A program made the position numbers and the translations under genes. From contig NW_021826976.1 in the NCBI RefSeq assembly GCF_006345805.1, positions 1 through 11,447 of the forward strand: a DNA stretch of 11,447 nucleotides, written 5' to 3'. The stretch's first letter is position 1, and every line of letters begins with the position of its first letter. Positions 1 through 11,447 of the stretch are shown in pieces. The notes under the pieces were generated by a model. It was not told the DNA's origin. It did not search any database and saw only the letters and a list, made by a program, of their open reading frames with translations. This DNA comes from Octopus sinensis. Lineage: Eukaryota.

Positions 1-128
1 GGCGAATGTCTTCATGACATTTTGTTAATCTTTACGTTCTAAGTTCGAACTCTGCTTGGTCAACTTTGCTTTTTGTCCTTCAATGATTGATAAAATATGT
101 ACCAGTTGAACATTGAGGTCTATATAAT
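1..128 (+). mobile_element. Diverged family A SINE fragment, 5' end cut by the window edge
   Basis: ggcgaatg..gttctaagttcgaactc..ggtcaactttgctttttgtccttc..gataaaatatgtaccagttgaacattgaggtc aligns colinearly with the family A copies at 3157-6477. Confidence 0.7.
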
Positions 129-130
129 GC

Positions 131-196
131 ACACATATATATATATATACATACACACACACATAAACTCACATATATCTATATATATGTGTATAT
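131..196. repeat. Compound (TA)n/(CA)n microsatellite
   Basis: Visible directly in the sequence. Confidence 0.9.
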
Positions 197-466
197 CGTT
201 GCTATTATGTTAAAATGTCGTATGTCCAAATTTGGTTAAACTTTTCAATATTTCTTTCTGTTTGCAATAGCCGGTCTTTTGGTTAAACTGCTGCATCTGC
301 AGCTGCTTCAGATGCCGAAGATATCATAAATTGTCGAAGTGTAGTACAACGGCTTTGCTATGGAATGGTGAAACTATTTTTTCGTTTTCTGAAAATGGAG
401 CATTTTGGACTTCCAACACTTTTACATAAGAGCAACTATATATACATGTATGTATATACACACCTA

Positions 467-739
467 TCACTGTAGCGAGCAGACTATGCTATGTTGTTAC
501 ACACCGATGGTCACAGTGAGATTCCGCATGTTGTTGTAGATTTCAAACAATGCCACTCCGCTGGCGTATAAGTGACAGAAACCACATTTTCCCGCTAAAT
601 CAGACAAAAACTCACAAAAACTCATTTACACGTGAGTGGACTAGAGCAACGCAACAGAGCACACCTCCCGCTTCAGGTATCGAAACCATGAACTTGCGAT
701 CGTGAGTGCAACAGCCTACCACTAAGTCACGCGCTTTCA
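467..739 (-). mobile_element. tRNA-derived CORE-type SINE, diverged, with an internal deletion
   Basis: Minus strand starts tgaaagcgcg-TGACTTAGTGG (A box) ... GGTTTCGATACC (B box), followed by a CORE-like block gttgctctagtccactcacgtgtaaatgag. The 3' boundary is inferred from the adjoining microsatellite and a recalled family tail. Confidence 0.75.
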
Positions 740-1037
740 CTAACTATCCTACAATAATTCTGCTTTTTCGTCCGTTACTTAGCCCGTCCGTAATGCTTCC
801 AGGTGATTAGGTGAGGGAGGTTGGGAGAGGAGAGAGAAGGCGAAGAAAAATAGGGGAACGGAAAGGAGTAGGAGGACGACGTGGTGGTGTGTGAAATGAG
901 CATTTTGTTTTATCTAAATTTGTTCCTCCGTTACTTAGCCCGTTTGTGACGCTTTCGCGTGATTAGACGAAGGGAAAGGTGATGAGACTGCTGTGTATTA
1001 AGTACATAAAGCTGTGCATAAAGTATTGTTGAGTTGT

Positions 1038-1222
1038 GACCCCCTTCGATCATGAATGACCAAGGGATTGCACCTAGAAAGTTCCCCTGCGAGACACAAG
1101 TTTGGGCAAGGTTGTTGATGGAAGACCATGCATACCAGCCTCCCCTCTCCACGCCACCGATGTTATCCAAGGGAAAGGCAAAGGCCGATACAACTTGGCA
1201 CGAGTGACGTCGCAGCTCATTT
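1038..1222 (-). mobile_element. 3' half and tail of a CORE-type SINE (family E); 3' part of a chimeric element
   Basis: Minus strand aaatgagctgcgacgtcactcgtgccaag...ggtgcaatcccttggtcattcatgatcgaagggggtc. It begins at the same CORE-end motif (aaatgag) seen in the 467-739 SINE. Family assignment is from recalled octopus repeats. Confidence 0.65.
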
Positions 1223-1535
1223 ATTAACGTTCAAGTGGCTGAGCATTCCACAGACACGTGTACCCTTAACGTAGATCTCGGGGGAAATTCAACGTGACAC
1301 AGAGTGTGACAAGGCTAACCCTTTGAAGTACAGGTACAACAGAAACAGGAAGAAAGAGCGAGAGAAAGTTGTGGTGAAAGAGTACAGCAGGGTTCACCAC
1401 CACACCCTGCCGGAGCCTCATGGAGCTTTAGGTGTTTTCGCTCAATAAACACTCACAATCCCCGGTCTGGGAATCGCAACCGCGGTCCTACGACCGCGAG
1501 TCCGCTGCCCCAACCACCGGGCCATTGCGCCTCCA
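1223..1535 (-). mobile_element. tRNA-derived SINE head and body (family D), lacking its usual tail
   Basis: Minus strand tggaggcgcaa-TGGCCCGGTGG (A box)-ttggggcagcggactcgcggtcgtaggaccgc-GGTTGCGATTCC (B box)-cagaccggg, a tRNA-like head, followed by a unique body ending ..cttgaacgttaat. Confidence 0.8.
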
Positions 1536-2228
1536 AGCGTAAAGTATATAAAGTGTATATATAAAGTGCATTAAGTCATCATCGTATTCCAACTTCTTTC
1601 ACTAAACTTACAGGTTTTGTGGATAAAGTTTTCAGAAATAACCCAATAAGATAACCATTAATTCCGTGAAATATTCACCGGCCCCGCTAGTTCCTATCAA
1701 CCTACGAATATGCAAGATGGAAAATAGTTTGAAAACAATGGATTCTAAAGTACTTTATCGAAACGTGAAATCCAGTGAAAATCTATGAAATATTCTACCA
1801 GATTCCCTTCTCCTAAGTAATACAAAAAATAAACGCCAAAAGAAAAAAAAATTTTTTTTTTTAAAAGCAAAACCCCTCGCAAATAGTCAAAACTACCATT
1901 TGAACAGACTGATCGTTACGAAACATTAAAAAAAGACAAAACAAAGGTTGCATCACGTGTTCGCTCCCTCGTAGTATTTTCTACATTTATGTTCTCTTTC
2001 AAGCGTGACAATACGCGTAATTGTTTCCACACGTGTGTAGGTGGATGTAATAAGGTCATGTGTCACAGAGCACCCCTTCCACAACAACCTTTCCACCCGC
2101 CCACATCTACCATCACCCTGCTCTCTTACCGTTTTATTTTGCTCTCGTAACACAAAATAAAAGATCCCTTAAAGGGTGAGGTTCACTTTTTTGTTCTTCA
2201 GTCTTTATACCATATTTGTGCGTATGCA

Positions 2229-2298
2229 TCTATTCATATATATATATATATATAGATATATATATATATATTATATATAATATATATATGCATGTATG

Positions 2299-2331
<33 letters not shown>

Positions 2332-2420
2332 GTAACACACATGCATACATATATACATATATGCACACGCACATTATATACATATATCTCTGTGTGTATA
2401 TAGATTTACACACGGTTAAA
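2229..2420. repeat. Compound (TA)n/(TATG)/(CA) microsatellite
   Basis: Visible directly; explains ORF 2292..2510. Confidence 0.9.
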
Positions 2421-2559
2421 TATTATATAAAAAAAATTATTGTTCTTTACCTTTGTATGACCGTATGTCCTCCTCCCGCAATGCATTTTCTTTTTCTTTG
2501 TAACAAATGAACATTAACTAATAAACACATAAGCTTACAAATAAGGAAATTAGTGGACA

Positions 2560-2847
2560 CACTGACACACTAACACAGACACGCACATACATATGAACAC
2601 ACTACCACCCACCCATATACACACACGGACACACACACCAACACCCACACATAAATGTATATGTATTTCAGCGTCGGTCTGTCTGTCTGTTCGTATAATA
2701 TATATAATTGATATATGTGTGTGTGTGTGTGTGTGTATATGTGTTTATATATATATATATATATAATATATATATAATATATATATATGTATGTATGTGA
2801 GTATGTATGTATGTATGTATGTATGTAACGTATTTATGTATGTATAT

Positions 2848-2881
<34 letters not shown>

Positions 2882-2915
2882 ATTTACGTTTACATATGGA
2901 TATGTATATCTATCT
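2560..2915. repeat. CA-rich, (TG)n, (TA)n and (TATG)n microsatellite block
   Basis: Visible directly; explains most of ORF 2791..3009. Confidence 0.85.
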
Positions 2916-3156
2916 GTCTATCGCCGCCGCTAACAAGTTGAACTTCCATAAGCCTTCACCTTGGGCAGAGAGGAGACTGTTTAATCCACCATTTGAACTC
3001 ACACGATAAGCAACAATAGACAACAATAATGAACAAAAACCACAACATCACCAACAACAACCAAAACAACAACATCCACACAAATAAAAGACACTAACAA
3101 GAACATAATCAGAATGTTTCTTCCACGTTATAATTATCTGAGTATTGTTAAGGTAG

Positions 3157-3379
3157 AAGGCTGTGTGCTGGCAGAAACGTTAGCGCTCTGTTAGAAATGC
3201 TTAGCGGTATTTCGTCCGTACGAACGTTCTGAGTTCAAATTCCGCTGAGTTCGACTTTACTTTTGATCCTTTCTGTGTCAATGATTTAAGTACCAGTGAA
3301 ACACTGGGGTCGCTGTAATCGAATAGTCCCCTCCACCAAAATTTCAGGCCTTGTGCCTTTAGCAAAAAGGTTTATTATT
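3157..3379 (+). mobile_element. Family A tRNA-derived SINE monomer
   Basis: aaggc..gc-TGGCAGAAACGTTAGC (A-box-like), hairpin gaaatgc-ttagcg-gtatttc, B box gaGTTCAAATTCC, central domain gactttacttttgatcctttc..aagtaccag..ctggggtcg, tail aaatttcaggccttgtgcc..(ATT). Confidence 0.85.
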
Positions 3380-3960
3380 AAGGTGGTGAGCTGCCAGAAT
3401 CGTTAGCATGCCGGGCGAAATGCTTTGTAGTATTTCGTCCGCTGCTGCTTTCTGAGTTCAAATTCCGCCGAGGTCAACTTTGCCTTTCATCCTTTCGGGA
3501 TCGATAAATTAAGCACCAGTTATGCACTGGTGTCGATGTAATCGACTTAATCCGTTTGTCTGTCTTTGTTTGTCTCTTCTCTGTGTTTAGCCCCTTGTGG
3601 GTAGTAAAGAAATAGGTATTTCGTCTGCCGCTACATTCTGAGTTCAAATTCCGCCGAGGTCGACTTTGTGTTTCATCCTTTCGGGGTCGATTAAATAAGT
3701 ACCAGTTACGCACTGGGGTCCATATAATCGACTTAATCCGTTTGTTTGTCCTTGTTTGTCCTCTCTGTGTTTAGCCCCTTGTGGGTAGTAACGAAATAGG
3801 TATTTCGTCCGTGTGTACGTTGCGAGTTCAAATTCTGTCGAGGTCGACTTTGCTCCTTTTATCCTTTCGGAGTCGATGAAATAAGTACCAGGTGAGGCTG
3901 GAGGTTGATGGGATCGTTTAGGCCCCTTCCACCTGGTTGCAGGCCTTGTAAGTAATTATA
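3380..3960 (+). mobile_element. Family A SINE with a 3-unit internal tandem array (period 184-186 bp)
   Basis: One head at 3380; the anchor tatttcg recurs at 3431, 3617 and 3801. Each unit carries the B box and the central domain. A degenerate tail aggccttgt lies at about 3941. Confidence 0.9.
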
Positions 3961-4256
3961 AGTTACCTAAAACTGATGGCGTCATTTTTGTTAGTTGCTA
4001 TTCATGTTTTATCCCAAGTCATCCTTGAGTGTACCAGGATTCTTATAAAACATAAAAGAGAGTATTGCATCCTTGGTTCCCCATCCTTCTGTATATAAGC
4101 ATCATGTATAAGGATCGCATCATCCAGTTTCTCATTTCACTTTATAATGCAGGACAGTGTTATTCGAAGGGTATCTGTTTACTATTTCTGCTCGGCCAGT
4201 GACCACCTATATCGTCATCGGTGGCTGCTTGTTGGTATTGACATTATCATTGTAAT

Positions 4257-4462
4257 GACGGCGGCCTGGCAGAATTGTTAGCATGCCGAGTAAAATCCTT
4301 AACTGTATTTCGTCCGAGTTCTTAGCGCCGAGGTCGACTTTCCATTTCATCATACCGGAGTCGATAAAATAAGTACCAGTTGGATACTGGGGTCGCTATA
4401 ATCAAATTTTTACTCTCCCCGATATTTGTGGTCTTGTGCCAAAATTTAAAATTATTATTATT
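4257..4462 (+). mobile_element. Family A SINE monomer, diverged, B-box region partly deleted
   Basis: ggcggcctggcagaattgttagcatgccg..gtatttcgtccg..gccgaggtcgactttcc..gataaaataagtaccagttggatactggggtcg..ggtcttgtgcc..(ATT)n. Confidence 0.8.
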
Positions 4463-5060
4463 TTAGTGAAAGAGCAATGCCTGCCATCAAAACACTGGGA
4501 TACAAATATACGAAGCCCAATATACCTGCCATGATTACTCGTCAGCTAAGGGTACACCAGTACATGCATTGCAACCATATATACGTGACATGGTGATCTC
4601 ATAGCAACATTCACAGCACATGACCTTCCAGGTGAGGCCCAGTTAGAATTTTCCTCAGGTCGAGTGACTTACCCCGCTCAAAAGGTCCCTGAATTTCCTC
4701 AGGTCGAGTGGCTTACCCCGCTCAAAAGGTCCCTGAATAAAGTTTGTTTGAGGATTAGAAATGAAACCATAGAGTTTCCAGAATTGCATTTTTCAAATAC
4801 CAAATAATTCTGTTCGACGCAAGGCTGTGATGCGCCTCCACTAATTCTGCTCATGATCAGAGATGCACATATCGTCAGCCAATAAGGGACATGCTAAACT
4901 CGTTAAGGTCAAGCAATAAACAAGCAAATCTGTGTTATTGAGCAGAATATATACTGTAGGCCATCTTTTACACCAAGACGAAACATCTTCATGAAAACAT
5001 ATCCAATCAGTTAAGATCAGAAGCCATGAAAGCTACTGCCTGGTACTGTATCAGGGCATT
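4463..5060 (-). mobile_element. Family B element, copy 1 (about 600 bp, non-coding, (AAT)n-tailed retroposon-like)
   Basis: Colinear along its whole length with 5495-6050 (roughly 80% by eye). Minus strand starts aatgccctgat and ends ..gctctttcact followed by (AAT)n. Contains a private 44-bp tandem duplication. Confidence 0.8.
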
Positions 5061-5063
5061 ATT

Positions 5064-5280
5064 GCTGGCAGAATCGTTAGCACGCTAGGCGAAATGTTTA
5101 GCGGTATTTCGTAGGCCGCTACGTTCTGAATTCAAATTCCGCTGAGGTCAACTTTGACTTTTATCTTTTCGGGGTCGATAGATTAAGCACCTGTTACGCA
5201 CTGGGGTCAATGTAATCGACCTATCCCCTACCCCCAACTTTCAGGATTTGTGCCTATAGTAGAACAGATTATTGTTATTA
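5064..5280 (+). mobile_element. Family A SINE monomer
   Basis: gctggcagaatcgttagcacgctaggcgaaatgtttagcggtatttcg..gaattcaaattccgctgaggtcaactttg..cactggggtcaatgtaatcgacc..tttcaggatttgtgcc..attattgttatta. Confidence 0.88.
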
Positions 5281-5283
5281 TTT

Positions 5284-5450
5284 TCATTTCGCCCATCTTT
5301 CATTCTGGGTTAAAATTTCGCTGGGCTCGACTTAGCCATTTGGCCTTTCGGGGTTGATAAATTAGCTACCAGTCAAGTACTGTGTCCATGTTATCGACGA
5401 TCCCGCTCCCCACAAATTCCAGGTCTTGTGTACGGATTATTATTATTATG
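5284..5450 (+). mobile_element. 5'-truncated, diverged family A SINE
   Basis: catttcgccc..ctgggttaaaatttcgctgggctcgacttagcc..cctttcggggttgataaattagctaccagtc..atcgac..aaattccaggtcttgtg..(ATT)n. Confidence 0.75.
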
Positions 5451-5494
5451 ATCATCATCATCATCATCATCATTATTATTATTATTATTATTAT
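5436..5494. repeat. (ATT)n/(ATC)n microsatellite shared by convergent A and B tails
   Basis: Visible directly. Confidence 0.9.
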
Positions 5495-6050
5495 TGAGTG
5501 AGAGAGCAGTTCATGCCATCAAAGTGACACTGGGGTAAAATATACGAAGCCCAATATACCCATCATGACTACCCGTCTGATAAAGGTACACCAGGCACAT
5601 GCATCACAACCATATATGCGCGACATAGTGATCTCATATCAAGATAAACGCACATGACCTTGCAGGTGGGGCCCAGTTAGAATTTTCTTCAGGTTGAGGA
5701 GCCCATCCTGCTCAAACGGTCCCTGAATAAGGGTTGTTTAAGGATGTTGAAGAACCACCCATGTTTCCAGAGGTGAACTATTCAAACCCCAAAGAATCCC
5801 TCTCAACACATGGCTATGATGCTCCCCACACTAATTCTGCTCGTGATCAGAGATGCACATATCGTCAGCCACTAAGGGACATGCTCAACTGGTTATGGTC
5901 AAACAACTGACAAGCAAATCTGTGGTATTGAGCAGAATATTTGCTGTAGCCCATCTTTTATACCAAGACAAAACAATGTCATGATAACACTTCCAATCAG
6001 TTAAGATCAGAAGCCATGAGAGCCACTGCCTGGTACTGCATCAGGGCATT
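5495..6050 (-). mobile_element. Family B element, copy 2 (about 556 bp)
   Basis: Minus strand aatgccctgatgcagtaccaggcagtggc...gctctctcactc followed by (AAT)n. Its 5' boundary is the same nucleotide as in copy 1. Confidence 0.85.
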
Positions 6051-6150
6051 TATAATTATTATTATTATTATATTATTATATTATTATTATTATTATTATT
6101 ATATTATTATTATTATTATTTTTATATTATTATTGTTGTTGTTGTTGTTG

Positions 6151-6184
<34 letters not shown>

Positions 6185-6260
6185 CATTATTATTATTTAT
6201 TATTGTTGTTGCTATTATTATTATTATTATTATTATTACTATTATTATTATCATCATTAT
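6051..6260. repeat. Long (ATT)n/(GTT)n microsatellite
   Basis: Visible directly; explains ORF 6016..6309 (poly-I/Y/L). Confidence 0.95.
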
Positions 6261-6261
6261 C

Positions 6262-6477
6262 AAAGCGGTGAGTTGGTCGAATCGTTACTTCGCCGGACAA
6301 AACGCTTAGCAGCATTTCTTCCGTCTTTGTGTTCTGAGTTTAAATTCTCCAGAGTTTCTCTTTATCTTTCATCCTTTCGTAGTTCATAAAATACTGGTGC
6401 CAAAGTAATCGATTAGGCCCGGCCCTCAACCCCGATAAAATTTCAGGCCTTGTGCGTATGTAGAGAGAATCATTATT
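6262..6477 (+). mobile_element. Family A SINE monomer, diverged, internal deletion
   Basis: aaagcggtgagttggtcgaatcgtta..gcttagcagcatttc..ttctgagtttaaattc..tttcatcctttcg..gtaatcga..aaaatttcaggccttgtgcg..cattatt. Confidence 0.8.
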
Positions 6478-6608
6478 GTTGTTCTTGTTGTTGTTACTGT
6501 CGCTTTGAAGTTGATTATTCCCAGAGCAAGGGTGACAAGAAATGACCCCCAACCACCACTCCACCAAGATAGACGTTCCAGCCGTAAACATCCCATCTTT
6601 AATTCGGA

Positions 6609-6727
6609 ATATATAGCCATATCACTTTGAAAACATCGGTTTTCGTCTGATCATCGAAGTTAAGCAACGTCGAGCCTGGTTAGTACTTAGATGGGTGACC
6701 GCTTGGGAAACCTAGGTGCTGTAAGCT
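6609..6727 (+). pseudogene. 5S rRNA: Full-length (119 nt) 5S rRNA-derived copy, probably a retroposed pseudogene or SINE3 head
   Basis: Ungapped 119-nt alignment to metazoan 5S (about 90/119 versus human 5S as recalled; several differences match invertebrate 5S as recalled). Box A agttaagcaacgtcg sits at +50 (6658) and box C tagatgggtgaccgc at +80 (6688); cctggttagtactt is invariant. Helix I has mismatches and there is no oligo-T terminator at the 3' end. Confidence 0.93.
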
Positions 6728-6790
6728 AAAGGCGGTGCTCCAGCATGGCTGCAGTCAAATGACTGAAACAAGTAAAAGTGTAAAAGAGTA
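6728..6790 (+). mobile_element. Family C SINE 3' tail fused to the 5S copy
   Basis: aaaggcggtgctccagcatggctgcagtcaaatgactgaaacaagtaaaagtgtaaaagag is nearly identical to the tails at about 8910-8968 and 10675-10735. Confidence 0.92.
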
Positions 6791-7094
6791 ACCGAGGATT
6801 GATATTTCCCGTGTTTCCATTTCCTTTGAACTGAATGAAATACGATGAAATTTCAGAAAGATTTCACTACTATTACTAGCAGGTCTTACGACCACATAGA
6901 GGCAAAAACCCAAAAAAAAAAAAAAAAGAGTAAAAAAATCACTTCCTGATTTACTAAGTTTAATGTTAGCAGCTGACGTCACCGACAGAATCGTAACATG
7001 AGGCGAGATAATGTCTTTTGTAGAGGACTACAATACGTGGATGTTTGGTGTTATTGTGTCCAGAAACCACGGCAACCGCAGCGGGCAGCAACGA

Positions 7095-7134
7095 TAACAA
7101 CAACAACAACAACAACAACAGTAACAACTACAAC
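7095..7134. repeat. (AAC)n microsatellite
   Basis: Visible directly. Confidence 0.9.
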
Positions 7135-7346
7135 ATATTAGTTAGTCTCTGGTTCAATCGTCGACAATGACTGCCGTAACAAAAGAGATTGAACGTAGCT
7201 GTGCTTCTTTTATACCGTTCAGTGTAAGAACATGATTTGTATTAAAATATGCACACCCACATACACGTGTCCGCTAATGTGCGCACAAGAAAACTCACCT
7301 GCTTACGTTTAGCGAGCGTGATTACATGTGTAGAAATAAATATAAA

Positions 7347-7352
7347 TACACA

Positions 7353-7404
<52 letters not shown>

Positions 7405-7685
7405 ACACACACACACACAAACACACTCACACACACACACACACAAACACACACACGCGCGGGTATACATAAACATTAATATATATATTATGTGTGTGGG
7501 TATGTATGTATGCATGTGTGTGTATACATATATATGTGTGTATATATATTATATACACACACACACACGCATATATATATATATAGGCATCTATATATGT
7601 GTGTGCATATATATATATATGCATATATACATACATATATACATATATATATATGTGTGTGTGTGTGTGTATGTATATATATATA
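7347..7685. repeat. Compound (CA)n/(TA)n/(TG)n microsatellite
   Basis: Visible directly; explains the six overlapping ORFs between 7242 and 7705. Confidence 0.95.
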
Positions 7686-7820
7686 GCAATGTCACGATGT
7701 ACTAGTTAATTCGTCCACGAAGATCGCTCGTCAAGCGAAAACTTGTAAACAGTATAGAACTTGTAAAAACTCGTAAACACATGGTCTCGGAAAACGGGTC
7801 CTTGTAAAGTGACGTTTTAC

Positions 7821-7862
7821 TGTATATATATATATATATATATATATTTAGAGAGAGAGAGA
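7821..7862. repeat. (TA)n-(GA)n microsatellite
   Basis: Visible directly. Confidence 0.9.
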
Positions 7863-8080
7863 ACAAATAGTGAGGGATTATCAATTCGGGCACATTACTT
7901 CATAAGCTCTTTGTTGGCAATGCCTCAGACGAGGGGTATCATTAATTTTCTGTGGTGTTTCAATTTACATCAATTGATCAACAAATCAGTTATAATGACT
8001 ACTGCAGACAGCTATAAGTCAAATTTGCTATAATAAAAGTATTGTTGTGCGTAATGACCATTATCATAAACTGTCTATTG

Positions 8081-8084
8081 TATG

Positions 8085-8132
<48 letters not shown>
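8081..8132. repeat. (TATG)/(TA)n microsatellite
   Basis: Visible directly. Confidence 0.95.
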
Positions 8133-8134
<2 letters not shown>

Positions 8135-8459
8135 CAAATGTGAGGATAAGCAAATTAGCCGCGTCGATATTATAATATTATAGAGTATATTAGAGATCCC
8201 AAATACAATATATGAATAACCTTCTCCTTATTAAACTATTCTATCTCATAATTTCCATTTGGTGTATTCAATATACTTTATGCACCGGTGTGTCTAATTT
8301 TCTGATCCCCACAATTGCTTGTATACCTGCTCGACCTGATCCCTCTTATGGCTTTGTGTAAAGGCATCGGTGTCTAAGTTTGATTGTTTTAAGCACTACT
8401 AAATGTACGCTATAAAATAGAATCTGTACGGAGAACATCTGGATCTTATTCGTGACCTA

Positions 8460-8603
8460 TATCTCTCTGTTTATTTACTCCCGTTCCTTTCTGTTTAAGA
8501 GCGTAGGCTCAAAACGTCAAAGACTTTCTCACCTTCCCGAGCATTAAATACACCTGTTTCATGTTTACACACTTGTCTTCGTCTTATGTTTTCTTTTGTA
8601 AAT
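8460..8603 (+). mobile_element. Probable Penelope-like element terminal (pLTR-type) fragment
   Basis: Contains a degenerate minimal hammerhead layout (8487-8522) of the kind found in Penelope-like elements, followed by a pyrimidine-rich tail. No ORF evidence; boundaries are uncertain. Confidence 0.45.
8487..8522 (+). ncRNA. Degenerate minimal type I hammerhead ribozyme relic
   Basis: cttt (stem I) - ctgttta (versus CUGANGA) - a - gagc/gtag/gctc (stem II) - aaaa (versus GAAA) - palindromic acgt (stem III) - C - aaag (stem I). Three core substitutions: A6, G8, G12. Confidence 0.5.
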
Positions 8604-8968
8604 AACCACATGGTTCCAGGTTCATTCCCACTGCGTGGCACCATGAGCAAGTGTCTTCTACTATAGCCTCGGGCCGACCAAAGCCTTGCGAGTGGATTTG
8701 GTAGACGGAAACTGGAAGAAGCCTGTCGTATATATGTATATATACGTATGTGAGTATATGTTTGTGTGTCTGTAATTGTCCCACCACCATTGCTTGACAA
8801 CCGATGGTGGTGTGTTTACGTCCCCGTAACTTAGCGGTTCAGCAAAAGAGACTGATAGAATAAGTACTAGGCTTACAAAGAATAAGTCCTGGGGTCGATT
8901 TACTCGACTAAAGGCGTTGCTCCAGCATGGCCGCAGTCAAATGACTAAAACAAGTTAAAGAGTAAAAG
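8604..8968 (+). mobile_element. Family C (tRNA/CORE-like) SINE, first 35 nt or so missing
   Basis: Colinear with 10323-10735 from aaccacatggttcc onward: B-box-like ggttcattccc, CORE-like gcaccatgagcaagtgtcttc, internal (TA/TG) microsatellite, tail ending aaagagtaaaaga. Confidence 0.92.
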
Positions 8969-9021
8969 ATATATATATATATATATACATATATACATAC
9001 ATATATATATTTATATAGACA

Positions 9022-9228
9022 TTTTATTACTTGTTTCAGTCAGCTGACTGTGACCATGCTGGAGCACCGCCTTGAAATTTTAGTCGAGTATATATATCCC
9101 AGTACTTATATTTTTTAAAGCCTGGTACTTACTTCATCGGTTTCAATTGCTAGGGAACACAAACACACCAACACCGATTGTCAAGCATTAGTGGAGGTGG
9201 TGGACAAACAGACACAAAGATACGCACA
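9022..9228 (-). mobile_element. 3' half of a family C SINE
   Basis: Minus strand tgtgcgtatctttgtgtctgtttgtcc..tgcttgacaatcggtgttggtgtgttt..aagtaccagg..ctcgactaaaatttcaaggcggtgctccagcatggtcacagtcagctgactgaaacaagtaataaaa. Confidence 0.88.
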
Positions 9229-9250
<22 letters not shown>

Positions 9251-9259
<9 letters not shown>

Positions 9260-9762
9260 AGTGTACATTTAAACACAAATGGGGTGACCCTAACAGGACA
9301 CCTTACATGCTAGAAGGAACAGTCAATGTCCAAACCACGGTTAAGAGCAATTTCGAAGGGAATGAAAAAAATTTACCTCCCGGACCTAGGTTTCGAAATT
9401 TCGAACTTTAATTAAAATAAAACAATTCGTTAGGCGAAGTTCTCATCAGCGGGAGAGGCAAAAATTTACATATAATTATGAGACAAAATAGCACATGTCT
9501 TATCTTTATATTATAATTTTTCAAATCCACCGCAAAAGTGCAGTTTTAGTCGGCAGCAAATAAAAATGTCGGCTTACTTTAAAATTACTAAATTGCTCTT
9601 AACCGTGGTTTGGACTTTGACTGTTCCTTCTAGCATGTAAGGTGTCCTATTAGTTTCACCTCTTTTGTGTGTAAATGTACACCAATTTTATATGACAAAA
9701 ATGTTGTCTATCGACTATATTATGCATGCTAGTCACTGGTAGAAAAAATTCTCTAACTTTTC

Positions 9763-9767
<5 letters not shown>
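9251..9767. mobile_element. Long-inverted-repeat (MITE/foldback-like) element, copy 1, carrying a hammerhead
   Basis: Arms 9251-9353 and 9590-9692 are reverse complements at 94/103 positions, around a 236-bp spacer. The right arm extends to ..ctacct|TA at 9767, as shown by homology with 11073-11154. The outer part of the left arm is missing. Confidence 0.88.
9377..9455 (-). ncRNA. Type I hammerhead ribozyme, catalytic core intact
   Basis: Minus strand CUCCCG (stem I, 9455-9450) - CUGAUGA (9449-9443) - GAACUU (9442-9437) - 28-nt loop - AAGUUC (9408-9403) - GAAA - uuuc - GAAA - CCUAG-GUC (palindrome ACCUAGGU; predicted cleavage between 9383 and 9382) - CGGGAG (stem I, 9382-9377). Stems I and II are perfect 6-bp helices abutting the conserved core. 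Confidence 0.85.
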
Positions 9768-9793
<26 letters not shown>

Positions 9794-10289
9794 CTAGCAG
9801 TATCGCCCGGCGTTGCTCGGGTTTGTAAGGGAAATAACTATATAAGCATTTTTAGAGAGTTACTTCCCTTATAGATGCCAATTCGGGCTTTCTTAGACAT
9901 TTCTGTTTTGGTGTCTTCAAGCCATGAAGTCGTTGTTCTAAAAGAACGCTGGTCTCCTTGACAACGCTTTACGACGTTGATTCCTTACAATCCCTTCCCC
10001 ACAGCTTCACGAGGGAGGAAGAAGGGGGAGAAGCAAACAGGTGCAGGTGTGACCATGGACGCCAACTCCGCCGCCATCGACACGAAAAATTATGCATTAA
10101 AATGGAATAAAAAATGATGTTAAATTATTTTTAAAATCGTAGACTCATCGTAGACGCGCGCTAATACGCAGACGGGCTCGATATGAATCACGACTTAAGG
10201 TACCCCCGAATTTGGTTAAACCTGCACCGCAAAATGTGGGAGTAGTTGAAATCTAAATCGAAGGGGACAGACACTCACAACAACTACAG

Positions 10290-10300
<11 letters not shown>
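9794..10300 (-). mobile_element. Non-autonomous Helitron (about 500 bp)
   Basis: Minus-strand 3' end: GC hairpin cccga-gcaacg-ccggg (9821-9806), 8 nt, then CTAG|T (9797-9794). The 5' end (tatataactgtagttgttgtgagtgtctgtc) merges into (TA)n, so the 5' TC is not visible. Confidence 0.75.
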
Positions 10301-10322
<22 letters not shown>

Positions 10323-10324
<2 letters not shown>

Positions 10325-10735
10325 CGCAGGAGTGGCTGTGTGGTAAGTAGCTTGCTTACCAACCACATGGTTCCGGGTTCAGTCCCACTGCGTGACAACT
10401 TGGGAAAGTGTCTTCTACTATAGCCTCGGGCCGACCAAAGCCTTGTGAGTGGATTTGGTAGATGGAAACTGAAAGAAGCCCGTCGTATGTATATATATGT
10501 ATATATATATATATGTGCGTGTATGTCTGTGTGTCTTGTGTTTGTCCCCCTAGCATTGCTTGACAACCGATGGTGGTGTGTTTATGTCCCCGTCACTTAG
10601 CGGTTCGGCAAAGAGACCGATAGAATAATACTCTGGGCTTACAAGAATAAGTCCCGGGGTCAGTTGCTCGACTAAAGGCGGTGCTCCAGCATGGCCGCAG
10701 TCAAGTGACTGAAACAAGTAAAAGAGTAAAAGAGT
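10323..10735 (+). mobile_element. Full-length family C tRNA-derived CORE-like SINE
   Basis: ggcgcaggag-TGGCTGTGTGG (A box)..GGTTCAGTCCC (B box), CORE-like block, internal microsatellite at about 10486-10535, 3' stem-loop cagtc-aagt-gactg and an (AAAAGAGT)2 tail. Confidence 0.93.
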
Positions 10736-10752
10736 ATAAATTCTTAATTTGA

Positions 10753-11154
10753 TTTTAGTAATTTTGAAGTATGCCGGCATTTTTATTTGCTGCCGAATAA
10801 AACTGCGATTGCGCGATGGATTTGAAAAGTTATAATATATACAGAAGAGAACTTCGCATAACGATTTCTTCCTTTTTTTTTTTTCTTTTTTTTGTTTTGT
10901 TAATTAAAGTTCGAATTCTAGGTCCGGGAGGTAAACATTGTAAATTTTTTTTATTTTTCAGCCCCTTTCGAAATTGCTCTTAACCGTTTTTTGGACTTGA
11001 CTGTTAATTCTAGCACGTAAGGCGTCCTGTTATGGTCACCTCTTTTGTGCATAAAGGGACACTAATTTTATATGAAAAATATAAAATATATAGTCTATTG
11101 ACTATTTCATATATGCTAGCCACTGGTAGAAAATTTTCTATAATTCTCCTACCC
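10753..11154. mobile_element. Inverted-repeat element, copy 2, opposite orientation, one arm only
   Basis: 10756-10840 is the reverse complement of about 9505-9590; 10842-10970 of about 9354-9449; 10971-11154 is a full-length arm ending ..ctaccc|TA. About 55 bp of the spacer is deleted relative to copy 1. Confidence 0.88.
10842..10930 (+). ncRNA. Degenerate orthologue of the 9377-9455 hammerhead
   Basis: cagaaga (U4 to A) - gaactt..aagttc (stem II intact) - gaat (A15.1 to U) - tctagg-tc - cgggag. The 5' strand of stem I is deleted. Confidence 0.7.
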
Positions 11155-11225
11155 TATATATAATATATATAGTATATATATATATATATATATAGATAAT
11201 ATATATATATATATATATATATATC
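11155..11225. repeat. (TA)n microsatellite
   Basis: Visible directly. Confidence 0.95.
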
Positions 11226-11375
11226 ATATGACGAGTTTTCTTTCTTTCAGTTTCCGTGTACCAAATCCAGTCACAAAGCTTTGGTCGTCCCTGGTCTATT
11301 CCATGCAGTGGGACTGAAACCGAAGCAATATAGTTGACAAGCAAGCTTGTTACCCCACACAGCCACACCTGCGCC
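11226..11375 (-). mobile_element. 5' half of a family C SINE (internal deletion in the CORE-like block)
   Basis: Minus strand ggcgcaggtgtggctgtgtgg..aagcttgcttg..ggtttcagtcccactgcatgg..gaccaaagctttgtgactggatttggtacacggaaactgaaaga..cgtcatatg, stopping at the internal microsatellite. Confidence 0.88.
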
Positions 11376-11447
11376 TATATATATATATATATAGAGAGAG
11401 AGGGAGATCTATATATATATCTATATATATATATATATTATAATAGA
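11376..11447. repeat. (TA)n/(GA)n microsatellite
   Basis: Visible directly. Confidence 0.9.

Follow-up and report, generated by a model that had tools for sequence, protein, structure and literature searches.

A 5S rRNA-derived head on the tail of a resident SINE in Octopus sinensis: probably an inactivated copy of a 5S-headed SINE

SINE families with a 5S-derived head have had many independent origins, and SINE3 of zebrafish was reportedly shown to be 5S-derived by Kapitonov and Jurka in 2003. Small RNAs are also found joined to retroelements in bipartite chimeric retrogenes (U6-L1, 5S-L1 and similar), which are said to have been described by Buzdin et al. in 2002 and 2003. Chimeras of the U6-L1 type are typically flanked by TSDs, contain L1 with a poly(A) and represent single events, and such one-off small-RNA chimeras are rare per genome. 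As for the 3' end of SINEs, an often used reference is the eel pair UnaSINE1 and UnaL2, reportedly characterised by Kajikawa and Okada in 2002, in which SINE and LINE have in common a conserved stem-loop near the 3' end and, after it, short tandem repeats at the terminus, which are needed for recognition by the reverse transcriptase (the 'stringent' type). SINEs are exceptionally numerous in octopus genomes and have been connected both with the expansion of these genomes and with transcripts expressed in the brain; to our knowledge, the origin of new SINE families in octopus is undescribed.

New SINE heads arise by template switching of the reverse transcriptase onto small RNAs (PMC4824008, PMC4758252). 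The closest described case is HaSE3 of Helicoverpa armigera and related moths, in which a 5S head is placed on the 3' region of the tRNA SINE HaSE1, an arrangement that its authors ascribe to template switching from the tRNA-SINE RNA to 5S rRNA; HaSE3 is less abundant than this tRNA-headed sibling (PMC3272025). In lepidopteran SINE3 families the promoter is conserved and the part of the head upstream of the promoter has diverged (PMC10886601). SINEBase defines a SINE as an interspersed, non-tandem sequence of less than 1 kb with at least 60% identity to tRNA, 5S or 7SL over at least 60 nt, and separates it from a pseudogene of such an RNA if sequence foreign to the RNA is added or if its copies have diagnostic substitutions in common (PMC3531059).

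Here we analyse an element at positions 6609-6790 of the forward strand of an 11,447-nt stretch of O. sinensis DNA (contig NW_021826976.1 of assembly GCF_006345805.1), the whole of which is referred to as the window. An initial annotation of this DNA had proposed that the element is either a member of a SINE3-type family or a template-switch chimera. These turned out to be the right pair of candidates, and the anatomy was found to be as described there.

The 5S-derived head

Rfam aligned positions 6609-6727 (+) to positions 1-120 of the 5S_rRNA model (RF00001), untruncated and with three single-nucleotide gaps only, at a score of 90.1 bits (E 8.6e-19, gathering score 38). Antisense-ORF similarity likewise identifies this stretch as a full-length, 5S rRNA-derived head of 119 nt: its antisense translation reaches up to 76% identity, over 33 codons, to antisense ORFs across genuine 5S rDNA, and because of this amino-acid identity the nucleotide identity of the head to 5S should be at least 76% over 99 nt. 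It is the only 5S unit in the window when Rfam is searched down to E<=1, the other weak matches being microsatellite artefacts. The full-model alignment also places the internal control region at 6658-6705 (+), with box A at 6658-6672, the intermediate element at 6675-6680 and box C at 6688-6705, which we take to be the equivalents of Xenopus 5S nt 50-64, 67-72 and 80-97, coordinates that reportedly go back to Pieler et al. (1987). Box A, the intermediate element and box C are all retained in the head, as is demanded of a 5S-derived SINE. The reading of the initial annotation, namely a complete 5S of 119 nt with box A and box C in register, thus stands on the alignment of the full model with no more than its three small gaps.

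The head also contains a number of defects. The canonical 5' end of 5S, which forms the 5' strand of helix I, is replaced by ATATATA (6609-6615, +), as seen from the helix I mismatches, and this heptamer is either a decayed 5S start or a TA-rich flank or 5' extension. At 6640-6643 (+), corresponding to 5S nt 32-35, the sequence reads TTTT, a Pol III terminator within the head; the antisense codon over it is AAA (K), which has a frequency of 0.00 in 218 real 5S segments, where E or D is present. The Rfam structure alignment contains two non-canonical pairs within helix I and a third outside it. No T-run was found at the 3' end of the 5S part, the next run of four or more T's being located at 7016. 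The internal TTTT, the helix I mismatches and the missing terminator had each been pointed out before, with the suggestion that the copy is probably dead, and we agree: with its TTTT and helix I mismatches the copy at 6609-6790 is inactive, and full-length transcripts from it are not expected because of the internal TTTT.

The distribution of substitutions over the head was derived from a HMMER search with the antisense frame that spans the junction between head and tail. This search gave 296 matches, all of them ORFs antisense to ordinary 5S rDNA from a range of eukaryotes; a tail-derived motif was present in none of the best 150 of these 296 matches, a weak negative given that the protein collections contained no called ORFs made of family C, the SINE that shares the tail, alone. 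A protein-word search with this frame gave no candidates either. From the matches, 226 real 5S gene segments were translated in the antisense frame of the head to serve as a panel, and a codon was called aberrant if the head residue occurred at a frequency of 0.03 or less in this panel, or if it was a stop. Seven codons of the head are aberrant, at 5S nt 14-16, 17-19, 26-28, 32-34, 44-46, 101-103 and 104-106. Within nt 47-100, a span that includes the internal control region, none of the 18 codons is aberrant, compared to 7 of the 19 outside it (Fisher p=0.008), a statistic that concerns one copy and a panel chosen by similarity to the query. With strict overlap of the boxes the counts become 0/14 versus 7/23 (p=0.03). 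In addition, of the six CpGs that remain in the head, four (nt 47, 60, 63 and 92) are located within nt 47-100. In this copy, the substitutions are shown in this way to spare the promoter.

A comparison of the head with individual 5S sequences at the nucleotide level was dropped; several apparent 'mutations' (nt 28, 81 and 95) seem to be present in genuine 5S genes of insects.

The tail module, its partner SINE and the surroundings

The tail of the element is shared with a SINE of ~414 nt, designated family C, which is composed of a tRNA-like head with box A- and box B-like motifs (judged by eye), an internal TA/TG microsatellite, a body and the tail. The window contains four copies of it, three of which include the tail. 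C1 (10322-10735, +) is full-length, with head, microsatellite, body and tail; C2 (8604-8969, +) is 5'-truncated, starts at family position 40 and is 87% identical to C1; by alignment, C3 (9027-9252, -) is a diverged relative with the same tail module and the fourth copy is a head fragment (11199-11376, -). The tail module is thereby common to at least two SINE subfamilies in the window.

Using a six-frame composite query, three family C-derived stretches were found in a gene model of O. bimaculoides (UniRef A0A0L8FSD0), including the family C body-tail junction with 89% identity to copy C2. Because it is translated inside this O. bimaculoides model, family C with its tail module is a genuine Octopus repeat, and we presume that it accounts for a large share of octopus genomes. 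In A0A0L8FSD0, an older SASH1-like gene model, it is residues 46-74, 465-510 and 695-740 that translate family C, in differing frames and strands, and RefSeq orthologues from O. bimaculoides, O. sinensis, O. vulgaris and Argonauta align over 76% of the protein only; the model could be due to SINE exonisation or, more likely, to mis-annotation. The orthologous genes of O. bimaculoides and Argonauta extend over more than 100 kb, and the one transcript retrieved from this search contains no SINE match.

In a multiple alignment, the homology to family C begins exactly at ..GTAAGCT/AAAGGCGG.. in the element and at ..CTCGACT/AAAGGCGG.. in family C, the slash marking the junction. The dinucleotide CT at 6726-6727 (+) is common to the 5S 3' end and to family C (..CGACT/AAAGG..) and constitutes a microhomology of 2 nt. 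The remaining 63 nt (6728-6790, +) form the SINE tail module, which was delimited by BLASTN and alignment and is 95% identical to 10674-10736, 92% to 8910-8969 and 89% to 9073-9027 on the minus strand. A 42-nt probe taken from the tail matches at 8910 with 3 mismatches and at 10674 with 2 mismatches, and no match was obtained with any of 200 shuffles. Outside the window, neither a pattern for the junction nor a generic tail pattern has a match among metagenome contigs, and the tail pattern has none among prokaryotic-genome and viral contigs; as even the family C tail is absent from them, these collections are free of octopus DNA, and the negative for the junction carries no information on copy number. 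The element also ends where the full-length copy C1 ends, at (TAAAAGNG)2-TA: its terminal octamer repeats TAAAAGTG-TAAAAGAG-TA (6773-6790, +) make up the retroposon 3' end, with the same terminus at 10719-10736 in C1. The junction with its 2-nt CT microhomology and the assignment of the tail to the last ~63 nt of family C, both put forward in the initial annotation, are thus borne out.

Two adjacent hairpins are predicted in all four copies of the tail, that of the element included: hairpin 1 at 6731-6750 (+; GGC-G-GUGC-UCCA-GCAU-G-GCU) and hairpin 2 at 6752-6765 (+; CAGUC-AAAU-GACUG), the latter being reduced to 4 bp in C2. Among these four copies, the changes in hairpin 1 are wobble-compatible only and compensatory double changes are absent, and hairpin 2 has a variable loop (AAAU, AAGU, AGCU) on a stem that is kept. 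Of the earlier description of the tail as one stem-loop plus repeats, CAGTC-AAAT-GACTG and the repeats remain, and the single stem-loop gives way to this predicted pair. The junction sits 3 nt upstream of hairpin 1, and C3 carries a 6-nt insertion (ATTTCA) that the alignment puts into the tail at a distance of 2 nt from this junction; because the hairpins start 3 nt from the junction and the C3 insertion falls close to the same boundary, the 63-nt tail behaves as a discrete module. Since it is common to three tRNA-type SINE copies in the window, the tail is, as far as can be judged from sequence, a genuine retroposition module. A LINE carrying this module was found nowhere within the 11,447 nt of the window.

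Around 6609-6790, no TSD above chance was detected, as 248 of 300 random control positions score equally well, in agreement with the initial annotation, in which no TSD had been found. With an alternative 3' end near 6935, in an A-rich run, there is no TSD either (108 of 300 controls score equally well). As a convincing TSD was not found at the full-length family C copy C1, the absence of one at the element is weak evidence. The A-rich run itself (6908-6938; CAAAAACCC-A16-GAGTAAAAAAA) lies ~120 nt downstream of the element, has a weak resemblance to the octamer tail (85% over 20 nt) and may be the end of another retroposed sequence.

Several further repeats were noted in the window. A (TA)n tract lies immediately 5' of each of the two full-length family C heads, at 10283-10321 for C1 and at 11377-11400 for the head fragment on the minus strand; together with the ATATATA at 6609-6615, these tracts could mean that the partner LINE prefers TA repeats as target sites, or they could be untemplated or belong to a 5' extension. 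At 8899-9093, C2 (+) and C3 (-) lie tail to tail across a (TA)n tract and form an inverted repeat of ~190 nt, which has sub-threshold Rfam matches to plant miRNA precursors (MIR4208, 51 bits versus a gathering score of 140) and could potentially fold into a long hairpin if transcribed. A second SINE-like family is present in at least 5-8 copies (3150-3900, 4326-4408, 5048-5400 and 6256-6486), the copy at 6256-6486 being situated ~120 nt upstream of the 5S head. Several of its copies are near-tandem, with a start-to-start spacing of 186-223 nt (D11-D18), and look like a SINE-derived tandem array. Two pairs of inverted repeats, 9250-9353 with 9590-9693 (104 nt, 91% complementarity) and 9498-9592 with 10754-10848 (95 nt, 86% complementarity, one arm just downstream of C1), suggest a MITE- or foldback-like family. 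Finally, 4839-5060 and 5829-6050 form a direct repeat of 222 nt with 89% identity, 990 nt apart (D20).

Origin of the element

In the element, a full-length 5S is followed, from its natural 3' end onwards, by the tail of family C, in the same orientation and down to the family C terminus. In terms of the SINE definition given above, the element is 182 nt long, it is the sole 5S-like unit in the window with unrelated flanks, and its similarity to 5S amounts to 90 bits over 119 nt and at least 76% identity over 99 nt. As to what separates a SINE from an RNA pseudogene, extra non-RNA sequence is present as the 63-nt SINE tail, in the single copy seen. Most probably, 6609-6790 derives from an octopod 5S-headed SINE of the SINE3 type and represents a copy of it that is now inactive; this SINE would have originated by a template switch at CU and would have been mobilised by a LINE. 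That this SINE belongs to a structurally undescribed octopod 5S-headed family, a 'minimal' SINE of ~182 nt with its head swapped by template switching, is a more tentative proposal, to which we give slightly less than an even chance.

By analogy with described SINEs, the head would supply a type 1 internal Pol III promoter (box A, intermediate element, box C), and Pol III transcription would read through the tail, in which a T4 run is absent. The reverse transcriptase of a partner LINE would then recognise the 63-nt tail through its two hairpins and TAAAAGNG repeats, a recognition module that would equally be carried by the abundant tRNA-type SINE family C. As to the origin of this combination, a LINE reverse transcriptase may have copied family C RNA from its 3' end for ~63 nt and then switched template onto the 3' end of 5S RNA via the CU microhomology.

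The substitutions in head and tail bear on the age of both parts. Outside the promoter the head has at least 8 changes in 57 nt, counted against the 5S panel and not against the octopus's own 5S, and a lower bound in that synonymous sites and the anomalous first 7 nt were ignored. The tail differs at 2 of 60 positions (~3%) from the majority consensus of three copies, one difference being a CpG to TpG change (p=0.05 for head versus tail). Because of this difference, the evidence leans towards a head that had drifted before the copy at 6609-6790 was made. That the drift has spared the promoter is, for its part, suggestive of a master from which copies were amplified. Both the intact promoter and the age difference between head and tail are expected of a lineage in which selection acts on Pol III promoter activity alone. 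Neither is expected if canonical 5S rRNA was inserted once and then decayed neutrally and uniformly; with an old pseudogene that acquired a younger neighbour, the head should be older than the tail, but an intact promoter would not be expected. We therefore infer that the source of the copy was a SINE master and not cellular 5S rRNA. Since an active master cannot have carried the TTTT, at least that change must be private to the copy.

Published repeat annotations of octopus, as far as their tables of class totals go, contain a matching class. In the curated annotation of O. vulgaris, 'SINE / 5S' is listed with 4 consensus families and 9,831,953 bp (PMC13282606, Supplementary Table 1), a reported ~0.35% of the genome, and at this class total a 5S SINE in an 11-kb window would be unremarkable. 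One recently active 5S family is given in that source with 7 insertions covering 42,242 bp (PMC13282606 Table 1); as the resulting ~6 kb per insertion is far too long for a SINE, this entry suggests that the SINE/5S class may include 5S rDNA arrays. In an independent tabulation by copy number, 0.030% of the repeat copies of O. bimaculoides are SINE/5S and 0.021% are 5S-Core-RTE, and in O. vulgaris SINE/5S represents 0.039% (PMC8967140, Table S2). The SINE/5S classes of octopus were obtained largely by automated classification. The initial annotation had named prior cataloguing of the family as something that would speak against its proposal: at the level of the class this is indeed the case (PMC13282606, PMC8967140), the consensus level lying beyond the class totals on which this comparison is based. 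In other words, the element class is already in the octopus repeat libraries and, when compared by class label alone, the exact family is undescribed there. In the giant squid, ~24,000 loci derive from 5S rRNA, and many of the very abundant ncRNA-derived loci have been suggested to be SINEs (PMC6962438). Full-text literature searches for printed tail, head or 5S sequence strings returned nothing relevant.

The foremost alternative is a one-off chimeric retropseudogene, for which a LINE reverse transcriptase would have switched from family C RNA to cellular 5S rRNA or a variant of it, the product never having been amplified, as with the U6-L1 and 5S-L1 chimeras of mammals. Template switching onto small RNAs is an accepted mechanism and the layout of the element conforms to it, with a complete small RNA at the 5' side, a 5'-truncated retroelement in the same orientation at the 3' side and a junction with microhomology at the RNA 3' end; moreover, the window holds only one copy, and this copy is dead (TTTT). 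Neutral decay, however, should strike the promoter equally, as opposed to the 0/18 versus 7/19 aberrant codons (p=0.008) that were observed, and head and tail should be equally old, as opposed to at least 8/57 versus 2/60 changes. The unit as a whole is not flanked by TSDs, as a U6-L1-type chimera should be, a weak objection since C1 has no clear TSD either. Singletons are furthermore rare per genome compared to a SINE/5S coverage of ~0.35% in the class totals for O. vulgaris, which makes a family member far likelier than a singleton in an 11-kb window. The Octopus SINE/5S coverage, the promoter-sparing head and the young tail together favour a 5S-headed lineage over a one-off chimera, and we regard the latter as the less likely of the two.

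Chance juxtaposition, in which a 63-nt 5'-truncated family C copy would have been inserted later at the 3' end of an old orphan 5S pseudogene, agrees with the existence of 5'-truncated family C copies (C2, from family position 40), with a head that looks older than the tail and with the lack of TSDs bracketing the whole unit. It needs, on the other hand, an insertion within ~2 nt of the natural 5S 3' end and in the same orientation, and an old neutral pseudogene should not retain a promoter span free of aberrant codons. The initial annotation had reserved this explanation for an orphan 5S gene with a native 5S upstream flank, and the head is preceded by a microsatellite, unique sequence and the remains of a SINE unrelated to it, not by a 5S spacer or array. 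We consider such a juxtaposition very improbable. A 5S gene (orphon) that functions or did so until recently, or two repeats joined by an assembly artefact, is still harder to believe despite the high Rfam score and full-length match, given that the head has an internal TTTT at nt 32-35, three broken (non-canonical) pairs, no 3' T-run as terminator, residues absent from 180-220 real 5S segments and a single copy outside any tandem array, and that the junction is an exact module boundary with microhomology, which a random mis-join would not give.

Be it a family or a singleton, the element is a known kind of object, made by a known way of making SINEs, and illustrates a modular route in which a 5S head with a Pol III promoter is placed on a tail that resident LINE machinery would already recognise. 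A singleton would be an ordinary by-product of retroposition. If the 5S-headed SINE does form a family, the 63-nt tail would be the minimal cis-element that suffices for recognition by the partner LINE of octopus, the diagnostic head substitutions (5S nt 14, 18, 28, 46 and 101-105) could be used as markers in octopod phylogeny, and part of the '5S-derived loci' that inflate cephalopod rRNA gene counts would be explained. Such a family would also be a natural example, in a mollusc, of the exchange of a type 2 for a type 1 Pol III promoter between SINEs.

Comparison with known systems

The tail resembles the 3' end of UnaSINE1 and UnaL2 in having 3' hairpins followed by terminal tandem repeats, from which a similar function of the octopus hairpins might be supposed, although there is no sequence similarity between the two tails. 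With the U6-L1 and 5S-L1 chimeras the element has in common a complete small Pol III RNA at the 5' side and a 5'-truncated retroelement at the 3' side, in the same orientation and with the junction at the RNA 3' end. It differs from the U6-L1 type by the absence of a TSD, by a tail of the stringent type with hairpins and repeats, and by the promoter-sparing drift of its head.

Like SINE3, the element combines a 5S-derived head, containing a type 1 internal promoter, with a 3' tail that is putatively of the LINE type. In contrast to SINE3, it has no body between head and tail and its tail is unrelated; with ~182 nt it is at the short end for SINEs, and one copy only is known here. The published Octopus 'SINE/5S' repeats have the same genus-level host and the same class label, a likeness that is drawn from class totals alone.

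The initial annotation had called the combination of a complete 5S with a tail only unusual, a statement that has to be revised in view of HaSE3, which is a close precedent (PMC3272025). In both cases a 5S-derived head sits on the 3' region of a tRNA-derived SINE from the same genome; the 5S similarity of HaSE3 is highest in box A, the intermediate element and box C, and the octopus head is likewise promoter-sparing; and one HaSE3 copy has no TSDs, as is true of the octopus element (PMC3272025). The two differ in that both body and tail of HaSE1 are present in HaSE3, compared to no more than the last 63 nt of the partner SINE in the octopus element, and in that HaSE3 has HaRTE1 as partner LINE and ends in TGA repeats, compared to the octamer repeat of the octopus element. 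The hosts, moths and an octopus, belong to different phyla.

What the first reader, a model, noticed from the sequence alone, without database searches (positions are those of the whole stretch)
9251..9767. Candidate new system: a long-TIR, MITE-like element that encodes a self-cleaving ribozyme
Seen: ~180-bp terminal inverted arms (103 bp paired here at 94/103), termini ..CTACC(C/T)|TA, no ORF, and a hammerhead in the 236-bp spacer, in two independent copies. Established: eukaryotic hammerheads are typically found in the direct or pLTR repeats of Penelope-like elements and retrozymes, whereas TIR/TA-flanked MITEs move as DNA and need no ribozyme. Inference: (a) a foldback non-autonomous retroelement mobilised by a PLE RT; (b) a DNA transposon that captured a ribozyme, which cuts read-through RNA in the hairpin loop and separates the arms; or (c) an integrated rod-like, viroid/retrozyme-like RNA. 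I found no second ribozyme in the opposite polarity. I am not aware of a described element with this layout, but could not search.
Basis: partly seen in the sequence, partly recalled or inferred. Interest (0 to 1): 0.85.

Follow-up and report, generated by a model that had tools for sequence, protein, structure and literature searches.

The report
Hammerhead-bearing Penelope-type retroelement remnants
The "ribozyme-carrying MITE" is most likely two decayed copies of a short retroelement of the Penelope-like kind, one with the head-to-head inverted partner these elements often form, so it is a fairly ordinary member of a known class and not a new system.

Summary
The inverted arms are real: 9250-9353 against 9590-9693, 94/103 matches. 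A type I hammerhead lies on the minus strand of the 236-bp spacer (9455->9377, cut after C9383). It scores 31.3 bits against Rfam RF00163, just under the family threshold of 34. The "two copies" claim holds only in part. Copy 2 (10757-11154) has one arm, and its hammerhead is destroyed. No copy has two complete ~180-bp arms.

Both outer ends of copy 1 are the same 3' end (CTACCY) pointing outward. Copy 2 begins where copy 1's inner unit begins. This is the published architecture of Penelope-like element (PLE) insertions: a hammerhead near the 3' end, an adjacent inverted 5'-truncated copy, and a (TA)n target.

The (TA)n flanks are pieces of one microsatellite inside an old SINE. That microsatellite also took up a further SINE and an unknown block, so the flanks are not a TA target-site duplication.

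No RT, endonuclease or transposase remnant is in the window, and no other family copies could be reached in any collection, so the PLE link rests on architecture and the literature. Verdict: a new member of a known kind, low interest, confidence about 0.6.

The parts
9251..9353 (-). Copy 1: 3' arm of the hammerhead-sense unit. Its outer 75-81 bp are missing; it breaks off at an internal TATAT next to (TA)n.
   Evidence: It is 91% identical to the inverted partner and 86% to the copy 2 arm.
9354..9376 (-). Copy 1: linker between the hammerhead and the arm.
9377..9455 (-). Copy 1: type I hammerhead motif. Helix I is 9455-9450 paired with 9382-9377. CUGAUGA is 9449-9443. Helix II is GAACUU (9442-9437) with AAGUUC (9408-9403). 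The GAAA boxes are at 9402-9399 and 9394-9391. Helix III with its palindromic loop, ACCUAGGU, is 9391-9384. The predicted cut is after C9383.
   Evidence: RF00163 at 31.3 bits (gathering score 34), E 1.3e-6; HH9 at 18.4 bits; descriptor hit in 2 of 1000 shuffles; constrained folds.
9390..9405 (-). 8-nt tandem duplication, UUCGAAAU|UUCGAAAC, between helix II and the GAAAC box. It is absent from copy 2.
   Evidence: and direct reading.
9456..9589 (-). Copy 1: 5' part of the unit, starting AGUAAUUUU at 9589.
   Evidence: 87% identical to 10757-10835 of copy 2.
9590..9767 (+). Copy 1: inverted 5'-truncated partner. It is 178 bp of the unit's 3' end pointing the other way, with terminus CTACCT at 9767.
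   Evidence: Terminal stem-loop GGUAGAAAA/UUUUCUACC.
10757..11154 (+). Copy 2: a single unit with no inverted partner. Its 5' end is at the same position as the unit start in copy 1, and its terminus CTACCC is at 11154.
10836..10931 (+). Copy 2: decayed hammerhead. CAGAAGAG is at 10842-10849, a T-rich expansion follows, GAAUUC replaces GAAAC, and GUC|CGGGAGG is kept at 10922-10931.
   Evidence: No Rfam hammerhead hit.
10971..11154 (+). Copy 2: full 184-bp 3' arm.
9231..9254 (.). (TA)n to the left of copy 1. It is the internal microsatellite of the flanking minus-strand SINE.
9768..9793 (.). (TA)13 abutting the CTACCT terminus.
11155..11229 (.). (TA)n abutting the CTACCC terminus of copy 2. It continues into the internal microsatellite of the other half of the split SINE.

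Best explanation
These are two old, dead insertions of one short, non-coding retroelement family of the Penelope-like (PLE) kind.

The unit and the two copies:
- The unit is about 400-415 bp. Read 5' to 3' it is AGUAAUUUU..., about 190 nt, a type I hammerhead, about 210-230 nt, a terminal GGUAG...CUACC stem-loop, and the end CUACCY.
- It is either a non-autonomous derivative of a PLE pseudo-LTR or a heavily 5'-truncated PLE 3' end.
- Copy 2 is a plain unit.
- Copy 1 is a unit on the minus strand with a second, 178-bp 5'-truncated copy of the same 3' end joined head-to-head to its 5' end. Both outer termini are therefore 3' ends facing the (TA)n target, and this produces the apparent long 'TIRs'.

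Inferred mechanism:
- A PLE RT/GIY-YIG protein supplied in trans nicks both strands of AT-rich or (TA)n DNA.
- It primes reverse transcription of the element RNA from both nicks.
- The two cDNAs are joined at a short TTT/AAA microhomology.

The hammerhead:
- It is a relic of the PLE terminal region. It has the metazoan form that needs to dimerise (a 2-bp helix III with a palindromic CUAG loop).
- It would process multimeric or read-through PLE RNA in the source copies.
- In these two genomic copies it is under no selection. It is dead in copy 2. In copy 1 it is intact in its core but carries an 8-nt duplication.

What is shown and what is inferred:
- Shown here: the anatomy, the orientation of the ends, the hammerhead motif, its decay in copy 2, and the (TA)n nest.
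- Inferred: mobilisation by a PLE enzyme, priming from both strands, and any ribozyme activity.
For: 1. The hammerhead is a full-length, near-threshold match to Rfam type I (31.3 bits against 34). Its features are those Cervera & de la Pena describe for metazoan hammerheads: a 6-bp helix I, a G10.1-C11.1 pair, and a 1-2-bp helix III capped by a 2-4-nt palindromic loop, so that it works as a dimer (PMC4209133). As a monomer the hammerhead fold is 8-9 kcal/mol worse than the minimum free energy (MFE) fold, but the palindrome ACCUAGGU gives a -12.8 kcal/mol intermolecular helix III.
2. [quoted passage not shown] The hammerhead lies in the terminal repeat near the 3' end, and (TA)n or other microsatellites are preferred targets (PMC8557442). 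A purified PLE protein nicks and extends both DNA strands at AT-rich sites, and the hammerhead is dispensable for insertion (PMC11167929).
3. In copy 1 the inverted arm contains the element's true 3' terminus, so both 3' ends face outward. LINE-type twin priming would instead give non-overlapping segments.
4. Copy 2 has the same 3' terminus and the same 5' start but no partner arm. The arm is therefore optional for each insertion, not part of the element.
5. Copy 1's two arms are closer to each other (91%) than to copy 2 (82-86%), as expected if they were made in a single event.
6. The same (TA)n tract took up undoubted retroposons.
7. Cervera & de la Pena report that most such motifs are single, dispersed and 'probably related to truncated PLEs', and that some pairs lie 100-700 bp apart on opposite strands. 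A 2026 preprint derives animal hammerhead repeats from PLE pseudo-LTRs.
Against: - No RT or GIY-YIG coding remnant is in the window.
- No partner element or further family copy could be retrieved from any collection, so the PLE link rests on layout and the literature, not on sequence.
- There is no direct partial-tandem repeat (pseudo-LTR) at either copy.
- The two copies share a 5' end, which random 5' truncation does not predict. It fits a discrete non-autonomous unit better.
- The main unit of copy 1 lacks its last 75-81 bp, which target-primed insertion does not normally produce. This needs a later deletion, or priming at the internal TATAT.
- The hammerhead is the 'canonical' type linked mostly to tandem retrozyme repeats, not the minimal variant typical of full PLEs (PMC7229834).
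- The Rfam score is below the family threshold.
- Only two copies were available.
Confidence: 0.6

Rival explanations
1. This is a true foldback or long-TIR non-autonomous DNA transposon (MITE-like) whose internal region captured, or descends from, a hammerhead-bearing sequence. It moves as DNA by a transposase that recognises the CTACCY termini and duplicates TA.
For: Copy 1 has 104-bp arms at 91%. Both full arms end in the same CTACCY next to TA. There is no ORF. The terminal 30 nt contain a small inverted repeat, GGTAG...CTACC.
Against: - No copy has two complete termini. Copy 1's left arm lacks 75-81 bp, and copy 2 lacks an arm entirely, starting exactly at the arm/spacer junction.
- The TA flanks are fragments of one SINE-internal microsatellite that also holds retroposon insertions, so they are not a duplication.
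- No transposase remnant is present.
- A DNA transposon has no use for a ribozyme.
Confidence: 0.1
2. These are relics of an animal non-LTR retrozyme: a tandem hammerhead repeat expressed as small circular RNA and copied back into DNA. They survive here as isolated monomers, one of them rearranged.
For: The hammerhead is a canonical type I with a 6-bp helix I and a palindromic loop 3. The unit is about 400 bp with 32-34% GC, within the 170-400-nt, below-45%-GC range reported for such repeats, including a mollusc (PMC7229834). Such repeats are now thought to derive from PLE pseudo-LTRs, so this rival overlaps with the best explanation.
Against: - There is no head-to-tail tandem. Each copy has a single hammerhead, so no monomer can be excised.
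- Both copies share the same fixed 5' and 3' ends instead of circularly permuted ends.
- An inverted rather than a direct partner is present.
Confidence: 0.1
3. The hammerhead-like motif is fortuitous. The element is an unclassified repeat with a local inverted duplication that arose at the DNA level.
For: The Rfam score is below the gathering threshold (31.3 against 34). The whole-window scan did not report it. The fold of the motif region is no better than shuffles (z = -0.79). Copy 2 lacks the motif. The motif was found by a reader who was looking for such things.
Against: - The match covers the whole model, with all core boxes, a GUC cut site, a 6/6 Watson-Crick helix I and a palindromic loop 3. 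E is 1.3e-6 for the 93 nt searched, about 1.6e-4 when I rescale to the whole window.
- Only 0.2% of shuffled windows give any descriptor hit.
- Copy 2 keeps recognisable remains at the homologous positions (CAGAAGAG, stem II AACUUCG, GUC|CGGGAGG). This fits decay from an ancestral hammerhead.
- Animal genomes hold thousands of such motifs.
Confidence: 0.1

Closest known systems
Penelope-like element insertions with an adjacent inverted 5'-truncated copy (Evgen'ev & Arkhipova 2005; Craig et al. 2021, PMC8557442)
   Same: The hammerhead lies in the terminal region near the 3' end. The insertion is head-to-head, with both 3' ends facing outward, which gives the inverted repeats. The target is a (TA)n microsatellite, the partner is optional for each insertion, and there is no poly(A) tail.
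   Different: No RT/GIY-YIG ORF and no direct pseudo-LTR are present here. The unit is only about 400 bp and appears to have a fixed 5' end. The link to a PLE enzyme has not been shown.
Hammerhead ribozymes of metazoan PLEs and dispersed 'truncated PLE' motifs (Cervera & de la Pena 2014, PMC4209133)
   Same: It is type I with a weak helix III and a palindromic loop, which implies dimeric action. The G10.1-C11.1 pair is present. Most genomic instances are single, dispersed and variable.
   Different: Helix I is 6 bp and loop 2 is very long (29-44 nt), unlike the minimal variants. Copy 1 has an 8-nt duplication next to the GAAA box.
Animal non-LTR retrozymes (Cervera & de la Pena 2020, PMC7229834; Li et al. 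2026 preprint)
   Same: It is non-coding, low in GC and a few hundred bp long, with a canonical type I hammerhead, and it is probably PLE-dependent.
   Different: Those are head-to-tail tandem arrays that yield circular RNAs. Here the units are single, have fixed ends and, in one case, an inverted partner.
Foldback elements and long-TIR MITEs
   Same: Copy 1 looks like a hairpin-forming, ORF-less element of about 0.5 kb between TA-rich flanks.
   Different: The termini are not symmetrical in either copy, no target-site duplication is visible, a ribozyme of retroelement type is present, and the second copy has only one arm.

Membership tests
Hammerhead ribozyme, type I (Rfam RF00163) | Conserved core: CUGANGA box, GAAA box and an NUH cleavage triplet. 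| tested here: met
   Copy 1, minus strand: CUGAUGA at 9449-9443, GAAA at 9394-9391 (and at 9402-9399), GUC at 9385-9383. Copy 2 does not meet this: it has CAGAAGA and GAAUUC.
Hammerhead ribozyme, type I (Rfam RF00163) | Three helices around the core, with helix I open (type I topology). | tested here: met
   Helix I is 6 Watson-Crick pairs. Helix II is a 6-bp GAACUU/AAGUUC stem, or GAA/UUC plus UUCG/CGAA in the other register. Helix III is AC/GU with a CUAG loop. The 8-nt duplication makes the helix II register ambiguous.
Hammerhead ribozyme, type I (Rfam RF00163) | Score at or above the curated gathering threshold. | tested here: not met
   31.3 bits against 34. The shortfall comes from the 44-nt insertion in loop 2.
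Hammerhead ribozyme, type I (Rfam RF00163) | Self-cleavage at the predicted site. | not testable with these tools
   This needs in vitro transcription of monomeric and dimeric constructs.
Penelope-like element (insertion or derivative) | RT plus GIY-YIG ORF in the element, or in a partner that shares its termini. | tested here: inconclusive
   None is in the window. The source genome could not be reached.
Penelope-like element (insertion or derivative) | Pseudo-LTR, meaning a direct partial-tandem repeat. | tested here: not met
   There is no direct repeat of the unit at either copy.
Penelope-like element (insertion or derivative) | Inverted 5'-truncated copy adjacent to the 5' end, with both 3' ends outward. 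| tested here: met
   Copy 1: the 178-bp partner at 9590-9767 is joined to the unit's 5' end at 9589. It is absent in copy 2, which the published descriptions allow.
Penelope-like element (insertion or derivative) | Hammerhead motif in the terminal region near the 3' end. | tested here: met
   The cut site is 230 nt from the 3' end in copy 2's coordinates and about 210 nt in copy 1.
Penelope-like element (insertion or derivative) | Insertion bias for AT-rich or (TA)n microsatellite DNA. | tested here: met
   All three intact 3' termini abut (TA)n. SINEs in the same tract show that the bias is not specific to PLEs.
Penelope-like element (insertion or derivative) | Optional 30-40-bp 'tail' at one end. 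| not tested
   Two copies are too few to define a tail.
MITE / foldback DNA transposon | Matching inverted repeats at both termini of each copy. | tested here: not met
   Copy 1's left end lacks the terminal 75-81 bp. Copy 2 has a single arm.
MITE / foldback DNA transposon | Target-site duplication of fixed length. | tested here: inconclusive
   The flanks are (TA)n on all sides and belong to one split microsatellite.
Animal non-LTR retrozyme | Head-to-tail tandem repeats, each with a hammerhead. | tested here: not met
   There is no tandem, and there is one motif per copy.
Animal non-LTR retrozyme | Unit of about 170-400 nt, low GC, canonical type I hammerhead. | tested here: met
   The unit is 398 bp (copy 2) at 32-34% GC. 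See for the hammerhead.
Animal non-LTR retrozyme | Circular RNA intermediates. | not testable with these tools
   No RNA data are available.

The most novel reading that the evidence does not exclude
The family's active master could itself be a hairpin element with both ~180-bp arms and a hammerhead in the loop. It would be a dispersed, non-tandem, PLE-dependent 'foldback retrozyme'. Ribozyme cleavage in the loop would separate the arms of read-through hairpin RNA, for instance to escape or feed small-RNA pathways. On this reading, copy 2 and the short arm of copy 1 are secondary truncations.
Probability: 0.08. Interest if true: 0.6.

Novelty: new member of a known kind. Interest (0 to 1): 0.2.

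Why it matters
If the PLE reading is right, the locus is a clean small example of three things. First, PLE-type integration produces hairpin-forming inverted repeats that mimic long-TIR DNA transposons. This is a practical warning for repeat annotation and for MITE finders. Second, hammerhead motifs decay once they are separated from the source copy. Third, a single (TA)n tract inside a SINE acted as a repeated landing site for several retroelements. It opens no new question about ribozymes or transposition. A transcript that reads through the 104-bp near-perfect hairpin could be a substrate for small-RNA production, but that is speculation.

Tried and rejected
Searches for further family copies, a partner element or the source genome all failed:
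- A profile of three arm translations against 5.8 billion proteins: 0 hits.
- The arm pattern AAATTGCTCTTAACCGTNNTTTGGAC in metagenome, viral and prokaryotic genome contigs: 0 hits.
- Hammerhead patterns with a variable loop in metagenome and viral contigs: 0 hits.
- A SINE pattern in genome and viral contigs: 0 hits.
- A SINE-derived 116-aa ORF against the protein collection: 0 hits.
- Exact look-up of the ten longest window ORFs: none is in the collection.
- Full-text search for SINE sequence strings: 0 hits.
- Supplementary files of the two key PLE papers are not held.
- A literature search for hammerheads in MITEs or TIR elements gave nothing relevant.

Other points:
- The host organism remains unidentified. 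From memory the tRNA-type SINE resembles cephalopod (octopus) repeats, but that is an unverified lead.
- ARAGORN finds no tRNA in the SINE heads.
- The many Rfam miRNA hits are microsatellite and SINE-hairpin artefacts, all far below threshold.
- A pol III SINE reading was rejected because the hammerhead-sense strand has 8-11 runs of four or more T.
- LINE-type twin priming was rejected because the inverted segment contains the 3' terminus itself.
- A single composite 1.9-kb element spanning both copies was considered. I rejected it because the two units differ by about 15% and by large indels, whereas copy 1's own arms differ by 9%.
- The third protein search was not spent on host identification.

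Full report
1. THE OBSERVATION

The window is AT-rich (38% GC) and full of (TA)n, (CA)n and (ATT)n runs and SINE copies.

The reported inverted repeat is real. Arms 9250-9353 and 9590-9693 pair over 104 nt at 91%, with 94 matches, 9 mismatches and 1 gap. They are separated by a 236-bp spacer. An RNA of 9251-9767 would fold into a long hairpin at -216 kcal/mol, against -105 +/- 7 for shuffles.

The right arm continues to 9767 (178 bp). It is homologous over its whole length to a 184-bp segment of a second copy at 10971-11154. There is no ORF of note, and no Pfam family matches any stop-free stretch of 40 aa or more in the window.

2. THE HAMMERHEAD

The motif lies on the minus strand of copy 1, 9455->9377:

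CUCCCG CUGAUGA GAACUU-(loop)-AAGUUC GAAAUUUC GAAAC CUAG GUC|CGGGAG

- The whole-window Rfam scan did not list it, and a 541-nt scan gave only a weak HH9 hit of 18.4 bits.
- A scan of the 93-nt motif gives a full-length match (model positions 1-45) to Hammerhead_1, the type I family RF00163. The score is 31.3 bits against a gathering score of 34, and E = 1.3e-6 for that search. By my own rescaling this is about 1.6e-4 for the whole window. The lost bits come from a 44-nt insertion in loop 2.
- A simple descriptor of my own finds this one site in the window. Only 2 of 1000 dinucleotide shuffles give any hit.
- The motif has a 6-bp helix I, a G10.1-C11.1 pair, a GUC cut site, and a helix III of two pairs capped by the palindromic loop CUAG. 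This is the form Cervera & de la Pena describe for metazoan type I hammerheads, which act as dimers (PMC4209133).
- Consistently, the monomeric hammerhead fold is 8-9 kcal/mol worse than the MFE fold, while the palindrome ACCUAGGU gives a -12.8 kcal/mol intermolecular helix.
- Copy 1 carries an 8-nt tandem duplication (UUCGAAAU|UUCGAAAC, 9405-9390) between helix II and GAAAC. It is absent from copy 2. Without it, helix II (GAACUU/AAGUUC) would abut the GAAA box as in a textbook hammerhead. With it, two alternative registers remain possible.

3. THE SECOND COPY DOES NOT SUPPORT 'TWO COPIES WITH A HAMMERHEAD'

Copy 2 (10757-11154, plus strand in the hammerhead sense) aligns with copy 1 as follows:
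- the first 77 nt of the unit: 87%
- the inner arm: 86%
- the whole arm: 82%

In the hammerhead segment it has:
- a 46-57-nt gap that removes the 5' strand of helix I
- CAGAAGAG in place of CUGAUGAG
- a T-rich expansion in loop 2
- GAAUUC in place of GAAAC

Identity over all columns falls to 55% in that segment, and Rfam finds no hammerhead there even at E <= 10. Recognisable remains (AACUUCG, AAGUUCGAA, GUC|CGGGAGG) show decay from a common ancestor.

Copy 2 also has only one arm. Upstream of 10757 lies a full tRNA-type SINE (10323 to about 10740) plus 17 AT-rich bp. Copy 2 starts at the very position (AGTAATTTT) where, in copy 1, the spacer meets the inverted arm.

4. ANATOMY RE-READ

Read in the hammerhead sense, the repeated unit U has these parts in order:
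- a 5' start AGUAAUUUU
- about 190 nt
- the hammerhead
- 23-41 nt of linker
- a ~180-nt 'arm'
- a terminal GGUAG...CUACC stem-loop
- the end CUACCY

Copy 2 is U. Copy 1 is U on the minus strand (9589->9251) plus a 178-bp inverted copy of U's own 3' end (9590-9767) joined to U's 5' end. The join is at a TTT/AAA overlap.

Both outer ends of copy 1 are therefore 3' ends pointing outward. The 'TIR' length is simply the length of the truncated partner.

The main unit of copy 1 lacks its last 75-81 bp. The break is at an internal TATAT that runs straight into (TA)n. This suggests a later microsatellite-mediated deletion, or priming on that internal site.

Copy 1's two arms are more alike (91%) than either is to copy 2 (82-86%), as expected if they were made in one event.

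5. THE FLANKS

The (TA)n flanks are not a TA duplication. An old minus-strand SINE is split exactly at its internal (TA)n. Its 3' part is 9027-9252 (SINE positions 168-399) and its 5' part is 11199-11375 (positions 1-192).

Everything between lies inside that microsatellite as separate blocks bounded by (TA)n:
- copy 1
- (TA)13
- an unknown 497-bp block (9794-10290)
- (TA)16
- a full SINE followed by copy 2
- (TA)n

So this tract repeatedly received retroposons. TA-rich flanks here say 'retroelement landing site', not 'DNA transposon'.

6. COMPARISON WITH WHAT IS KNOWN

- Craig et al. (PMC8557442) describe PLE insertions as highly 5'-truncated and often in partial tandems (pseudo-LTRs). [quoted passage not shown] Hammerheads lie in the terminal repeats near the 3' end, and (TA)n or other microsatellites are preferred targets.
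- Frangieh et al. (PMC11167929) show that a purified PLE protein nicks and extends both DNA strands at AT-rich sites. They also show that the hammerhead is not needed for insertion. This gives a mechanism for head-to-head copies and explains why sequence upstream of the cut site is present in genomic copies.
- Cervera & de la Pena found that most such motifs are single and dispersed, 'probably related to truncated PLEs', with some pairs 100-700 bp apart on opposite strands. That is what a longer inverted partner would give here.
- Animal tandem hammerhead repeats (non-LTR retrozymes; PMC7229834) share the canonical type I motif, unit size and low GC. A 2026 preprint argues they derive from PLE pseudo-LTRs.

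7. WHAT IS NOT SHOWN

I could not reach the source genome or any other family member, and the window has no RT, endonuclease or transposase remnant. The PLE assignment therefore rests on architecture, hammerhead type and the literature. Three observations do not fit a plain truncated PLE:
- The absence of a direct pseudo-LTR.
- The shared 5' end of the two units, which points to a discrete non-autonomous unit rather than random truncation.
- The canonical rather than minimal hammerhead.

Each of the three fits a PLE-derived non-autonomous element. A pol III SINE reading is unlikely because the sense strand has 8-11 runs of four or more T. LINE-type twin priming is excluded because the inverted segment includes the 3' terminus.

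8. VERDICT

- The 'new MITE-like ribozyme system' is not supported.
- The best reading is two decayed insertions of a hammerhead-bearing, PLE-type short retroelement, one with the usual inverted partner (confidence about 0.6).
- Novelty: a new member of a known kind.
- Interest: low (0.2).
- The residual novel reading is a true hairpin-shaped, PLE-dependent element with a loop ribozyme. I give it about 8%.

Noticed in passing
window 9027-9252 and 11199-11375 (minus strand): These are two halves of one old tRNA-type SINE, split at its internal (TA)n microsatellite by about 1.95 kb of nested insertions: both hammerhead-element copies, an unknown block and a younger SINE. The tract was a repeated landing site.
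   Followed up: yes
window 6609-6790 (+): A 5S rRNA-like head (6609-6727, 90 bits to RF00001) is fused directly to the 3' tail module of the tRNA-type SINE (6726-6790, 95% identical to SINE positions 350-414). This looks like a 5S-derived SINE that shares its tail with the tRNA-derived family.
   Followed up: partly
window 8604-8976 (+) and 9027-9252 (-): Two SINE 3' ends face each other across (TA)n at 8966-9019, forming a hairpin. This hairpin produces the spurious Rfam MIR4208 and MIR2646 hits. The other miRNA hits in the window are microsatellite artefacts far below threshold.
   Followed up: partly
window 3150-5400: A cluster of five to eight partial copies of a second repeat family (units spaced 186-223 bp, 60-87% alike, core ...CGCCGAGGTCGACTTTGCCTTTCATCCTTTCGGGGTCGAT...). 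It is probably another SINE family or a short tandem array.
   Followed up: no
window 9794-10290: A 497-bp block with no repeat, ORF, Pfam or Rfam match, bounded on both sides by pure (TA)n (9768-9793 and 10291-10322). It may be another inserted element of unknown type.
   Followed up: no
window 9738-9766 and 11125-11153: Both full arms end in a small terminal stem-loop closed by GGUAG/CUACC: 9 bp at -9.1 kcal/mol in copy 1, weaker at -4.8 in copy 2. It could be a recognition or initiation site for the reverse transcriptase.
   Followed up: partly
window 9390-9405 (-): An 8-nt tandem duplication, UUCGAAAU|UUCGAAAC, lies inside the copy 1 hammerhead. It creates two alternative registers for helix II and the GAAA box. 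Copy 2 has a single unit.
   Followed up: yes
window 5428-5500 and 6048-6280: Long (ATT)n/(GTT)n/(ATC)n trinucleotide tracts produce the longest 'ORFs' of the window (for example 6016-6309). They are not coding.
   Followed up: no

Follow-up and report, generated by a model that had tools for sequence, protein, structure and literature searches.

The minus strand of the 11.4-kb window (by which we mean the whole stretch of DNA that was analysed, 11,447 nt) carries at 9455-9377 a type I hammerhead ribozyme sequence that belongs to a dispersed repeat family and is not there by chance. We consider it probable that this motif is the hammerhead of an ORF-less, non-autonomous retroelement of about 461 nt that is organised like a Penelope-like element (PLE), and that the copy in the window is a decaying relic of such an element. 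This would add a cephalopod-like genome to the animals that have hammerhead-bearing, PLE-style non-autonomous retroelements.

The hammerhead motif and its locus

Read on the minus strand, the motif has the order CUCCCG-CUGAUGA-GAACUU...AAGUUC-GAAA-UUUC-GAAA-CCUAGGUC-CGGGAG. Stem I pairs CUCCCG (9455-9450) with CGGGAG (9382-9377) over 6 bp, the core segment from C3 to A9 is CUGAUGA (9449-9443), and GAACUU (9442-9437) makes up the 5' strand of stem II. The two GAAA boxes allow two registers. In register 1, AAGUUC (9408-9403) completes stem II on the 3' side, the GAAA lies at 9402-9399 and stem III is weak (A-U, U.G, U.G, U-A); in register 2, C11.1 is at 9395, the GAAA at 9394-9391 and stem III is ACCUAGGU at 9391-9384. 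C17 is 9383 in both registers, and the predicted cut falls at 9383/9382 either way. A preliminary description of this DNA had claimed a full core with 6-bp stems I and II, a palindromic stem III, 8 extra nucleotides that create two GAAA registers with the same cut, and a DNA palindrome. Direct reading of the minus strand agrees with it at every position of the core and of the two stems, as well as for the stem III palindrome and for the palindrome TTCGAAATTTCGAA at 9405-9392; the two registers with their common cut also stand, as a reading of the sequence.

The window copy thus has all of the type I core (C3 U4 G5 A6 N7 G8 A9, G12 A13 A14, A15.1-U16.1 and an H17 that is not G) and three helices around it, with helix I open-ended. 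The box pattern CTGATGA..GAAA..GTC has a single match in the window, where 0.02 would be expected by chance. The preliminary description had also proposed a comparison with the Rfam model Hammerhead_1 (RF00163), and the model aligns with 9455-9377 from end to end, in register 2 (31.3 bits, E 2e-6, obtained only with a 151-nt region searched alone), but the score is under the gathering threshold of 34 bits. Rfam scans of the whole window, with gathering as well as E-value thresholds, and a scan of six loci found no hammerhead, the motif being dropped by the filters, and recovery of the family hammerhead by Rfam worked only on pieces of 140-150 nt. Among the family members tested, the window copy has the best score; of two relatives, L010 reached 21.9 bits and L022 gave no Hammerhead_1 match, and the window copy outscores them because its stem I is perfect. 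The family as such is below the Rfam threshold and is lost by the Rfam speed filters because its helix II is very long, so that routine annotation would miss it.

The motif is part of a larger insertion, the components of which are as follows (unit positions refer to the 461-nt family unit described below):

9226-9256: (TA)n microsatellite, adjoining the 3' end of the minus-strand copy
9237-9592, minus strand: 5'-truncated family copy, unit ~252 to 461 and on to 156 (parts A, hammerhead and X); the inverted partner, with inverted repeats I1 and I2
9377-9455, minus strand: type I hammerhead motif, with CUGAUGA box, long stem II, two GAAA boxes, stem III ACCUAGGU and C17 at 9383 (direct reading and RF00163)
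9392-9405, minus strand: palindrome UUCGAAAUUUCGAA from a private, duplication-like 8-nt insert, the placement of which is ambiguous within 9392-9405
9590-9772, plus strand: upstream, pseudo-LTR-like part of the plus-strand copy, unit ~45 to 234 (I1, 91%)
9773-10740: (TA)n and then unrelated inserted repeats that interrupt the plus-strand copy, including a tRNA-type SINE at 10314-10721
10741-10841, plus strand: part A of the plus-strand copy (I2, 86%)
about 10842-10935, plus strand: copy 2, a dead hammerhead relic (direct reading)
10936-11166, plus strand: parts X and P, the 3' end of the plus-strand copy, ending CCTACCCTATAT (sequence comparison)
11167-11226: (TA)n-rich microsatellite, adjoining the 3' end of the plus-strand copy

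The minus-strand copy (9592 to 9237) is about 82% identical to the family consensus and meets the plus-strand copy head to head, with a 3-nt overlap. The parts that the two copies have in common are 91% and 86% identical, and subfamily-A markers occur in both; as far as sequence comparison goes, this agrees with one composite insertion that has decayed since. PLEs are known for pseudo-LTRs that derive from partial tandems, for an inverted 5'-truncated copy beside the upstream pseudo-LTR and for a (TA)n bias (PMC8557442), and the window shows a partial tandem, an inverted 5'-truncated partner and a microsatellite target. The intact-looking hammerhead is the one that sits in the truncated inverted partner. 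In copy 2, on the plus strand, U4 is changed, GAAA has become GAAU, the 5' strand of stem I is lost and loop 2 has a T-rich expansion; it reads ACAGAAGAG instead of the GCUGAUGAG of the window copy, and GAAUU instead of GAAAC. Because its core is changed and the 5' strand of its stem I is gone, this second hammerhead is dead. The ORFs in the 11.4-kb window are low-complexity or SINE read-through, and none lies in the 461-nt unit.

Unit position ~45 (AAATTGCTCTTAAC) is the common start of five independent copies (window 9590, L055, L068, L079 and L086), four of which have this start where two copies meet head to head, which hints that template switching or joining favours this position. A repeat starting CTAGCAGTATCGCCCGGCGTTGCTCGGGTTTGTAAGG is found after (TA)n directly behind a family copy at two independent loci (window 9791-9830 and the 3' flank of L068) and may be a further element that targets (TA)n. 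The assembly of the 11.4-kb contig is rich in microsatellites and SINEs. A tRNA-type SINE is present in the window at 8604-8964 and 10314-10721, and between 3150 and 5400 there are at least seven diverged copies of another SINE-like repeat (...TTTCATCCTTTCGGGGTCGATAAATTAAGTACCAG...), in direct orientation and with irregular spacing. The "5S rRNA" at 6609-6795 (RF00001, 90 bits) is joined at 6726 to the 3' tail of that tRNA-type SINE; since this 5S-plus-tail composite is itself dispersed (at least 40 scored copies of 2800 candidates, 81-90% identity), it is a 5S-derived SINE and no 5S gene.

The repeat family and the conservation of its ribozyme

The family is dispersed over the 2.72-Gb assembly in hundreds to about 2000 fragments. 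The query made of part A and the hammerhead gave 636 candidates, the best 40 of which were scored and have 77-87% identity; for the X-P query the best 55 of 1849 candidates were scored, and the strict two-box pattern has 33 matches in the genome against 0 for the reversed control. Our census of copies rests on 87 loci. From these was derived the unit of 461 nt (32% GC), employed solely as a coordinate system, in which position 1 is the nucleotide after GUC and the parts follow one another in the order X (1 to ~160), linker and P (to ~250), A (to ~390) and hammerhead (393-461). Two apparent "tandems" of 957 and 771 nt, in L003/L004 and L029/L030, were rejected as the family unit; they are local segmental duplications that include a SINE.

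In the source elements the ribozyme was under constraint: its core is better conserved than its surroundings and its stems contain compensatory changes. In 31 copies that were picked without the use of any core pattern, conservation is 96.5% at the 13 core positions and 86% in the other columns (permutation p<1e-4), and 20 of these copies retain every core nucleotide. In an alignment of 52 copies, 85.9% of the cells at the hammerhead pairs are paired, a value that drops to 20-47% when the partners are slid by 1-3 columns. Cells in which both partners have changed number 33, compared to 16.5 in shuffles, and not one of 500 shuffles reaches the observed value. The window subfamily (CUCCCG/CGGGAG) differs from the others by an A-U/U-A exchange at pair 7-90, by the replacement of a mismatch with C-G at pair 8-89 and by a G-C/A-U exchange at pair 31-51, which is in the second 6-bp helix within the long stem II. 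The double changes of stem I at pairs 10-87 and 11-86 were discounted, because these are two mutually pairing CpGs and CpG decay alone can mimic compensation. Stem I of the major subfamily is weak (3 bp, a mismatch, 3 bp).

Each of the stem III variants ACCUAGGU, ACCAUGGU and ACCU(N)AGGU is self-complementary; paired with itself, it scores -8 to -11 kcal/mol. The segment composed of 15.2-16.2 and loop 3 is accordingly palindromic in the family, and the palindrome is still present in 28 of the 52 individual copies. A palindromic helix III is listed as characteristic of hammerheads that work as dimers (PMC4209133).

Other hammerhead-like sequences came up in the genome. Seven compact hammerheads (42-48 nt) pass the RF00163 threshold. 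Two of these seven, at G000:C16:25146363-25146408 and 25146794-25146839, are 431 nt apart on one strand and resemble a different tandem hammerhead repeat; the remaining five are at five further places. The unrelated locus L033 (G000:C2:127983578-127983595 region) has the boxes CUGAUGAG...CGAAAUUUCGAAAC...GGUC and no convincing stem I.

The 8-nt insert and the predicted fold of the window copy

Compared both to copy 2 and to all of the 51 relatives aligned, the window copy is longer by 8 nucleotides. An exact 18-nt string across the insert occurs once in the 2.72 Gb of the genome. Matches to this string with one mismatch number 5, versus 9 for a reversed-pattern control, and we have rejected them as family members; they are unrelated sequences that occur at the chance rate. 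Being single-copy in the genome and lacking in the relatives, the insert arose after the insertion of the element and was never copied onward. The two GAAA registers, which the preliminary description had taken for a functional feature, thus come from a private insert that has no counterpart in 51 relatives.

The predicted folding of the window copy points in the same direction. Nearest-neighbour energies are -9.4 kcal/mol for register 1, -2.3 for register 2 and -3.5 for a bulged hybrid of the two, against -17.9 for the MFE structure; the native ribozyme folds are therefore predicted to lie 8.5-15.6 kcal/mol above the MFE. The distal part of stem II is degraded, the predicted pairing probability of stem II is near 0, and the insert makes a hairpin of its own (UUCGA/UCGAA, predicted P 0.4-0.7) that competes with the native fold. 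For a subfamily-A sequence without the insert, the predicted MFE structure contains the native stems I and II. Such energies take no account of tertiary contacts, and hammerheads can cleave from minor conformers; register 1 may hence give some low cleavage activity in vitro. On balance, the duplicated GAAA is a mutation exclusive to the window copy and probably harmful to the ribozyme. It is most likely that the two registers are an accident and no designed feature, and that the window copy, having gained a private 8-nt duplication and lost part of its distal stem II, is a relic in decay that cleaves itself weakly or not at all.

The preliminary description had called the copy "intact", and it could be imagined that the window holds a working hammerhead, acting as a monomer through register 1 and as a dimer through register 2. 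All of the core nucleotides are indeed present, stem I is perfect, register 1 has a perfect 6-bp stem II, the 31.3 bits of register 2 are the best Rfam score among the family members tested, and the palindromic stem III could dimerise (-11.4 kcal/mol). We nevertheless hold this to be unlikely. The insert on which the two registers depend is unique in the genome and found in no relative, so that it has never been propagated; the native folds are 8.5-15.6 kcal/mol above the MFE while the insert forms its own hairpin; and the sole neighbouring copy is dead and on the opposite strand, which leaves no tandem partner in cis. The word "intact" also fits poorly with what the copy is, namely an old, 5'-truncated fragment, about 18% diverged, with a degraded distal stem II and a predicted misfolding.

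Copy ends, mechanism and relation to known systems

The ends of the copies were analysed in 102 non-redundant segments. Their 3' ends fall mainly at two sites, unit 151-180 (46 of 102) and unit 226-255 (33 of 102), both of which are TATAT stretches. (TA)n comes directly after the 3' end in 25 of 47 and 25 of 33 cases, respectively, and other simple repeats are frequent in the remainder. The 5' starts are scattered, as expected from 5' truncation, with 11 of 102 in unit 1-15 where 3.3 would be expected; L018 and L022 begin at the very nucleotide after GUC, adjoining a microsatellite. Among the copies that reach the upstream cleavage site, 7 stop within 15 nt of it and 4 read through, the background chance of stopping near the site being ~10% by a rough estimate. 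Some copies extend beyond a single unit, the longest reaching 834 nt, so that part X becomes a terminal direct repeat, and head-to-head junctions with an inverted 5'-truncated copy are present at 27 of 67 loci, as opposed to 1 tail-to-tail junction.

The excess of 5' ends near the cleavage site fits a template with a ribozyme-made 5' end, and it is the only, and indirect, sign of cleavage; based on few copies, it could equally reflect a stop of the reverse transcriptase at the structured ribozyme or a transcription start. In most copies a hammerhead that was not cut lies upstream of the 3' end, so that cleavage is at best partial, and partial cleavage has been reported for PLE hammerheads in vitro (PMC4209133).

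A PLE-like mode of propagation could bring these features together. The source elements would be transcribed through more than one unit, and the hammerhead, perhaps acting as a dimer via its palindromic stem III, would cut after GUC and thereby define the 5' terminus of the RNA template. Nicking of (TA)n and priming on the internal UAUAU stretches would be the work of a PLE reverse transcriptase/GIY-YIG endonuclease provided in trans. The window would represent one composite insertion into a (TA)n tract, in which the minus-strand copy is the inverted 5'-truncated partner that kept all of the core nucleotides and, after insertion, would have gained its private 8-nt duplication and lost part of its distal stem II. 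It is possible, although we put this forward only tentatively, that the combination of 5' ends clustered at or just after the GUC cut, 3' ends at UAUAU joined to (TA)n and a seemingly obligatory head-to-head partner is a record of PLE-type hammerhead use. If this is true, cleavage sets the 5' end of the retrotransposition template, with priming by microhomology with the nicked (TA)n target, and the copies provide in vivo evidence for a PLE-hammerhead role that the literature still calls unclear. The clean end structure of the family makes it usable for testing what PLE hammerheads do.

With respect to the proteins, no ORF for a reverse transcriptase or an endonuclease was found in physical linkage with the family. 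Weak GIY-YIG ORFs beside two family copies were rejected as part of the family, for they have no DNA in common. PLEs are present in the genome: a GIY-YIG ORF beside one copy of the hammerhead family belongs to a group with at least 150 scored members (of 18562 candidates), with 95-100% amino-acid identity (most 97-99%), open frames that reach 811-850 aa and many (-)/(+) pairs lying head to head at distances of 1-5 kb. This PLE family is young and the hammerhead family old (77-90%), and no DNA is common to the two; owing to the large difference in age it is not established as the partner. One of its copies (L037:432-902) ends in (TA)n; the 3' UTR of the young PLE copy in L037 contains no CUGANGA..GAAA box.

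The same end data bear on the idea that the family is a true animal non-LTR retrozyme, propagated by tandem transcription, cutting, ~461-nt circles and reverse transcription. The type I hammerhead, the 32% GC and the want of an ORF would suit such an element, as would the 5' ends that are at the cleavage site and the two hammerheads spaced 461 nt apart in the arrays L043, L081, L020 and L048. However, these four are the arrays with two hammerheads in the sample of 87 loci, where no array exceeds 1.8 units and most copies fall short of a single unit. The 3' ends, moreover, are at unit 156 or 245, away from the cleavage site (1 of 102 ends in 451-461), and the unit of 461 nt compares with 170-400 nt for published retrozymes (PMC7229834). 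We therefore regard a retrozyme as improbable. Less probable still is a SINE-like element moved by a LINE with the hammerhead as a passenger, an idea that has been put forward for the Sm-alpha hammerhead repeats of Schistosoma. In favour of it are the small size of the element, its lack of coding sequence, its dispersal, its 5' truncation and its simple-repeat tails. Against it, neither poly(A) nor a LINE-type tail is present, conservation of the core exceeds the background, and head-to-head pairs at 40% of the loci together with partial tandems are PLE hallmarks.

If the family is, as we favour, a non-autonomous PLE-style element, its PLE architecture without an ORF makes PLE hammerheads and animal non-LTR retrozymes its closest kinds. 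Kinship with these two had been suspected from the motif alone, and the family context bears it out. Full-text literature searches yielded no paper describing a hammerhead-bearing PLE-style family in a cephalopod; the giant-squid genome paper gives 235 Rfam Hammerhead_1 matches (PMC6962438). Compared to the RF00163 model, the window copy aligns over the full length of the core and three helices, whereas loop 2 of the family has 38-44 nt and that of the model about 10.

Animal non-LTR retrozymes resemble the family in being non-coding and low in GC, in having a type I hammerhead and in occurring alongside PLEs (PMC7229834; Li et al. 2026), and they have been argued to be non-autonomous PLE derivatives themselves (Li et al. 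2026, bioRxiv 10.64898/2026.07.22.740005). Published retrozymes have units of 170-400 nt in dimers to large multimers, while the family has ~461 nt and occurs as fragments or at most 1.8-mers; unlike retrozymes, it also has PLE-style inverted partners.

The pseudo-LTRs of PLEs typically contain hammerheads (Cervera & de la Pena 2014, PMC4209133). Like that of the family, these hammerheads are of type I, with a long helix II, a G10.1-C11.1 pair, a short open helix I and a short helix III of palindromic sequence (PMC4209133); they too are situated in a terminal repeat that results from partial tandem insertion and form heterogeneous consensus families within a genome. The differences are that the family has no RT/EN ORF between its repeats, coding for neither RT nor GIY-YIG, and that its helix II is bipartite, with a ~36-nt spacer holding the second 6-bp helix. 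In contrast to the PLE min-HHR, moreover, there is no unpaired nucleotide between A9 and G10.1, A9 being followed directly by the G10.1 that pairs with C11.1, and helix III is not absent but present with 2-3 bp.

As to insertion, Naiad is a PLE clade for which a (TA)n preference has been reported; unlike the family, it is without canonical hammerheads (PMC8557442). The elements of Craig et al. (2021, PMC8557442) are coding and 3-4 kb long, whereas the family is non-coding, but their mode of insertion is the one that we see here: partial tandems, an inverted 5'-truncated copy at the upstream repeat, and insertion into (TA)n.
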